A DNA stretch of 64,000 bases. It comes from an uncultured Nitrospiraceae bacterium. Its GTDB lineage: Bacteria; Nitrospirota; Nitrospiria; Nitrospirales; Nitrospiraceae. Position 1 is the first letter of the stretch. The number at the start of each line of letters is the position of its first letter. The notes under the pieces are model-generated. The model did not search any database. It was not told where the DNA came from and saw nothing but the letters and a program-made list of their open reading frames with translations. The stretch is taken from NCBI GenBank assembly GCA_963706325.1, contig CAVPLT010000001.1, positions 448,001 to 512,000 of the forward strand, in the 5' to 3' direction. Position numbers and translations under genes: made by a program. This document shows positions 1-64,000 of the stretch, piece after piece.

Positions 1-295
1 AGGCATCGCGTTTCGTTTTAAGAGTGTGATACTCGGTGAAGACCGGGATGAACGCCGCGGACATGGAGCCTTCGGCGAATAACTCCCGCAACAGGTTGGG
101 AATTCGGTACGCGACAAAAAACGCGTCGGCTGCCGGGGTGGCTCCAAAGAGCCTGGCGAGGACCATGTCGCGGACAAACCCGAGAATGCGGCTCGAAAAC
201 GTGGCCACGCCGATAAGGCCGGCCGCCTTGACGACCGAACGGGTTTCGTCCGAAGCATTTGGAGATGGATCAAGGGCAGCGGCGGGATCTGGCAT
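1..295 (-). CDS. murJ: Lipid II flippase MurJ (MviN), 5' part; runs off the window
   Basis: Manual translation from ATG at 295: ...KAAGLIGVATFSSRILGFVRDMVLARLFGATPAADAFFVAYRIPNLLRELFAEGSMSAAFIPVF, the canonical MurJ N-terminus. Confidence 0.93.
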   Translation of the reverse strand, partial: MPDPAAALDPSPNASDETRSVVKAAGLIGVATFSSRILGFVRDMVLARLFGATPAADAFFVAYRIPNLLRELFAEGSMSAAFIPVFTEYHTLKTKRDA

Positions 296-353
296 TAAGC
301 GCGATTGTAGCGAAACCGAGAGAGGCAGTCCATTGTCTGGCGAGAACAAACCA

Positions 354-1016
354 CTAAGCGTCCTGAATCACTTCATTCGGCAGCTCATTCGGATTGTCGC
401 CCTTGCCTGGAGGATAAGCGCGAGCGAGAAGAACTCCACTGGCTTCGATTCCACGACAGAGCCCGCCCACTAGATCATTGGCCTTTAAACGCTCGACAAT
501 CACCGCAACTACCGTATTCCATTCGTCGGGTGAGACCGCTTGGCGCAACGACTGATCAGCCAGCACATAGACTTGTCGCTCGAGCAGTGACACCATCAGC
601 AGCAAGCCGGTCCGTTCGCGGGTGAGAGCAATCCCATGCTGGGTGAACGCTCGTTCGGCTCGCAGCTGCACTTTCTGATGCATTCTTTCGCGAGAAGTGA
701 GAGATCGAATGACGACTGGCCACGTTCCGGCCAAGACTCCGATGCCATAGGCCAGCATGGTCGCGGTAACCAGCCAGACGGCATTCGCCGCATGCCATCC
801 CCACGGAAGCCAAGCGGTCTCAATCGTCAGTAGCGTCGTAAGAACGAGGAGCGCGAGCGCGAGGCCCGCCCGATGCCGCGCCTCGCGGTAGAGACCCGAC
901 TGTTTGACGAGCATGGGCACGATCTCCGCACTTGTGTGTTGTTCCGCCGCCTGCACCGCTACCTCGATCTGCGCCCGTTCCCCCTGGGTGAGGGTTGACC
1001 GGTTACCAGTCTCCAC
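354..1016 (-). CDS. TPM-domain membrane protein (LemA cluster)
   Basis: AEQHTSAEIVPM...TRERTGLLLMVSLLERQVYVLAD...NPNELPN motifs; likely GTG start at 1016 overlapping the upstream gene end. Confidence 0.8.
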   Translation of the reverse strand: METGNRSTLTQGERAQIEVAVQAAEQHTSAEIVPMLVKQSGLYREARHRAGLALALLVLTTLLTIETAWLPWGWHAANAVWLVTATMLAYGIGVLAGTWPVVIRSLTSRERMHQKVQLRAERAFTQHGIALTRERTGLLLMVSLLERQVYVLADQSLRQAVSPDEWNTVVAVIVERLKANDLVGGLCRGIEASGVLLARAYPPGKGDNPNELPNEVIQDA

Positions 1017-1908
1017 TTGCCCCCCCTCCCCCAAAATCGCCTCCACCGCCGGAGAAGCCACCGGATCCTCCGAAGGATCCTCCGATCCCCCCGGAGCCCC
1101 ATCCTCCATTCTGAGTGCTAAACCAAGTGCCATCAAACGGGTTTCCACCTCTCCTTCGTCCCGAGCCGCTGCCTTCCCCTACTGCACTGAGTAGACTGAC
1201 CAAAGCCACGCTCACGGCTCCGGCAATCAGAGCAGGGATCGCCCAGGGTGCAGCGAAAAACGAGAGACCGCCTGCGGCGACCGGCCCCAGCACACGATGC
1301 GCGCGCGAGAGCAAAAGACCGATGACGACTCCCAGGATCACCGCGAAGGCGGCGTTATTGAACGTTTCACTGGATGGCGAGGATGTCGCTGAGCGCTCCT
1401 CAGCATTGTAGGTTCCTTCGATGGTTTTTAGAATGGCCTGGACACCAGCCGTAATGCCCCCGGAGAAATCACCCGTTCGAAACCTTGGCACGATCTCGTT
1501 GCGGATAATTTGCGCGGATCGCGCATCGGTCAACACCCCCTCGAGCCCGTAACCAACCTCCACACGAACTTTTCGATCCTTGATGGCGATGAGAAGCAGG
1601 GCTCCATTATCCGTGCCCTTGCGGCCCAAATTCCACGTGGTCGCTACACGATGGGAGAGATCAAACAGCGGCTCTCCCTCCAGCGACGGGACAATCAGCA
1701 CCGCCACCTGATTGGTGGTTTTCGCTTCATGCGCCTGGAGCTTAGCGGACAGTTCCTCGGCCACTGCAGGGGGCAGAACGCCCGCCAGATCAACGATGCG
1801 GCCGCTGAGCGGCGGGACCTCGAGCGCCTCAGCTAGAAGGACACCCGTAAGCGCGAGCCACACCCCAGCAGCGAGGACCGCAGGCCCTACCCGGCTCATC
1901 AGCCGCAT
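1003..1908 (-). CDS. TPM-domain protein (YgcG family) with Gly-rich tail
   Basis: Signal peptide, DNGALLLIAIKDRKVRVEVGYGLEGVLTD, C-terminal GGGGDFGGGGASGDW. Confidence 0.9.
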   Translation of the reverse strand: MRLMSRVGPAVLAAGVWLALTGVLLAEALEVPPLSGRIVDLAGVLPPAVAEELSAKLQAHEAKTTNQVAVLIVPSLEGEPLFDLSHRVATTWNLGRKGTDNGALLLIAIKDRKVRVEVGYGLEGVLTDARSAQIIRNEIVPRFRTGDFSGGITAGVQAILKTIEGTYNAEERSATSSPSSETFNNAAFAVILGVVIGLLLSRAHRVLGPVAAGGLSFFAAPWAIPALIAGAVSVALVSLLSAVGEGSGSGRRRGGNPFDGTWFSTQNGGWGSGGIGGSFGGSGGFSGGGGDFGGGGASGDW

Positions 1909-1939
1909 CCCGAACCCTCCGCCTCCAATGACCTGGACG

Positions 1940-2542
1940 TCAGAATTTCACTTCCGGCGGCTTCGCCACCGCCTTTTCGTCGGCCACCGTGAAATTGGGT
2001 TTCTCTTCCATATGCAACAGGAACTTGGCGGTCAGATTCGTGGGGAAGTAGCGGACCATTTTGTTGAACTCTGCCACCTTATCGATGTACCGCTTCCGTG
2101 CCACGGTGATACGATTTTCTGTGCCTTCGAGCTGACTTTGGAGGTCACGAAAGTTTTGGTCGGCCTTCAAGTTGGGATAGTTTTCCGCGATGGCCAACAA
2201 TCTCCCTAATGCATTGGACAGTCCCTGTTGAGCTTCCTGAAATTTCTTGAACGCCGCCTCATCTCGTAGCAACTCCGGAGTCACTTGGATGCTCGTGGCT
2301 TTCGCGCGCGCCTGTACGACGTTTTCCAGCGTGTCCTTCTCATGCGCAGCGTACCCCTTCACCGTATTCACAAGGTTCGGGATCAGATCGGCGCGCCGCT
2401 GATACTGGTTGATTACCTCGCTCCAGGTGGCCTTCGTATCCTCATCAAGACCCTGCAAGTCGTTGTAACCGCATCCCGACAGGGTCAAGATCGCCATGAG
2501 CAGCAATATTGCCCCTCTTAACCGCGTGACTGACGTGATCAT
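1940..2542 (-). CDS. lemA: LemA family lipoprotein
   Basis: LSGCGYN lipobox, YQRRADLIPNLV, ENYPNLKADQNFRDLQSQLEGTENRI; AAGGAGG RBS before ATG 2542. Confidence 0.92.
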   Translation of the reverse strand: MITSVTRLRGAILLLMAILTLSGCGYNDLQGLDEDTKATWSEVINQYQRRADLIPNLVNTVKGYAAHEKDTLENVVQARAKATSIQVTPELLRDEAAFKKFQEAQQGLSNALGRLLAIAENYPNLKADQNFRDLQSQLEGTENRITVARKRYIDKVAEFNKMVRYFPTNLTAKFLLHMEEKPNFTVADEKAVAKPPEVKF

Positions 2543-2711
2543 GCGTTCCTCCTTCGCGCCCGTCATACAGACGAGCATATCAAGACTCAAGACGTTCACA
2601 GACGAAGTCAACGACCGGCGCGACCTCGCGACGCGCAAGAGGTATCGATCATCCCTTCAACCTTGTTATACTCGACCTTACGGTTGCGATTATCCTGCAA
2701 ACGGAGCACCC

Positions 2712-3017
2712 ATGGCACTCGATCGGTCCACCGATTCCCCCGGAGGATTTCAGGTCCGACACCGCATCTTAGGGATTTTCCAGGGGAGTTCGATCGGACT
2801 GGCGTTTTGGCACCCCTCTTCCCACATGCCCGAATATGGACTCTGCCGGTTTGCCACGGAAGCAAAAGCACAGAGCTATGTGGACTATCTTTCTTCGCCC
2901 ACTTGTCCGGAGCGGTTCAAAACTACGGACCTGACCGTGGAGGCGTTCGACCATGCCGAACACGAACGGCTTACGACAGAGTACCCACAGACTTCGGCAT
3001 GGGAAACACCACTGTAG
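2712..3017 (+). CDS. Hypothetical protein
   Basis: 101-aa ORF with GGAG RBS; no recognised motif. Confidence 0.55.
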   Translation: MALDRSTDSPGGFQVRHRILGIFQGSSIGLAFWHPSSHMPEYGLCRFATEAKAQSYVDYLSSPTCPERFKTTDLTVEAFDHAEHERLTTEYPQTSAWETPL

Positions 3018-3142
3018 CAGAATGCTGAGATGATCGCTGCCTACTCGCGCAGCGGCACGGTCGTAGCCGGGTTGCATCCTTCACGTGGTCTGATTAATAG
3101 GAGTGAGCCGGCTCTGTGATAATGGCGCAGAGCCCAAGCGGG

Positions 3143-3643
3143 CTAGATAGAGGAACGGGGCCCGAAGGATTCGGTATGGGCATGCACAAACGCGAGGAGG
3201 CGCTTGTTCTCCTGTGCTGCCCGTAAAAATTTGAAGGCGATTCCACGAGAACTCACGGATCGGACCATCGCGGCAACCTCGAGCGGAGCTTGTTCATCGT
3301 CCAGCGCGATTTGCAGATAAAAGATGTCGTCCACGTGCACAGGGGAGTGGCTTTCGATAATGCACCCGCCCATCGATATATCCAAAACCGTTCCCTCTCC
3401 GCGCACCTTCCCACCTGAAAACGATAGGAATAAACGCACTGGAATCCGCAGATGCTCGCGCCGATCGACCGTGTGATTCGGATAACTGCGCCCCAGACGA
3501 GAGGCTGGGAAACGAAAGCTGCAGTCTTGGCAATGAAATGGGGAAATGTATGCGAGTGACTGCAGGCGTTCCATGAAAGTGTGACATGGAGAACGGAATA
3601 CCTTGTCTTGGCCACATTGCGGGCAGATCAACGGTTGTGCCAT
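3143..3643 (-). CDS. PilZ-domain protein with N-terminal CxxC...CxxC zinc ribbon
   Basis: RREHLR and DISMGG c-di-GMP-binding PilZ motifs; CPQC...CQDC at N-terminus. Confidence 0.85.
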   Translation of the reverse strand: MAQPLICPQCGQDKVFRSPCHTFMERLQSLAYISPFHCQDCSFRFPASRLGRSYPNHTVDRREHLRIPVRLFLSFSGGKVRGEGTVLDISMGGCIIESHSPVHVDDIFYLQIALDDEQAPLEVAAMVRSVSSRGIAFKFLRAAQENKRLLAFVHAHTESFGPRSSI

Positions 3644-4101
3644 GCTTGATGTTCGACGGATATCATCGCCGCTCTCCCGAACGCGCAGTCGTCCGAGATC
3701 TGCCCGGTTTTGGTTCTTCCTGCCCATTCCACGTAGAGGAGTCTGCTAGCTTCACCATTCGTTCACACAAAATTCGTCGACCCCTGCACGAATAGACCCC
3801 TAGCCTGCGATCGCACGTTCCGAAGACCCCTCAGCGCTATTAAACCGATAAAGGATGATGAAAGTTCTGTCAAGAAACTCGGCGGATCTTCGCCGACTAG
3901 GCCACCAGTGCCATACATGAATGCTGCCTTTTCTGGAAACTTGATAGGTTTAAACTAACCCAGCAACTACTTTATAAATTGAAACTGTATTAACGTGTTT
4001 TAACGTTTCACTAATATCCCTCTAATCTCGCTTTGTTATGGTCTTCCTCACATGGGCACGCCCCTTACAAGATGGGGCACAATCCTAAGGAGGTAGAAGC
4101 C

Positions 4102-4281
4102 ATGACATGCGGACGATGCCAAGGACTAATGGTCGATGAGTGGCGTCCGGATTTCTCTCCGGAAACGTTTGTATGGCGGTGCATTAATTGTGGATCGGTC
4201 CTCGATCCTTTGATCGAACGGAATCGGCGACCAGGTCTCGCCGAGCAACTAATCTTAGAGCCAGTTGGAGTTCCGCAGTAG
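4102..4281 (+). CDS. Small zinc-finger-like protein
   Basis: MTCGRCQGLM...WRCINCG; strong AAGGAGG RBS. Confidence 0.75.
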   Translation: MTCGRCQGLMVDEWRPDFSPETFVWRCINCGSVLDPLIERNRRPGLAEQLILEPVGVPQ

Positions 4282-4332
4282 CGATGTGACAGCCGCAGGC
4301 CAGAGCTTCTTCCTGGTCTGCGGCAAACCTTG

Positions 4333-5106
4333 CTACAAGGCGAAGTTAGCCCAAAGGACGGTATGATCCGAAGGATCTGCGGCGCGTCTGGGCTCAAGAT
4401 CAACTTCGACTTGCTGACACTTTTGCGCGAGTGAGGCCGTGGCCAAAATATGGTCGATCCGCCACCCTTTATTAGCGGCAAGCGCACTAGGCGCACGGTA
4501 GTCGAAAAAGGTAAATTGCTGGCGGTCTGGATACAGTTTGCAGAACACATCTTCGAAGCCCCACGCAATCGTCTCCCCATAGGCCTTGCGGGCGTCTTCG
4601 TGGTAGCAGACATGTTTTAGATGTTTCTCCGGACTGTGGACATCAATGGGTCTTGGGGCCACATTCATGTCTCCACACCAGATCGCCGGCTCCTTCGGCG
4701 AAAGATGAACCTCAAAATGCCTTTTCAAGCGTTCGTACCAGGCAAGCTTGTATTGGTACTTGGGTGAATCGATCTCGAACCCTTGCGGGACGTAGGTATT
4801 GATGACGGAAATGCCCTGAATCACAACCCGCAAGAGACGAGCATCCTCCACATCACCTCCATCATCGAACCCATAGCATACCTGATCCGGCTTGATCCGA
4901 CTGAGCACGGCGACGCCATTGTACGACTTCATACCTCGAAAGGTGATTTCGTACCCAGAGGTCGCAAGCCCTGCCAAAGGGAACTCACTGTCCTGAACTT
5001 TGGTTTCCTGCAGACAGAGCACATCCGGCTCGTGGCGCTCAAGCCACTGCAACACAATGGGGAGACGCTTGCGGAGTGAATTGACATTGAAAGTCGCGAT
5101 TTTCAT
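4333..5106 (-). CDS. xth: Exodeoxyribonuclease III
   Basis: MKIATFNVNS, LCLQETK, GDMNVA, GWRIDH, SDH motifs. Confidence 0.95.
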   Translation of the reverse strand: MKIATFNVNSLRKRLPIVLQWLERHEPDVLCLQETKVQDSEFPLAGLATSGYEITFRGMKSYNGVAVLSRIKPDQVCYGFDDGGDVEDARLLRVVIQGISVINTYVPQGFEIDSPKYQYKLAWYERLKRHFEVHLSPKEPAIWCGDMNVAPRPIDVHSPEKHLKHVCYHEDARKAYGETIAWGFEDVFCKLYPDRQQFTFFDYRAPSALAANKGWRIDHILATASLAQKCQQVEVDLEPRRAADPSDHTVLWANFAL

Positions 5107-5164
5107 GGGCTGAGCCGATTTTAGCAGAGCTTAGTCGATGCAACAACTAACGCCAGGAAACACC

Positions 5165-5200
5165 ACGGCCTGTGATGGGATAGTTCCGATCACAGGCCGT
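5165..5200 (-). terminator. Stem-loop, probable terminator of the 5245-5649 gene
   Basis: Perfect 12-bp inverted repeat ACGGCCTGTGAT/ATCACAGGCCGT; weak U tract. Confidence 0.55.
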
Positions 5201-5244
5201 AGTTGAACGTTACGAGGATTGCCTCGCAATCGCACTGCTATGGA

Positions 5245-5649
5245 TTAGTTCCTTATGGCGTCTTTTAAGTCGTGGCTCATCCCGTCGGCCTGATGCAAGG
5301 TTCCATCAGCTGCGCCTTTTAGTTCTGCCGCTTTTGCGTGTACAGCCTCTATCTTCGCATTTGCCTTGGCTTTCACATGCTTCTTCTTCGCCCTTACGTC
5401 AGCCTTGGCTTGCTTTTTCTTCGCTTTGGCCTCCCCCCGCTTCGCCTTCGCCTCGCTTTTCGCTGACTCTTTCTTTGCCTTGAGATCGTTCGTGAGGTCT
5501 GTCTTTTGGGCGTTCAGATCGTATGACAGGCCGCTCATATCCTGCTTTATGTCCTCCGCGAACTTCTCTGCGCCCAGCTCGTCGGCAAACACGAACGTAC
5601 TCATGCTCACACAGACAACGGCGACCATGGCAGCGATAGACCTTTTCAT
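5245..5649 (-). CDS. Secreted Lys/Ala-rich hypothetical protein
   Basis: Signal peptide MKRSIAAMVAVVCVSMSTFVFA, AKAKK-rich helix; GGAGG RBS. Confidence 0.7.
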   Translation of the reverse strand: MKRSIAAMVAVVCVSMSTFVFADELGAEKFAEDIKQDMSGLSYDLNAQKTDLTNDLKAKKESAKSEAKAKRGEAKAKKKQAKADVRAKKKHVKAKANAKIEAVHAKAAELKGAADGTLHQADGMSHDLKDAIRN

Positions 5650-5834
5650 CAACAGACCTCCATTGGGGGTTGAATATGGCAGTTGAATCCTCGTCGAACC
5701 AACAGGCATGCAGCACCCATCAATACCCTGAGATGGCTCACTTGCCAAACATTTTGCTAGTTTTTACCGACACGATCTAATCGGTTGTGCCGAAGTTAGG
5801 ACTGTTCCCTATTCAAGGGAAACTATTCGCGACA

Positions 5835-6659
5835 TTATTCGCGCACGGCGGCAAGATAGCGTCGAAGAATCGCCTGCTCCACTCGTGAACGGCCACGGTC
5901 GGGGGCGGGAAACCGGAGTACCAGATGTATGCGGCCCGCCTCGGGGAATTGGATTGTGATTCGCGGGTCAGGTGAAGGGGCTTCCAATAGGTTCCGCTGC
6001 TCTAGAAGCTTCATCTGTCGGCCCATTTGATCCATGAAGGGAGCACACTCCACCTTGGCAGCCGCAAGAAGTGCCTGTTCGGCCGCCTGCCAATTTTCCG
6101 AGCTTAGAAGGGGGACTGACAACACGTAGAGACCGTATTCCTGCGAAGGGCTTTCTTTGATTAGCGGATTCGTGAATAACAAGCTGTTTGGAAAGACCAC
6201 AATCCGTCCGGTATAGAGGTGTGATGTCAGACCTGGCCCGATCTCCAACAGTTTGGTTGCAAACACATCATGATCGAGCACGACCCCTCGATACATGCCC
6301 AGTTGAATGCGGTCCCCGACCCCATACACGCTTCCTCCGACACGCAACGCAGCGCCACTCCAACAGAGAATCAATTCTTTTGTCGCCAACACCACGGTTG
6401 CCGCCAATGCGACGAGAGACACCGCAAAGGCTTCCAGCTCATGGGCCCAGATCACGATCAGACCCACGAATAGGCCGAGCACCATACTGTTGCGACTGGT
6501 AACGATCCATCGGCGCTTCGCGTCGATAGTCAGCGTGTGGTATCGTCGGATTGCGCGAACCACGACCGTTCGCACGATGAGCAAGATCAAGAGAAGTAGG
6601 ACGGATTTCAGGAGATCAAAAAACACACTGGAGCCGATGACCGGCAGCATTTCTCGCAT
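5835..6659 (-). CDS. Mechanosensitive ion channel, MscS family
   Basis: TM helices then VGDRIQLG...GVVLD...VFPNSLL. Confidence 0.85.
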   Translation of the reverse strand: MREMLPVIGSSVFFDLLKSVLLLLILLIVRTVVVRAIRRYHTLTIDAKRRWIVTSRNSMVLGLFVGLIVIWAHELEAFAVSLVALAATVVLATKELILCWSGAALRVGGSVYGVGDRIQLGMYRGVVLDHDVFATKLLEIGPGLTSHLYTGRIVVFPNSLLFTNPLIKESPSQEYGLYVLSVPLLSSENWQAAEQALLAAAKVECAPFMDQMGRQMKLLEQRNLLEAPSPDPRITIQFPEAGRIHLVLRFPAPDRGRSRVEQAILRRYLAAVRE

Positions 6660-6677
6660 ATGATATTTGAGGCCGCC

Positions 6678-7208
6678 TTACTGCGGTGCGGTCTCATCCT
6701 CACTGGCGCGGGGGACGCATTCTTCTCGTTTCCAATCCTTCAGCCGTTTGTCGTCATCAAATGAAAGCGTGTAGCGGTAACAGTAGAGCGGCTCGCGGTA
6801 GGGCTCCTCAGCGCCGGCCAAACTTTTGCCGAAGGGAGAGGGCGAGGGAGGAGCCTTCGTTTTTCTACCGGCGGTCAATGAACTGGGATCCCAGGGATGA
6901 ACCTCCCGATCTCCCATCGGCACTCGGTAGGTCCACACCGTATCTCCACCGAGCACCGGCGTCTTTGTGGTGCTGGGCGGACCGAGCTTTTCCGCAATAT
7001 CGTCTTGCGTGAGCGTCTTTACCCCTTTAGCAAGATAATGATCGCGCCAGGGCCCTCCGCAGCCCGACAAGAGCACAAGACAAAGTAGAGGAAAGCACCC
7101 GCTCCATCGAACCAGGCAGGCCCCCACACTCTTCTCATCGCACCTAGCCCCGTTACTGTTCCGAATCACGATGTTCCCGAATCCATCGTATGGAACAATA
7201 CATCGCAT
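6678..7208 (-). CDS. Putative lipoprotein (start uncertain)
   Basis: LLSGC lipobox; LGPP...WTY SmpA/BamE-like segment. Confidence 0.55.
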   Translation of the reverse strand: MRCIVPYDGFGNIVIRNSNGARCDEKSVGACLVRWSGCFPLLCLVLLSGCGGPWRDHYLAKGVKTLTQDDIAEKLGPPSTTKTPVLGGDTVWTYRVPMGDREVHPWDPSSLTAGRKTKAPPSPSPFGKSLAGAEEPYREPLYCYRYTLSFDDDKRLKDWKREECVPRASEDETAPQ

Positions 7209-7368
7209 AGCCCTGGGCCATCATCCCCGTCACGAGAAGCCCCAATGCCGTATGCAGCCATGCCGTATCAGGATATTCCAATCCATAGATGCCCAGCATA
7301 AATCCCACGGCAATGAATACGATGCCCATCCCCCGCGCGATCAATGCATTGGTCCGTAAATCAGGCAT
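7153..7368 (-). CDS. Small two-TM membrane protein
   Basis: Two hydrophobic segments; co-oriented in gene run. Confidence 0.6.
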   Translation of the reverse strand: MPDLRTNALIARGMGIVFIAVGFMLGIYGLEYPDTAWLHTALGLLVTGMMAQGYAMYCSIRWIREHRDSEQ

Positions 7369-7445
7369 GGATTTTCCTCTCGCCTCACACATCCATTACG
7401 CTACACCCAGGCGGCCCATCGGTTCAACTCTCCGCTCTTTGAATT

Positions 7446-8126
7446 TCACGACCTCGCCTTCTCACGAATCGCATCGGCTCTCCCTTCCAACACGGCTGCC
7501 TCAGCACTTCGATTGAGCCTGCGAAGCGCGCCGGCGTAGTCGTCGAGATTCTTCAGCAGGTCCGGATGGTCGGGGCTCAAGCGTTTATCTCGCACTGCTA
7601 ACGCGCGCGCCAACAATGTCGCGGCCGGGTCCCAGTCGCCTTGAGCCAGATGCATCGCGGCCAAGTTGCTCAGCGCCAACGCGACCTCCAGGTGATCAGG
7701 CCCCAGAAGTTTTTCTTTGATGGCGAGCGCTCGGGTCAGGAGCCGCTGCGCGTCGGCATATTGTCCGTGTTTGCGATGCAATACTCCCAGGTTGTTCAAC
7801 ATCGCGGCAACATCCAGATGGTTCTCTCCATACACGTCCTGATAGATCTTGAGCGCCTCAAGATAAACGGGTTCGGCCTCGACAAATTTCGCCTGTGCGC
7901 TATAGGTCTGAGCCAGACGGGCCAGCGTCACCGCGACCCGCCGGTCGTGACGACCAAACTCTTCCGCTTTATGCACAGCCGCGGAAAAAATATGTTCGGC
8001 TTCCTGGTACTGCCCCCGTTGCAACGCCGCCTCACCAGCCTGCATAGCCGCGTCCCATGTCTGTTGCCCGCAGGACAGGGTAATCACCAGCAGTACGCAC
8101 ACGCAGATCAGGCATGTCGCCCTCAT
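7446..8126 (-). CDS. Tetratricopeptide-repeat lipoprotein
   Basis: Repeated VAAMLNNLG / VALALSNLA TPR units; ATG overlaps upstream stop. Confidence 0.88.
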   Translation of the reverse strand: MRATCLICVCVLLVITLSCGQQTWDAAMQAGEAALQRGQYQEAEHIFSAAVHKAEEFGRHDRRVAVTLARLAQTYSAQAKFVEAEPVYLEALKIYQDVYGENHLDVAAMLNNLGVLHRKHGQYADAQRLLTRALAIKEKLLGPDHLEVALALSNLAAMHLAQGDWDPAATLLARALAVRDKRLSPDHPDLLKNLDDYAGALRRLNRSAEAAVLEGRADAIREKARS

Positions 8127-9532
8127 GGACGGCTCATCTGCTCGACAATGGCTTCGGCCGGATAGGTCACAATTTCCGCCAACGTCGGATGATAGTGCGG
8201 AATGCGCAGCAGGTCCTGTGCCGTTCCATGAAAGTACATCACGGCAATGAGTTCGTGGATCAACTCTCCCGCATGCGGGCCCACGATCTGCGCGCCCAAC
8301 AGCTCTCCGTTTTCCGGGCGACACAACAGCTTAATAAATCCATGCGCCGCCCCCATGCACATCGCTCTCCCATGATCTGCGAATGAATAAGAAGCCGTCA
8401 AATATGGAATGGCTCGTTCTCTGCATTGCCGCTCATTCACCCCTGCTACCCCGATCTGAGGTTCGGTGAATACCGCTTCAGCATCAAGCCGGTGATCGAT
8501 CGTCCGCACGAGACCATTCGGCTGCGTCGCATTCCACGCAGCTGTTTCGCCTTGCTGAATCGCGAGATGCACAATAGGCGTCAGATCGTTCACGTCGCCG
8601 ACGGCAAAGATGTGCGGTTGTGAGGTGCGCATGTCTTGACCAACCGTCAGACGACCGCCAATGGCCTGCACGCCCGCCGCCTCAAGGCCTAACCCCTGTA
8701 TATTTGGGCGACGGCCTAATGCATGAAGAATCGTCTCTGCGGAACGCGTCTGGACTACGCCTCCCTGCATAAAGTGCGCGGTTTTCTCCGATGGCGTGTG
8801 GGTTATCCGTTGCAGCGAGACATCGGTTACCACCTCGATACCTTCCTCACGAAAGGACACCTCCAGCGCACGACCGACATCCGCATCCATATGGGACAAG
8901 AGCGTGGCCTTCCGCTGCAGAATGGTCACTTTGGTCCCAATTCGAGCGAAAAATTGTCCAAGTTCTACGGCGACCGGTCCGCCGCCCAGCACGAGGAGCG
9001 AGACAGGAGGCCGACGAAGGTCAAGTATCGTGTCGCTGGTCTGATAGCCGGCCTCATCCAACCCCGGGATACAGACCTCATGGGGCGTCGAGCCGGTGGC
9101 AATCACGAACGCCTGCCCGTGAATCCGCATATTTCCTGCGAGAATGTCATGGGGAGAGATAAATTCGGCGTGCGATTCATACAACGTAAACCTTGGATCG
9201 CGCAGGGCGGCTATGCGATAGTCCGCAAACTCCTGCACCAGTCGATTCTTGCGATCCACGATAGCCGATAGATCCGCGCGTGGGGTGACCGGGGCAAGAC
9301 CGAATTCACGCGCCCGGTTCATCATCGCCATCATTTCCGAGGACTGCAGAAACGCTTTGGTCGGCATGCAGCCTCGCAGGATGCAAAGACCGCCGAGCGG
9401 CCCTTGATCGACAATAGCGACATCGGCGCCGGCATCGCGGGCGGTCCGCGCGGCGGCATAGCCTGCTGAACCTCCGCCGATGATCACCACATCGTGGCGA
9501 CGCTTAGGCATGTGCGGCAGTTGTGGCGACAT
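8123..9532 (-). CDS. Pyridine nucleotide-disulfide oxidoreductase, class I (dihydrolipoyl dehydrogenase-like)
   Basis: GGGSAG FAD motif, CILRGC redox disulfide, GGGPVAVE, HYHPTLAE. Confidence 0.88.
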   Translation of the reverse strand: MSPQLPHMPKRRHDVVIIGGGSAGYAAARTARDAGADVAIVDQGPLGGLCILRGCMPTKAFLQSSEMMAMMNRAREFGLAPVTPRADLSAIVDRKNRLVQEFADYRIAALRDPRFTLYESHAEFISPHDILAGNMRIHGQAFVIATGSTPHEVCIPGLDEAGYQTSDTILDLRRPPVSLLVLGGGPVAVELGQFFARIGTKVTILQRKATLLSHMDADVGRALEVSFREEGIEVVTDVSLQRITHTPSEKTAHFMQGGVVQTRSAETILHALGRRPNIQGLGLEAAGVQAIGGRLTVGQDMRTSQPHIFAVGDVNDLTPIVHLAIQQGETAAWNATQPNGLVRTIDHRLDAEAVFTEPQIGVAGVNERQCRERAIPYLTASYSFADHGRAMCMGAAHGFIKLLCRPENGELLGAQIVGPHAGELIHELIAVMYFHGTAQDLLRIPHYHPTLAEIVTYPAEAIVEQMSRP

Positions 9533-9581
9533 CCCAGATCCGGTAGACTCATGCGCAGCAAATGACCCGCAAGGATACACT

Positions 9582-9800
9582 ATGATCAAACCTGGCCGCT
9601 ATCGTCACTACAAGGGAAAGGACTATGACGTGATCGGGGTAGCCCGGCACTCCGAAAGCGAGGAAGAATACGTCGTCTACCGCCAACTCTACGGAACAGG
9701 CGAACTCTGGATCAGACCGATGGGTATGTTTCTCGAATCGGTATCGGTGGAAGGGGCCACTGTGCCCAGGTTTCGTCGGCTAGAGGAAGGTCCAGCGTGA
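9582..9800 (+). CDS. DUF1653 family protein
   Basis: GRYRHYKGKDYDVIGVARHSE...VVYRQLYG...WIRP. Confidence 0.88.
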   Translation: MIKPGRYRHYKGKDYDVIGVARHSESEEEYVVYRQLYGTGELWIRPMGMFLESVSVEGATVPRFRRLEEGPA

Positions 9801-10253
9801 AAAGGTTGCGGCTTGTCCTAGCCGATGTCCAGCCTTGTTGATGACGCTCCACACAATTGCATTCTCGATCAGAAACCGGCGCCCGCTGTTGGAGATTCTG
9901 ACGCCCCGGTAGTTCTCTATGTAGCCCCGCGTTCGGGCGCGCTCGAGCATCCATTCTCGCTCGGCACGGTTGACGACTTCCGCCGTCAGCCGAGACGGCG
10001 TCTGCAGCAGCGCGTCCCATGTCGTCTCCCACAGGGAGAGAGCGAGATGCGATCCATAATTGAGAAGCGGATCCTCTTCAGTTCCATGGGAGACAACCAC
10101 GAACGGAGCCAAAAAGAGCGCGTGGGCCTCCGCCTCTTGTTCCCCTGTCCGCTCAAGCAAGTCCCGCCCCACCCAGTGACGGTAACTATTCAGCAGCAAC
10201 TGGGACCATTCAACGACCGTCGGCTGTCGCCACACCTGATTCGGATCGTCCAT
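9780..10253 (-). CDS. Stand-alone MEKHLA-domain protein
   Basis: LLNSYRHWVGRDL, APFVVVSHGTEEDPLLNYG, YRGVRIS...GQAATF. Confidence 0.85.
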   Translation of the reverse strand: MDDPNQVWRQPTVVEWSQLLLNSYRHWVGRDLLERTGEQEAEAHALFLAPFVVVSHGTEEDPLLNYGSHLALSLWETTWDALLQTPSRLTAEVVNRAEREWMLERARTRGYIENYRGVRISNSGRRFLIENAIVWSVINKAGHRLGQAATFSRWTFL

Positions 10254-10367
10254 GGCGTCCCCGATGGGATACACTCAGTACACAGCACAGACTCACAGAC
10301 TCGGCACCAATAGCCTCCAGAGGCTCGCTGCGTGATAGCATGACTGCTCGCCCGATTCAACGCGCGG

Positions 10368-10919
10368 CTACGCGGCGCTTTTTCGCAGATGACGGACAAA
10401 CAATGGCTGCCCGCCTGTTCCCATCAAGGTCATGATCAGGTCGCCGCGTCGCAGGTCGCTTCCGAATCCAATGGCTTCGCGGTCTTGTAACACAACTTCA
10501 CAGGACCATCTCTCGACGGGCTGATCCTGGCCCTTGGCCTTGTGAAGCAACCGACCTCTCTGGTCGACCTGATAGGTCATTTCCACCGGCACCGCTTCAA
10601 AGATTGTGTCTGGTTTGTCCAGAATGGGCCGGAGCGAGTGGGCTGATTTGACGGCGCCACGAGTTGAATATTGAAAGACTTGGTGAGGGAATAGATAAGG
10701 AGCCTGGGGATTTCTGAATCGATAGGGTGAATTGAATGCGACTAATTCCCAATTGCCAAGAACATCCCGGCGCGTGCAGGATCGGACATACCCTGCCTGA
10801 ATAGCCGATCCTGTTCTGATCAATGATTTCGCCATGGAGTGATCCTTCGCCTCCACTGGGCCATCACAAATCACGCCCACACACCCTGCCACGGCAAGCA
10901 AGCCTATCCAGCATTTCAT
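10368..10919 (-). CDS. Hypothetical exported protein
   Basis: Signal-peptide-like N-terminus; 183-aa ORF. Confidence 0.6.
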   Translation of the reverse strand: MKCWIGLLAVAGCVGVICDGPVEAKDHSMAKSLIRTGSAIQAGYVRSCTRRDVLGNWELVAFNSPYRFRNPQAPYLFPHQVFQYSTRGAVKSAHSLRPILDKPDTIFEAVPVEMTYQVDQRGRLLHKAKGQDQPVERWSCEVVLQDREAIGFGSDLRRGDLIMTLMGTGGQPLFVRHLRKSAA

Positions 10920-11010
10920 ACGATCCTCCGTCTCGTAGACGATCCCTCCCTGCTCGCGCTGTTACCTCAAGCCTAGCAGAGGACCGGACATCGTCAGAAA
11001 CTCAGCGATA

Positions 11011-11244
11011 TTAAGGGTCTTTCCGTATGTCTGCGGCAGGGGAAGGGGCCGGCAAAGATTTGGGGGCTCGCGGGAGCACACGGTATTCGATCAGCCGACA
11101 GGTGCAAAAGGAGACCTGTCGCCATTCTGCCGTAATTTTCACAATCGCCGATCCACAGATGGAGCAGCCGAGTGCTCGAGGATCGCGTTTAATAGTCCAG
11201 CGGGGAATGGTGATGCGTTCGCTGTGGCTCGGTTCCTGTTCCAT
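11011..11244 (-). CDS. Small Cys-containing hypothetical protein
   Basis: CSIC...CTC; 77-aa ORF. Confidence 0.4.
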   Translation of the reverse strand: MEQEPSHSERITIPRWTIKRDPRALGCSICGSAIVKITAEWRQVSFCTCRLIEYRVLPRAPKSLPAPSPAADIRKDP

Positions 11245-11308
11245 GGGGACGTTATCGGTCCCCGGTTTTAAAATCTAAAGCGGCACATTCTGCCTCAGCC
11301 CTTTACCC

Positions 11309-11339
11309 TTGATGCGGCAGGGCCGCTCGCATATATAAT
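11309..11339 (+). promoter_or_regulatory. Candidate sigma70 promoter for leuCD
   Basis: TTGATG at 11309 and TATATAAT at 11332-11339. Confidence 0.45.
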
Positions 11340-11404
11340 AGCCCCGCATCGGTCCCTGCGCGGCTCGCTTGTTGCCTCAGCGCAGACCTATAAGGAGTAC
11401 GGCC

Positions 11405-12808
11405 ATGGCTGCACAGACATTGTTCGATAAAATTTGGGATACGCACGTCGTTCGGGCAGAACCTGATGGCACCACGTTACTGTATATCGACCGCCAGCTT
11501 GTGCATGAAGTCACATCTCCGCAAGCGTTTGAGGGGTTGACGCTCGCCGCAAGGACGCCCCGTAGACCGGGCGCTGTTCTGGCTGTTCCAGACCATAATG
11601 TCCCCACTACAGACCGTGGCTTGGCGATTGCCGACCCGATCAGTGCCAAACAAATTCAAACGCTCCAAGATAACTGCGCGACTTTCGGCATTACATTTTT
11701 CGGGATGAACGATATTCGGCAGGGCGTAGTGCATATCATCGGCCCCGAACAGGGGTTCACCCTGCCAGGCATGACCATCGTCTGTGGCGATTCACATACC
11801 TCGACCCATGGAGCGTTTGGAGCGCTGGCGTTCGGCATCGGGACGAGCGAGGTTGAACATGTCTTAGCCACCCAGTGTTTGGTTCAGAAACGTCCCAAAA
11901 CCATGGAGATCCGAGTTGAGGGACAGCTCTCTTCTCGTTGCTCAGCCAAGGACGTGATCCTGGCGATTATCGGCAAAATCGGCACGGCCGGTGGAACGGG
12001 CTACGTGATTGAATACACCGGCTCTACGATCCGCGCACTCAGCATGGAAGGGCGCATGACCCTGTGCAATATGTCCATCGAAGGCGGGGCTCGCGCCGGC
12101 ATGGTGGCCCCGGATGACACCACCGTCGCCTACATTAAAGGTCGGCCGATGGCGCCGAAGGGAGCGCTCTGGGGCCAAGCCGTGGCAGCCTGGCGGCAAC
12201 TTACGACCGATCCCGGCGCTCGATACGATGCCGTGGTGGAATTGCGAGCCGAAACGATCGCACCCCAGGTCACCTGGGGTACCAGCCCGGGAATGGTCAC
12301 CGGTGTGGATGGGAACGTGCCGGACCCTCGAAGCATGAAGGACGAGAAACTCCGCCAGTCTACCGAACAAGCCCTCGAGTACATGGCGTTGTCGCCCGGA
12401 ATGCCGATCCGCGATATCAAGATCGACACCGTATTTATCGGATCCTGCACCAATGCGCGGATCGAAGACCTTCGCCTCGCCGCATCGTTCGCCAAGGGCA
12501 AGAAAGTTGCCGATAGCGTGCACGCGATGGTGGTGCCTGGTTCCGGCCTCGTGAAACAGCAGGCGGAACAAGAGGGACTTGATCGCATTTTCAAAGAATC
12601 GGGATTCGAATGGCGGGATGCGGGATGCAGTATGTGCCTCGCCATGAATGCCGACGTGCTGAAGCCGGGGGAACGCTGCGCGTCCACCAGCAACCGGAAT
12701 TTTGAAGGACGCCAGGGAGCCGGCGGACGGACCCACTTGGTGTCTCCTGCGATGGCCGTGGCCGCCGCTATCGAGGGACATTTCGTGGATATTCGTCACT
12801 GGGCATAA
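11405..12808 (+). CDS. leuC: 3-isopropylmalate dehydratase large subunit
   Basis: [57 protein letters not shown]. Confidence 0.97.
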
Positions 12809-12879
12809 TCTACGTACGCCCTTGTTCACGGTAGGCATCGCAACGCATGAAGCTCGAGAAGAGAGACTGAGGACACATT

Positions 12880-13518
12880 ATGGACGCATTCACCACACTC
12901 ACAGGCTGGGTTGCTCCGCTAGACCGACTGAATGTCGATACCGATCAGATTATCCCAAAACAGTTTTTGAAGACGATAAAACGGACCGGTCTGCGAGAAG
13001 GCCTGTTTTATGATTGGCGGCGGCGCAAGGATGGTTCGCAGGATCCCACCTTCTTCTTGAACCAACCCCGTTACCAACAAGCCAGCATTCTCTTGGCGCG
13101 GGACAACTTCGGCTGCGGATCCTCGCGTGAACATGCGCCATGGGCATTACTTGATCAAGGTTTTCGGTGCGTGCTCGCCCCGAGCTTCGCGGACATTTTC
13201 TACAATAACTGCTTCCAAAACGGCATGTTGCCGGTGGTATTGAAGGGACATGAAATCCAAGCGCTATTCGAGGGCGTCATGGCCCGAGAAGGATATCGAC
13301 TCACGGTGGACCTCGCGGCTCAACGTGTGACGACGCCGGAAGGCGCCGCCTATCATTTCGACATCGATCCGTTTCGAAAGGATTGCCTGTACCGCGGCTT
13401 GGATGCGATTGGTCTCACCCTCCAGCATGTTGATCAGATCGCGCAGTATGAGCAACGCCGTCGCACGCAAGCCCCCTGGCTCTTCCAGGATGTGGCCTCC
13501 ACGACGGGAACGGCATGA
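12880..13518 (+). CDS. leuD: 3-isopropylmalate dehydratase small subunit
   Basis: [28 protein letters not shown]. Confidence 0.97.
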
Positions 13519-13862
13519 CCGCGAAAATATTCTTTACCTTGTCGGTGTTCTTGGGAGCCGCCTACCTCTTAGTCATCTTCAATTGGAGTTATTCCGATGG
13601 AGATCGCGTGGGTTATCTTCAGAAACTGTCGCGGAAAGGGTGGGTCTGCAAGACTCAGGAAGGCGAACTGGCCATGACGACGGTGCCCGGCGTCGCGCCG
13701 CTCCTATGGAATTTCAGCGTGTGGGATGATACCGTCGCGAAAAAACTCGATGGGCAAATGGGGAAGCGAGTAGTCCTTCATTATAGGGAATTCCGCTACA
13801 TCCCGACCACCTGCTTTGGAGAAACCACCTACTTCGTGGATCGCGTGGAGATCTTGGACTAA
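13515..13862 (+). CDS. Conserved membrane-anchored hypothetical protein
   Basis: [27 protein letters not shown]; start overlaps leuD stop. Confidence 0.75.
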
Positions 13863-13869
13863 GTCTGCG

Positions 13870-14929
13870 TCACAGCCATTTCTTCTGCTTGAAGAAGTAC
13901 AGCATGGCCGTCCCCGTCATGGCCATCACTCCAAGCACGACCGGATATCCCCAGGTTGATTTCAGTTCAGGCATGTGCTCAAAGTTCATTCCATAGATAC
14001 TGGCGATAAAACTGAGCGGCATGAAAATCGTCGTGATGATCGTCAGCACCTTCATCACACCATTCAACCGATAACTCACGCTCGACAGATACACTTCCAT
14101 CATGGATGATACCATTTCCCGCAACGTTTCAATGGTATCGCCGATTTGAATGATGTGATCATACACGTCTCGAAAGAAGACTTTTGTCGAGCCCTGTAAG
14201 AATTGACCATCCGAACGCGAGAGATTGTTCATGACATCGCGAAGCGGCCAGACGGAGCGACGCAAGAACAGAAGCTGCCGTTTGAGCGCATGAATATCAC
14301 GCAGCGTTTCCGGTCCAGGATTCGTAATACAGAGATCCTGTAATGCTTCAATCCTCTCTCCCAAGGTTTCGAGAATGATGAAGTATCGATCCACAATCGA
14401 GTCCATCAGGGCATACAAAAGATAATCGGCTCCCGCATGCCTGAGGCGGCCTTTGCCGTTTCTCAGGCGTTCCTTCACGCCTTCAAAGACATCGCCACCG
14501 TTCTCCTGGAACGACAAGAGAAAATTTTCCCCAAAGACAAGGCTTACCTGTTCGACATTGATATCGCCGTGCCGCTGCCCCTCATACAGCATCTTCAGCA
14601 CAACATAGCCGTAGGCCCCATAATCATCGAGCTTCGGACGCTGGTCGGTATTGGCGATGTCCTCGAGCAACAACGGATGGAGGCCGAACATTTTCCCGAA
14701 GGCCTCCAAGCACGTCCATCTTATGGATGCCCCCGATATCCACCCACCGGACAATCGGCTCACCGGCCATGGCTATGTCGGCCGGCTTTGCAACAGTCCG
14801 TTCTTGGAACCGGCCTTCGCCGTATTCGTAGACAGCGATAGTGACCGTATCTGACTTTTTCTCACCGATGTGGACCAGCGTGCCAGGCGGCAAGCCGGAC
14901 TTGCGGGAACGTTTGTGCATCAGCTTCAT
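13870..14929 (-). CDS. corA: Magnesium/cobalt transporter CorA with one frameshift near 14705
   Basis: N-terminus GLPPGTLVHIG in 14624-14929; FGLHPLLLEDI...YGMNF in 13870-14763; one extra base joins them. Confidence 0.9.
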
Positions 14930-15039
14930 GGTGGATCCAGCTTGTACGCGGATCCTCAGAGAGCGTCAAGCGTCTCTCCACGCCAATCCACTCTACGCTT
15001 TGTTCTCGCCCCGAGACCTGATACGCTGAAGCGACGTGC

Positions 15040-15882
15040 ATGGACATTCTTCGCGATCCTGGAGCCAGCCTGCCGATGCAACATGAACTCGCCACCCTAT
15101 CAGGCGCCATGCTACGCGCTGGTCACCAAGCTATTCGCTTGGCCGCCGAGGGGTTTGAGACCTTTACCAAGCAGGACCACTCTCCTGTGACGTCAGCTGA
15201 TCTGGCCGTGAATGAGATCCTTCGGGAGAGCTTGTCGAATGCTTTCCCCGAAGACGGTTGGTTGTCTGAGGAAACACCAGATAACTCGGAGCGGCTGGAT
15301 AAGAAGCGCGTGTGGATCGTCGATCCAATCGACGGAACGCGGTCATTCGTGCGAGGCCTCCCGGAATTCTGCCTGTCCGTGGCGCTCATCGAAAATGGCG
15401 TCCCGATGGTCGCGGCTATTTTTAATCCCTCCACCGGCGAGTTTTTTTCGGCCATTCGTGGCCAGGGCATGCGCCTCGATCATCACCCGGATGCCGGCCA
15501 GCCTCCGTTCGGCCCACTCGAACGACCTCTCGCACTCGTGAATCCAGGGGAGCTGCGAATCGGCCGTTTTCAGGCTCTGGAGCCTCACATGCGGTGCCGA
15601 CCGATTGGATCGATCGCCTACGCCCTCGCCTTGGTCGCGGCAGGACAAGCCGACGCGGCAGTGACTTTGGAGGGAGGAAACGAATGGGACGTCGCCGCCG
15701 GCATTCTGTTGATCGAAGAAAGTGGAGGACGCGCCACCACGGCATCAGGCCATCCATTTTTATTCAACCGCCCCGATCCTCGACTGCAAGGAACGTTGGC
15801 TCTAGGCGCTGACGTAGCCGGGGCCGTGCGTGCTCAGATTCTGCAGCTCGGCATGTCAGGATCCCGCTCTCGGCCCCGCTGA
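15040..15882 (+). CDS. Inositol monophosphatase / CysQ family phosphatase
   Basis: LSEE, WIVDPIDGTRSF, WDVAAG motifs. Confidence 0.9.
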   Translation: MDILRDPGASLPMQHELATLSGAMLRAGHQAIRLAAEGFETFTKQDHSPVTSADLAVNEILRESLSNAFPEDGWLSEETPDNSERLDKKRVWIVDPIDGTRSFVRGLPEFCLSVALIENGVPMVAAIFNPSTGEFFSAIRGQGMRLDHHPDAGQPPFGPLERPLALVNPGELRIGRFQALEPHMRCRPIGSIAYALALVAAGQADAAVTLEGGNEWDVAAGILLIEESGGRATTASGHPFLFNRPDPRLQGTLALGADVAGAVRAQILQLGMSGSRSRPR

Positions 15883-16085
15883 GCTTTCAAGTGGACGCTC
15901 TTCTCTGTACGATACCCCTATCGAAGATTTTTTATGAGTGCCGTCGCATGGCGTCTGAAGTTGACGGCCTGCGGAAACTCGTCTGCAATCCCGAAAGGGC
16001 CGGGCACCAGGTCCCTCGGATGGAAGGCAGACGACGATGCAGGCAGCCACGATCGGCCGCTTCGCCTAGACCAGGGAGGTTTCCC

Positions 16086-16961
16086 ATGAATGTGGCGTTA
16101 TTGGGCACAGGATTATTGGGGCAGGCGGTCGCCGACCGATTGCAGTCCACCGGCCACAAGCTGACTGCCTACAACCGTTCTCATGAAAAAACGCGATCGC
16201 TACAGCAACGAGGTGTCCGAATCGCCGCCACGGCCGAGGAGGCCATGTCCGGTTCGAAGGTGGTTTTGCTTCTGCTTGCAGACGCGGCGGCCATTCGCTC
16301 CGTCCTATTCAATCCCGCCACCACCGCGGCCATTCAAGGGCGCACCATTATCCAAATGGGCACGATCGGTCCGGCGGAGAGCCGAGTGCTCCAGGAGGAG
16401 ATTGAGCGGCTCGGCGGTCATTACCTGGAGGCACCGGTGCTTGGAAGCATCGCAGAGGCACAGGCGGGCACCCTCTTGATCATGGTCGGTGGAACCCCGG
16501 AGCAATATGCGGAATTTGTCCCGCTTCTGCATTCTTTGGGGTCTGAGATACAGCTTATCGGTCCGGCTGGAAAAGCCGCGGGATTGAAATTAGCGTTGAA
16601 TCAGCTTATTGCCGCAGAGATGGCGGCTTTTTCCTTGAGCTTGGGCTTGGTGCGGCGAGAGGGCGTTGCCGTGGAGAGCTTTATGGGAATTTTGCGAAAA
16701 AGCGCACTGTATGCGCCCATGTTCGATAAGAAACTCGCTCGTCTGACAGGGCGGAATTACGAAAACCCAAATTTTTCCACAGGTCACATGCTGAAGGATG
16801 TGGAGTTATTCATCAATGCCGCAGAATCCGCGCACCTGGCGACCGGAAGTCTTCAGGGAATACGGTCCTTGCTCTTAGAAGCTATTGCCCAAGGATTGGG
16901 ATCCGTTGATTATTCAGCTCTTTATGAGGCGATTGATCCGGCAGAAGACCGTCAGCCATAG
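16086..16961 (+). CDS. NAD(P)-dependent beta-hydroxyacid dehydrogenase family
   Basis: LGTGLLG, EAPVLGS, LKLALNQL, KD motifs; GGAGG RBS. Confidence 0.88.
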   Translation: MNVALLGTGLLGQAVADRLQSTGHKLTAYNRSHEKTRSLQQRGVRIAATAEEAMSGSKVVLLLLADAAAIRSVLFNPATTAAIQGRTIIQMGTIGPAESRVLQEEIERLGGHYLEAPVLGSIAEAQAGTLLIMVGGTPEQYAEFVPLLHSLGSEIQLIGPAGKAAGLKLALNQLIAAEMAAFSLSLGLVRREGVAVESFMGILRKSALYAPMFDKKLARLTGRNYENPNFSTGHMLKDVELFINAAESAHLATGSLQGIRSLLLEAIAQGLGSVDYSALYEAIDPAEDRQP

Positions 16962-16964
16962 CAG

Positions 16965-17450
16965 TTACTGCGGCGACCGATCCTTGAGAAGGCTCTGGTT
17001 ATCGACTGCTGAGTGAACCTTCAAGAGGTGAAACCGGCCACCAGACTTCTTCGGAGCCGCATCACGCTCGATGCGCGTATACCACCATCGGCCGTCGCCT
17101 TCCGAAAAGTTCTCGGACAGCGTGATTTCGAATCCACCTTCACGGTCGTTCTCATGCTGAGCCCAGGCCCCCGCCCAGCGATGATCGGAAAGCAGGTCAG
17201 TTCGAAAGTGACCGCCTTTAAAATCATACGTACCGTTGCCGAATCGATCCAGCCTCAGCGGCACCACCACCCCGCCCTCCTCATATTCCCATTCGCCTGC
17301 CAGGACAGCATCCTTCTCCGCCTGGGCGGCATCTTCCAACGGGACAGACTCGCTCGGTGAAGCAGAACTTAATATGGGCACATGACCGCAGGCTTGAAAA
17401 GCCATTGCGCTGAAACAAATTGCCATCAACGTCAACACGGAGTGTTTCAT
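16965..17450 (-). CDS. Hypothetical lipoprotein
   Basis: FQAC lipobox-like signal. Confidence 0.6.
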   Translation of the reverse strand: MKHSVLTLMAICFSAMAFQACGHVPILSSASPSESVPLEDAAQAEKDAVLAGEWEYEEGGVVVPLRLDRFGNGTYDFKGGHFRTDLLSDHRWAGAWAQHENDREGGFEITLSENFSEGDGRWWYTRIERDAAPKKSGGRFHLLKVHSAVDNQSLLKDRSPQ

Positions 17451-17518
17451 ATGTGGTTCCTATGATTTCCTAGATCGATACGAGCCCCCTCGGTGCCTCG
17501 CCCTACATTCTTCATAAC

Positions 17519-17956
17519 ATGCGTTCGAGCCTTGCTCAAGCCTCCATTCTTTTTTTGCTCATATGCACCAAGAGGTCTTGCTGCACGAAGGGACTCCAGA
17601 GTGTGCATCTGAATCACTCAAATAATCGAGTCCATGCCAAAGCGCTGATTGCGACAATGGAGCCCCCAAACGTCGTCCTGCTGGATATCGCGTTGCCCGA
17701 TACGAACGGTCTAGACCTTCTCGCTTACCTGCGGACACAGACGCACTGGCAGAAGACGGCCGTCGCCCTGCTCACGACCGGCGCCGATAACCTCGATATG
17801 CGCCAAGCGGCTCTCCTCGGCGTCGACGACTATATTCTCAAACCTGTCGGCCCTACCAAACTGGCCATAAGGCTCAATCGCCTGTTGAGGGATTCGCAAA
17901 AGAAACAGACCCGGGTGGCCTGGAGCACCGGCTCCTTGGCCATCCGGCAATTGTAG
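17519..17956 (+). pseudogene. Response-regulator receiver domain, apparently N-terminally degenerate
   Basis: VVLLDIALPDTNGLDLL...LLT...DDYILKP present; N-terminal acidic pair not recognisable. Confidence 0.55.
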
Positions 17957-18133
17957 TGCATGTACGCAATTCAATGCACATTTATGCTTCACAAGTGCAG
18001 ATATAGCCAACTGAACGCCGTATGGAAGCTGATCGAGCTATACCGCGGATATCAGGGAAGAAAGCTAAGTGGGCCGCGATGCTAAGAGCCGCTTCCGAGC
18101 AGGCACCGTGAGGCATGCAGATGTGTACCTAGG

Positions 18134-21100
18134 TCATGCGGTCAGTTGCTCGATGCGGCGTAGCATCGTCTGGATGTAGCTGTCTTGGTCCTCCTCTTGG
18201 AACAGGATGTGCCGCTTATTCATCGCCTTCTTGTCCACCCCCCAGAGCATCTTCATGGTATGCGACGGCGTGTTTGAAATGATGAATGAGTCCAGCACCA
18301 CCTTCGGATCTCCGAGCCGCTGCTCGATCTTCTTAATTGTCCTCGTAAAACTGGATCTTCAGATCGTCCGCGCCGATGTTTCGGATGCCCTTCGGATCGA
18401 CGAAGATCACATGCTGACTATCACCCAACAGCAGCCACAGGATGAAGTCGGGGTGGAAGTTACCGGCCTCAAAGAAGCCGACGCCGCGCCCCTTGCTCAG
18501 ATTGCGAAGCAGGTAGAGCTCCCTGCTCTTGAAGAAGTCGACGTTGTCCATCATGGAATGCCTTGAGATCCTCGACGAACTGGCGCTCGCCCTTGTTGAG
18601 CGGGGCGGGGCTGATCTCGACAATGTTCGTGTCCAGATAGAGCAGTGGCTGATACAGGTGTCTGCCGAACCAGATGGCCTTCATGCCCTGGAACTCCCAA
18701 GGCTTGAGGTCACCCTTCTCGATCGCGGCCTTGAGCTCCTCGAGCTTGGCGACGATCTCTTCCTGCGATTTGTCGATCAGGATGCGGTAGTAGCCCTTGT
18801 CCGGTGATTCCTTCACGCACAGGAAGTTCGGATCGTCTCCCTCCAGATCGCGATACTCCAGGTGCGGCAGCTCCCACTCACGCTTGCGGAAGGTGTAGTA
18901 GCGCTCGGTGTACTTCTTGAGCAGCGACAAGGCGATCTCTTCCCACAGCCGCACCTTCTCGAATGAATCGAAGGCCAGCTCCTCGGCGGGAATCAGCAGC
19001 CGGTACCAGCTCTGATCGGCGAGCAGCGCCTCGATTCCCTGCCGCGTCAGGTTCAGGTTGTACCAGCCTCGCTCCGCCTTGAACCGCTCCAGCTCGAAGT
19101 AGAGGCGGTCGAGATCGAGGAAGGCCACATGCCGGGCGCGTCAGAGTGAGTCTCATTCGGCACGGCATCCGCGTCACCGCCCACCAGGCCGCCCGACTTC
19201 ATCGCCTGGATCTTCGGGTACCAGTTGAGTACGACCTGGTTCTTCTGCAGGTACTCCGTCGCTCCGATCGTCCGGCGGGGTCCGGCTTGGCCAGTGTCGG
19301 CACCGGCGCAAGCTTGCGAAACGCGTCGCCGAACTCGGTGCTCACGCCGTTGATCGTCTTCTTGAGGCGGATCGTCTTGAGCTTCTGCGTGCCGAGGTTC
19401 TTGATGACCGGCAGCAGGAACTCGATGCGGTCGTCGTTGGTGGGCAGCCCCTCCTCTTCGAGGAAGTCGCGGAACTGCGCCATGTAGTCGGCGTGGATGC
19501 CGAAGATGCCGAGCGTCTCCAGCACGCTGATGTGCTTGGGTCGCTCGACGCCTTCCGGCAGCTGGGCCTTGCCGCTGCGCTTGAGGCTCATGTCGTAGCC
19601 CTTGAGGCGCACGCCGCGACCGAAGAGCTGGATGATCTGCGCGCCTTCTCCCTTGCCGACGTTCATCAGGCCCATGGTGCGAGACGCGCCAACTGCTCCA
19701 GCCCTCGGTGAACTTCTTCGAGCCGATCAGCAGGTTCACCGTCGAGTGCGGCTGTATTGATCTCGTGGAAGAGCGATCCCGAGAACTCGCGATCGCCGGT
19801 GGCGAGGCCGTTCTCCTCGCACAGCTTCACCAGCTTGGCATCGTCGCCCACGTTGATGACGCCGAAGGCCTCGTTCTCGGCGCCCAGCCGCAGCGCCACT
19901 TCGCCGGTCGCGCCCTTCAGGTTCTCGACGTAGAGCTGGCCGCCGCCCGGCGCGTTGAAGAGCGTCGCGAGCGTCTCGTCGAAGACCTGCGCCGGCGAGA
20001 GGCCACACGTGTTGAGATACGTGAAGCGCCCGGCAAACAGGTTCTTGCCCGTCGCGGTGACGAGCCCCTGGTTCAGCACGCGCTCGATGCGCTGGATGCT
20101 GCCCGTCCGGTCTGCCACGTAGCGGGCCAGGAACTGCAGGATCTCGACGATGTCCGAAGCATCCCGCGTCGCCAGCGTCGCTGTCACACTGCCGCCGACG
20201 AAGATCCACAAGCGGCTTCTCGATGTTGAATGGCCGGAACGACGCCTCCTGTTCGCGGTACAGCCGCTGCTGCTGAAAGAACGACAGCAGGCAGGCCACC
20301 AGATACAGCTCCAGGTGGTTCTGCTGCGTTCCCTCGTCGAGGTTCAGGATCTGGTAGTCCTTGCCGAAGCCGTCGCCGTAGAAGTAGCGGTAGGAGTAGT
20401 CGAAGAGCGTGCTCTTGGCGTAGAGCTCGGTGAGCTTGGGCTTGCCCTTGACCGCCTGTCCGAACGTGGCCGAGTACTCGAACGAGAAGCCCTTCTCGCA
20501 GAGCGCGTTGCGGAAGCGCATCCACGCGCCTTCTTCGCCGCCGCTGGCGCCACGATGGCCCTCGTCCACCAGCACCAGGTTGTTGCCCTCGAAGGCGTCG
20601 ATGGCGATCGTCTTGTCGCCCATGTCCTCGCGCAGCCTGGTGACTTCGAGGATCTCGACCGCGCGCCCGGCGAAGAGTCCGCGCCCGTCCTTGTTGAACA
20701 GCTCCGCGTCGATGCCTGCCGTCTCGAACTCGCGCAGGTGCTGCTGCGACAGCCCCTCGTTGGGCGTGAGCAGGAGGATGCGGTTCAGCTCGCGGCCGCC
20801 GGCCATGCTTCTCCAAGCTAGTGCTGATACTGGAGGATGTTGGCGTGCATCAGCAGCGTCTTGCCGCTGCCGGTGGCGCTCCAGTAGGCCAGCTTGTTGA
20901 GCTGCGGCCAGGCTTCGGCGGCCTCGTCGAAGGGCGCAATCTGGTCTGCCTCAGGCTTGTCCGCATTGTAGGCGGCCACCTGCGCGTTCAGCACCGCGAG
21001 CAGCGCCTTGGGATCGCGGAAGTAGCGGTCGAGGTAGATCTCGGTGAACAGCAGCGTCAGGTACTGGAAGTACTTCCAGACGATCGGCTCCTCGCCGCGC

Positions 21101-21442
21101 GTAATGCGTTGCTCGTTCAGTCGCTGCGTGTGCCGTGACGATGTTCTGGTCGTATTCCAGCAGCAGATCGGTGGGCAGGTGCGTCAGGTTGAAGAGTTGC
21201 GCTGTGAGCGCGTGATGGAAGTGATGAATGTTGTTCTCGTCCAGACCTTCGAGTGCCTCGTTCCGCAGGTGCTCGGCCAGCTCCTCGAAGCGCTTCACGT
21301 TGAACAGCGAGAGCAGCCACTGGTTGAGCACCAGCTTGTAGGCGAACGGTATCTGTGGCCGGTTGTTGGCGCGACCGCGCGGCGCGGTGGGTGCGGCGGC
21401 GGTCGCTCCAGTGGCGTTCCTGCGTGGACGTCCGCGCGGCAT
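18134..21442 (-). CDS. res: Type III restriction endonuclease Res subunit, split by about 8 frameshifts
   Basis: Stitched fragments give ATGSGKT Walker [18 protein letters not shown] and C-terminal FHPDF...FVDPKG nuclease motif. Confidence 0.85.
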
Positions 21443-22596
21443 CAGCGTCTCTCCTCGTCGGCCTGGCGCGCATCGATCAGCCGCCGTTCGCGTTCGATCT
21501 CGCGCGTGAGCTCCCGTTCAGTCGGCAAGACTTTGACATACTTGGCGGCGAAGATCTGGCTCCCCTCGTTCAGCACCGAGTACTTCGCGATGGCCTCGTT
21601 CTTCTTCGAGCACAGGATCAAGCCAATGGTCGGGTTGTCACCCTTGGGCCGCGCATGGGCGTCGAACATGCGCACGTAGGAATCCATTTGGCCGATGTCC
21701 TGGTGGGTGAGCTTGCCGACCTTGAGGTCGATCAGCACGAAGCATCGGAGCAGGTAGTTGTAGAACACCAGATCGACGTAAAAGTCCTCGTCCTCAAATC
21801 GCATCCGTCTCTGCCTCGCCACGAACGAGAAGCCCTTGCCCAACTCCAGCAGGAAGGCTTGCAGATTGTCGATAATGGCCTGTTCCACCGTCGATTCGCG
21901 CAGCGCCGGATAGTCCTTCAGGTCAAGGAACTCGAGCACGTACGGGTCGCGGATGAACTGTTCCGGCGTAACGGCAGCGAGCTTCTCCCGGGCTTCCTTG
22001 CGGACCGGCACTTTCCTGCGACTGGCCAGCAGCCGCTCGTAATAGAGCACCGCGATCTGGCGCTCGAGCTGGCGGGTGGACCAGTGTTGGTCTGCGGCTT
22101 TGTTCATGTACCACTCCCGGGCCGCCGGGTTCTCCACCTGCATCAGCAGCCGATAGTGGCTCCAGCTCAATTCATCACAGGCCCTGTGGCGAATGGGCTC
22201 GACGCCGGAAGCGAGACGCGCCGCGTCTCGTTTCCTCTGGCCTGATTCGAGACCCACTGCGTCTCGAATCTCGAACATCCGGTAGAACTGCCGCATCTTG
22301 CGCAGGTTGGTAATATCGAACCCGCGGCCGAACTCCGCCATGAGCCGCCGCGAGAGGTTGTCCAGCACTGCCTCACCGTACGCGGCGCGTTTCGCCCCGC
22401 CTTGCTCGTCCTCCACGATGAGGCGTCCGATGTGCCAATAGGCCTGCACCATCGCCGCATTGACGGCGCGGTAGACCCCGGCGCGAGCCGATTCGAGGAC
22501 AGCCCGGATCTCCCGATACAGCGGGTCGGCGGAGCGAGAGACGGCAGGACGGGGAGAACGGGAGACGGGGTGACGGGGAGACTTGAAGCGAGCCAT
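21442..22596 (-). CDS. YhcG / DUF1016 PD-(D/E)XK nuclease-domain protein
   Basis: [70 protein letters not shown] overlaps upstream TAA. Confidence 0.92.
22540..22582 (+). repeat. Octamer tandem array, consensus GACGGGGN, 5 units
   Basis: gacggcag gacgggga gaacggga gacggggt gacgggga gac. Confidence 0.85.
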
Positions 22597-23025
22597 TAAT
22601 CCTTGCTTCCCTTTGTTTCCACTGTCCAGCGATCGGCTTGATTGATCACGGTCACCAGTTGGGAAAGGATGTGTTCGTACTGGGTATCCAGCTCCTTTGC
22701 CCGATCCGATTCCATGTAACCACAGCGCAGCGCGAACTCGATCCAAGTCTGAGTTTCACACGCTTCGCTTTCGGCATCACTCAGCTTCGCGATGAAGGCA
22801 GCCTCGTAACGACGCTTTCTCCACGCCTCGGCGATGTTGGCCGCGACGGAACGCGAGACCGTCGGATCTGGTCGGTCATGCTATACCGCTCTTCCATTGG
22901 AAAGCGCTTGGTCACTTCAAAGACTGCCATCCCGGCATCCATCGCGTTCTGCCAAACCCGCAAATCGTGATAGCCCTTGATCTGCCCTCTCTCCCCGTCG
23001 CCCCGTCCCCCTGTCGCCCCGTCTT

Positions 23026-23029
<4 letters not shown>
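22596..23029 (-). CDS. Four-helix-bundle protein (23S rRNA IVS protein / bAvd-like family), one frameshift near 22856
   Basis: [12 protein letters not shown]...[16 protein letters not shown](S)[41 protein letters not shown]. Confidence 0.9.
22992..23023 (-). repeat. Octamer tandem array, 4 units, inverted relative to 22540-22582
   Basis: tccccgtc gccccgtc cccctgtc gccccgtc on + strand. Confidence 0.85.
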
Positions 23030-26453
<3,424 letters not shown>

Positions 26454-26490
26454 CGGCTTTCCCATTGTTGGCCGCGTCGTGCCGGCTGGT

Positions 26491-27738
26491 TCATATCGTC
26501 TCCCACAGGGCGCGGATGGGGACGGCATACAGTCCATCGCCAAATCCCGCGCTCGTCTCTCCGTCGTACAGCACAATGCCTGCGGCGAATCGCTTGCCTG
26601 CGGCATCCTTCAGCTTGCGCATGCCGCGAAAGTCCGCCGCGGTCACCGTGGCCGATGCTTTCACCTCCACTCCGGCCACTTGGCCGGCGCCGCGTTCCAG
26701 AACGAGGTCTACTTCGGCGCCGTCCTTGTCGCGATAGTGGTAGAACCGGATCTCCTCCTTGTGCCAGCTTGCCTGTCGGCGAAGCTCCTGGAACACGAAG
26801 GTCTCCAGCAGCTGGCCAAGCGTGCCACGGTCCTGTATGAGTGCGGAAGCGTCGAGACCCAGCAACGCACAGGCGAGTCCGGTGTCGCCCACATGCAGCT
26901 TCGGCGTTTTGATCAGGCGACTCAAACGGTTGCTGTGCCATGGCCGGAGCTCTTCCAGAAGAAATACCCTCTCGAGGAGTGTCACGTAATCGCGGATGGT
27001 CGGGCGGCTCAGGTGGAAGGGGCTCGCCAGATCGCTGATGTTGATCAGCCGGGCTGTCTGGCCGGCAGCAAGCGCCAACAATCGAGGGAGTGCGTCAAGT
27101 GAGGCGATGCGCGCCAGGTCACGGACATCTCGCTGGACGAGCGTCTCGATGTAGTCGCGATACCAGGCGGCCCGGCGGTGAGGAATGGATCTGGCGAGCG
27201 CCGCCGGATAGCCGCCGGCGGCGATGCGTTCGGCCAATGTCTTGCCCAGACGTTCAGCCTTGCCGGCCTTGAAGGCCCCGGCGAACAGTGTATCGAGAAA
27301 GCGCGGGAGGCGCTCGGTCAACTCACACTGCGCCAGCGGGTGCAGCCGCAGGAGGCCCATGCGCCCGGCCAGCGAGTCGGCAAGGGCCGGCAACAGCAGC
27401 ACATTGGCCGAGCCTGTGAGCAAGAAGCGGCCGGCGACACGCCGCCGGTCCACCGCCGACTTGAGCGTACTGAAAATGCCAGGGGCCCGCTGTACCTCAT
27501 CGAGAATCACCCGTTCCGGGAGATCGGCGACAAACCCTACCGGGTCGGCCATCGCCGCCGCGAGTGTCACGGCGTCATCGAAGCTGAAGTAAGCACGATC
27601 CCGCTCACGGCCGGCGGCCTGCGCCAGCGTGGTCTTGCCGCACTGGCGCGGGCCGTGGATCAAGACTACGGGCGTATCGGCCAACGCCTCGACCAGGCTA
27701 GGCTCGGCAAAACGGGGGTAGATGCGGTCAGCGGGCAT
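26491..27738 (-). CDS. AAA_14 ATPase with DUF4143 C-terminal domain
   Basis: GPRQCGKTT, ILDEVQ, LTGS, DSLAGR, GGYP, KTPKLHVGDTGL, EVDLVLE...GVEVK. Confidence 0.92.
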   Translation of the reverse strand: MPADRIYPRFAEPSLVEALADTPVVLIHGPRQCGKTTLAQAAGRERDRAYFSFDDAVTLAAAMADPVGFVADLPERVILDEVQRAPGIFSTLKSAVDRRRVAGRFLLTGSANVLLLPALADSLAGRMGLLRLHPLAQCELTERLPRFLDTLFAGAFKAGKAERLGKTLAERIAAGGYPAALARSIPHRRAAWYRDYIETLVQRDVRDLARIASLDALPRLLALAAGQTARLINISDLASPFHLSRPTIRDYVTLLERVFLLEELRPWHSNRLSRLIKTPKLHVGDTGLACALLGLDASALIQDRGTLGQLLETFVFQELRRQASWHKEEIRFYHYRDKDGAEVDLVLERGAGQVAGVEVKASATVTAADFRGMRKLKDAAGKRFAAGIVLYDGETSAGFGDGLYAVPIRALWETI

Positions 27739-27741
27739 ACC

Positions 27742-27825
27742 AGCCAGTTGTAATCTTGCATGGCGGCTGATTGCAATAATATAGCTCGTCCGATTGCAAG
27801 GTTATATCACGGCCCATTGCAACCT
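27742..27825. repeat. 23-bp-period degenerate direct repeat with TTG(C/T)AA core, 4 copies
   Basis: TTGTAA at 27748; TTGCAA at 27771, 27794 and 27817. Confidence 0.75.
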
Positions 27826-27834
27826 GGTGGGTCA

Positions 27835-30729
27835 TTACGTCACGGCCCAGCGAATGGTAAAGAGCGCCTGAGTTGCAGTGTGCTGGGCAAGCCGCCGTTC
27901 CAACGATTCGATCAGGGAGTCGCGTTTCTCCATGATCTCGTCCTCGGCCTTGAAAATGTCCTGCCGCTGGCGGCGCTGCTGCTTTTCGAGTTTTTGTGAT
28001 TGCTTCTGAATCTCGTGCTGTTCTTCGAGCGTGACCGCCTGGCGCGCTTGCCGCCGTAACGCCTTGATCTGCTCTTTGGTATCCGCGAGGGCTTTCTCGG
28101 CCGACAGCACCATGTCATCGGCCCACTTCTCCAGTTTCTCGCGCGCCTGGTTGAAGTGGACGCTGTTCTGTTCGAGCGAGCGGCTCACGGTGGCCTTGGC
28201 GTGCCGCTCCGCCTCGGCGTTCAGGCGTTGCTGCTCGGCGGCTGGGATCGCCGCATCGCCATTCACGCGGCCTGAACAGCCGAAGAGCTTCTCCATCGTC
28301 TCCTGGTCGAGCGAGGCGCCGGACTCGTCGAACCCGGAGAAGAGCAGGTATTCCTCGCGCTCGTAGGACTCAACCAGGAGGTGTGTGAGCGTGAGGAAAC
28401 CGCGCTTACCGCGGAGTGCTTCGACCGCATGGATGTGGGTTGGATGACGCGATACGTCGAGGACGATCTGCGCCGCGGGAGTCGCGAGAGCCTTTGCGCT
28501 CTCCACGACATGCTCGCCCAGCGGGTGCGAGAGGCGGTAGAGGAACTGGCTGCGCTCCTCGCCGCCAACCTCATCACCGCCTGAAGTCGACTTAGGGTGC
28601 AACTTCGAGATCAAGTGGTAACGGCCGGTCGCGATCTCTGTGCGAGGCGGACGTTCGAGGTCGAAGGCCAGCGCGTCGTCGTCGAAGCGGGCGCGATCGT
28701 CCAGCATGAAGCGGGTCAGCAACCAGAAGCGCCGGCCGAAGCGATCGAGCTGAGCCTTCGCGTCGTCGAGCCGCAGTCGCAGGCGTTGATGCACGTCCTC
28801 GTCGAAGTGCTCGAACAGCGACCGACGAGTGTCATCCATGCGCGTGCGGATCTGCTCGTCCATTTCCGCCTGCAGGGTGCGGAAGGCGGCGTCGATTTCC
28901 TCAGGCGTGCGGCACTCCTGGTAGATGGCGAGGATGCGTTGCTCGAAGTCCACGCCGGACTCGATGGTCCCAAGCACCTCATCGGAGGCGCCGAAGACGC
29001 CGTTGAAGAGGCTGAACTTCTCGCTCAGCAGCTCGAGCACACGGCGGTCGGCCTTGTTGCGTTCGTTCAGGAAATTGATCACCACCACGTCGTGCCGTTG
29101 CCCATAGCGGTGGCAGCGGCCGATGCGTTGTTCGATGCGCTGCGGGTTCCAGGGTAGGTCATAATTGATGACCAGCGAGCAGAACTGCAAGTTGATACCC
29201 TCTGCTGCTGCCTCCGTGGCCAGCATGATCGAGGCCGTATCGCGGAAGTGTTCAATGAGCGCGGTGCGTAGATCCACTGCCCGCGAGCCGGATGCGCGCC
29301 CCGTATCCTTGTGCTTCTCGGCCCATCGCTCGTAGATCGTCGTCGCCTCCGGCCCACCATTCGTTCCGTTGAAGAGCACCACCTGCCCCTGATAGCCGTG
29401 GGATTCGAGAAACCCCTTCAGGTACTCCTGAGTGCGTCGTGATTCTGTGAAGATGAGCGCCTTGCTCGCCGCGCCGGTCGCAGCGATCTGTTTGAAGCCG
29501 ATGTCTAGGGCGATGAGCAGGCTTTTTGTCTTTGTGTCGGTACCGATACTTCGCGCCCAGGCGGCGAGCCGTTGCAGCATGTCGATCTCTTCACGCAGCT
29601 TCTGCCGATCGATGGTGCGCGGCGCGCTTACGGCCTGGGTTTCGTCAGGCTCCGCGAGGATCTCGTCGAGCAGGTCGTCCTCGATTTCCTCGGCTTCGAT
29701 GAGCCCCTCGGTGAACTCCGGGTCGTCCTGTACCTTCTCGTCACGCAACGTTTCGAGGCGTGTGCGCAGCTTGTCCAGCGTGGCCGCGATGGCCTGCGAC
29801 GACGACGCCAATAGTTTGCGCAGGATGAGCGCGGTCAGATGACGCTGGCGCTGGGGGAGCGCATAACTGTCTTCGCGTTGCAGGAACCCGGACACCGCCT
29901 CGTAGAGCGCGTGCTCATCGTCGCTTGGCGTGAACGGCTGCGTGATCGGCCGCCGCTCGGTGTAGCGGATATACTCAGTGACCTGATTGCGCAGCGTGCG
30001 TTTGCAGAAGTCTGAGAGACGCTGACGCAGCTCGCCGATGCTGGTGCCGGCGCTGGCGTATTGGCTGCGGAAGGAGTTGAGATCCCCGAACAGGTGCTCG
30101 TCGATCAGGGTCGAGAGGCCGTACAGTTCGAGCAGTGAGTTCTGCAGCGGCGTGGCTGTGAGCAAGAGCTTGCGGCAGTCTTCCGTCCCCCATCGGATGC
30201 CTTGACCGACCTTGTTACTCGGCCGGTACGCGTTGCGCAGCTTGTGGGCCTCATCGATCACGACGAGATTCCAAGCGATGTTTTTCAGTTCCTCGCGCAT
30301 CGCGTTCGCATAGTTCAAGGACATGATGATCACGGCCTTCTCGTTCAAAGGCGCGCGCCCACTCCGCTGCGCCTCGCGGTAGGCCTTGGCGTCGAGCACC
30401 CGTGTGGGCAGGTTGAACTTCTCCTGCAGCTCCATCGCCCACTGCTTGCGCAGCGATGCCGGGCAGATCACCAGCAACCGGCGCTTGCGTTCCGCCCAGA
30501 ACTGGCAGAGCACGATGCCCGCTTCGATTGTCTTACCAAGGCCGACTTCGTCGGCCAGTATTACGCCATTGGAGAGCGGTGACTGCAGAGCGAAAAGCGC
30601 AGCTTCAATCTGGTGCGGGTTGAGATCGACCGCCGCGTCGAATAAGGACATCGACAGCCGATCCATGCCGCTCACAGCCCGGCGGGTCAAATCATGAGCA
30701 AAGTATTTGGCATGGTAAGGGGTGAGCAT
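27835..30729 (-). CDS. SNF2-family helicase
   Basis: LADEVGLGKTIE, VIDEAH, LTATPLQN, AEGINLQ, YDLPWNPQRIEQRIGRCHRYGQ. Confidence 0.93.
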   Translation of the reverse strand: MLTPYHAKYFAHDLTRRAVSGMDRLSMSLFDAAVDLNPHQIEAALFALQSPLSNGVILADEVGLGKTIEAGIVLCQFWAERKRRLLVICPASLRKQWAMELQEKFNLPTRVLDAKAYREAQRSGRAPLNEKAVIIMSLNYANAMREELKNIAWNLVVIDEAHKLRNAYRPSNKVGQGIRWGTEDCRKLLLTATPLQNSLLELYGLSTLIDEHLFGDLNSFRSQYASAGTSIGELRQRLSDFCKRTLRNQVTEYIRYTERRPITQPFTPSDDEHALYEAVSGFLQREDSYALPQRQRHLTALILRKLLASSSQAIAATLDKLRTRLETLRDEKVQDDPEFTEGLIEAEEIEDDLLDEILAEPDETQAVSAPRTIDRQKLREEIDMLQRLAAWARSIGTDTKTKSLLIALDIGFKQIAATGAASKALIFTESRRTQEYLKGFLESHGYQGQVVLFNGTNGGPEATTIYERWAEKHKDTGRASGSRAVDLRTALIEHFRDTASIMLATEAAAEGINLQFCSLVINYDLPWNPQRIEQRIGRCHRYGQRHDVVVINFLNERNKADRRVLELLSEKFSLFNGVFGASDEVLGTIESGVDFEQRILAIYQECRTPEEIDAAFRTLQAEMDEQIRTRMDDTRRSLFEHFDEDVHQRLRLRLDDAKAQLDRFGRRFWLLTRFMLDDRARFDDDALAFDLERPPRTEIATGRYHLISKLHPKSTSGGDEVGGEERSQFLYRLSHPLGEHVVESAKALATPAAQIVLDVSRHPTHIHAVEALRGKRGFLTLTHLLVESYEREEYLLFSGFDESGASLDQETMEKLFGCSGRVNGDAAIPAAEQQRLNAEAERHAKATVSRSLEQNSVHFNQAREKLEKWADDMVLSAEKALADTKEQIKALRRQARQAVTLEEQHEIQKQSQKLEKQQRRQRQDIFKAEDEIMEKRDSLIESLERRLAQHTATQALFTIRWAVT

Positions 30730-30920
30730 TTGACGCCGCAGAATACCCGTTTGCCCTTTGGAAATCACCCCAAGAAGAAGGAGGGGAAGTCTGAAAACCA
30801 GACTGCTCTAGTTGATTAGCAATGAGCTCAATCGAAATCAGCTCTGAATTACTTACTTTGAAGGGTGATCACGGCAGGTGGCGTGGGCGAGCGAGAGTCC
30901 AACGATTTTCAGCAATTTGA

Positions 30921-32078
30921 CTAGACGAGTTGCTCGATGCGGTGACTGGCCTGCTCAAGATCCTCGTGGGTCTTTGCAAAACAGAACCGCATGAAGCGAT
31001 TCCCCTCTGGACCCGCAAAGAAGGCTTCGCCCGGTACGCCCGCGACACCGGTTTTGTCCAGGAGATACATCGCACGGTCACGACCCGTGTGGCCCGGCAG
31101 CCGGGACACATCTGCCAACACATAGTAGGCGCCTTGCGGAATGGACGGAGGCAGTCCTGCCTTGGACAACGCCCGACAGAACCGATCTCGTTTCTGTTGA
31201 TACTCTGTCGCAAGTCCGGCATAAAATGACTTCGGCAGCGCTTGAATCCCCGCAGCGACACCATGCTGGAGCGGAGTAGGAGCGCACACATACAGCACAT
31301 CGCTCATGGCGCCAATGGCCTTGGCCCAGGTGGCCTCTGCCACACTATATCCAATGCGCCATCCCGTAATGCTGAAGGTTTTGGAGTAACCTCCGATGGT
31401 AATGGTCCGCTGAGCCATGTTCGGAAGCGAGGCCATGCTGATATGCTCGCGCCCATCAAACACAAAATATTCGTAGATCTCATCGGTGAGCACCATCAGG
31501 TCGCGGCGACAGACGATTTCCGCAATCTGCTCCATTTCGCTTCGTGAAAAGATCTTCCCCGAGGGATTGCCGGGCGTATTCACAACAATTGCTTTCGTCC
31601 GCGCTGTAATCGCCTGCTCCAATTCCTGCGCATTCCAACTCCATTCAGGTGCTCGCATCGACACGTAGCGCGGGATCGCCTCAACCGCGAGAATGGCTTG
31701 GATGTGATAGGCGTAGAACGGCTCAAAAAGAATGATTTCGTCCCCGGGATTGAGCAGGGCCATGCAGGTGGCCTGGAAGGAGCCCGTCGCTCCGGCGCTC
31801 ACGGTCACATTCGTTTCCGGGTCCGCCGTGATTCGATTGTAGGCCGCCAACTTGAGAGCGATCGCTTGCCGCAATTCCGGGATGCCGTCATATCGGGAGT
31901 AAATATTACGCCCCTGTTCCATGGCGTCTTTGGCAGCCTGCACCACGACCTCCGGAACGGGAGTATCACAGACGCCCTGCGACATATTGATTCCATTGAC
32001 CTTCGCGCAGGCAAGGGTCATGGCGCGGATGTCGGATTGCGCGAGACGCCCGGTGCGATCGCTTGTGTTCATTCCCAT
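30921..32078 (-). CDS. PLP-dependent aminotransferase class I/II
   Basis: NTPGNPSG, DEIY, SKTFSITGWRIG, RFCFAK. Confidence 0.92.
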   Translation of the reverse strand: MGMNTSDRTGRLAQSDIRAMTLACAKVNGINMSQGVCDTPVPEVVVQAAKDAMEQGRNIYSRYDGIPELRQAIALKLAAYNRITADPETNVTVSAGATGSFQATCMALLNPGDEIILFEPFYAYHIQAILAVEAIPRYVSMRAPEWSWNAQELEQAITARTKAIVVNTPGNPSGKIFSRSEMEQIAEIVCRRDLMVLTDEIYEYFVFDGREHISMASLPNMAQRTITIGGYSKTFSITGWRIGYSVAEATWAKAIGAMSDVLYVCAPTPLQHGVAAGIQALPKSFYAGLATEYQQKRDRFCRALSKAGLPPSIPQGAYYVLADVSRLPGHTGRDRAMYLLDKTGVAGVPGEAFFAGPEGNRFMRFCFAKTHEDLEQASHRIEQLV

Positions 32079-32167
32079 TCCTCGCTGTCTTGAATCAGCT
32101 GTCGCTGTGCCATCACTCGTTCAGTCACGTATCTCGAATGACCAGGACAGGAGCCTTGCCGATACCG

Positions 32168-32495
32168 TTATTTGCGGGCTCGAACGATCACGGCATCGAT
32201 CGCCTTCAATCGAATTACGGCGTCGTGGAACTCCATTCCGGTCAGCTCGGCCAGGTGGACTCCGTTGATACCAACCTTGAGAACCTTTCCGTCGAGCTCT
32301 TGCCCCGAACGAAGTTTCACCTTCGCCCTCTTCCCGACCTGCTGATCGAGCGTCTGCTTAAATGGTGTCGGCTGCATTCACATCAGGCTGCAATTCCTCT
32401 GCCGACAGCGGCAACGTCGGAATTGCCAACAACAGACAGCCCAACATGGAGACATGAATGCTCCATCGAGACAAATTACCTATCGCCTGCTTCAT
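32168..32495 (-). CDS. Small exported protein, possibly Sm/LSm-like fold; frameshift near 32360
   Basis: GGAGG RBS, MKQAIGN...MLGCLLLAIPTLPLSAEE signal peptide; one indel joins it to KQTLDQQVGKRAKVKLRSGQELDGKV. Confidence 0.6.
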
Positions 32496-32705
32496 CGCGT
32501 GCCCCTCCAGTAATGTGACCAGGCGAAACGATACCACTCCACCTGTCCCTCACAAATAACAGGCTTGCCTGGAGCCCGTCATTCCTCCCCTGCTCAACAT
32601 GTCCAAGCCGACGTGCCATTCCCGTACCCCGTTCTCACGAAAAATGCAATCGTCGATACACTCGTGGAAAGAAAATCAGGCAGCACGTGCGCTCACAGGA
32701 TGGCG

Positions 32706-33323
32706 TCAGTCTAAAAATTGACGAGGGATCGACATCGACTGGGTCGGACCGGAGCTCCTGCCGACCCACACAGTAGACAGAGTTGCATTGCTCACGAAAT
32801 GGTTGTAGTGACGCAGCACACGTTCCACATACAGCTGTGTTCCAGGAAGTGACTCCGTACTGGTTGCCTGACTGACGCGTCGTTCGCCTGCATGGTAGGC
32901 GGCCAGCGCCAGCGAAAGATCTCCTTCGAATCGGTCCAAGAGCCGACGCAGCAACGCCGCGCCGGCGCGAATGTTGTCGTCCGGATCGAAGGGGTCCAGG
33001 ACATGCAGCGCCGCCGCTGTCAGGGGCATAAGTTGCATCAATCCTAGCGCCCCTTTTGGTGACACCGCCTGGGGGTTATAATTTGATTCGACCTTAATCA
33101 CAGCCTGCAAAAGAGCAGGCTCGAGTTCATATTGCTTGGCGTAAGTGGCAATGAGGGACGGGATCGATTCCATTGGGCGAGGACTACCCACATCGATCAT
33201 GCCGGGATCAAGTGGCAACTGGTTCAATGAGGGCATCACTACCGTCAGGCAGATCGCGACGACCAGCGGACAGAGCGCGCGAGCCAGCTGAAGCAAGCGA
33301 GAGTACCAGTCTGCATGTTGCAT
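32706..33323 (-). CDS. Lytic transglycosylase, SLT domain
   Basis: AVIKVESNYNPQAVSPKGALGLMQLMP, ALAAYHAG. Confidence 0.9.
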   Translation of the reverse strand: MQHADWYSRLLQLARALCPLVVAICLTVVMPSLNQLPLDPGMIDVGSPRPMESIPSLIATYAKQYELEPALLQAVIKVESNYNPQAVSPKGALGLMQLMPLTAAALHVLDPFDPDDNIRAGAALLRRLLDRFEGDLSLALAAYHAGERRVSQATSTESLPGTQLYVERVLRHYNHFVSNATLSTVWVGRSSGPTQSMSIPRQFLD

Positions 33324-33610
33324 AATGAAGAGTCGGTTCGACCGTGAGCGTCCTGTGACCAAGCATCTTGAGAAGGATCTCGTCACTATTCCATGCTGAG
33401 GACGGATGTACAAGAAAATGAAAAAAATCGACTTCCCCGTGGCCTCTTGAAGGCGCTACACCCTGGCAAGTTGTATGAGTAGGCCCCAGCATCAAGTGCG
33501 CGACACACACATCCCCTGCCGACCCCTCTACAGGCTATTTCCGTGGAAAACAGACTAGCCGTCGGTAGGCTCGATAACTGACTAGGCCAGAGCGTTCGTC
33601 CGTCCAATGC

Positions 33611-34027
33611 TCACAACAACAAACGCATGTGCTCTGTGAGCCAACAACGATCCATGACCACTTCCAATCCGGCTTGCCGAGCCCGCATCGCCGCCGGCTC
33701 GTCGATCACACCCTCTTGGAGCCACACCGCTTTGGCCTTCACGCGTATGGCCTCATCGACGATTGCACCTGCCTCCTCAGACCGCCGAAAGATGTTCACC
33801 AGATCGATTCGGCCTGGCACGGCTGAGAGAGAGGGATAGGCTACTTCGCCTAATACGCGAGTCTCATGAGGGTTCACAGGGATAATCACCTTTCCCTGCT
33901 GCTGCATATAGGCTGCCACCTGATACGACGGCCGAGCCGGATTCGAGGAGAGCCCTACTACGACGATGATCCGACAATCTCTGAGCAGGGCTTCCACGCA
34001 ATCTGACGATCGCGCGCCATCCATCAT
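33611..34027 (-). CDS. CoA-binding protein (YccU-like)
   Basis: VVGLSSNPARPS, IDLVNIFRRSE, VWLQEG, VVMDRC. Confidence 0.9.
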   Translation of the reverse strand: MMDGARSSDCVEALLRDCRIIVVVGLSSNPARPSYQVAAYMQQQGKVIIPVNPHETRVLGEVAYPSLSAVPGRIDLVNIFRRSEEAGAIVDEAIRVKAKAVWLQEGVIDEPAAMRARQAGLEVVMDRCWLTEHMRLLL

Positions 34028-34647
34028 GATGCTCCCCACAGTTCCTGTAACCGTTGAGCTCGCCCGCAACTGAACTTGTAGAATTTATACCGGATCGGAT
34101 TCTTCTTATAAAAATCCTGATGATACTCTTCAGCCGGATAGAACTGCGAAGCCATCACAACGTCCGTCACAATCGGCTGCGCAAACCGTTTGGAACGCTC
34201 AAGCGCCTGCTTCGATGCGGCCGCCAAGCGTTTTTCTTCCTCGGTCTGAGAGAAAATCACTGCACGATATTGGCTGCCATGGTCGCAGAACTGCGCATTG
34301 GGCGTCATGGGATCGACGTTGTGCCAGAACACATCGAGTAAGGCGGCATAGTTCACCTTGGTGGAGTCGTATGCCACCTCAACCGCCTCGGCATGACCTG
34401 TCGCACCACCGGACACCTGTTCGTAACTTGGATTCTCGACATTGCCGCCCATGTACCCGCTGGCCACGGACGTGACACCAGGCACCTTCTCAAACGCTTC
34501 TTCCATGCACCAGAAACAACCGCCGGCAAAATATGCTTTGGCGAAACCTGGAGAATCCGCGGCTCGACCCACGGAAGCGAACATCGCAGCCAACAGCATC
34601 GACAACCAGAAACCGCGGCAGATGATGGTTCGTGCCTGCCTGTTCAT
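34024..34647 (-). CDS. msrA: Peptide methionine sulfoxide reductase A, exported
   Basis: FAGGCFWCME, TGHAEAV, AEEYHQDFY; signal peptide. Confidence 0.95.
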   Translation of the reverse strand: MNRQARTIICRGFWLSMLLAAMFASVGRAADSPGFAKAYFAGGCFWCMEEAFEKVPGVTSVASGYMGGNVENPSYEQVSGGATGHAEAVEVAYDSTKVNYAALLDVFWHNVDPMTPNAQFCDHGSQYRAVIFSQTEEEKRLAAASKQALERSKRFAQPIVTDVVMASQFYPAEEYHQDFYKKNPIRYKFYKFSCGRAQRLQELWGAS

Positions 34648-34911
34648 TGGAATAGCCCTCCTACAGCCAAGTCGACTCTCACTCATCATCATACCGGAAA
34701 AGCCGTTGCTTCCACCGTTGGGTTAGTCAGTCCCTCACACGGTATTACGAGCGTCTCAACCTATTGGATGTGCGTGTAATCGCCGGGGGCTGGTTTCGTT
34801 CGGGACTCATGGCTGCGTTGGCCCTTTTGGATGCGCGGCTTGGCTTATGACAGGCGAACCTTATAGTCGGCGTCAGGCATTGAGATTTCAGGCGATAACG
34901 AACGGCCAGAC

Positions 34912-35111
34912 AGCTGTTCAAAACGCCGTCCGGCGAGTCCGCAACGATGCGAGGAGGCGGAACGTACCCTTCTTACCCGCCCAGCCCGAGCCTGCCGAGA
35001 CAGGTTCTGAGGGTCAAGATGCGACGGATAAGTAGTGTCAGGGGTGTGAACGTCGCCGAGATGGTGCGGGCGCAGTGTCTCGCGAGAACAAAGCCGCGGA
35101 CTTTTTCAACA
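34912..35111. mobile_element. Degenerate MITE-like intergenic repeat
   Basis: Imperfect terminal inverted repeats CTGTTCAAAA ... TTTTTCAACAT around about 200 non-coding bp. Confidence 0.5.
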
Positions 35112-35116
35112 TCGAG

Positions 35117-35650
35117 TCAGACGCCCCCCCAGGAGCGCGCGCCCTGCACAAGATCAGGCTGTCGCTGTTCGAACTGCTTCATCATGAGCGTAATGGCTTC
35201 TTCCGGGCTTTCTACGGCGGCAATGAGACGGCCGCCCAGATTTTTGAAAAATTTCGCTTCGGCCGGCGTCGCCCCTACCAGGATGACCGGTTTTCCCGCC
35301 TTCAGCGCGAGCGCCACCTCCGACACGGTTCCAGCTCCGGTCAAGCCGCAGGCCACCACGACATTGCTAGACATGACATTCACGTTGTTTCGGGCGTTGC
35401 CCATTTCGGTGATGATCGCCAAATCGACATATCTGGAGGCGCGGACCCGAGCCGAGGGAAGCACACCGATCGTCAAACTGCCGGGAACCCGTTTGGCGCC
35501 CTGAGACGCCGCATTCATGACCCCCACATCACGGCCGCCTGTCAGCACCACCCACTCCCTCCGGGCAATCAACTCACCGAGCACGCGTGCGTTGTCGATA
35601 TCTTTCTTTCTGGCCTTAGCCGGACCCATGACGCCCACAATGTATCGCAT
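35117..35650 (-). CDS. LOG / TIGR00725-like Rossmann-fold protein
   Basis: VLTGG..GVMNAASQGA, IGVLP, MGNARNNVNV, GAGTVSEVALALKAGKPV. Confidence 0.85.
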   Translation of the reverse strand: MRYIVGVMGPAKARKKDIDNARVLGELIARREWVVLTGGRDVGVMNAASQGAKRVPGSLTIGVLPSARVRASRYVDLAIITEMGNARNNVNVMSSNVVVACGLTGAGTVSEVALALKAGKPVILVGATPAEAKFFKNLGGRLIAAVESPEEAITLMMKQFEQRQPDLVQGARSWGGV

Positions 35651-35658
35651 GCCGACCC

Positions 35659-36474
35659 TTACATTCGCCCGCCGCACTGCGGCTGCCACCACCCGCTTAC
35701 CGCCACGGTGGCATAATACATGGCCCAGGCTTCCGGATCATCCGCCAGGCTGCAGTACAGGTCGATGTCCGTATCCGCCACCATACCCGTCGCCACATAC
35801 TTCGCGCGAAGTTGTTGAGCTGACAGCTTCATTAGCTGGGGAATCAACCCGCCCCCGGCCGACAGATGGCCCTCATATTCCACCGTCAGTTGGCTCAGGT
35901 GATGCTGCTGAAACAGCGCGGGCAACTTCGCGCCCAGCGCATAGTCCATGCCAATGGACATGAACATGCGTTTTATGGCCACGGTCACGCGCCCGAATGC
36001 CGCCCGCGCTTCGTCGGGGCCGGTCACGGCTCGCGCCCCTTCAAATTCAGGCTCTTCCATGATCACCCAACCACCTGGCTTGACACAGCGAAGCATGCGC
36101 TCAAACGCCGCCTGATATTCGGCGATATGAATCATGACGTACCGGGCATGCACTAGATCGAAGGTGGCCGGAGCAAGCTCCATCTCACAAATATCACCTT
36201 GAAGAATCTCAATGGTCGAACTGCCGCTATTGAGCAGAAACCTCGGGTTGCTGTCGAGGGCCACCACTCTGCCCGAAGGACCCACTCGTTGTTCCAACCA
36301 CCGCACGATAGACCCGGCTCCCGCCCCCACTTCTAAACAATGCCAGCCGGTTGTCAGGCCGCTCGCCAGCATCCGACGTTGCGTGCCCGGATCAAATATA
36401 CGCTCGAGCATCTGCAGCCGCTCGAGCTCGCGCGGCTCTTCCGCCGCATGAAATACATAATCCGTCTTTAACAT
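35659..36474 (-). CDS. Class I SAM-dependent methyltransferase
   Basis: LEVGAGAGS, FDLVHAR, VKPGG. Confidence 0.88.
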   Translation of the reverse strand: MLKTDYVFHAAEEPRELERLQMLERIFDPGTQRRMLASGLTTGWHCLEVGAGAGSIVRWLEQRVGPSGRVVALDSNPRFLLNSGSSTIEILQGDICEMELAPATFDLVHARYVMIHIAEYQAAFERMLRCVKPGGWVIMEEPEFEGARAVTGPDEARAAFGRVTVAIKRMFMSIGMDYALGAKLPALFQQHHLSQLTVEYEGHLSAGGGLIPQLMKLSAQQLRAKYVATGMVADTDIDLYCSLADDPEAWAMYYATVAVSGWWQPQCGGRM

Positions 36475-36530
36475 CTCTCGTCCTTTGTTGGGCGACAGGG
36501 ATACGCGCCAGCGTTCATCTGCCGCATATT

Positions 36531-38165
36531 TTAAAAGCGTGAGCCCGGTAACGCCACGTCGGCTCGTGCCCAGGCAGCACGAAACCGGACCTCTTCCTGC
36601 GCGGCGTCCTTATGCTGGGCCCGCAGACTTTGGACGAGTCCTTGCAATGCCCATCCGTTCTCGGGATTGAGGCGGAGATCATCACGGTAGACTGATTCGG
36701 CTTCATTCGGACGCCCCGCCAGCAACAGCACCGCTCCCAGATTGTGGCGAACCGGGTGAAACCAGAAAGGCGGCTCACTGTACGGCAAGGCGGCCTCCAG
36801 CTGAACCGCCTCGCGGAGGGCCTGAATACCCGCGTCGTACTGCCCCCGTCGGGCTGCCAGTTCCCCCACCAACACCCGTTCGGCCACCTTTAAAATATTG
36901 CGATTGGTTTTAGCCTCCGCTGTTTTGGCCTTGCCAAAAGACTTGAGAGATCTTCTAAGATTGGATAATTCACCCTCGGCACTCCCAAAGCGGGTCGTCG
37001 CGGCGAATGCCAGCCCACGCACATAATGCCAGAGGCCGGTGGTGAATCGCATGGTTTTTGGGGGCGGAGGTTGCCGGATCAATTCGCTCCAGTGACCGAA
37101 TCGCGCCTGAGTCAGGAATAACGTCGGCGCATACCATTCCAGGGACGGTTCTTTGATCACCACTTCGTCTGAAATCTTCGTCAGCAGATCCCGTCCGGCC
37201 TGCAAGGCCTCCGTACTACGGCCCTCCATCATCAAGGAAGCGTTCAGAAAATGGAGATTGTGTGCATAATACCCTGACGCATAGTTCCCCTCCAGCGGAT
37301 GGTGCGCTAAATACTCGTGGTCCACTGTGGCAGCTGTGGCATTGCGTTCAGACGCCTCCCGATAGAGACCGAGACGCATGTAAATATGCGCCGGCATATG
37401 CACGAGATGCCCGGCGCCCGGCATGAGCGCCGGCAAACGCTTGGCGCATTCCAGGGCTCGCTGAGGTTCAGGAGACGCTTCGACGGCGTGAATGTAGTAA
37501 TGGCAGGCGCCCGGGTGAGTCGGGTTTCGCTGCAACGTCGCTTCCAAAGTCGCGACGAGCTCATCCGTCCCCGCTTGAGGGCGCCCATCCGCCCGCCAAT
37601 AGTTCCAGGGTCGGAGAACCATCTGCGCTTCCGCCGACAGCGTCGCCGCATCCACGTCATCAGGATACTCTCGCACTAGACGACGCATGGCCTTCGCATA
37701 GGCCTCGTCCTTCCCCTTCCGGGTGAGGGACCGTTTGAGTGAGTACCGCGACGCCAACGCCTCAACGTACGCCCGCTCCCTTGGAGTAGCCTGCGCCAGA
37801 CGCAACGTAGCCTTATGCAAAGCTTCCACGGCACGAGCCTCCGCCTTCGGATCCATGGCTGCGTTAATGTTCGGCCCCAGGCTCAACGCCACACCCCAAT
37901 AGGGCATAGGGGCATCAGGATCAAGACGGGACGCTTCAGTAAAGGCGGCGATGGCTTCCTCATGATTGAAGGCATAGACCAGCCTGAGCCCTTGATCGAA
38001 AAACTTCTGCGCACGTTCGGATGCCGTCGTGATCTCGTAATGCCACGTGCCGAGATTATCGAACAGCGTCACGTCCGCCCAAACCACGTCAGCGTAAGGA
38101 GACAACGCCAGCCCTACGACTATCACAATGCTCATCACCGCCTGTGCATATCGCCTTCGCGCCAT
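36531..38165 (-). CDS. Exported TPR-like protein
   Basis: FFDQGLRLVYAFNHEEA, HPGACHYYIHAVE, GHLVHMPAHIY, NPENGWAL. Confidence 0.82.
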   Translation of the reverse strand: MARRRYAQAVMSIVIVVGLALSPYADVVWADVTLFDNLGTWHYEITTASERAQKFFDQGLRLVYAFNHEEAIAAFTEASRLDPDAPMPYWGVALSLGPNINAAMDPKAEARAVEALHKATLRLAQATPRERAYVEALASRYSLKRSLTRKGKDEAYAKAMRRLVREYPDDVDAATLSAEAQMVLRPWNYWRADGRPQAGTDELVATLEATLQRNPTHPGACHYYIHAVEASPEPQRALECAKRLPALMPGAGHLVHMPAHIYMRLGLYREASERNATAATVDHEYLAHHPLEGNYASGYYAHNLHFLNASLMMEGRSTEALQAGRDLLTKISDEVVIKEPSLEWYAPTLFLTQARFGHWSELIRQPPPPKTMRFTTGLWHYVRGLAFAATTRFGSAEGELSNLRRSLKSFGKAKTAEAKTNRNILKVAERVLVGELAARRGQYDAGIQALREAVQLEAALPYSEPPFWFHPVRHNLGAVLLLAGRPNEAESVYRDDLRLNPENGWALQGLVQSLRAQHKDAAQEEVRFRAAWARADVALPGSRF

Positions 38166-38457
38166 TGACCATGCTCCCGATTGGTTCTATTCACTCCGCG
38201 GATGCGTCCGTCATCCTTGGAGACTCCACCACCGCAGGGAAAGGCACAAATTAGCAGCCCCGTCGGGAAGATACTAGTCGGAGGCCACAAGCAGGGAATT
38301 CCTTCAATGAATTGCACGAGTCCGTCGCAGCGGGTCGGCGGCAATGGGGAATTCGAGGCGCCCGGTTCAACTGTCGGCAAGAGAAGCGTCAAGAGACATG
38401 CGAAGGTCTTTGAGGGATCAAGGGAGACTCGATGACCGACGGCTGGATCTACGGAGG

Positions 38458-39159
38458 TTACGCGTTGAGGTAGGGAGTCTGGGTGGGTTCCGTAGCGGTA
38501 TCTCGTCGATCTCTCGACGGCTTCTTGTCGCGAAACGGGAGTGGGCGAGGCGGGACAAGCGACAGTTCAAGGGTGGAAGGCTGTGCCAGTTCCATGTCCT
38601 TGCCCATGTACATCAAAACCTGTTGCTGAGAGGTCACCAGCGCACGGAGGTCCTGCAGTTGCGCCGTCAGGGCATCCACCTGTTCCTGTTGGGCGGAAAC
38701 CTGCTCCCGCAGCTGATCGACCTCAGCTTGCGTGGATTGGGTCTGTTGAAGCACCCACTCCTTGAGCTCGCGGGCTTGGGCCGTCAACACGCGTTGCACG
38801 TAGCTGGCGCGGTCGCGCAGCCTGAAAATCACATCCCCGACCGACCCTTCCCACCGCCGAGCCGGCACGAGCCCGCATTCCGACTGAGACGCCTCTTCGG
38901 CATGCCGGGCCACCGGAGCTCCCAACCACTTCGACAGACGCTGCCCCAACGGCACGACTGCCCGCTCCTCGGAACGTCCGTGCTGGCACCAGTCCTCAAA
39001 GCGTTCGGTGATATCCTCCAGTTTCACGAACACCTTGCTGATGCTCGCGCGCAACGGTGAGGGCGCAAATGGATTGACCCCGCCCTTCTCTCCTTTGTCA
39101 GGAGCGAAGGTCAGAAGATTCACCGGTTTTTCAGCTAAACGATGCTGTTTCCGCGTCAT
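38458..39159 (-). CDS. Hypothetical coiled-coil protein
   Basis: Gln/Leu heptad-rich C-terminal half. Confidence 0.6.
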   Translation of the reverse strand: MTRKQHRLAEKPVNLLTFAPDKGEKGGVNPFAPSPLRASISKVFVKLEDITERFEDWCQHGRSEERAVVPLGQRLSKWLGAPVARHAEEASQSECGLVPARRWEGSVGDVIFRLRDRASYVQRVLTAQARELKEWVLQQTQSTQAEVDQLREQVSAQQEQVDALTAQLQDLRALVTSQQQVLMYMGKDMELAQPSTLELSLVPPRPLPFRDKKPSRDRRDTATEPTQTPYLNA

Positions 39160-39312
39160 ACATGGACCACGATCTTATCGGTTGAAGCTCATTTATTCAT
39201 TACTCTTTCCCATGAGCCTAGTCAATGGTCAGAGCAGGGTTTTTTCCAGCATCGAAGCAACCACGCGAGGAGGATTCGTCGCATCCGGCCGACTGGTGCG
39301 AAGTCGGGCGCA

Positions 39313-40659
39313 TCAAAAGCGGGTGACGCTGGAGAAATTAAAATTGTGCAGCCGCAAGGCCGGCACCAAAGCCTTGCCGCTTTCCGATGTCACCGCTTCC
39401 GCGGGCATCGTATAGGCATCGACATGGTTGAAAGCGCGTAGCGGGCTGTCATGGAACCGGAAGTTCCGCACGGCCGACACAATCTCGCCATTCTCGATCA
39501 AGAAGGTTCCGTCCCGGGTCATGCCGGTCAGCGTCAGGTCCGATGGATTGACTGGGCGGATATACCAGAAATTAGTCACCAGGATACCCCGCTGCGTCGT
39601 GCGGACAAGATCGTCGACGCGCGCTCCGTGAGGATGTTCACCCGACAAACAGGGCGACTCCAGGGTCGTCACGGGATCGATATGATGTTCCTGCGCAGTA
39701 TAGCGATCATGAAGCAGCTGAGTGAGTACGCCCGCCTCGATCCAGGTCGAACCGATCACAGGCAGCCCCTCATCCGTGAATCCCTGTCCAAGAAGATCGG
39801 CATGGTCCGGCCGATTGCGCAACGACAGTCTCCGGTCGAGAATGCGCATGCCCATCTTTCCGCTGAAGGGACTCGTCCCCTTGTAAAAGGCTTTCGCGTC
39901 TAGCATCCAGATCATCCAACTCAAGAGCCCCGCAACGGCTGCCGGTTCGAGAATGACCGTGTACCGTCCGGGCGGCAATTCCTGCGGTTCATCCGCGCCT
40001 CGCTTCGCCTTATTGATGGCTGCCAAGGTGCGCTCTTGAACATGCAAGTGATCGATAGACCGGTGAGCGGCTGCCGACCAGCCAGTGGCTTCCCCGGCCT
40101 GCACGGTGAGGCTGAAACGTCCTTCGGTCCGTTCCTCGTAGGCGGCCAATCCGGTGCTGGAGGCCAGCGCCGTGACTGCCACGCCAGAGGCCACCGTCCC
40201 GGCCGCGTTGAGATTTTCCATCTTGCATTGCCCGATCGCTTCGCGCGCGTAATCCAGGCGCCGCGCGGGACCTGCGGCAGTCGTTTCGGGGCGCGACGTG
40301 GGCGGCGGCACATACGATTGCGGCCCGAGGGGCGGAAGATACTCCGGGTCTTCGGGTGAGACGCGAGCAATGCGCTCTGCCAGGGCGAGCGTCTCTCGCA
40401 CGGCGCCGGCGGTGAAGTCCGTGGTGGTCGCGGTGCCATGGCGCTGCCCGAATGCGACGGTGATCGCCAGCGTTCCACGACGCTGATTCACGTTTTGAAT
40501 AATTTGGTTGTTCGCAAAGCGAGTCGTCCCGCCATGGACATCGCGCAACGACAGAAACGTGTGATCGCCGGTGGAGTGCTTCAACACGAGATCGGTCAAG
40601 AAGTCGAACTCCTGCCGACTCGTCATCTTTGGCCAGGCGTCAGTAATGGCCGAGGTCAT
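39313..40659 (-). CDS. TldE/PmbA family protein
   Basis: TRFANNQIIQN, PGRYTVILEP, TGMTRDGTFLIENG; coupled to tldD. Confidence 0.88.
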   Translation of the reverse strand: MTSAITDAWPKMTSRQEFDFLTDLVLKHSTGDHTFLSLRDVHGGTTRFANNQIIQNVNQRRGTLAITVAFGQRHGTATTTDFTAGAVRETLALAERIARVSPEDPEYLPPLGPQSYVPPPTSRPETTAAGPARRLDYAREAIGQCKMENLNAAGTVASGVAVTALASSTGLAAYEERTEGRFSLTVQAGEATGWSAAAHRSIDHLHVQERTLAAINKAKRGADEPQELPPGRYTVILEPAAVAGLLSWMIWMLDAKAFYKGTSPFSGKMGMRILDRRLSLRNRPDHADLLGQGFTDEGLPVIGSTWIEAGVLTQLLHDRYTAQEHHIDPVTTLESPCLSGEHPHGARVDDLVRTTQRGILVTNFWYIRPVNPSDLTLTGMTRDGTFLIENGEIVSAVRNFRFHDSPLRAFNHVDAYTMPAEAVTSESGKALVPALRLHNFNFSSVTRF

Positions 40660-42113
40660 CCCGTTGCTTGTCCCGTGATCACATCGACCCGCCGAAAGCG
40701 GGCGTGCGAGGCGGCGTGAGTCATCCAGCCGGCTTGGCCAGGCTGACCTTTGCCGCACGTGATAAATCCGTACCTTCGGCGATGGGTATGGTCGGCAACG
40801 CCATCGCAGCGGCCCCAAAACTCGGGCGTAATGCCGTGATAAATGACATCCCGGAGCATATGCGTGCGCCGACCGTTTTCGATCAGCCAAAACGCGTCGC
40901 CTCCGAACTGGAAATTGTACCGCCGCTGATCGATGCTGTAAGAGCCATGGCCCTCGATGTAGATCCCGCGCTTTACATCAGCAAGGAGTTCGTCCACTGT
41001 CGCCCTACCCGGCTCAAGACCGATGTTCGCAATGCGGACCATCGGCACAGTCGCCCAACTATCGGCACGGTTCGACCCGCGGGAACGCGCTTCTTGAATT
41101 CTCGGCGCCACTTCACGATTCGTGCAGTACCCGACAAAGACGCCCTCCCGCACGATGTCCCACCGTTGGCAACTCACCCCATCGTCGTCGAAGCCCGTTG
41201 CCGCCAGCGTCTGCGGTTCGGTGTTGTCGGCCACCAGATTCACGTACGACGAGCCGTAGCGGTATGTCCCGCGCTTGTCAGGCGTGAGAAAGCTCGTCCC
41301 CGCATAATTGGCCTCATAGCCGAGCGCACGGTCCAATTCACTGGGATGTCCGCAGGACTCGTGCATCGTCAATGAGAGATGTTCCGGGTCGAGCAACAGA
41401 TCGTAGCGCCCGGCCTCGACCGCCGGAGCCCGCACCTTCTCCACCGCTTGCGCCGCAATACGCGCGCCTTCACGAATGAAATCGCTCTCCTGAATCAGTT
41501 CATAGCCCATGCGCAAATGCGGGGTGTTGAACGAGCGTGTGGCAAACCGTCCGTCATGAACCGCCGTGGCGCTGCAGTCGCCTTGGATGGCCAGTAAGGA
41601 GAACTCCAAATGAGAGCCTTCGGTAGAGACAAAGAGTTTGCGATCACGTTGGGCCCAGAGACTGGCGTGGCTTCTGACCACGCCCACCTGCTGATGGATC
41701 GAGTCCATCGCGTTCAGGAGCAGCGCGGTCTGTTCTTCTAGGGGAACTTCAAAAGGGTCGAGGCGGCAAGGCGTGACGATACGATCACGATGCACCGGTT
41801 CAGGCGCGAGATGGATCTTTTCGATTGCCAGGGACGCCGATCCCTTCGCGATTTCGACGGCTAGCTCCGCCACGCGCGGTATCTCTTCGAGGGAGAGGAT
41901 GGAACTCGCCGCAAAGCCCCAGGCGCCCCGGTGCAACACTCGAATGCCGAACCCGCGGTCGGACGTCTCTCGAATCTGTGCGATGCGCCGGTCCTCCCCA
42001 TTGATGGTGCGCGTCGTGGTATCGAGCAGCCGGATGTCGGCGTATTCGACGCCATCCGCGCGCACGCGCGCGAGCGCCAGCTCGGCCAATTCATCCCACA
42101 GCGGTCCGCTCAT
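40656..42113 (-). CDS. tldD: TldD metallopeptidase
   Basis: HESCGHPSELDR zinc motif, CGKGQP. Confidence 0.9.
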   Translation of the reverse strand: MSGPLWDELAELALARVRADGVEYADIRLLDTTTRTINGEDRRIAQIRETSDRGFGIRVLHRGAWGFAASSILSLEEIPRVAELAVEIAKGSASLAIEKIHLAPEPVHRDRIVTPCRLDPFEVPLEEQTALLLNAMDSIHQQVGVVRSHASLWAQRDRKLFVSTEGSHLEFSLLAIQGDCSATAVHDGRFATRSFNTPHLRMGYELIQESDFIREGARIAAQAVEKVRAPAVEAGRYDLLLDPEHLSLTMHESCGHPSELDRALGYEANYAGTSFLTPDKRGTYRYGSSYVNLVADNTEPQTLAATGFDDDGVSCQRWDIVREGVFVGYCTNREVAPRIQEARSRGSNRADSWATVPMVRIANIGLEPGRATVDELLADVKRGIYIEGHGSYSIDQRRYNFQFGGDAFWLIENGRRTHMLRDVIYHGITPEFWGRCDGVADHTHRRRYGFITCGKGQPGQAGWMTHAASHARFRRVDVITGQATG

Positions 42114-42224
42114 ATCATCTCTTTCATGGCGGGGGATCGCACAATAAATCTAGGTCAGTATACCAACATCGCCGAGGTCGATTCCCGTCTTTTCATCGAC
42201 CCGCCGTTCGCCTATGATCACCGC

Positions 42225-42551
42225 ATGCCGCCCATCGAACGCACTTCCCGCCAACGCCTCATCGAACTACTGACCGGCACATTGCTGTCCTCGCATCAAC
42301 TGGCCCCGCTCCTGGGAATTCCGGAACGCCAGGTCGAAGAGCATCTCACGCATATCGTGAAGACTATCGCCCGCGACCCCTCGCGCACGCTTCTCTGGGA
42401 ACCGTCTGAATGTCTGGGCTGCGGGTTCACCTTTCGTGACCGGACCAGGCTGACTCGTCCCAGCCGTTGTCCGCACTGCCGCAATGAAGCGATCACGGCT
42501 CCTCGTTATGGCATACGTGAAAAGACCGCGACATCGCACAAGATGGCTTGA
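42225..42551 (+). CDS. HTH plus Zn-ribbon transcriptional regulator (COG3357-like)
   Basis: RQRLIELL...EHLTHIVKT...CLGCGFTF...PSRCPHC. Confidence 0.8.
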   Translation: MPPIERTSRQRLIELLTGTLLSSHQLAPLLGIPERQVEEHLTHIVKTIARDPSRTLLWEPSECLGCGFTFRDRTRLTRPSRCPHCRNEAITAPRYGIREKTATSHKMA

Positions 42552-42605
42552 AACTCCCGGCGCCGTAGGAGACACTGTGCCTCAAGCGCTGTCAAGGAAT
42601 GTCCA

Positions 42606-42830
42606 ATGACCAGTATGTATGCCGGGATTATCTTGACTATACTTCTGCTGAGCTCGGCTTGTGGTCCCGATCAGGCGGCGCAACAGCTGGAGATCGCCCA
42701 GTTCGAAGAACGGCAGGGCAACAAGTCCCATGCGAAGGAACTCTACCAGGACATTATCATTCGATATTCCGACAGCCCTGCGGCCCAAACCGCCCGCACT
42801 CGACTGGCGGAACTTGCCGACAAGCCGTGA
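42606..42830 (+). CDS. Small TPR-like lipoprotein
   Basis: LSSAC lipobox; YQDIIIRYSDSPAA. Confidence 0.7.
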   Translation: MTSMYAGIILTILLLSSACGPDQAAQQLEIAQFEERQGNKSHAKELYQDIIIRYSDSPAAQTARTRLAELADKP

Positions 42831-42833
42831 CTG

Positions 42834-43631
42834 TCACGGCTGCCGCGGAAACCAAGGAATGAATGCGTTCGTCGTACGCTGGTACGTGGCGTACTCCTCG
42901 CCACGCGTCTCCATGGACTGGGCCTCGGTCCAGGGAATGCCGGTAATCTTCAACAATGCCACGCCCATAGCAACCGGACCGATCAGCGTCAGGCCCCAAT
43001 TTCCCATCGGGATGGCCAATCCCATCAGCACATAACTCCACCAGTGCAGCCATTCGAAGAAGTAGTTGGGGTGGCGGGAGTAGCGCCAGAGACCGATCCG
43101 GCACACACGGTCCTTGTTCCAGGCCTTACCACGGAAGGCGGCGAGCTGTCGGTCTGCGACGGTCTCTCCGATGACGGCCACGCTCCAGAGCAGAAACCCG
43201 GCCAAATCCCAGAAGTGAAATGGAGGATGCGGGTTCTGCATGACCACGAGCGGAGGGAGAGAAAATAAGGCGATAGCGGCCGCCTGCAGGTGAAAGTAAC
43301 CAAACATCCTTGTGGATGCCTGTTTGCCCCATCGAAGGCGCAGGCTGCGGTACCGTCCGTCTTCTGTCTTATTCCAAACGCGATCGACGAGCACATGTGT
43401 GCCAAGACGGACGGCATAGCAGAAAACCATTACTGCCACGAGCCACCGTCTGGCCGGTTCACCTGAAACGGAACTCGCGTACCACAGCACGACTAACGCC
43501 AAGCCGTAACACCACCCTACGTCGGCAATAGACGCGTTGCGCAATCGGCAATCAACGATCCAGAGCAACGCCATCACAATCGCCGAAGCAAGCCAGCCGG
43601 TTACGAGAAGTGAAAGAGGGTCCGTCGCCAT
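42834..43631 (-). CDS. DUF1295 membrane protein (steroid 5-alpha reductase-like)
   Basis: EDGRY, GLWRYSRHPNYFFEW, YQRTTNAFIPW. Confidence 0.9.
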   Translation of the reverse strand: MATDPLSLLVTGWLASAIVMALLWIVDCRLRNASIADVGWCYGLALVVLWYASSVSGEPARRWLVAVMVFCYAVRLGTHVLVDRVWNKTEDGRYRSLRLRWGKQASTRMFGYFHLQAAAIALFSLPPLVVMQNPHPPFHFWDLAGFLLWSVAVIGETVADRQLAAFRGKAWNKDRVCRIGLWRYSRHPNYFFEWLHWWSYVLMGLAIPMGNWGLTLIGPVAMGVALLKITGIPWTEAQSMETRGEEYATYQRTTNAFIPWFPRQP

Positions 43632-43819
43632 GGTTCGATCATCCAGAAGAAGTTGTGTAACCGAATTCGCCTCACAAGCTTACGACGCCTTTGGGCAAGA
43701 AGAAATCTCACGCTCGCGACGATGCACGAAGGCAAGCCGAACATGCGGTCTCGAAAAGATCTGTAGGTAGAGCGCGACATTCGCCGAATTCCGGCGTCTG
43801 TCCAAACATTACTCCAGAT

Positions 43820-44704
43820 CTATCGACTGTCGTAAGTTGGATCATCCCAGAAATCCTGGCCTGCCTCCCTGCGCGCAGTCATCCACTGTCGGAAACCCGG
43901 CAGGCGGAAGGAGAGGAGTCTTTGCATCTTGTCGCTGCGCATCGAGAGATCAGGCGGACGGGGCGGCCCTTTGTAGTCCGCCACAGAGCCAGGTTGAATG
44001 GCTGACGTGAGTTCCGGATACCAGCGCGTCAGCAGTTCGCCGATCTCCCATCGAGACAATCGCTCACAGCCCCCCAGATGGTACAGGCCCGATCGCTGCT
44101 GGGCGGCGAACTCCCAGAGCCCGCGCGCGAGGGCTCCTGCCGGGATCGGACAACGAAATTCGTCGGTGAAGAGCGTCAGTTTCGTTCCGTTCACAGCGGC
44201 CAGCACCATATCTTCAACGAAACTTCTGTCGCGAGTGGGCGATGTGCCGGCCGTCAAGGCAATGCGAATCACCGCGTGGGACGGATTCTGCAGTACGATC
44301 CGCTCCGCTTCCGCTTTGGTCTGTCCATACACGTTGAGCGGATTCACCTCGTCTGGTTCCACATAGTTCCCTTTCGTTCCATCGAAAACCTGATCGCTGG
44401 AAAGGAAGACGAACGGAAGGTCACGGGCCAAGTCCGCCAGCTGGGTAGTCGCATCGACGTTGATTCGCCTGGCTCGCGCCGGGTCTTGTTCACAGACCCC
44501 AGTTCGACTGAGCGCCGCGCAGTGTATGACAAGGTTGGGTCGGTGTCGCTGCCAAAGCGTCCTTATCTGGGTTGAATCAGTCAGATCCACCTCAGCCCTG
44601 GTCAGGCCTCGCACATCCCAATGGGGCACCCAGCGCGGGGCGGAGCGGACTAGATAGCCGCCGATGAGACCGGCCGCTCCGGTGATCAATGCGATTGGTT
44701 TCAT
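43820..44704 (-). CDS. dTDP-4-dehydrorhamnose reductase-like SDR
   Basis: TGAAGLIG, SSDQVFDG, YGQTK, RPPDLSM. Confidence 0.85.
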   Translation of the reverse strand: MKPIALITGAAGLIGGYLVRSAPRWVPHWDVRGLTRAEVDLTDSTQIRTLWQRHRPNLVIHCAALSRTGVCEQDPARARRINVDATTQLADLARDLPFVFLSSDQVFDGTKGNYVEPDEVNPLNVYGQTKAEAERIVLQNPSHAVIRIALTAGTSPTRDRSFVEDMVLAAVNGTKLTLFTDEFRCPIPAGALARGLWEFAAQQRSGLYHLGGCERLSRWEIGELLTRWYPELTSAIQPGSVADYKGPPRPPDLSMRSDKMQRLLSFRLPGFRQWMTARREAGQDFWDDPTYDSR

Positions 44705-45372
44705 CTGTTACCCCGACCCAGCCGCCTGATTTCCGGCACTTCAACCACTCGCGTCCGCGCCGGTACATGTTCAATGGACCAGACCATGGCGGCGAGCATC
44801 TCCCGAATCGTGACGAGGCCCAGTCGGGTCGCGGCATCACGCGTGGCGGGGAGACGTTCCAGCAGGGAGTACACCGGCAGTAAAGCCATCGGCCACCAAT
44901 GCCCGGGGCCGAGAATATACCAGGGCCTGAGGATGGTGGCGATCAATCCGGCCTTCTCGATGGCAGCTTCGCATTCCGATCGAACCGCAATATAGTCCTT
45001 CATCAAGGGAGCGGGATGAGCAACGCTCACATAGATAAAATGCTGCACCTTCGCTGCGCAGGCTGCACGAATCGCCGCCATGGCCGAGGGCCCGTCGATG
45101 GCGCGAAACTGGCAGCCCTTCCAGGGGGCTGGTTTCGGGATACCCACCAACTGAACGAAGGTGTCGCAGCCCTGCACTTGCTTGGTAAACGTCTGAGCCT
45201 CCAGCGGGTTACCGACGATGACGGAGCAGCCTGGGAGAACCTTCGAAGCGGAATCCCGGCGAGCCAGGGCGGTGACGTGATGGCCGCGACCGAGTAAGAG
45301 CGGAATAAGCCTGGATCCCAGATAGCCGGTCGCGCCGGTGATGAAGAGGCGGCGGGCGTTGGTTGATGTCAT
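44701..45372 (-). CDS. NAD(P)H-binding atypical SDR / epimerase
   Basis: ITGATGYLGS, ILRPWYILGPG. Confidence 0.85.
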   Translation of the reverse strand: MTSTNARRLFITGATGYLGSRLIPLLLGRGHHVTALARRDSASKVLPGCSVIVGNPLEAQTFTKQVQGCDTFVQLVGIPKPAPWKGCQFRAIDGPSAMAAIRAACAAKVQHFIYVSVAHPAPLMKDYIAVRSECEAAIEKAGLIATILRPWYILGPGHWWPMALLPVYSLLERLPATRDAATRLGLVTIREMLAAMVWSIEHVPARTRVVEVPEIRRLGRGNR

Positions 45373-46631
45373 GGATGTGAGAAAAGGGCGGGCGGGCTAG
45401 CGATGAAGCCGGCCCAGGTTGCGCTGTCCATAAGAGTTTCGCGGCCTTCTGCCACTAACCGCGCCGCTGCCTCGACCAACAAAGCCTGATCCTCCGTCGA
45501 CAACCCCAGGTTCGTTTTGATACCCGTCACGCGCGCTCCCAGCGGATCACGATCCGGCAGCTGGCGTAGCGCAATGTGCCAAAAGTGACAGGTCCCGCTG
45601 ACACCGTTCACTCCCACCTGGAAGGTGCCGAACATGGACACGTCCTGTTGCGCCGCGGGAATTCCAACGAGCTCCAGCACGTTCCGTCGATGGCCTCTGA
45701 GGAGAGCTGCGGCAGCGGAGAGCGGTTTGCGCGCCTCATTCAGCTGCCGACCCGTGGCATCGATAGAGATAATTAGACAGCCCCGAGGCAATATCTCAGA
45801 CATTGATTGCGCCGGCAGCGCATCGTTCACGACCTGCATCAGGGTCCGGATGCCGAGATTGTCCGCGGCGCCCCCGTCATAGGCCAGCAAAGAGAGCTGC
45901 TCGGACGGAGTACCGTCTACCGTCCCATAAGGAATGGCCAACGGCTCTAACACACCGGGATAGGCGGCGGACATGTACACCGCCCGAGCAATACTGAAAG
46001 GCGCCAGCGGCCGGTGCAGTGCCTGGAACGCCTCATCGGAGATAATGAACGGCTCGCCGGTGAGGGCATCAGTCGCATTTATCAAGAGGATCGGCTTGGA
46101 AGGGTTGAGATCGGCAAAGGTCGCGCCGTGAAACAATCGGTTGTCCAATACCTGAATGACTTGTTCGGCAGGGATCGTGTCGGTCAGGGCATATCGAATG
46201 GCATTCTGTGGTACTGCATACCAAGGCCCCAGCATGGCCCGTTGAAAATCGCGGCCGATCTGCTCCACGAATCCATTCTGAAAACTGAATTCACGGTAAC
46301 CCTCGAGCGCATAGGAGGCAGCAGGAAGGGCGCCGCCCGACACCGCCGAGAGGACATCGACCTGGGGCAACAAACCCACACGGTCAAGCTCCTTCATGAC
46401 CGCGGCGCCGAATACGGCCGCGCGACTACCTCCGCCCGAGAACGCCAGGCCAATGAAGCGACCATCGGCGAGTTCCCGAGCTCCCAGCTGAAAGGTGGCC
46501 CTGGTTGTCTGAATCTGAGGACTTATGGAGGAGAGAGTCGGCGATTCAAGAGCGTTACAAGATGAAGTGGCCACGGCCAGAACGGCGATCGGCAGCCCTC
46601 GACCTCTGAGAAGTCTGCGCAACATCCCCAT
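45369..46631 (-). CDS. Patatin-like phospholipase
   Basis: SGGGSRAA, AVSGG, DGG. Confidence 0.85.
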   Translation of the reverse strand: MGMLRRLLRGRGLPIAVLAVATSSCNALESPTLSSISPQIQTTRATFQLGARELADGRFIGLAFSGGGSRAAVFGAAVMKELDRVGLLPQVDVLSAVSGGALPAASYALEGYREFSFQNGFVEQIGRDFQRAMLGPWYAVPQNAIRYALTDTIPAEQVIQVLDNRLFHGATFADLNPSKPILLINATDALTGEPFIISDEAFQALHRPLAPFSIARAVYMSAAYPGVLEPLAIPYGTVDGTPSEQLSLLAYDGGAADNLGIRTLMQVVNDALPAQSMSEILPRGCLIISIDATGRQLNEARKPLSAAAALLRGHRRNVLELVGIPAAQQDVSMFGTFQVGVNGVSGTCHFWHIALRQLPDRDPLGARVTGIKTNLGLSTEDQALLVEAAARLVAEGRETLMDSATWAGFIASPPALFSHP

Positions 46632-46745
46632 ACATTACTATACGGGTAACCTCTTCAAATGGATGTCCGTTCCAACGAGGGCCACGTAGTCGGTGCGAGC
46701 GCTTGAGCAATCCGTCTCGACTCTGACCACAAGCCGGAGACAGAA

Positions 46746-48428
<1,683 letters not shown>

Positions 48429-48508
48429 GCGCTCCCCTATGATGGTGTGAGACTGAGTTGAGAAGAAACATTTTGCAGGATGCTAAGAGGGGCCGGTTCA
48501 CCCACCTG

Positions 48509-49354
48509 CTACAGCGAATGCAGGGCTTGAAGACCCTGTTTGGCCTGAGCCCCCATACCGGCGAGGCCGGCTCGCACCTCCTGAGCATTACGCACCGGAT
48601 TGGCGAAGGCGACTCGTCCCCCCTGCATGCGATCGGCTGTTTTGATCCGAAGGTGAAAGCCCAGGCGATCCAGCGCGGTCATCGTCACTTGCTGCGCCTC
48701 CACATTGCCGTATACGCGGGCGAGGAGCAACAGCGTGGAAGTCTGTTGCTCATTCATTTCTTGGATCAAACTCGATGCTTGGTCGGCGAGGGGGTCCACC
48801 GCTGCCGCCGCATAGTCTTTCGACGTGACCCAGCCCATCGACCCAAAGCCTCCGACAAAATAGATATCCTCGATGGCCAGGCGAAAAAACCCAAAGTCGT
48901 CAAAGTCCACCCAGTAGGAGGCGTTGGCATGCCGAGCCAGATAGAGCTCACGAACCTGCGAAACCTCCCCGCTGGGCACCTTCGTCGCCGAGCCCATCAA
49001 TGTGACCCTGGCAGCCCCCAGTGGATCGGTTCGGCTTTCAGGCGGCGTCACCAACAAACTGGCGCGTGGATCACCCAGAAGATTCTGCGTGTGCATGGCC
49101 ATGGTACTGATGAGGAACACCGGTTGCCCCTGTTCGTCCAACCCATAGGGCATCACCGACCCGAACGGCCAGCCTGGCTGTTTCCGTGAGAGGGTGGAGA
49201 GACTGCCCGTCTGTTGCAAATGAACCAATGTCCTGGCCCGCTCGGCGTGGGACGGTTCGGGCACATCAGGACCGTCTGAATCTGGTCCGCTATTATGCTG
49301 TCGCGATGATGACAACGATGCCTCTTTTCTGTGCAATAAGTTGCGGGACACCAT
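48509..49354 (-). CDS. HugZ / pyridoxamine 5'-phosphate oxidase-like protein
   Basis: PFGSVMPY, HTQNLLGDPRASLLV, FVGGFGSMGWV; start uncertain. Confidence 0.82.
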   Translation of the reverse strand: MVSRNLLHRKEASLSSSRQHNSGPDSDGPDVPEPSHAERARTLVHLQQTGSLSTLSRKQPGWPFGSVMPYGLDEQGQPVFLISTMAMHTQNLLGDPRASLLVTPPESRTDPLGAARVTLMGSATKVPSGEVSQVRELYLARHANASYWVDFDDFGFFRLAIEDIYFVGGFGSMGWVTSKDYAAAAVDPLADQASSLIQEMNEQQTSTLLLLARVYGNVEAQQVTMTALDRLGFHLRIKTADRMQGGRVAFANPVRNAQEVRAGLAGMGAQAKQGLQALHSL

Positions 49355-49405
49355 ACCCTGGATGCGACGTGAATTTCCACTGAAGGCGGGGGCCGGCGAG
49401 AGCCA

Positions 49406-49615
49406 GTGTCTGGTTCTCTTCTGACGATCTTAGATCCCCAAATCTTCCGTGAGCCGCACTTCGGATTCTTCAAGGATCTCTTCCAAGCAGGTGAAACAGG
49501 TGAATGGAAACTGACTGACTGGAACGGCACAGACTTCGCCAATCGGCGACTCATCCAACGCGGGGCCTCCGCATTCTTTATGGATCAGGACCAACATTCG
49601 ATTCCTTTCGATTAG
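49406..49615 (+). CDS. Small hypothetical protein
   Basis: 69-aa ORF filling the gap between genes. Confidence 0.35.
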   Translation: MSGSLLTILDPQIFREPHFGFFKDLFQAGETGEWKLTDWNGTDFANRRLIQRGASAFFMDQDQHSIPFD

Positions 49616-50364
49616 CGAGTCACCAATCGCCTGAACGTATCCAAATGCTCAGGACTGCTCAGGCGATGGTCGCCCGTCTTCAACAACAACTCGATGGGAA
49701 ACTCACGATCCTGCGAGAGCACGTGATGAACGAAGTCCCAGCTTCCTTCCGGCCTGATAACCGTATCTTGCAAACCGTGCAGAATGGTCGTCTTCACGCG
49801 GCGCGGCTGGCTGTGCCGGCGGCTCCAGAGCGCTTGGCTGTCCACAACCCAATGCCAGGGAATCGGCGCGACTTGATGCATGGGCTCGTCGTCCCAGGGC
49901 ATGACGCCGGTCGATTGCCACTGCTCACGCCTCTCGGCTGAAATCTGCGCTGCGCGCAGGTCCATCATATTGAATGCCGGGGCGATCAGAATCAATTCTT
50001 CCACCGCCGGCTGTTCCTGAGCCACCAGCCAAGCCAACCAGCCCCCGAGCGAATTGCCGACAATCGTGACCGGCGGGCCATCGGCCAGGAGACTGGTAAC
50101 GGCCTCCGCATCCTCCAGCCATTGCAGCAGACGATACTCGCCCCACTTTCCATCCGAATCGCCCCACCCGCGAAAATCGAAACAACAGAACCCCCATCCT
50201 CGCTCCTGGCACCATTGCGCCAGCGCCTTGCTCTTATTGCCCCACCGTTTGGATAGGAATCCCGTGATGAACAAAATTTGGCGGTCTTTGCCGGACGTGC
50301 GGTTGCCGCGTATGAGTTTGTGGTCAGCGCCTTGGAGTTCGAAGCTCGTCGCATCAGCGGTCAT
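49612..50364 (-). CDS. Alpha/beta hydrolase
   Basis: GNSLGG nucleophile, HGLQD, GDHRL. Confidence 0.88.
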   Translation of the reverse strand: MTADATSFELQGADHKLIRGNRTSGKDRQILFITGFLSKRWGNKSKALAQWCQERGWGFCCFDFRGWGDSDGKWGEYRLLQWLEDAEAVTSLLADGPPVTIVGNSLGGWLAWLVAQEQPAVEELILIAPAFNMMDLRAAQISAERREQWQSTGVMPWDDEPMHQVAPIPWHWVVDSQALWSRRHSQPRRVKTTILHGLQDTVIRPEGSWDFVHHVLSQDREFPIELLLKTGDHRLSSPEHLDTFRRLVTR

Positions 50365-50369
50365 GGTGA

Positions 50370-51077
50370 TTATCCTGCGGCATGCGCGAGGACGAGCAAG
50401 AGCAGCGCCGGACAGCCGAGCCGATTCTTCCAGGTCTCTCGGCGAGCGACGAGTTGTTGGTCCACAGGCGGCTCTCGGAGTTGCTCGACAGATAAATGAG
50501 CCTGTGCGACGGCGGCGAGGATGTCTCGGATTTCATGGATCGTGCCTTGCGTATGAAACTCCCGGCCTGCCGCCGTAAATTTTACCGTCGGCCCGGTCAG
50601 TCGCTGCATGTCCGGATGCACCGCGGTCACGATGGCACGACCGCCTGGTTTGAGCGTTTCGGCAATGCCCCCGAAAAACCGCCGGAGATCGTGGACGTGG
50701 TCTAACACCAGCCCGGATACCACCCGATCGAAACTTCTCGCATGAAAAGGCAGACACTCGACCGACGCTTGCACCCATCTCGCCGCGATGGTGGCCGATG
50801 TCTGCCGCCTGGCTCGCGCGAGCATGCCTCGAGACAAGTCGACCCCGACAGCGTACGATCCGTGGCCCACCAGCCGGAGGTAACGTCCTGTCCCGCAGCC
50901 AAGATCCAGAATACGACAGCCCTCAAACGGCTGGATCACAGACAACAGAAACGGCTGATCGAGCAGCGTCGAAGGATCTTCCTCGTCGTAATGTTCCGCC
51001 CATTCATCATAGGCCGGCTGCGGGGGAAGAAACCCCGCTGTGCTTCGCTCCTCTTCGCTGCTCATGTCGTCAACCAT
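50370..51077 (-). CDS. Class I SAM-dependent methyltransferase
   Basis: LDLGCGTGR, GVDLS, LKPGG. Confidence 0.88.
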   Translation of the reverse strand: MVDDMSSEEERSTAGFLPPQPAYDEWAEHYDEEDPSTLLDQPFLLSVIQPFEGCRILDLGCGTGRYLRLVGHGSYAVGVDLSRGMLARARRQTSATIAARWVQASVECLPFHARSFDRVVSGLVLDHVHDLRRFFGGIAETLKPGGRAIVTAVHPDMQRLTGPTVKFTAAGREFHTQGTIHEIRDILAAVAQAHLSVEQLREPPVDQQLVARRETWKNRLGCPALLLLVLAHAAG

Positions 51078-51088
51078 TGGACCATGTC

Positions 51089-51802
51089 CTACACGAATAT
51101 TTTTCTGATGAATAGCCCGAGCCGCCGCAATACTACCTCCGGTATCTCATGGCCGCCACGGAATGGCTGCCAGTCAACGTTCATTTTCGCCTGCAGAAAC
51201 TCATCCCGCAACCGTTCTGCCATGACGTAATCCAAGATAGGGTCCTGTGTCCCGTGGCTTTGAAACACCGACATGCCCTTGCGTTTGACCATGAGTGGAT
51301 TCCATTCCTGCTTGGCAACCAGAGTTCCGGACAGCTGAATCAAGCCCGCATAGAGTTCGATGCTGTGGAGGAGCGCATCGCAGGAGAGCATCGCGCCTTG
51401 TGAAAATCCGCCCAGAACCGTCCGTGCGGGATCCGTGCCGAACTTGCGGTAAATATCGTCCAGTAGCGTCTTCATGCGCTCGCGCGCCTCGGAAAGGCCG
51501 CGCGGTATTTCATTCGACATGTCCCGGCTTTTCCCCGCAGCCCGATCCGCTTGAATCCTGGCCATGTCGATCATCCACCAGGCGCGGGAATCGCCGAAAC
51601 CCATGGGAATGGAAATCGGCGCCTCAGGGAAGAGAAAGCGCGTGCCGGCGGGCGCATCAAGATATTCGCTGAGGGCCACCAGGTCGTCTCCCGGCGCCCC
51701 GAAGCCGTGGAGCAAGACGACGAGGGGGCCAGCGCCTGCACCCTTCCCGTCGGTTCCTCCCGTGATGCGGACTGTCAGGCCGCCGAGTTTATCTACGCGC
51801 AT
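51089..51802 (-). CDS. Phospholipase/carboxylesterase
   Basis: LLHGFGA, GGFSQGAM, HGTQDP, GGHEI. Confidence 0.9.
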   Translation of the reverse strand: MRVDKLGGLTVRITGGTDGKGAGAGPLVVLLHGFGAPGDDLVALSEYLDAPAGTRFLFPEAPISIPMGFGDSRAWWMIDMARIQADRAAGKSRDMSNEIPRGLSEARERMKTLLDDIYRKFGTDPARTVLGGFSQGAMLSCDALLHSIELYAGLIQLSGTLVAKQEWNPLMVKRKGMSVFQSHGTQDPILDYVMAERLRDEFLQAKMNVDWQPFRGGHEIPEVVLRRLGLFIRKIFV

Positions 51803-51851
51803 GAGTCAGGTCTCCTGTTTTACCTGTTACGTGCGATGCCGGAGGGGGTAG

Positions 51852-53330
51852 CTACGACGAACAACTGACGCTGAGGTGCTTACCCCAGTTCGGCGGCGCG
51901 GCGGCGTACGCTTCCATGCCGGCCTGTTCCACATAGGGATTCTGCAGCAGCTGCAAGAGGCGGTCGATCTCCGAATAGTCTTTCTGCTGAGCCTTTTCGA
52001 TGGCCCCTTGGGCGAGATAATTACGAAGAATGTACTTGGGATTGACGCGGTCCATTCGCCCACGGCGATCTTCATCTATGCTCTGCTCGCTTTGTAACCG
52101 TTCACGATATTGCCCGGCCCAGGCATCGAACCGATCCGGATTCAGGAAGTGTTCGCGCAGCCGTTCGTTCTTGGCGTCCGTGGCGGATGAAAACGTCCCG
52201 AGCTCGCGCCAGAATATCGTATAGTCCACGCGGCTTCCCACCAGCAGCGATTTGAGATCCTGCAACAACTCTTCATCTCCCGCCTGTTGATCAACCAGCC
52301 CCAACTTGGCTCGCATGAGGTCGCGATAGTGCCGGTCGACGCTTGTCTGATACCCATCCATGGCCGCCTTCAGCGCCTCCTTGGGCGCGAGCGGCAAGAG
52401 AGTCTGCGCCAAACAACTGAGGTTCCACAGGCCGATATAGGGCTGTTGGTTAAACGCGTAGCGTCCGTTGTAATCGGAATGATTGCAAATGAAACCGGGA
52501 TCGTAATCGTCCATGAAGCCGTAGGGCCCATAGTCGAGCGTGATGCCAAGGATCGACATGTTGTCGGTATTCAACACGCCATGCGCCCACCCGACTGCTT
52601 GCCACTGCGCGACCAATCTTGCGGTGCGCTCGACCACCTCGGCGAAAAAGCTGACATACGGTTCCGATTCATCCAGCAACTGTGGAAAATGCTGGGCGAT
52701 CACATAGTCGGCCAGGACTTTCAGATGCTCATGCTGCTTACGGTAGTAGAAAATCTCAAACGTGCCGAACCGCACATGCGACGGGGCCATGCGGACGATC
52801 GTTGCGCCGGTTTCGACTTGCTCGCGATACACTTGGTCGTCGCTGCCCACCAGGCATAAGGCCCGCGTCGTTGGAATGCCCAGCCCATGCATGGCTTCGC
52901 AGCAGAGATATTCACGGATCGCCGAACGGAGCACGGATCGCCCATCCCCATCGCGAGAAAACGGCGTCATCCCCGCCCCCTTAAGGTGCAGGTCCCATCG
53001 TTCGCCACGCTCATTCTTCACTTCCCCAAGTAGAATCGCCCGACCGTCACCGAGCTGCGGCACGTAGACCCCGAACTGATGACCGGAATACACCATCGCC
53101 AGCGGCTCCATGCCCGGCACCAAAAGACTTCCTCCGAACACTCCCGCGAATTCCGAACGTGTCGTCTCATGGAAGTCGAGATCGATCAAAGCCGCCGCGG
53201 ATGGATTCGCGCTGATGAGAAACGGCGCCGTGGAAAATGGCGTGGGGTTCACTTTGGCGTAAAAGACCTCCGGCAAGCGCGCATAGCTGTTGTCGAAAGT
53301 CAGTGATTCGAGCGTAAGGGAATGGGTCAT
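51852..53330 (-). CDS. selO: Protein adenylyltransferase SelO (YdiU)
   Basis: YSGHQFG...QLGDGRAILLGE, LKGAG.TPFSR.GDGR, HGVLNTDN, C-terminal SCSS. Confidence 0.95.
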   Translation of the reverse strand: MTHSLTLESLTFDNSYARLPEVFYAKVNPTPFSTAPFLISANPSAAALIDLDFHETTRSEFAGVFGGSLLVPGMEPLAMVYSGHQFGVYVPQLGDGRAILLGEVKNERGERWDLHLKGAGMTPFSRDGDGRSVLRSAIREYLCCEAMHGLGIPTTRALCLVGSDDQVYREQVETGATIVRMAPSHVRFGTFEIFYYRKQHEHLKVLADYVIAQHFPQLLDESEPYVSFFAEVVERTARLVAQWQAVGWAHGVLNTDNMSILGITLDYGPYGFMDDYDPGFICNHSDYNGRYAFNQQPYIGLWNLSCLAQTLLPLAPKEALKAAMDGYQTSVDRHYRDLMRAKLGLVDQQAGDEELLQDLKSLLVGSRVDYTIFWRELGTFSSATDAKNERLREHFLNPDRFDAWAGQYRERLQSEQSIDEDRRGRMDRVNPKYILRNYLAQGAIEKAQQKDYSEIDRLLQLLQNPYVEQAGMEAYAAAPPNWGKHLSVSCSS

Positions 53331-53577
53331 ATGGCTCAGCTTCCTGGGGACTACGGAAAGTTGGTTGCAAGGTCGGTTCGAGCGTAAAGACGAACAGGTG
53401 TTCCCCGACCATTGCATGGATGTCGGTCTGAGGGCAAAGCTCTTCGCTCACCGTCACGACACAAAGGCGTTAACCGTCCTTCTTCTATGCCAGACTCGAT
53501 CATCATAGGAAAGTCGATTATAGCCATCACCGACCTCTTCCTCCAACCTCTTTAACGTCGCATCAGGCCTCACCCTG

Positions 53578-53607
53578 TTGATACGGACTTCGACCATACG
53601 ATACACT
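53578..53607 (+). promoter_or_regulatory. Candidate sigma70 promoter for the ilvA leader
   Basis: TTGATA-N18-TACACT. Confidence 0.45.
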
Positions 53608-53650
53608 CAGGCGCACTTCACATGTGACGCGACAGCACCTTGACCAAATC

Positions 53651-53719
53651 ATGACTCTCAATCTGCAGAATAACGGCATGAGCATGGCGGCGGCGATTAT
53701 GGTCGCCAGCTCCGCCTGA
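53651..53719 (+). CDS. Putative leader peptide MTLNLQNNGMSMAAAIMVASSA
   Basis: 22-codon ORF ending 41 nt before a terminator; its 3' end is complementary to the terminator 5' arm. Confidence 0.6.
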   Translation: MTLNLQNNGMSMAAAIMVASSA

Positions 53720-53760
53720 GCCTGCCTGCGATCGAGCGCGTTTTCTACGCAAGCAATGAG

Positions 53761-53800
53761 GCCCTTGGCGGAACCGAATCCGCCAGGGGCTTTTTCTTTG
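53761..53800 (+). terminator. Intrinsic terminator (attenuator) upstream of ilvA
   Basis: GCCCTTGGCGGA-accgaa-TCCGCCAGGGGC followed by TTTTTCTTT, about 50 nt before the start codon. Confidence 0.85.
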
Positions 53801-53849
53801 TATGTGGCGCCGGAACTGATTCGAGCGGAGTTTGGAGAAAGGAGTGTGC

Positions 53850-55058
53850 ATGCTGAATCTTGAAGACATCGAAGCGGCAGCCCGCCGGATCAAATCGGCA
53901 GTCTACGAGTCTCCACTGGTGCACTCTAAAATGCTGTCCGACCTGACAGGCAATGCGATCTATTTGAAGCTCGAGAATCTGCAAATGACGGGCTCGTTCA
54001 AGGAACGCGGCGCATTGAACCGCATCCTGACGATGACCGACGACGAGAAGCGGCGCGGCGTGATAGCGGCCTCGGCAGGGAACCACGGGCAGGGGGTCGC
54101 CTATCATGCCGCCAGGCGCGGTATCCCGGCCCAAATCTGGATGCCTCGCTCGACACCGATGGTCAAGCTAGCCGCCACCCGTGCCCATGGCGCCGAGGTC
54201 GTGCTGCATGGGACCTCCTACGATGAGGCATATGAAGGCGCCGTCGAACGGAGCCTGCAGACGAACGCGACATTTGTCCACGCGTTCGATGACGAAGCGG
54301 TGATCGCCGGACAAGGCACCATCGGTTTGGAGATTCTGGCCCAGAACCCGGCGTTGGATGTCATCGTCGCCCCGGTCGGGGGAGGCGGGCTCATTGCGGG
54401 CGTCGGTTGCGCCCTGAAAGGAAGACACGCAGGAATCGAGGTCATCGGCGTTCAAACCTCCCGCCTTCCATCGATGACCGCGGCCCTGAAGTCGAAGATG
54501 CCGGTGAGTCTTCCCCCCGCTTCTACCCTGGCGGACGGAATCGCTGTACGAAGGGCGGGCGCACTCACCCTGCCGCTGGTCAGCAAATATGTGGACCACA
54601 TGGTCACGGTCGAGGAAGCGGACATCGCCGCGGCGATTCTCGTGTTGCTGGAACAGGAGAAAACCTTAGCGGAGGGAGCGGGGGCGATTGCGCTGGCGGC
54701 GGTGCTGCAGGGCAAAACCGGCCATCGTGGCAAACACATTGCCGTATTGGTATCAGGCGGTAATCTTGATGTGAACGTGCTCGCCAGAATCATAGAACAG
54801 GGCATGGTCCGCGATGGGCGACGGCTGCGCTTACGGGTGCGACTGCCCGATTATCCGGGGGCGTTGGAAAGACTGGCCTCGGTGATTGCCAAAGCCAATG
54901 CCAACATTGTGGAGACTTCCTACAACCGTGCACATTATGGAGTGAGTTTAAACGAAGCCGCAATTGACATTACGATGGAAACCCGCGGACGCCATCACGC
55001 CTCGGAATTGTTGGCGACCCTGAAGGATTCGCAGTATGAATATAGTCTGGTGGAATAA
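53850..55058 (+). CDS. ilvA: Threonine/serine ammonia-lyase with C-terminal ACT domain
   Basis: KLENLQMTGSFKERGA, SAGNHGQG, VGGGGL, SGGNLD, LPDYPGAL ACT domain; AAAGGAG RBS. Confidence 0.92.
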   Translation: MLNLEDIEAAARRIKSAVYESPLVHSKMLSDLTGNAIYLKLENLQMTGSFKERGALNRILTMTDDEKRRGVIAASAGNHGQGVAYHAARRGIPAQIWMPRSTPMVKLAATRAHGAEVVLHGTSYDEAYEGAVERSLQTNATFVHAFDDEAVIAGQGTIGLEILAQNPALDVIVAPVGGGGLIAGVGCALKGRHAGIEVIGVQTSRLPSMTAALKSKMPVSLPPASTLADGIAVRRAGALTLPLVSKYVDHMVTVEEADIAAAILVLLEQEKTLAEGAGAIALAAVLQGKTGHRGKHIAVLVSGGNLDVNVLARIIEQGMVRDGRRLRLRVRLPDYPGALERLASVIAKANANIVETSYNRAHYGVSLNEAAIDITMETRGRHHASELLATLKDSQYEYSLVE

Positions 55059-55310
55059 ACACCGGCGGGATCATCGAGAAAAACAACAACGGCCACTTTC
55101 CTGCGCCCTGTGGCGCCCGATTGCCGACCGGCTCCCGGAATTTTTCTTGCATTCTTCGCCCTTCACAGCTAGATCTAACACAGTTTTTCGGTGGTGCCGT
55201 CCAGCGGTCGTGACTCATGCGCGACCTGGACCCACGTGTGTGTTAATGCAATGAGACAGGCAGTATGGTCTTGCCGGTGGTTCCCCCGCGGGAAAGGCCG
55301 GGGACAGTGC

Positions 55311-55362
55311 AGGCCAGTCGTTGGTCCTTTTCTTAAGGACCGTCGGTTGGCCTTTTTCTTTT
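55311..55362 (+). terminator. Intrinsic-terminator-like hairpin immediately upstream of the DAB operon
   Basis: AGGCCAGTCGTTGGTCCTT-ttctt-AAGGACCGTCGGTTGGCCT followed by TTTTCTTTT. Confidence 0.75.
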
Positions 55363-55383
55363 CATGAGCCGAATGGATTCCGC

Positions 55384-57083
55384 ATGGTCTTGCTAGTGCT
55401 CGTGCCGCTCTTGCCACTGTTGACAGCGTTCATCGTGATGACCGGTCATCGCGCCGATCAAGATCAGACTGCGAAGGCCGGCCTGTTCCCTATCGTCGCC
55501 GCCTTCGTTGGGGCGCTCGTCACTCTGGTGCTCGTGCCCTCCGAGGGGGCTATCACGGTACAATTCTATGACCCGGCCGCCATGGCCAATCTCGCCTTTC
55601 CCATCGGATTCTACATCGACCGGCTGAGCGCGGTCATGATGGTCCTGATTTCGGGAGTGACCGCGCTCATCTATCGCTACTCGGTGGGCTACATGTACCA
55701 AGATCGCGGCTATCGCCGATACCTCGGGCTACTCGGCATCACCACCTCGGTACTACTCTGCATGGTGTGCAGCGCCAATCTGGTGATGTTATTTATGTTT
55801 TGGCAAATTCTTCCCTGGCTTCTCTTTCTCGCTGGCGCACAACCACGGGCATGTCGCGACGCTCGCGGGCGCCTCCAACACCTTTACGCTCTTGCGCCTC
55901 GGCGACGTGGTCTTTCTCGCCGGGATTGTGCTGGCCTATTCGCTCTATGGCACCTTCGAGTTTCAGGCGCTGTTCGCTCGCGCCGCGGAGATTCCCGTGA
56001 CCCTGTCTCTCTGGCCTGCTCTGGCTGGGAAATGGACGGCGTCACGGCGGTGACCTTGCTCATTTTCGTCGGCGCCATGAGCAAGTCGGCTCAGTTCCCG
56101 CTCCATACGTGGCTTCCACGATCGCTCTATGCGCCGACGCCGGTCCACGCGCTGCTGCATGCCGGCATCATCAACGCGGGAGGCTTTTTACTGAACCGAC
56201 TCGCCCCGCTCTATGGTCTGAGTCCCGACCACGCTTGCACGTCGTATTCCTCATCGGCATGCTGACCGCCATTCTCGGCGCGACTATGATGTTGACCCAG
56301 AACGACATCAAGAAGACGCTCGGCTTTTCGACCATCGGCCAGATGGGCTACATGATTATGGAATGCGGGTTGGGCGCGTTTTCCCTCGCCGTGTTCCATC
56401 TCATCGCGCACGGACTGTTCAAGGGCTACCGTCTTTTTGAACTGCGGCAACGTGATTCATAAGGCCCGACAAGAACCCTCGTTCCCGCAGGCCGGTCACG
56501 AGGCGGAAGACAGCCAGATTCTCCAACCTGACCTGGTCCACCGGATTCGTGACGACGCTCCTCTTGCCGCTCGTGATCCTCTTGGTCACGCATGGCATCT
56601 TGAGAATTCCGCTGCTGGAATCGCAGGGGACCGTGATCTTTCTGTTCTTTATCTGGGTCACGTCCTCGCAGGCCATTCTGTCATTGACGCGCATTCGCGC
56701 CGTCGCGTCCTGGAAGGTGTCCGCCGCCATGCTGCTTACGCTCATCTTCGTCCTGTTCACCTACCTGTTCGCGGTCGAGAGCTTCACGCATTTCCTTTAC
56801 CCCGATCCCGATGAGGTGGCGTCGTACTTTCGAGGCCGCGGCATTGCCGGGCCGGCTCTTCGATCGCCTGGTGTCGGGCACGACGTTGTTGACGTCCTCG
56901 GCTGGTTTTACGTCTATGCCCATGCGCATGGGCGGACGATCCGCATGCCAGCCTGGATTGAAGGGTCTTCTGACTCGTCTGTATGTCCTGTTTATGAATC
57001 GACTCTATCTCGACGCAGCTGTATTTCAAACTCGGCCGGGTCGTGACGCTGGTCGCCCATCGGCTGGAGAAACGGTCTCGTGA
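55384..57083 (+). CDS. NuoL/ND5-like membrane subunit of DAB inorganic-carbon transporter (DabB-like), several frameshifts
   Basis: IDRLSAVM, KSAQFPLHTWLP..APTPVHALLHAGIINAGG, STIGQMG, HLIAHGLFK across fragments; upstream of DUF2309. Confidence 0.85.
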
Positions 57084-57143
57084 CGATGTCCGCACCAGGA
57101 ACGCACACGTCAGCGATCCGCTATGCCTGGCCGGAGGCCGGTC

Positions 57144-58468
57144 ATGATACAGGCTTGGATGACGCCCTGGCTTCTCGTCGCCATTCCGTGCCCTCGGCGC
57201 GGTCCTCAGCCTGCTCTGGTGGTCCTCGCTTCACCGGATGAAAACCTGGGGCGCTCACTCACCGCGATGGCGAGCTTGCTCGCGTGATGGCCCTGTCGTG
57301 GGTGCAGGACCGAGTCGCTCGCCGGCATGCCGTTACTCTGCCTGCTCCCATTGACGGCGTTCCTCTCGCTGCTTGGGACAGCCGCTGCACCCGGATAACC
57401 GCGCTGGCCTGGTCTGTCGACGTTGGTGCTGTTGGGATTGGGATTGGGAATTCTGACCGGTCAGGAACTGCCTCGCAGCTTCATGCTTGTCATCCTTCTT
57501 GGGCTTTTCTGCGGCTTGCATCTCTCGTTCGCGGAATGGCGCCTCCCTGAAGTCTGGCGAGCGCTGGCGATCCTACGGCCTGGGCATGGCCTCGGCCATG
57601 CTGTCCCTGGTTCTCCCGAGCACCGGCGTCCACAGTCGCTGTCCTGGTCACCTGTGCGACCCTCCTCCCTCTGTTTCCTCTGCACGGAGGATTCGTCGCG
57701 AGCCCTCACCGGATTGCCGGGCAATCTTCCCGCGTTTGCAGTCGTGCTGTTGCCCGTGGTCGGCTTTCACAGCCTCCTGCTAGGCTGCTTCCGAACCTGA
57801 CCGGAGCGATGCTTCCAACTCGTGACCATTCTGGCGCTGGTGGGCGCCTGTTATGGTTCGCTCCTGGCATGGATCAGTCACGCGTCCTCTCTCGCCTCGC
57901 CTACGCAGGCCTTGCCTTCTTGTCAATACTCTGGTGGTATGTCGCAGGCACGGGAACTGCGCCCGTGCAAACCACTGGTGTACCTCAGCGCCGTCGGCCT
58001 CGCGATGAGCGGGCTTTTGCTCGCCTGGTACTCGATTCGGGCTCGCTACGGCGACATCGACGTGCGCTCGCTTGGCGGCATTGGCTTACCCTATGCCGCG
58101 CTTCAGTACCCTGCTGTCGTTGCTGGCACTCGCGGCCCTCGGCATGCCGCCCTTCGGTGTCTTTTCCGGCTTCATGGGCATGCTGCTCAATCCTGCCTTC
58201 TCTCCTTCGGGACCGTTCGCCGTCATCATGCTCGTCTGGCTCAGCGCATCCTGGTACTTTCTGGATACTGGTGCAATCGGTTGGTCTTCGGCCGGCAACG
58301 GCCGGATCTGCGGTATGAAGACCTGCACCAGACGGAATTCGCGTCTCTCCTGATGCTGCTGGTTCTCCTGTTGGCCCTCGGCATCGCTCCCTTCTCGACT
58401 CTTTCAGTCGAACGCCACCACTCCATCGGAGGCTGTGGCGATCAAGGCTGCCGACATGGATCCAGTAG
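57144..58468 (+). CDS. Second proton-translocating (NuoM/MrpD-like) membrane subunit, many frameshifts
   Basis: GGAGG RBS; hydrophobic fragments incl. LAALGMPPFGVFSGF. Confidence 0.65.
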
Positions 58469-61400
58469 ACACAACGGACCACAGACCGGACCTCGAAGCG
58501 CGACGTATGGAGTTGCGGGGAATGATTCGCCTCGCCAGCGAGGTGATCGCCCAATACTGGCCCATGCGGACGTTCGTCCACCACAATCCGCTGCATAGCC
58601 TGGAGTATCTTCCGTTCACTGAGACGGTTCGTCGCGGCCAACAGTTCTTGGGAGGGCAGCGGCTATCTTCCGGGTGAACGTGTATCGACGCTATCTGAAG
58701 TCCGGCAGGATTCAGGTCCCCACATCGAGGAAGCATTGGCTCCGCTGGCGCGTGATCAGGAAGTGACCCTCGGACCCTGCAGCATTTCGCACCGTGAGGT
58801 GTTGCGGGCCTGCATGACACACGGACTGTCCACGTCCATGCACGAACCGCTCGATCCTCTGATGAGACGCGAGCCGAATGAGGAGCAAATCGAAGCTCTG
58901 GCCGAGCGCTTGGTTCCTTTTCGCGCCGACCGTCAAGGAACGCATGACCACCACGGTCCGCGAGGACTGTGGCCGCGTTGGGACGACAATTGACCCTCAC
59001 GGTTGGTGCGATCAAACGCTCGGCACCCAGATCGTGAACCAGATCAACGGCGAGTTGATCAAGTGGTGTGAGGCCTTTCTGGACGAGGGACATGCCACCT
59101 GGTCGATGCCTGGGACGGGAACAGGGTCTCTACGCGGCGTGGAAACGACTGGCGGTGAAGCGAATGGACGACTTGCGGTATCGCGGAGAGTCGCCGGAAA
59201 ATTGCATCCGCTGTCCGGAGCATCCCGAGGACACGGTGTTTGACTGCCTCGAAGCGTTGGCGATTCCCGCGGAGTTCCGTCACGATTACCTCTCGCTCCA
59301 ACTCGCCGCCCTTCCCGGTTGGGCTGGATTCATCAAATGGCGTGCGGAAGAGGACGCGCTATGCCTGGCAACAGGCCTATCCCGTCGGACTGGTCAAGTT
59401 TCTCGCTGTCCGCTTGTGGTACGTGCGCGAACTGGTCCAGAAAGTTTGCCAAGAAGAATTGGGTATCGAGGGAAACTATCGCGCGAGTCTCAACCTATAT
59501 GGAAGCAGCATCCCCATGCCTACTTCATGCGTAAGGAACAGGCCGCGGGACGGTTGCCGCCCGTCTATGCCGAACGAGTCGATCGCCTCCATGCCCAGAC
59601 GCAGCAGGACGCCAGGCGATCGGCAGCCTTGTCGCACGAGTGGGAACAGCTCACGCAGCAGTACCAGATGGAATTCGGATCGCCATCGCGAGCAGGCCGC
59701 GCGCCGAGTCATGGCCCGACGTCTCCTCACTCTCGCCCACGCGCTCGAGATCGTGCCCAGCCGTGTTGATGGAGGTTCCCCGACCGACCTTCGCGTGCTC
59801 GTGGATTGGATGGAGGCCTTTCCGGAATCGGCCCATGGCCCCGTGTGGCTCAAGGCCTTCGAAGCAGGATATCAGGACCATCTGTTCGGCATGCTGCTGC
59901 GCGCGTCGGCCAAGCCCCAACCGGCCGGTCCCGGAACATCAACCGCCGGTGCGGCCCCATTCGCAATCGGTCTTTTGCATTGACGTCCGGTCTGAGCCAT
60001 TCCGCCGCCATTTGGAATCGACCGGCGCAAACGATACGTATGGATTCGCCGGATTCTTCGCAGTCTTCATTCGGTATCGAGCATGGGGCAAGGAACATGA
60101 AACGGAGCAGTTTCCGGTGATCATGCGCGCGAAGAACGAAGTACGCGAGATCCCCCGCAGCTATCTGGATCACTACGTGTCTCAAGCACCAGTCACGGGC
60201 CAAACTCGTCCATGCCGGACATACCCTGTTGCATGATCTCAAGGAAAATGTCGTCACGCCGTACGTCATGGTGGAGTCGATCGGGTGGTTCTACGGCTTA
60301 CCCATTGTCGGGAAGACGGTGCTTCCCGCACTGTACAAACGTATCACCGACTGGGTGCGGCGTCTGTTTGTGCCGCCGATCGCCACCAGCGTCACGGTGG
60401 ACAAATTCGCCCCGGCCGAGACCGAAGAGATGCTGGTCGCCGAACAACGCGCGCTGATATGGAAGGCACTGCGCGATCGGCTCAGTCTCCATGGATCGCG
60501 GGTCGATCCCGAGTTCGTCGAAGCGTTACGACGGCGGGCACTGGACGAGGATGCGCCGGTCGAGCCCTTCTTGAGCAACGCGGCCAAGTCCGTCGGATCT
60601 GTCTGTGCAGAGCAGCTGACGGCGTTTCTCGAGGAACTCCGGGGGCACTACCGGATCAATCGCCGCGCGGCTTCTCGCCAGAAAGAACGGATTACGCGCA
60701 CCGGGTTCACCATCGAGGAGCAGGTCATCACCGTTGAAACCGCCTTGCGCATGATGGGCTTGATCAGGAACTTCGCGCGGCTCGTGCTGTTCTGCGCGCA
60801 CGGAAGCACCGACCGAGAACAACCCGTTCGAATCGGCCCTGGACTGCGGCGCCTGCGGAGGGACACGAAGGGAAACCCAATGCGCGTGTGCTGGCGGCGA
60901 TGGCAAATCGACCGCCGGTCCGAGAACGGCTGACAAGGCGTGGCATCGAGATTCCATCGGATACGCACTTTCGTCGCCGGACAGGTGGACACGACGACCG
61001 ATGAGGTGCAGCTGTTTGATCTCGAAGATGTGCCGCCGACACACCGCAAGGACGTGCGCCCGGTTGCTTGATGACTTGCGAGAAGCCGCCCAATTGACGA
61101 GCCAAGAGCGCTGCACGCGTTTCCCGGATGTCGAACGCCATCCTACCGGTTGCCCGAGGCGCGTCTCTGTGGACGGCCGGAGCGCAGACTGGAGCCAGGT
61201 GCGGCCCGAGTGGGGCCTCTCCAGCAATACGGCCTTCATCATCGGCCGACGAGATCTGACGAAAGGACTCAACCTGTCCGGACGCGTCTTTCTGCACTCC
61301 TACGATTATCGCGAAGATCCGACCGACCGTTGCTCGAAGTGGTGCTGACGGCGCCGCAAGTGGTGGCGCAGTGGATCAATATGGAACATTATTTTTCAGC

Positions 61401-61741
61401 CGTGGACAATGATGTGTACGGAAGCGGCAGCAAGATTTACCACAACGTGGTCGGGCGCGTCGGCGTCATGTCCGGTCCGTGGAGCGATCTCCGACTCGGG
61501 CTGGCGTGGCAGACCGTCATGAACGACGAGCTGCCCTACCACGAACCGATGCGCCTCCTGACGCTGGTCGAGGCGTCGCGCGCGCGCATCGAGATACTCA
61601 TCGCACGACATGAGGTGCTGCAACATTTTTATCACAACGAGTGGGTACACCTGGCCGACACTGGACCCGGAGGACGGAACGTGGTACCGCTATGTACCGT
61701 CCGGTTTCTGGCGTCGGGTCAGGAATCCGGCGGATACGTGA
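58456..61741 (+). CDS. DUF2309 / DabA beta-carbonic-anhydrase-like subunit, many frameshifts
   Basis: WPMRTFVHHNPL, LPGWAGFIKWR, FCIDVRSEPFRRHLE, GFAGFF, HGS, DCGAC, DWSQVRPEWGL, FLHSYD, QWINMEHYFS, YHEPMRL. Confidence 0.9.
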
Positions 61742-61796
61742 GGCACGGGCTAGACATCATCGTGTAAGATTAGGCTTTTTTCAAAGGAGTTGACAT

Positions 61797-62138
61797 ATGG
61801 GCGGACTGACGTTGCATCCCATGAAAGAAATCCGTGTGATCGTGTCGGGTGACAACCGCCCTTCGTGACCGAGCTGTTGGATAGAGTGGAGGCCACCGGA
61901 TACACCATCATCGGCAATATCTCCGGGAAGGGCCATCATGGCGTGCGAGAGGCCCACTTCATGTTCAGCGAACAGGAGAGCCTGGTCATGATCATGACGG
62001 TCGTGCCGGAAGAAAAGGTGGAACCGATGCTCGCCGGGCTGCGACCGCTATTCGAACGATACTCAGGCGTCATGTTCGTCTCTGACGTGACCGTGAGCCG
62101 GCGTGAGTACTTCGGCGAAGAAGGCGCCCAAGTCCTGA
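61797..62138 (+). CDS. PII-like (SbtB/DUF190-type) signalling protein; frameshift near 61860, end approximate
   Basis: AAAGGAG RBS; MKEIRVIV...ATGYTIIGNISGKGHHG...VMFVSDVTVSRREYF. Confidence 0.8.
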
Positions 62139-62346
62139 GTCCACCGTCCCGGACCCCGCTCCTATCAGAGCTCGCGCGACGATGGGCTGAACCTTGTCTT
62201 TGTAGTACTGATTGTCTACAATGTGCGCGGCTTGACCTGTAAGAGGAAGGACAGGACGTGAAGGGACTTACGGTTCGAACGGCTCGGACGAAACCGCCAT
62301 TACAATATCATTTTCCACATCGGCAGCAGCTATGTACCGGTAAGCG

Positions 62347-62529
62347 ATGACACTATCGAAGAACTTAAGTCCCAATACTCTACTGTCTTCTGAACGCTTC
62401 CTCGAACTCCTCGTCGACAAAATCGGTTACTCCAGCTACCTGAAGGCCCAGATCCGCTCAGAACTCCAAATCGCCGGCGATCCGATGACTCAGATTACGG
62501 TCCTGCAAGGCGCCATTCGGGAACTGTAA
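62347..62529 (+). CDS. Small hypothetical protein (60 aa)
   Basis: Coding supported by a diverged second copy at 63270-63429. Confidence 0.6.
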   Translation: MTLSKNLSPNTLLSSERFLELLVDKIGYSSYLKAQIRSELQIAGDPMTQITVLQGAIREL

Positions 62530-62811
62530 CGCGCGTCCCTCGTCCATTCTCACCATCCGTATATTCTCAACCTTCAATGAACCTCTCGCTTGCGTCTCCA
62601 ACGGGAGACGCGGCTCAAACGCCTGTCCATTCACGTCGAATCAGCTACTCATGTAGCGGCCGTCCGCATCGCCGGAGATGTACGGAGAATGCAGGGATGC
62701 GGCTATATATCAATCCTTTCCATTCGGCTCGTCATTCTCGAATCGCGCGCTATACTTCAGACAGGTCATTTGGAGTCACCATCACAGCGTCGATATACGG
62801 GACTCTCGAAA

Positions 62812-63207
62812 ATGCAGAATACCAATCGTACGCATGCATTGCAGACTATTCCCGCTAGGTTAGATGAAATCCTCCTGACCCGCATCGCCTCGGCTGTACC
62901 GATCGTGCTATTCGCGATGGCATTGTTTATCGCATCCTTTGCGGTGATCCGGTATCTGGATGCCACGGAGCAAACCGATATCAGTCAGACGGATAGGTTT
63001 TACCTGACACGCCTGAATGTAGAACTGCAGGAACCATATCGAGCGTATCGCCACCATCGTGTGTACCCGGAGCCCGCCGCCCGATGGGTGCTAGAGGAGC
63101 GAGAGCTCATGGAACTTCAGCAGTGGATCAAGCAGCACGACCTCGTTGTTCAGGCTGCGTTGGCTGGGGAAACCGGGGCGGGATCAGTCAAAAACTGGCT
63201 GCATTGA
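62812..63207 (+). CDS. Hypothetical single-TM protein
   Basis: One hydrophobic helix; start uncertain. Confidence 0.5.
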   Translation: MQNTNRTHALQTIPARLDEILLTRIASAVPIVLFAMALFIASFAVIRYLDATEQTDISQTDRFYLTRLNVELQEPYRAYRHHRVYPEPAARWVLEERELMELQQWIKQHDLVVQAALAGETGAGSVKNWLH

Positions 63208-63269
63208 GACAGCACCGGCTCCGGATGGTATCACGCAGGCGGTTGAGGACGAGACACTCGATGCAATGA

Positions 63270-63429
63270 AGACCAGACTTTGCTGACCTTAAAGCACTTC
63301 CTCCACCTTCTCACCGACAAAGTCCCTTTACTCTCTCTCCCTCAAGGAGCAGACCCGCTCGGAGCTCAAAATCGCCGGAGATCCGATAACACTGAGACTT
63401 CCCCCTCCAAGGCGTCATCAGAGCTGTAA
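63270..63429 (+). pseudogene. Degenerate copy of the 62347-62529 ORF
   Basis: Aligns by eye (RSELKIAGDP vs RSELQIAGDP, same EL-TAA end) with frameshifts. Confidence 0.7.
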
Positions 63430-63626
63430 TCTGCTATTGAACATTCTCTCCTGCTTCGTGCTCGATTCTAAAATCTTCAATGTGCCCTAGCCGGCACCCT
63501 TTCGGTGTTTTCCCTTCAGTCTTTTTGAGCAACTATCGACCAGCCCTATCGTCAAGGTTGAAGGCCGCGCTGCTTAGTTTTGTGACGCCTGTAGCCTCTG
63601 GGAGACATCCTTTCTGTCGTCGTTGA

Positions 63627-63655
63627 TTGATCCCAAATTGGGATCATGGTAGACT
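63627..63655 (+). promoter_or_regulatory. higBA promoter with overlapping palindromic operator
   Basis: TTGATC-N17-TAGACT; perfect IR TGATCCCAA-A-TTGGGATCA at 63628-63646. Confidence 0.7.
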
Positions 63656-63660
63656 GCCCC

Positions 63661-63954
63661 GTGCGCATCATCGCGAAGCGGACTCTAGGCACATTCTGGA
63701 ATCGGTACCCGCGCGCGCGAGGACCTTTAGAAGCCTGGCATCAGGAAGTGGTTCATGCAGACTGGACAAGCCCGTCGGAGCTTAAAGCTCAGTTTCGCTC
63801 AGCGAGTGTGCTGCAAGGCAGCCGCGCGGTGTTCAACATTGCAGGGAACCAGTACCGATTGGTGGTGAAGATTAACTACGCCTATCGGATTGTCTATATC
63901 CGTTTCGTCGGCACCCATCAAGAGTATGACCAGATCGATGTACACACCGTCTGA
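63661..63954 (+). CDS. higB: Type II TA toxin HigB
   Basis: MRIIAKRTL..FW...LEAW...W...VFNIAGNQYRLVVKINY..VYIRFVGTHQEYD. Confidence 0.92.
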   Translation: MRIIAKRTLGTFWNRYPRARGPLEAWHQEVVHADWTSPSELKAQFRSASVLQGSRAVFNIAGNQYRLVVKINYAYRIVYIRFVGTHQEYDQIDVHTV

Positions 63955-63969
63955 CAAGGTGCAGAAGCC

Positions 63970-64000
63970 ATGAATATTTCTCCTATCAAAACCAAGCGGG
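63970..64000 (+). CDS. higA: Probable antitoxin HigA, 5' end only
   Basis: MNISPIKTKR directly after higB; position and N-terminus typical. Confidence 0.7.
   Translation, partial: MNISPIKTKR

Follow-up and report, generated by a model that had tools for sequence, protein, structure and literature searches.

An operon-borne PF05635 four-helix-bundle gene framed by inverted octamer arrays: a widespread gene-plus-array unit with possible binding sites for a predicted pentamer

In a 64,000-nucleotide stretch of DNA from an uncultured Nitrospiraceae bacterium (the window), we identified a cassette that consists of a frameshifted copy of a widespread four-helix-bundle (FHB) gene and a pair of inverted octamer arrays around it. 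We tentatively read the arrays, with somewhat less than even confidence, as binding sites for the predicted pentamer encoded by the gene itself. The FHB-plus-array unit is widespread, apparently unpublished and related to the ORF-bearing intervening sequences (IVS) of rRNA. To our knowledge, the PF05635 family, for which structures have been solved since 2006, has no known function, and we know of no explanation for the short 7-8-base tandem repeats of bacteria either.

Open reading frames and profile matches gave the minus-strand order mod, FHB gene, yhcG and res, with the following features:

23026..26606, minus strand: mod, Type III-like (N6_N4_Mtase), split by a frameshift near 25640
23303..23385, minus strand: gene-less inverted heptamer arrays inside mod
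22596..23029, minus strand: FHB gene (PF05635 / TIGR02436; clade with an invariant WRKRRY), frameshifted at 22854-22855
22990..23023, minus strand: left arm, four octamers plus GA, in total five GA anchors with a period of 8; mRNA strand purine-rich; codons 3-13 of the FHB gene
22781..22783, minus strand: premature stop, codon 83 of the FHB gene, after the frameshift
21442..22596, minus strand: yhcG (DUF1016_N plus YhcG_C PD-(D/E)XK domain), intact, 384 aa
22540..22582, minus strand: right arm, about five octamers in reverse complement; mRNA strand pyrimidine-rich; first yhcG codons after MARFK
18161..21442, minus strand: res, Type III-like, in pieces with at least seven frame changes; assigned by similarity to proteins of genome G011 and locus L048

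A preliminary description of this DNA had placed the unit between mod and res. It does sit between operon genes, but its right arm adjoins yhcG, and res follows 1.1 kb further on. The overlapping stop/start codons that had been taken as translational coupling are present at every junction (ATGA at 23029-23026, TAATG at 22598-22594 and TGATG at 21444-21440). However, compared to intact homologues, one base is missing from the FHB gene at 22854-22855, and because of the resulting stop at codon 83, ribosomes on this gene would fall short of the TAATG junction. The intact ORF described before is thus not there: both halves of the gene match the family profiles in different frames, with 55.2 and 39.6 bits for PF05635 (cut-off 33.8) and 62.4 and 29.6 bits for TIGR02436 (cut-off 24), and a tblastn search of the 4.24-Mb genome returned this broken gene as the single FHB gene, with no intact copy. 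There are intact FHB relatives (144 aa) that are 93-94% identical over the C-terminal half and whose N-terminus still derives from the arm.

Frameshifts also affect the surrounding restriction-modification genes. While the flanking SNF2 and AAA ORFs are whole, mod, FHB gene and res (18161-26606) together show about nine or more frameshifts, including the frame changes of res relative to the intact G011 proteins. One contig of run X8, which is possibly the source sample, covers the FHB break with 0 differences to the window, and contigs of three other runs have one base fewer near 21135 in res; decay and assembly error are both possible. No promoter or terminator was found at the cassette, the Rfam search of window positions 21000-24000 gave no match, and no joints skipping the cassette were listed in the four DNA runs. 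Run X1 yielded two variant contigs, with 1 and 21 differences, across the FHB end, the right arm and the yhcG start (window 22416-22713); a related allele of the FHB-yhcG junction is present in that soil sample. The RNA runs contain only 0.07-0.10 of the words. Further repeats in the window comprise a 23-base tandem repeat (2.6 copies, 27764-27822) between the SNF2 helicase and AAA/DUF4143 genes, and two short palindromic repeats, 36 nt apart, in yhcG within the span of the DUF1016_N match (22204-22266).

The inverted arms (22548-22581 and 22990-23023) are 34 nt long, 85% complementary and 408 nt apart, and the period-8 arrays comprise 5.7 and 3.9 copies. This bears out the inverted octamer arrays described in the first codons, but the units are degenerate, as three of four in the left arm and three of five in the right arm fit GACGGGGN exactly. 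Each arm contains GACGGGGNGACGGGG once, and these are its two occurrences in the 4.24-Mb genome; the octamer motif was found nowhere else in this genome. As had been proposed, the complementary ends could form a stem that encloses the ORF: the predicted RNA fold pairs both arms (z -4.05; 0/100 shuffles as stable), and arm-arm pairing as RNA is predicted to be strong (-64.6 kcal/mol). We also considered an RNA G-quadruplex, given four GGGG runs in the left arm here; it was ruled out as a general feature, since the commonest units have no such runs.

FHB loci were gathered from genomes (80) and metagenomes (79), of which 138 with full flanks formed the testable close relatives. For each locus, the upstream flank was paired with the reverse-complemented downstream flank, and the threshold was the 99th percentile of control values from 1317 shifted windows (10 above). 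Inverted arms passed at 118/138 loci, and the direct orientation passed at 23/138; flanking inverted arrays, which had been suggested as a check on homologues, are present around most of the close relatives. Period 8 was found in 113 of the 118 passing loci. In the set drawn from the genome's relatives (28 FHB loci, 27 matching the profile, 24 testable), 12 passed, 11 of them with period 7; these are genes of other clades. In a broader set, 56 of 83 testable loci passed, with period 7 in 42, period 8 in 12 and period 6 in 2. On a quick tree with long branches and a sample biased around the query, the period changed twice compared to 10.6 times in shuffled data, which links period to protein clade. 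The idea that a one-residue-longer loop between helices 2 and 3 sets period 8 was ruled out, because six period-8 loci have the short loop. The relatives are spread over many bacterial phyla. With the patterns used, no FHB relative was found in viral contigs, where 73 stretches match an octamer pattern.

The loop between the arms has a median length of 422 nt. By a rough count, an in-frame start follows the left arm at 95/104 loci and the right arm at 66/90 (5 clearly inside, 19 unclear). Arms inside codons are therefore a minority layout across the class, and not the design rule that this locus had suggested. The neighbours of the FHB gene, based on Pfam scans of 64/121 upstream and 70/115 downstream ORFs, are very diverse. 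The gene splits operon pairs such as Cas1|Cas2, ScpA|ScpB, LexA|IMS and YebC|RuvC, and further biotin carboxylase|carrier, kinase|regulator, CheC|CheD and HlyD|AcrB; a position of family genes between cas genes is mentioned in the available part of an earlier report (PMC3936711). Given this diversity, and with both the FHB copy and res broken here, the proposed tuning of res expression is not supported.

Comparison with related loci showed that the FHB gene is a separable insert, since relatives have empty mod-res and mod-yhcG junctions. In G011, a genome of the same genus, mod is joined straight to res by GTGA, and the FHB gene, yhcG and a 66-nt heptamer hairpin in mod are all absent. G019 and G179 likewise have a mod-res junction without the FHB gene, so that mod-res loci lacking the cassette, which had been proposed as a test, do exist, and G086 and G083 join mod to yhcG without it. 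Conversely, mod is followed by the FHB gene and res without yhcG at L048 and L276, where the right arm forms the first codons of res; L199 (mod-FHB) has the same layout, and L219, L240 and L242 carry FHB-yhcG in another system. Other relatives have unrelated genes at the mod-res junction, which suggests that it is a general cargo site. The ends of the cassette are not sharp: yhcG of the empty allele starts with MARRK and that of the window with MARFK followed by the arm, and this likeness places sequence of host-derived look inside the arms. Neither fixed ends nor a target duplication were seen against the diverged empty alleles, which are too distant for an exact test. An insertion sequence or MITE does not fit, as the genome holds one copy, arm sequences vary between loci and no duplication was seen against empty alleles. 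Within mod of the window, the segment 23320-23385 is a 66-nt in-frame insertion relative to G011 that consists of gene-less inverted heptamer arrays (hairpin fold z -2.8).

In another Mod family, cassettes of the heptamer type lie inside the gene itself, at one site, at three loci (L006, L302 and L351). The inserts measure 483, 483 and 456 nt compared to 45 nt in empty alleles, and 20/21 orthologues are empty at this site. The nested FHB cassettes are out of frame with the host Mod gene. Nevertheless, the Mod frame is open across all three inserts at 55-77% DNA identity, with the FHB frame better conserved, against a background of 3/171 other loci and 2-4% of recodings. L394 looks like a fourth nested case, and the four genomes belong to different families and phyla. 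An open host frame would mean that neither splicing nor obligatory cleavage is needed, and judging from the reading frames the insert may be translated through.

These nested copies bear on the proposal that the cassette acts as an mRNA intervening sequence, in which RNase III would cleave the stem formed by the paired arms, thereby freeing the small gene and separating or destabilising the cistrons on either side. The long predicted stem would fit, and so would the helix-45 IVS of the Coxiella burnetii 23S rRNA. In the accessible part of the report, this IVS carries a decaying S23p ORF of the same family with tandem heptamers just upstream of its start, and a 28-bp terminal stem that is cut by RNase III in vitro (PMC4990558). 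However, a cut at our locus would hit the coding start of yhcG, at L048 and L276 the start of res, and at L006, L302 and L351 it would fall in mod, whose frame is kept open; the cassette also has no Rfam match. The composition of the arms speaks against it as well.

Across the class, the consensus unit reads GA, C or A, a free base, C or G, GG and a free base, and the stem is 34-36 nt long in 35/104 loci. If an RNA stem were under selection, G·U pairs would be expected to outnumber A·C mispairs. The arms show 171 G·U versus 172 A·C at 104 loci, and 88 versus 118 at 56 loci of the broader set. As controls, tRNA acceptor stems (10:2) and U-tailed hairpins (17:5) differed from the arms (Fisher p 0.001) and two sets of other hairpins gave 87:61 and 61:46, the controls with a G·U excess being small or weak; a cruder positive control of 81 hairpins behind long ORFs on either strand showed no excess (44:43), and the earliest one comprised 6 hairpins only. 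Where both arms have five anchors (23 loci), between-arm identity was 0.694 in register and 0.682 out of register, identity within arms was 0.69-0.71, and units from foreign loci reached 0.55. Because the first three values are nearly the same and exceed that for foreign loci, each locus amounts to two arrays of one local motif and not to a tuned helix; unit positions 4 and 8 pair in 57-59% of cases. The arms do not resemble an RNA helix under selection, and together with the open host frames this makes an RNA-level intervening sequence quite improbable.

A different regularity emerged from the number of anchors. Without any score filter, the longest period-8 chain of GA in the left flanks has five members in 43/123 loci, compared to four in 17 and six in 14, and the longest TC chain in the right flanks has five in 49/123, with 17 in each neighbouring class. 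A chain of five was found in 3/385 control windows, and there was no five-anchor peak at periods 7 and 9. Five anchors are the mode and not the rule: 80/123 left and 74/123 right flanks have another number. Both arms have five anchors at 23/123 loci, where 17 are expected under independence.

Arrays also occur away from an FHB gene, and an FHB gene also occurs as cargo of another element. In G086, we counted 193 matches to the octamer pattern genome-wide and 52 arrays of 4 to 16 anchors in 40 regions (L434-L473), while two PF05635 genes score over the cut-off. Most of these arrays are solo and 3 have an inverted partner within 700 nt, which indicates that arrays spread without the gene. The solo arrays are of the GAATSGGT type and often lie beside other short repeats and small hairpins. 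In G490 (L404-L421), the FHB gene, mostly with stops, is cargo of a multi-copy element with a transposase-like ORF, whose left end is common to 14/16 loci among those listed. Both genomes thus point to routes that do not need a self-moving cassette.

Such cases could mean that the arrays are a by-product, namely minisatellites that arise by slippage, are mirrored by template switching and spread by themselves, with the gene as a passenger that does not read them. The abundant solo arrays of G086, the gene-less heptamer hairpin in the window's own mod, the FHB gene inside a repeated transposase-bearing element in G490 and the equal identity within and between arms all agree with this explanation. 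It would leave unexplained, however, that the arms frame the gene at narrow spacing and fixed polarity, that the period follows the protein clade across phyla and that the motif is confined to the cassette in the window's genome. We therefore consider a pure by-product fairly improbable.

The structure of the protein offers a link to the five-anchor mode. The model of an intact 94% relative (P0003) has four helices (pLDDT 89.5), and in Foldseek it matches 2GSC (E 9e-7) as well as 2RLD, both of which contain five chains; a weaker match is Avd (E 0.02, TM 0.90 on target, 11% identity). Among the closest known systems are the PF05635 / TIGR02436 members Xcc0516 (PDB 2GSC) and BT_0352 (PDB 2RLD), as the two halves of the window FHB gene pass both cut-offs and the fold of the relative is alike. 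Compared to 2GSC, the invariant WRKRRY loop of the window clade is one residue longer, and the flanking inverted arrays are not mentioned in the accessible parts of published PF05635 accounts. A resemblance of PF05635 to Avd of diversity-generating retroelements is noted in the available part of a previous study (PMC10053308), and Avd structures (PDB 4DWL, 8UB7-8UBE) have a fold like P0003 and are, as far as these sources were available, pentamers that contact nucleic acid. In the accessible text on one such structure, each of the five protomers touches an RNA stem-loop, and flipped-out bases lie in the crevices between protomers (10.1101/2023.10.23.563531). Unlike in these retroelements, neither a reverse transcriptase nor a template repeat was found beside the FHB gene, whose neighbours are mod, yhcG, res, an AAA protein and an SNF2 helicase. 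Taken together, the repeat-bounded, separable PF05635 cassette of the preliminary description is supported by the empty junctions, the arms of the close relatives and the Avd-like fold.

By analogy to these structures, the FHB protein may be a pentamer and a binder of the arrays. The equal numbers of anchors and subunits, five each, suggest that every subunit of the predicted pentamer would take one GA anchor. Because the motif is on one strand at the left end and on the other strand at the right end, the simplest ligand is DNA, and reading of the arrays by the protein would likely take place on DNA. As the FHB gene is broken here, any binding at this locus would depend on an intact gene elsewhere. 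The insert could survive in operons because ribosomes would read on by way of overlapping stop/start codons or an open host frame, and the arm codons, as disordered linkers, may be tolerated. No recognisable nuclease or recombinase is encoded in the cassette, which therefore likely moves with outside help, which may come from host recombination, transfer of restriction-modification islands or insertion-sequence cargo.

Several observations stand against a pentamer on DNA. Avd, the closest functionally studied relative, binds RNA; the fixed polarity with the purine-rich arm on the left follows the direction of transcription; the arms pair strongly as RNA, and RNase III, according to the available part of that report, cleaves within the stem of the Coxiella 23S member (PMC4990558); and the MARFK start of yhcG, similar to MARRK of the empty allele, lies inside the arms.

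RNA could be read in another way. The TRAP ring provides an analogy for a pentamer that wraps single-stranded RNA, and the FHB pentamer might wrap the purine-rich left arm of its own mRNA, and the right arm would then be a loose antisense competitor through which translation of both the gene and the next cistron is switched. The left arm is more purine-rich than the right at 104/104 loci, and its 3' end precedes the domain start by a median of 30 nt; unit positions 6-7, with GG, are similar to a ribosome-binding site; and in G086 the direction of the purine-rich strand agrees with that of the upstream ORF in 23 cases and is opposite in 11. The five-anchor mode and RNA binding by Avd through all five protomers, as given in the accessible text, would agree as well. 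On the other hand, the right arm has a five-anchor mode of its own, which would be invisible to a reader of the mRNA strand only, and G·U should be better tolerated than A·C in an antisense arm, but the counts show no G·U excess. We regard such autoregulation as unlikely and retain binding of the arrays on DNA as the tentative reading.

Among described elements, ORF-bearing 23S rRNA IVS come closest, as in the available part of the literature they share the protein family, complementary ends, tandem short repeats and an ORF that can decay. In contrast, our cassette lies between mod and yhcG, in an mRNA operon and not inside an rRNA gene, has period 8 and arms that overlap codons, and its arm statistics carry no signal of RNA-helix selection. 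Bacteria also contain dispersed short tandem repeats, such as the heptamers of cyanobacterial STRR and REP-like elements. These are alike in having 7-8-base units and in being intergenic and often solo or hairpins, whereas the arrays here come in inverted pairs that enclose members of one gene family, and their period is linked to the clade. In titles and the opening parts of abstracts, which cover few subscription papers, inverted arrays around PF05635 genes were undescribed outside 23S rRNA IVS.

This copy is a poor model for experimental work, as the FHB gene and the restriction-modification genes around it are frameshifted. A more general claim, which we rate as doubtful, would be that PF05635 proteins are sequence-specific five-fold rings reading five anchors spaced 7 or 8 bases apart. 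Under this claim, the gene and its inverted arrays would be an undescribed mobile unit distinct from both transposons and introns, which inserts at operon junctions or even within ORFs and leaves translation unbroken, with 23S rRNA IVS and dispersed 7-8-base repeats as its offshoots. The rRNA intervening sequences may also be argued to be a special case of the gene-plus-array unit. For the family as a whole, the link between gene and arrays provides a candidate ligand: five GA anchors, at period 8 in this clade and at period 7 in others.

Follow-up and report, generated by a model that had tools for sequence, protein, structure and literature searches.

The question raised by this locus is which amino acid, if any, governs the transcription of ilvA in an uncultured Nitrospiraceae bacterium whose ilvA gene is preceded by a short open reading frame and a terminator. 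In the stretch of 64,000 nucleotides analysed here (the window), a first-pass annotation had described a leader-peptide attenuator and proposed that it senses Ala- or Met-tRNA. Comparison with related leaders points to a different signal, and we assign a probability of about 0.7 to the reading that the conserved leader before ilvA is a classical isoleucine (branched-chain) transcription attenuator. The locus comprises the following parts:

53578..53607, plus strand: promoter-like site of sigma-70 type, TTGATA-18-TACACT (motif match; similar motif in homologues).
53651..53719, plus strand: leader ORF of 22 codons, MTLNLQNNGMSMAAAIMVASSA, with ATG at 53651 and TGA at 53717-53719, without a Shine-Dalgarno (SD) sequence.
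53678..53704, plus strand: predicted stall window (codon content and ribosome-mask folding).
53686..53716, plus strand: protector hairpin, GGCGG 53686-90 with CCGCC 53712-16 and GGCGAU 53692-97 with GUCGCC 53702-07.
53711..53772, plus strand: antiterminator, UCCGCC 53711-16 with GGCGGA 53767-72 and GCCU with AGGC 53759-62.
53758..53800, plus strand: intrinsic terminator hairpin and U tract (folding, covariation).
53838-44, plus strand: SD sequence of ilvA, AAAGGAG.
53850..55058, plus strand: ilvA, threonine ammonia-lyase with one C-terminal ACT-like domain, 402 aa (TIGR01127, Pfam PALP).

The promoter candidate, the 22-codon ORF and the terminator some 50 nt before ilvA, all proposed in the first-pass annotation, were found in the sequence. 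The motif TTGATA-18-TACACT occurred once against 0.5 matches expected in shuffles, which is weak alone, and 52 of 84 homologues carry a similar motif 35-44 nt ahead of the start position; transcription of the leader is predicted to start at about 53614. The terminator hairpin and its U tract are real, but the position 53761 previously given as their beginning falls 3 nt short, as the stem (15 pairs, loop of 6) spans 53758-53793; the U tract continues to about 53800 and ends 50 nt upstream of the ilvA ATG (53850). The ilvA product scored 482.3 bits against TIGR01127 (ilvA_1Cterm threonine ammonia-lyase), above the curated cut-off of 378.75, and Pfam returned PALP together with a weak ACT match. 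One-ACT threonine dehydratases have been described, the Nitrospira and Acidobacteria phyla not being named in the available portions of the two papers (PMC3901761, PMC3851459). The earlier caveat that the leader has no clear SD was also correct, the computed pairing with the anti-SD being +0.7 kcal/mol for the leader against -8.2 kcal/mol for ilvA.

Contigs from two sequencing runs of other studies (X4 and X6) match the leader letter for letter (0 differences); the Val codon GTC therefore does not stem from misassembly, and sequencing error was rejected as the cause of the odd peptide. Two RNA runs (X19 and X20) yielded contigs inside ilvA only and are uninformative on termination.

Folding of the leader RNA returned the mutually exclusive pairings that had been noted before, with predicted energies of -26.8 kcal/mol for the fold of the protector region (53672-53727), -23.1 kcal/mol for the antiterminator and -28.1 kcal/mol for the terminator; the protector is predicted to reach about 53675-53726. 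The fold z-score of the region is a modest -1.96, and it is conservation, not any single fold, that marks the element as more than chance. A structure alignment of 84 copies, from which two truncated leaders were left out, showed that the pairings are conserved in the homologues. The terminator carried compensatory changes at 7 of 13 pairs, and none of 500 shuffles reached its score. The protector helices were paired in about 97% of cells with one-sided (wobble) changes only. The alignment of ilvA upstream regions that the first-pass annotation had put forward as a check thus revealed covarying pairs in the terminator. The antiterminator core, in which GGCGGA meets the leader end, was paired in 96.6% of cells, whereas GGCGGA and its own terminator 3' arm were unpaired in 23 and 24 of the 84 copies at two pairs; GGCGGA thus pairs better with the leader end than with its own arm, as a switch predicts. 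No compensatory change was seen in the antiterminator among the 84 aligned copies, and one appears only against related leaders located before ilvB, where a C-G pair replaces the U-A pair found here.

When a ribosome was represented by a 13-nt mask, the antiterminator core formed as long as the A site had not passed codon -5 (codons are numbered back from the stop) and never from -4 onward, a limit that follows from the assumed footprint, while the equilibrium model singles out no codon within the stall window. Equilibrium folding of partial transcripts without a ribosome also formed the antiterminator, at 0.99 in this genome and at a median of 0.23 across the 79 compared; because the equilibrium fold forms it unaided, kinetics would decide whether the antiterminator appears. 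The locus shows the hallmarks of a classical leader-peptide attenuator, namely a short ORF before a biosynthetic gene, a conserved frame, a terminator with a U tract and exclusive hairpins. Comparative evidence gives good support to ribosome-mediated attenuation of ilvA, as first proposed.

We infer that the leader is translated. Among 86 distinct leaders from all sources, counted after removal of duplicates and of two chance matches (L219, L228), 77 have their start codon exactly 22 codons ahead of the stop, and the stop codon is TGA in 71 and TAA in 15, with no other. The length is nearly fixed at 22 codons and the length changes seen are whole codons. Thr at -21 and Gly at -14 each make use of all four of their codons, with 12 and 14 synonymous changes, respectively, on a tree of 72 leaves from which L089-L091 and L095 were dropped for their shifted register and leaders without enough ilvA are absent. 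The upstream alignment thus also recovered conserved leader codons, as the earlier proposal had envisaged. ATT occupies codon -13 in 67 of the 86 leaders and ATC occupies codon -5 in 82. Internal starts at -13 or -11 with an SD of their own were considered and rejected, the pairing being too weak (median -2.8 and -3.5; +0.2 and -1.7 in this genome).

The leader is closely tied to one type of ilvA. This type occurs in 56 of 371 genomes of the family and the leader is kept before it in 55, of which 51 were found by pattern, the others being G152, G168, G209 and G286; in G018 the leader ORF is lost or replaced and part of the terminator is left (locus L005). The 315 family genomes without this ilvA gave a single pattern match (G104), which has neither a stop codon nor a terminator and was discarded as chance, like L219 and L228. 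A metagenome scan returned 43 leader loci. Where downstream DNA suffices, leaders precede ilvA, or a small ACT gene resembling the AHAS small subunit and then ilvA, the exceptions being L190, with an apparent insertion after the terminator, and L211, in which an ACT gene follows the leader and no ilvA lies within the locus. In L187 the 5' part of the leader is replaced. The stand-alone small ACT gene, usually before ilvA, was seen after the leader in L087, L089-L091, L097, L101, L119, L126, L127, L188, L211 and L261, its likeness to the AHAS small subunit having been Pfam-tested in L087, L101 and L211; this gene may act as a regulatory partner or may be left over from an ilvBN operon.

The closest relatives of this ilvA belong to Nitrospira/Nitrospiraceae and Acidobacteria. 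When 82 ilvA proteins were placed in a FastTree phylogeny with other Acidobacterial ilvA as the root, those of Nitrospira type were nested among the Acidobacteria-like ones, with support of 0.98 and 0.92 on the enclosing nodes, which suggests that the leader-ilvA cassette may have been transferred from Acidobacteria to Nitrospira.

The amino acid composition of the leaders argues for isoleucine. Within codons -15 to -5, the 17 Acidobacteria-like leaders (11 named and 6 assigned from their place in the tree, an ACT gene or similarity of sequence) hold 2-5 Ile (mean 3.9) and 0-2 Met, 9 of them having no Met, and the 68 Nitrospira-like leaders hold 1-4 Ile (mean 2.9) and 1-4 Met (mean 2.65). At least one Ile is kept within these codons in all 85 leaders counted, L187 being left out of the count. 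As the Acidobacterial copies are Ile-rich (AAAIIIA), the leader is likely an Ile/branched-chain attenuator by descent. The peptide studied here looks atypical because this genome is an extreme of the family, with one Ile in the stall window. Its codons there are ATG at -13, ATG at -11, three GCG at -10 to -8, ATT (Ile) at -7, ATG at -6 and GTC (Val) at -5, that is one Ile, one Val and three Met within -15 to -5. The single Ile codon, outnumbered 3 to 1 by Met, speaks against Ile as the signal in this genome; the Met codons sit mostly where the Acidobacterial homologues have Ile (ATT).

Under the isoleucine reading, RNA polymerase would start near 53614 and a ribosome would translate the 22 codons of the leader. 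As long as enough charged tRNA-Ile is available, this ribosome would run on to the stop codon and occupy UCCGCC-UGA, the terminator would form and ilvA would be off. With Ile in short supply, the ribosome would pause at the Ile codon or codons between -15 and -5, here ATT at -7 with Val at -5, and would mask the GCG strand, leaving UCCGCC free to pair with the GGCGGA of the terminator arm and allowing read-through into ilvA, whose product would supply 2-oxobutanoate for Ile. If the leader went untranslated, formation of the protector would make termination the default. The Ala codons would probably serve a structural role as a protector strand, and the Met codons would mostly be former ATT codons, the T>G change being predicted to be tolerated by the RNA. 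Such Ile-to-Met replacements would blunt the response to Ile and may add, as a by-product, a response to Met shortage. This genome also has a citramalate-synthase-like gene (split in the assembly) and with it a second route to 2-oxobutanoate, which could relax selection on the Ile sensor.

Related leaders were also found before ilvB. A covariance model of the leader, searched over 151 genomes of the order of G388, gave 7 matches, consisting of two copies of the ilvA leader, two leaders before ilvB and three spurious matches (L263, L265 and L266, terminator-only or coding) which were rejected; because of the latter, scores near 30-36 bits alone are no proof of homology for the ilvB leaders. A pattern search of the same 151 genomes gave 7 matches, against 2 in the reversed control; each of the 7 lies before an ilvB-like ORF, and one had been found already. 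Eight leaders before acetolactate synthase ilvB (L262, L264/L273, L267-L272) are rich in Ile, Val and Leu and have terminators. These sister leaders end in (V/I)xGPA-stop, mostly carry Gly-Val-Gly at the helix strand matching the Ala run of the ilvA leader, and have CCCGCC/GGCGGG where the ilvA leader has UCCGCC/GGCGGA. The shared ends, terminator arm and ACT gene make it likely that the ilvB leaders are homologous to the ilvA leader. Rfam searches on three of the ilvB sister loci returned no match.

A second type of leader precedes ilvA in 16 Acidiferrales-like loci (L133, L135-L137, L139, L140, L145-L148, L150, L151, L153, L154, L157 and L163). It is longer and Ile-rich, with five conserved Ile positions, ends in IIPIIRSG-stop and has its own terminator; this ilvA clade is thus tied to Ile-rich leaders twice. 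The last 12 codons of these leaders hold 75 ATT against 2 ATC, whereas the corresponding ilvA genes hold 165 against 330, and AUU looks like the preferred control codon. A preference for particular synonymous control codons is reported for attenuators in the accessible part of PMC1183508.

The alternative that survives best, although we consider it unlikely, is a dual Ile and Met attenuator, in which Ile-to-Met swaps were selected, uncharged elongator tRNA-Met also opens ilvA and Met is the main signal in this genome. The sum of Ile and Met within codons -15 to -5 is indeed 5 or 6 in 64 of the 68 Nitrospira-like leaders, each with 1-4 Met. At codon -13, which no search pattern fixed, the tree holds five changes from ATT to ATG and a single one to ATC, with none to GTT, CTT or TTT, although ATC is the commoner Ile codon in this genome (30.6 vs 17.4 per 1000); the first two bases of this codon changed 1 and 0 times, those of the next codon 11 and 10 times. 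Folding offers a different account of the same pattern, since ATG at -13 is predicted to be neutral (median 0.0 kcal/mol in 57 leaders) and ATC, GTT, CTT and TTT would over-stabilise the protector by 0.7-2.2, a result that also weakens the case for the conserved AT as a coding constraint. ATG at -13 moreover occurs only alongside T at stop+6, which permits an alternative pairing (12 of 57, vs 0 of 22 with G, the sequences being related and not independent). The toggling of codons -7 and -6 between Met and Ile on the tree would suit dual sensing, but ATG at either position is predicted to stabilise the protector by about 1.1 kcal/mol, and at codon -6 Met has also given way to Val, Lys, Thr, Ser, Arg and Leu. 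Third-base pairing of codons -13 and -7 was rejected as the cause of this toggling, as 15 ATT/ATT and 3 ATG/ATG combinations among 81 argue against it. At the metabolic level, no PF01053 gene (the Cys/Met PLP family, which includes Met gamma-lyase) was found at E<=1e-20 in this 96%-complete genome, and Met as a source of 2-oxobutanoate was discarded on this ground.

Vitreschak reportedly predicted in 2004 a Met-containing thrA leader in Pasteurellales, with Thr, Ile and Met codons. That leader resembles the present one in having Met codons in a classical attenuator, but there the enzyme serves Met synthesis, which ilvA does not; to our knowledge it is the only precedent of the kind. Met co-sensing is possible but need not be invoked, given that folding models predict the swaps either to be neutral for the RNA or to stabilise it. 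We likewise regard as doubtful the corresponding evolutionary scenario, that a cassette passing from Acidobacteria to Nitrospira was retuned by repeated AUU>AUG changes into an Ile and Met attenuator with Met as the main signal here; if it were true, the family would offer a naturally occurring series in which an attenuator's switch from one amino acid to another could be followed. The range from 1 to 5 Ile and from 0 to 4 Met provides in any case a natural Ile-to-Met series for testing the minimum number of cognate codons and Met as a signal.

A reading that dispenses with the charged tRNA, and which we judge very improbable, holds that the leader encodes an arrest peptide (IGIxMAAAxxIA) or acts in Nitrospira as a sensor of translation speed or initiation without amino-acid specificity, ilvA being accessory to the citramalate route. 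The nearly constant length and the Gly at -14, kept with synonymous variation, would agree with it, but the GG of this Gly codon is predicted to pair with the CC just after the stop, and arrest at the stop would favour termination, already given by normal translation. The restriction of ilvA to 56 of 371 family genomes and the presence of the citramalate-synthase-like gene can be counted in its favour, as can a precedent from Streptomyces coelicolor, where changing similar candidate codons of the ilvB leader had no effect, according to the part of the report available (PMC1262725). That precedent calls for caution in any inference from codon runs; the Ile- and Val-rich relatives of the present leader, by contrast, fit a sensor of charged tRNA.

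Least credible of all is an Ala-sensing attenuator, in which a shortage of Ala-tRNA would halt the ribosome at three tandem GCG codons and thereby open a pyruvate-supplying Ser/Thr deaminase, because the GCG codons form a helix and are conserved as nucleotides and not as residues. The three codons do lie inside the modelled stall window, and 2-4 Ala are present in all 85 leaders counted, but they are nearly always GCG (77, 81 and 81 of 86), a conservation that is partly ascertained as the search patterns included GCG codons. The swaps to GTG, GAG and GGG recur at these positions in loci selected solely through ilvA. The changes are 7 non-synonymous against 2 synonymous; most are GCG>GTG, by which a G-U pair is retained. 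G152, G168 and G209 have lost one Ala, and the sister leaders before ilvB mostly place Gly-Val-Gly at the same strand. An Ala run, one codon of which varies synonymously, is present in the Acidiferrales-type leader too, but this run pairs as well (CCGC/GCGG). Hauser and Hatfield are said to have proposed in 1984 that the Ala codons of the E. coli ilvB leader act in vitro, which we counted for Ala sensing. In the present leader the three GCG codons are likely structural, as the 5' strand of the protector helix, and the locus is a reminder that repeated codons in a leader may form one arm of a hairpin instead of a sensor. The Ala/Met reading of the first-pass annotation is thus mostly unsupported: its Ala part fails, and its Met part, although possible, is less likely than Ile sensing.

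The isoleucine attenuator proposed here can be compared with known systems. In E. coli, the ilvGMEDA operon, which includes ilvA, and the ilvBN operon are preceded by the leaders ilvL and ivbL, which according to the available text of PMC6123439 share with the present locus a short leader ORF, alternative terminator and antiterminator structures and a branched-chain gene. Their 32-aa leaders contain 15 and 11 branched-chain residues in that account (PMC6123439), against one Ile and one Val within codons -15 to -5 here (1-5 Ile in the family); in addition, the present leader has no SD and its target is ilvA alone. Attenuation of branched-chain genes dependent on an upstream ORF has also been described outside Proteobacteria, for Listeria Rli60 (PMC5864092) and the Corynebacterium ilvB-II/ilvBNC uORF (PMC10272879); as far as the accessible parts of these reports go, those systems, from other phyla and operons, were tested experimentally, whereas regulation at the present locus is predicted from sequence comparison.

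No Rfam leader, riboswitch, T-box or ilvB motif family reached the gathering threshold for this leader in the window or in L101, L132 and L136, and the leader gave no match to the Rfam ilvB motifs. The best Rfam match over the region was His_leader (RF00514), driven by the terminator; its 21.7 bits (E 1.9) fall short of the gathering score of 49, and membership was rejected on this ground and because the leader has no His codons. The available portions of PMC4833913 and PMC2965389 do not describe the leader, and our literature search found no report of it in Nitrospiraceae or Acidobacteria, although comparative surveys and supplementary motif tables may list it. Judged by its conservation, the element is real and probably an attenuator of a known kind in lineages for which no description was found, and it would extend classical branched-chain attenuation to Nitrospiraceae and Acidobacteria.

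As for the remainder of this genome, no second copy of the leader was detected by BLAST or with our own covariance model, a single match at E 0.2 being unconvincing, and the ORF listing showed no leader before its ilvB. A gene for a SelO/YdiU-family adenylyltransferase lies on the minus strand at 51852-53330 of the window, divergent from the leader promoter, and is likely unrelated to ilvA because the neighbours of ilvA vary between relatives. Downstream, at 55321-61800 of the window, a NuoL-like gene, together with the ORFs that follow, is split over several frames, as is the citramalate-synthase-like gene (G000:C1:253603-255247), and the assembly seems to carry many frameshifts. Outside the window, a T-box leader (L250:1072-1309, on G000:C5) is located just upstream of a leuA-like gene at 94342. 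Since it passes the Rfam gathering score (104.8 bits vs 93), this genome would combine a T-box for leuA with a leader-peptide attenuator for ilvA.

Follow-up and report, generated by a model that had tools for sequence, protein, structure and literature searches.

A conserved family of leader RNAs, represented at positions 55180-55363 of the 64,000-nucleotide stretch of Nitrospiraceae DNA analyzed here (the window), is probably a transcription attenuator of the riboswitch type that controls genes for inorganic-carbon uptake; the copy in the window is a relic. From 5' to 3', a promoter-like site is followed by a stem-loop that varies (SL1), a second, strongly conserved stem-loop (SL2), which is presumed to be the sensor domain, and an intrinsic terminator. 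It matches no catalogued RNA family, and the family is new. The relevant features of the window, all of which lie on the plus strand, are as follows.

53832-55058, plus strand: intact ilvA-like threonine dehydratase gene (Pfam PALP 3e-77, plus ACT)
55147-55175, plus strand: promoter-like site (TTGCAT at 55147-55152, 17-nt spacer, TAGATC at 55170-55175)
55180-55363, plus strand: whole leader RNA (about 184 nt), full-length match to covariance model R1
55191-55235, plus strand: SL1, variable 5' stem-loop (GUGG/CCAC, CCG/CGG and GGUCGUG/CGCGACC, from RNAalifold)
55259-55261, plus strand: invariant GGY directly 5' of SL2 (G in 78/78, G in 78/78, then C in 73 and U in 5)
55263-55310, plus strand: SL2, conserved core of four short helices with conserved internal loops between them
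55266, plus strand: T at a core position (column 11 of alignment A6), where 78/79 sequences have G and the window alone has T
55311-55363, plus strand: intrinsic terminator (hairpin 55311-55353, U tract 55353-55363)
55384-57080, plus strand: dabB (NuoL-like DAB subunit), pseudogene, with Pfam fragments in several frames
57143-58456 (approximate), plus strand: gene X, NuoM/N-like membrane subunit between dabB and dabA, pseudogene
58445-61767 (start approximate), plus strand: dabA (PF10070), pseudogene, with 11 PF10070 fragments in three frames
61865-62242, plus strand: P-II-like gene at the operon end, open frame (Pfam P-II 1e-16)

The leader and the decayed operon in the window

The match of model R1 to 55180-55363 scored 181.6 bits (E 8e-46) and was the only one in the genome to which the window belongs. 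Transcription of the leader is predicted to start near 55181-55184. In a 24-sequence alignment, conservation sets in abruptly at the promoter-like site, and other genera carry TTGAC(N17-18)TATnAt-like sites at an equal distance. The hexamers of the genus itself are poor (the -10 element is TAsATC), and the site at 55147-55175 was not called by a consensus promoter scan. A sigma-54 promoter reading of GG...TTGCA was rejected, as the spacing is 1-2 bases off and just one G is conserved.

The first-pass annotation had described a hairpin followed by a U tract shortly before dabB, and this structure is real: a hairpin of 18 pairs forms over 55311-55353 (-26.8 kcal/mol, z = -4.23), none of 200 shuffles was as stable, and the U tract (TTTTTCTTTTC) runs to 55363. 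The spacing given for it was likewise borne out. The hairpin lies 253 nt beyond the ilvA stop codon, which ends at 55058, and the ATG of the dabB frame (55384) follows the U tract by about 20 nt, a gap that is as short across the genus and leaves no space for another promoter there. A T-rich tail follows the hairpin in 79/79 family sequences, and on the minus strand the hairpin is weaker (-23.9 kcal/mol) owing to three G-U pairs; a stable G+C-rich hairpin thus stands directly before a U tract on the transcribed strand, as in intrinsic terminators. Because a simple terminator scan of 54000-56500 returned two sites, a count not above that of shuffles (mean 2.3), and caught just a 6-pair sub-hairpin of this structure (55312-55326), the support for the terminator comes from folding and conservation. 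A coding reading of the leader was discarded, since conservation is not 3-periodic, indels in the loops do not come in multiples of three and relatives do not retain the ATG at 55251.

As the first-pass annotation had allowed, the hairpin might be nothing other than an ordinary ilvA terminator with chance stems upstream. It is indeed the first strong terminator after ilvA here (between ilvA and the leader, at about 55128-55146, there is just a weak CCGG hairpin of 4 bp followed by a run of U) and may also halt ilvA read-through. However, 20 of the 22 same-genus loci with upstream sequence keep the hairpin but lack ilvA, having a divergent selO as neighbor instead, and both hairpin and SL2 are conserved order-wide, with covariation, so that the probability of this explanation is negligible. 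The ilvA gene, which shows 0 indels relative to relative G201, is evidently an insertion specific to this lineage that separates selO from the leader.

The DAB genes behind the leader are dead, with 57 frameshifting indels in total: 11 in dabB (compared with intact G201), 21 in gene X and 25 in dabA. The intact orthologue of gene X (447 aa) has weak NCBIfam NuoM matches (6e-19) that fall under the curated cut-off. The leader copy has 6 private deviations, including the T at 55266, against a genus median of 1, and it is evidently a relic. Because the DAB genes are frameshifted pseudogenes, this copy probably exerts no useful control, and it is therefore itself uninformative on function.

Conserved fold and covariation

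Elsewhere in the same genus, the element was found at 74-88% identity in 23 of 24 other genomes, whereas its flanks were unalignable. The first-pass annotation had made its proposal depend on conservation of the upstream structure in relatives, and this conservation goes far beyond that of neutral sequence. Alignment A6 (MAFFT, 79 sequences) was not fitted to structure. On it, the fold pairs in 95.3% of cells, as against 88.3% in shuffles, and 14/26 pairs change on both sides, as against 8.4 +/- 0.9, with none of 500 shuffles reaching 14; slid controls gave 30-48%. Because covariation exceeds that of shuffles on an alignment not fitted to structure, a structured domain in the leader is supported. 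The corresponding values on covariance-model alignment A5 are 95.9% of cells (84.0% for comparison), with 36/48 pairs changing on both sides.

SL1 is short or absent in some family members, and all 14 of its pairs change on both sides in an 86-sequence covariance-model alignment. Three stems had been proposed upstream of the hairpin. One of them, GGTCGTG/CGCGACC (55206-55212 with 55220-55226), is conserved as helix P1c of SL1, whereas GGCAG/TTGCC and TCCCC/GGGGA can pair in the window but are not among the pairings retained by relatives. The four helices of SL2 are GUA/UGC (55263-65 with 55308-10), GUCU/GGAC (55268-71 with 55302-05), CCGGU/GCCGG (55274-78 with 55297-301) and UUCCC/GGGAA (55281-85 with 55290-94); on A6 they pair in 93.2% of cells with 9/16 pairs changing on both sides, and the invariant nucleotides of SL2 are GU, G, CAGU and C. 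The lower stem of the terminator pairs in 98.5% of cells, and 5/10 of its pairs change on both sides. Within this stem, GCC/GGC is invariant in 79/79 sequences, whereas the pairs flanking it covary (GC 42 and AU 34; GC 64 and AU 11).

The two candidate alternative helices could be formed in 96-100% of cells, without covariation (97.0%, versus 96.9% in shuffles). The helix between GGY (55259-61) and GCC (55313-15) is 100% pairable and varies too little for covariation. The competition of AAAGGCC for GGCCTTT at the terminator base, as proposed in the first-pass annotation, is pairable in 95.7% of cells (79 sequences), but its covariation is no better than that of shuffles; as an antiterminator it was rejected, also because the AAAGGCC/GGCCUUU helix would still abut the U tract. 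Two further alternatives were discarded: pairing of 5' GGCAU with AUGCC after the U tract is present in one lineage only, and that of the SL1 segment CGAC..GGCC with the 5' arm of the terminator is not conserved.

That no known riboswitch had been recognized here agrees with our search of Rfam 15 (4227 models, including Na+ DUF1646, Li+ nhaA-I, ykkC guanidine-I and 6S RNA), in which no family matches the leader. Within 54500-56000, mir-1250 (17.3 bits, E 4.4) was the sole model to touch the element at E up to 10, and at E up to 1 nothing fell on the element at six divergent loci; radC matches at divergent loci were set aside because they fell short of the threshold and lay within SulP genes on the other strand. 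Literature searches found no publication describing the leader.

Distribution and downstream genes in Nitrospirales

Model R1 found matches in 57 of 151 family genomes and 23 of 39 genera. With R2, a shorter core covariance model, matches were found in 107 of 151 sampled Nitrospirales genomes, with up to 4 copies per genome (group f1, 52/62; f2, 48/62; f3, 6/21; f4, 0/5). The element had appeared confined to 3/39 genera by BLAST alone, a picture that the covariance models overturned. R2 also gave weak matches of 21-29 bits beyond the order, none of which is counted as a member; one of them, L185, precedes dabB-dabA, and the genes at L186, L187, L188 and L191-L193 are unrelated or unknown.

Outside the genus, 99 of 109 copies stand directly upstream of genes for DabB, DabA, SulP, an Mrp-like operon or an LCIB-type carbonic anhydrase, the loci examined being the best-scoring and multi-copy ones and not a random sample. 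The first same-strand gene within 700 nt encodes DabB in 50 copies, DabA in 18, SulP in 17, MnhE (of the Mrp-like operon) in 13 and LCIB in 1, and Pfam agrees with these assignments. Weak matches of 22-29 bits likewise precede SulP, DabA or DabB. In multi-copy genomes each copy is in front of a different operon, and single genomes have three clustered copies before SulP, dabA and the Mrp-like operon, respectively. Within the genus, a single-frame dabB lies downstream at 22 of 24 loci. Intact representatives of the family include locus L047, which precedes dabB on the complete chromosome of Ca. Nitrospira defluvii (FP929003.1), and three-copy genomes of group f2. None of the five query genes was downstream of 9/109 copies outside the genus; copies without query genes include two good matches, L137 (41 bits) and L184 (39 bits), the latter upstream of a gene for an HtrA-like protease. 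By its gene content, the set of genes behind the leader is thus an inorganic-carbon uptake regulon. As in riboswitches, the element lies in sense orientation, as a 5' leader, before functionally related genes in many lineages. Conservation, covariation and this recurrence before carbon genes all support what the first-pass annotation had suggested, namely an unrecognized riboswitch-like or protein-dependent attenuator for DAB.

The same arrangement makes it very improbable that the element is a stand-alone gene for a trans-acting small RNA beside dab, with dab transcribed by leak-through or from elsewhere. Such a gene would explain why the element carries both a strong terminator and a promoter-like site of its own, so that an RNA of about 180 nt would be expected to accumulate when termination works, and why its primary sequence is conserved unusually well, as in a seed region. 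The position of a trans-acting RNA gene would, however, be independent of the downstream gene, and that is not what we found: the sense orientation upstream of carbon-uptake genes (in the 99 copies outside the genus and the 22 within), the different operon behind each copy of a genome and, in the genus, the short gap to the dabB ATG all argue against it, as does the single copy in the window's genome, which precedes a dead operon.

The proposed switch and its signal

In the riboswitch-type attenuator that we favor, transcription would begin about 130 nt before the terminator and halt there by default; the terminator state is more stable than the alternative by a median of 8.4 kcal/mol. A signal sensed by the core of SL2 would stabilize the short GGY/GCC helix, an extension of P1 acting as antiterminator, in which GCC is the foot of the terminator 5' arm. 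The base of the terminator would thereby be removed and RNA polymerase would enter the genes (ON logic). This helix is proposed as the switch because GGY and GCC/GGC are invariant while the adjacent terminator pairs covary. The pbuE adenine riboswitch is a transcriptional ON switch of this kind: its P1 helix shares its 3' strand with the 5' arm of the terminator, and the ligand-stabilized P1 removes the terminator foot. The logic proposed for the leader is alike, with termination by default, whereas its overlap, as suggested by the invariance, would be just GCC (three pairs), and the aptamer fold is unrelated.

Alternatively, the leader could be a protein-dependent attenuator, for which BglG/LicT-type and PyrR/TRAP-type systems are the models: an RNA-binding protein would read the SL2 loops and block or promote the terminator, and the RNA would bind no small molecule. 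The invariant unpaired nucleotides of SL2 and the invariant terminator foot would suit a protein site equally well, and the operon is closed by a P-II-like gene. However, no candidate RNA-binding gene accompanies the element, whose neighbors vary by lineage (selO, ilvA and others), the copies before four different operon types have just the RNA in common, and none of the known antiterminator target RNAs in Rfam matched. A search of the window's genome, which is 96% complete, likewise turned up no MpsC gene (PF10057). We regard this alternative as unlikely.

If the leader is a riboswitch, its regulon would point to inorganic-carbon status as the signal, with a cation or alkaline pH as the alternative. 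That the SL2 core senses inorganic carbon directly, as bicarbonate/CO2 or a carbon-starvation metabolite, is a tentative proposal, possible but doubtful. If it does so, SL2 would represent the first known riboswitch that senses inorganic carbon, and a whole CO2-concentrating regulon of nitrite-oxidizing Nitrospirales would be under its control, with DAB pumps and SulP carriers as well as the LCIB carbonic anhydrase and Mrp-like modules.

A riboswitch for a cation (Na+, Li+, K+) or for alkaline pH, which would be a sub-case of the same reading with another signal, would switch on antiporter-like modules (DabB, Mrp-like) together with SulP carriers coupled to Na+. The cation/proton antiporter superfamily includes both DabB and the Mrp-like operon, and one weak match (26.5 bits) precedes trkH-trkA. 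The Na+ riboswitch (DUF1646 motif, Rfam 'Sodium') is, like the leader as proposed, an intrinsic-terminator ON switch before ion-transport genes (PMC9337991), and the Li+ riboswitches nhaA-I and nhaA-II are described as terminator-based ON switches of cation transporter genes (PMC9646797). Both the Na+ riboswitch and, by our proposal, the leader fall in the elemental-ion or small-solute sensing class. However, the Na+ and Li+ classes in Rfam 15 have no covariance-model match to the leader (E up to 10 for the Na+ class), the fold consensus differs from that of the Na+ riboswitch, and the associated genes differ from those of both classes, the leader's regulon being DAB, SulP, LCIB carbonic anhydrase and Mrp-like operons. 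In addition, dabA-first operons (18 copies) and the LCIB-type carbonic anhydrase (1 copy) are non-cation genes, and the terms DUF2309, SulP, bicarbonate and carbonic are all absent from the main text of the publication on the Na+ riboswitch (PMC9337991). A cation or pH signal is thus decidedly unlikely.

The leader also bears a resemblance, which is superficial, to two other RNAs. Guanidine-I (ykkC) has a GUAGGGU..CCGG-like 5' segment and sometimes stands before 'nitrate/sulfonate/bicarbonate' ABC transporters, and the alx element is an RNA responding to alkaline pH; neither gave a match at E up to 10 in the window or at E up to 1 at the six divergent loci. In regulon composition, there is a likeness to CcmR/NdhR and CmpR, the LysR-type regulators of the cyanobacterial CO2-concentrating mechanism, which bind DNA and act at promoters. 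Their regulon of CO2-hydrating NDH-like complexes, SulP/BicA-type and other bicarbonate carriers and a Na+/H+ antiporter (mnh) matches that of the leader, and theirs is switched by carbon status; they are, however, proteins at promoters, whereas the leader is an RNA at a terminator. To our knowledge, the regulators known for CO2-concentrating mechanisms are all proteins. A question mark was still set for an RNA sensor of CO2 in an opinion piece of 2024 (PMC11259077).

If the RNA switch is real, the carbon-uptake regulon of a whole order would be defined directly from sequence, and Mrp-like operons and SulP carriers would be functionally tied to DabA in these organisms. The family would also provide an experimentally tractable orphan riboswitch, with a ligand reporting carbon or ion status. 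Nitrospira, which fix CO2, are the principal nitrite oxidizers of wastewater plants as well as of soils and waters. The decayed copy in the window would be a natural example of a switch that has outlived its operon.

Anatomy of the leader

Between the ilvA-like gene and the dabB start codon of the window lies a leader (55180-55363) in which a promoter-like site is followed by a fold of four parts, the last of them an intrinsic terminator with a U tract.

53832-55058: ilvA-like gene, intact, with PALP and ACT domains
55191-55235: stem-loop SL1, first part of the fold
Between SL1 and SL2: linker, second part, its 3' end being AGACAGGCAG
55263-55310: stem-loop SL2, four short helices with conserved 2x2 loops and a bulge between them
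55311-55353: terminator hairpin, fourth part, abutting SL2 without a spacer

The stop of the ilvA-like gene and the ATG at 55384 are separated by 325 nt, and the hairpin occupies the 3' end of this spacer. With 18 pairs and -26.8 kcal/mol (z -4.23), it is more stable than any of 200 shuffles; the tail TTTTTCTTTTC comes next, and three G-U pairs weaken the hairpin on the opposite strand. A check on the sequence bore out the hairpin coordinates and distances of the first-pass annotation. Conservation in the genus alignment begins abruptly at GACTTTTC-CTTGCAAT-(17-18 nt)-TAsATCT, read as a predicted promoter, and is unbroken to the U tract. The sequence 5' of this site and the roughly 20 nt from the U tract to the ATG are unalignable within the genus, and between terminator and dabB there is no space for another promoter in the genus.

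The genus-level leader carries the motif GACAG(G/U)GCAGG twice (window 55254-55263 in the linker and 55303-55313 at the SL2/terminator junction), and the motif is not kept as a repeat in other genera. Loci of one Nitrospiraceae lineage (L112-L118, L124 and L135) have a GGCAU/GGCAG 5' of SL2 that complements an AUGCC/CUGUC just 3' of the U tract, a complementarity confined to this lineage.

That the element resembles no recognised riboswitch, as had been noted from the sequence, agrees with a search of Rfam 15 at E-values up to 10, which gave nothing meaningful in 54500-56000: the sole matches were mir-1250 (17.3 bits, E-value = 4.4) and, within dabB, a minus-strand frameshift element. Six divergent leader loci likewise gave no Rfam match on the element. 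Subscription journals and supplements aside, we could not find any such RNA in the literature on DabA, DabB or DUF2309, or on bicarbonate/CO2 or Nitrospira/Nitrospirota riboswitches, and the portions of two Breaker-lab discovery papers reached by a term search (PMC11109978, PMC8632094) do not mention Nitrospira, bicarbonate, SulP or carbonic anhydrase.

Distribution and covariation

A hairpin downstream of ilvA might simply be the terminator of that gene. When the 325-nt spacer was used as a DNA query against 24 other genomes of the genus and 16 genomes of three other families, its positions ~104-310 were matched at 74-88% identity in 23 of the 24, and no match was found in the 16. In 22 of 24 fetched loci a single-frame dabB lies just downstream; one further locus stops at a contig end, and the other (genome G023) has a deletion of the DAB genes that spares a dabA tail. 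Upstream sequence is available for 22 loci, of which 20 have a divergent selO and no ilvA, and two have ilvA. Because these 20 loci keep the hairpin, a plain ilvA terminator is rejected, and ilvA is a recent insertion in a sub-lineage, the hairpin being older.

An ilvA between selO and the leader is found only in the sub-lineage of the window, G022, G201 and G023. In G201 (L045 and L098, G201:C61) it is present together with an intact dabB, and the DAB genes have stayed intact. In G023 (L040, G023:C3:58905-70977) the leader core is lost, and what is left of the operon is a dabA C-terminal piece and the P-II-like gene. The 26 exact-pattern matches comprise 25 titled Nitrospira or Nitrospiraceae and one titled 'Nitrosospira sp. 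NOB2'; these names identify the genus of the window as Nitrospira lineage I (N. defluvii group).

A covariance model of the whole leader matched, full-length, 57 of 151 genomes of the family, across 23 of 39 genera. A second model, based on 79 sequences and limited to SL2 and the terminator, matched 37 of 151 genomes of the phylum and 107 of 151 genomes of the order Nitrospirales (families f1, 52/62; f2, 48/62; f3, 6/21; f4, 0/5), with up to four copies per genome in some f2 genomes. SL1 is variable across the family and at times missing. The core consensus is GGYnGUAGGGY..CCGG-[hairpin]-GGCCGGnnnCAGURCA(A/G)GCCA-[variable stem]-UGGCYUUUU.

In the genus and two sister genera (50 unique sequences, 25 of them metagenome loci), 97.2% of cells pair and 8 of 48 pairs have both-side changes (2.3 +/- 1.2 in shuffles); this set is too similar in sequence for more covariation. 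A MAFFT alignment of 79 sequences, unfitted to structure, has 95.3% of cells pairing (88.3% in shuffles; 30-48% in slid controls), both-side changes in 14 of 26 pairs (8.4 +/- 0.9; 0 of 500 shuffles reach it) and a covariation score of 0.301 (0.181 in shuffles). In an 86-sequence covariance-model alignment, which is biased towards the model, 95.9% of cells pair (84.0% in shuffles) and both sides change in 36 of 48 pairs. With these two wider alignments, covariation in favour of the predicted fold is clear.

Genes behind the leader

Downstream genes of copies outside the genus were assigned by the first same-strand tblastn match of five query proteins starting within 700 nt; the loci were best-scoring and multi-copy matches, and so not random.

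First gene downstream of leader copies outside the genus (first set, 72 copies; second set, 37 copies from 16 further genomes; total, 109)
DabB: 47; 3; 50
DabA: 6; 12; 18
SulP: 5; 12; 17
MnhE: 4; 9; 13
LCIB carbonic anhydrase: 1; 0; 1
None of the five: 8; 1; 9
Contig end: 1; 0; 1

One of the five gene types follows 99 of the 109 copies at these non-random loci, and even leader matches down to 22-29 bits have SulP, DabA or DabB downstream. Pfam agrees with the assignments (PF00916 for SulP, PF10070 for DabA), and identifies an LCIB-type beta-carbonic anhydrase (PF18599, 6e-53; L117:1698-2498 in the Nitrospiraceae genome G054) directly behind a 58-bit copy; the Mrp-like operon has MNHE, MbhD/E, MnhB and NuoK-like domains. 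In f2, clusters of three leader copies spanning 8-12 kb have SulP, dabA and the Mrp-like operon behind them in that order, and one contig has two copies with dabB behind each. The SulP proteins score 123.6 bits against NCBIfam BicA, far below its cut-off of 880, and are therefore putative bicarbonate carriers.

At six f2 loci (L178, which is G040:C1:1204000-1222000, L179, L195, L196, L201 and L202), dabA is not followed by dabB, lies between the SulP gene and the Mrp-like operon, with a separate leader copy for each, and has an HtrA-like protease gene after it. The Mrp-like complex may be the membrane partner of DabA in f2. The copies without any of the five query genes downstream include two good matches: a 39-bit copy (L184:7223-7307, minus strand) with an HtrA-like protease 199 nt on, and a 41-bit copy (L137:3474-3651, minus strand) before a 352-aa ORF without a Pfam match.

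A possible switch and the copy in the window

The anatomy is that of a predicted transcription attenuator, with promoter, conserved structured leader and terminator in every copy whatever gene lies downstream. The antiterminator suggested in the first-pass annotation, in which an AAAGGCC-type segment of the SL2 3' strand pairs with the terminator 3' arm and U tract, could form in 95.7% of cells, but does not covary. An alternative helix, joining the invariant GGY 5' of SL2 to an equally invariant GCC at the base of the terminator 5' arm, could form in 100%, also without covariation (97.0% for the two helices versus 96.9% in shuffles, 301 of 500 being as high). From what is established about intrinsic terminators, the AAAGGCC-type helix should not prevent termination, since it would itself set a stem against the U tract. 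GCC/GGC inside the terminator stem is invariant (79/79) amid neighbouring pairs that covary (GC 42 and AU 34; GC 64 and AU 11), as a second pairing partner would impose. On these two grounds the GGY/GCC helix is favoured as the putative switch.

With the GGY/GCC helix, bound SL2 would be prolonged by a P1 helix that pairs GGY-n-GUA with URC-AA-GCC; the terminator would thereby lose its foot, giving ON logic. Unaided, the P1-extended state falls short of the terminator state in stability by a median 8.4 kcal/mol (79 sequences), so the default would be OFF. In cyanobacterial CO2-concentrating mechanisms, LysR proteins control a regulon that matches that of the leader, and for this reason carbon status is ranked above Na+ or pH as the candidate signal.

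In the window itself, the DAB operon behind the leader is spread over many reading frames. Relative to G201, the closest relative with intact genes (84.6% identity over 8.9 kb), there are 0 frameshifting indels in ilvA, 11 in dabB, 21 in X (a NuoM/N-like gene between dabB and dabA) and 25 in dabA. Positions 55384-61767 are an eroded pseudogene array, reflecting either genuine decay or an error in the local assembly; the P-II-like gene that follows (61865-62242) has kept its open frame. The leader copy, at 181.6 bits, falls below the ~185-218 bits of most of the genus, and has six private deviations at columns at least 95% conserved (genus median, 1); within SL2, the conserved GG/AG loop has T at position 55266, where all 78 others of the 79 family sequences have G. 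Given these deviations and the 57 downstream frameshifts, it looks like a switch under relaxed selection whose operon is dead.

A second, intact pair of DabB (572 aa) and DabA (1089 aa), with ~48% identity to orthologues of the broken pair, is encoded at G000:C1:83452-88436, outside the window, which spans G000:C1:448001-512000. It has no leader upstream, since a genome-wide covariance-model search finds a single copy. In DAB operons of this type, dabB and dabA are separated by the ~440-aa membrane gene X (L021:2933-4276, minus strand; window ~57143-58456); X has no Pfam match and weak NCBIfam similarity to NuoM/NuoN, and may be a second antiporter-like subunit. Further downstream in the window, an ORF at 63646-63954 matches the Pfam HigB toxin (RelE-like) family (1e-31).
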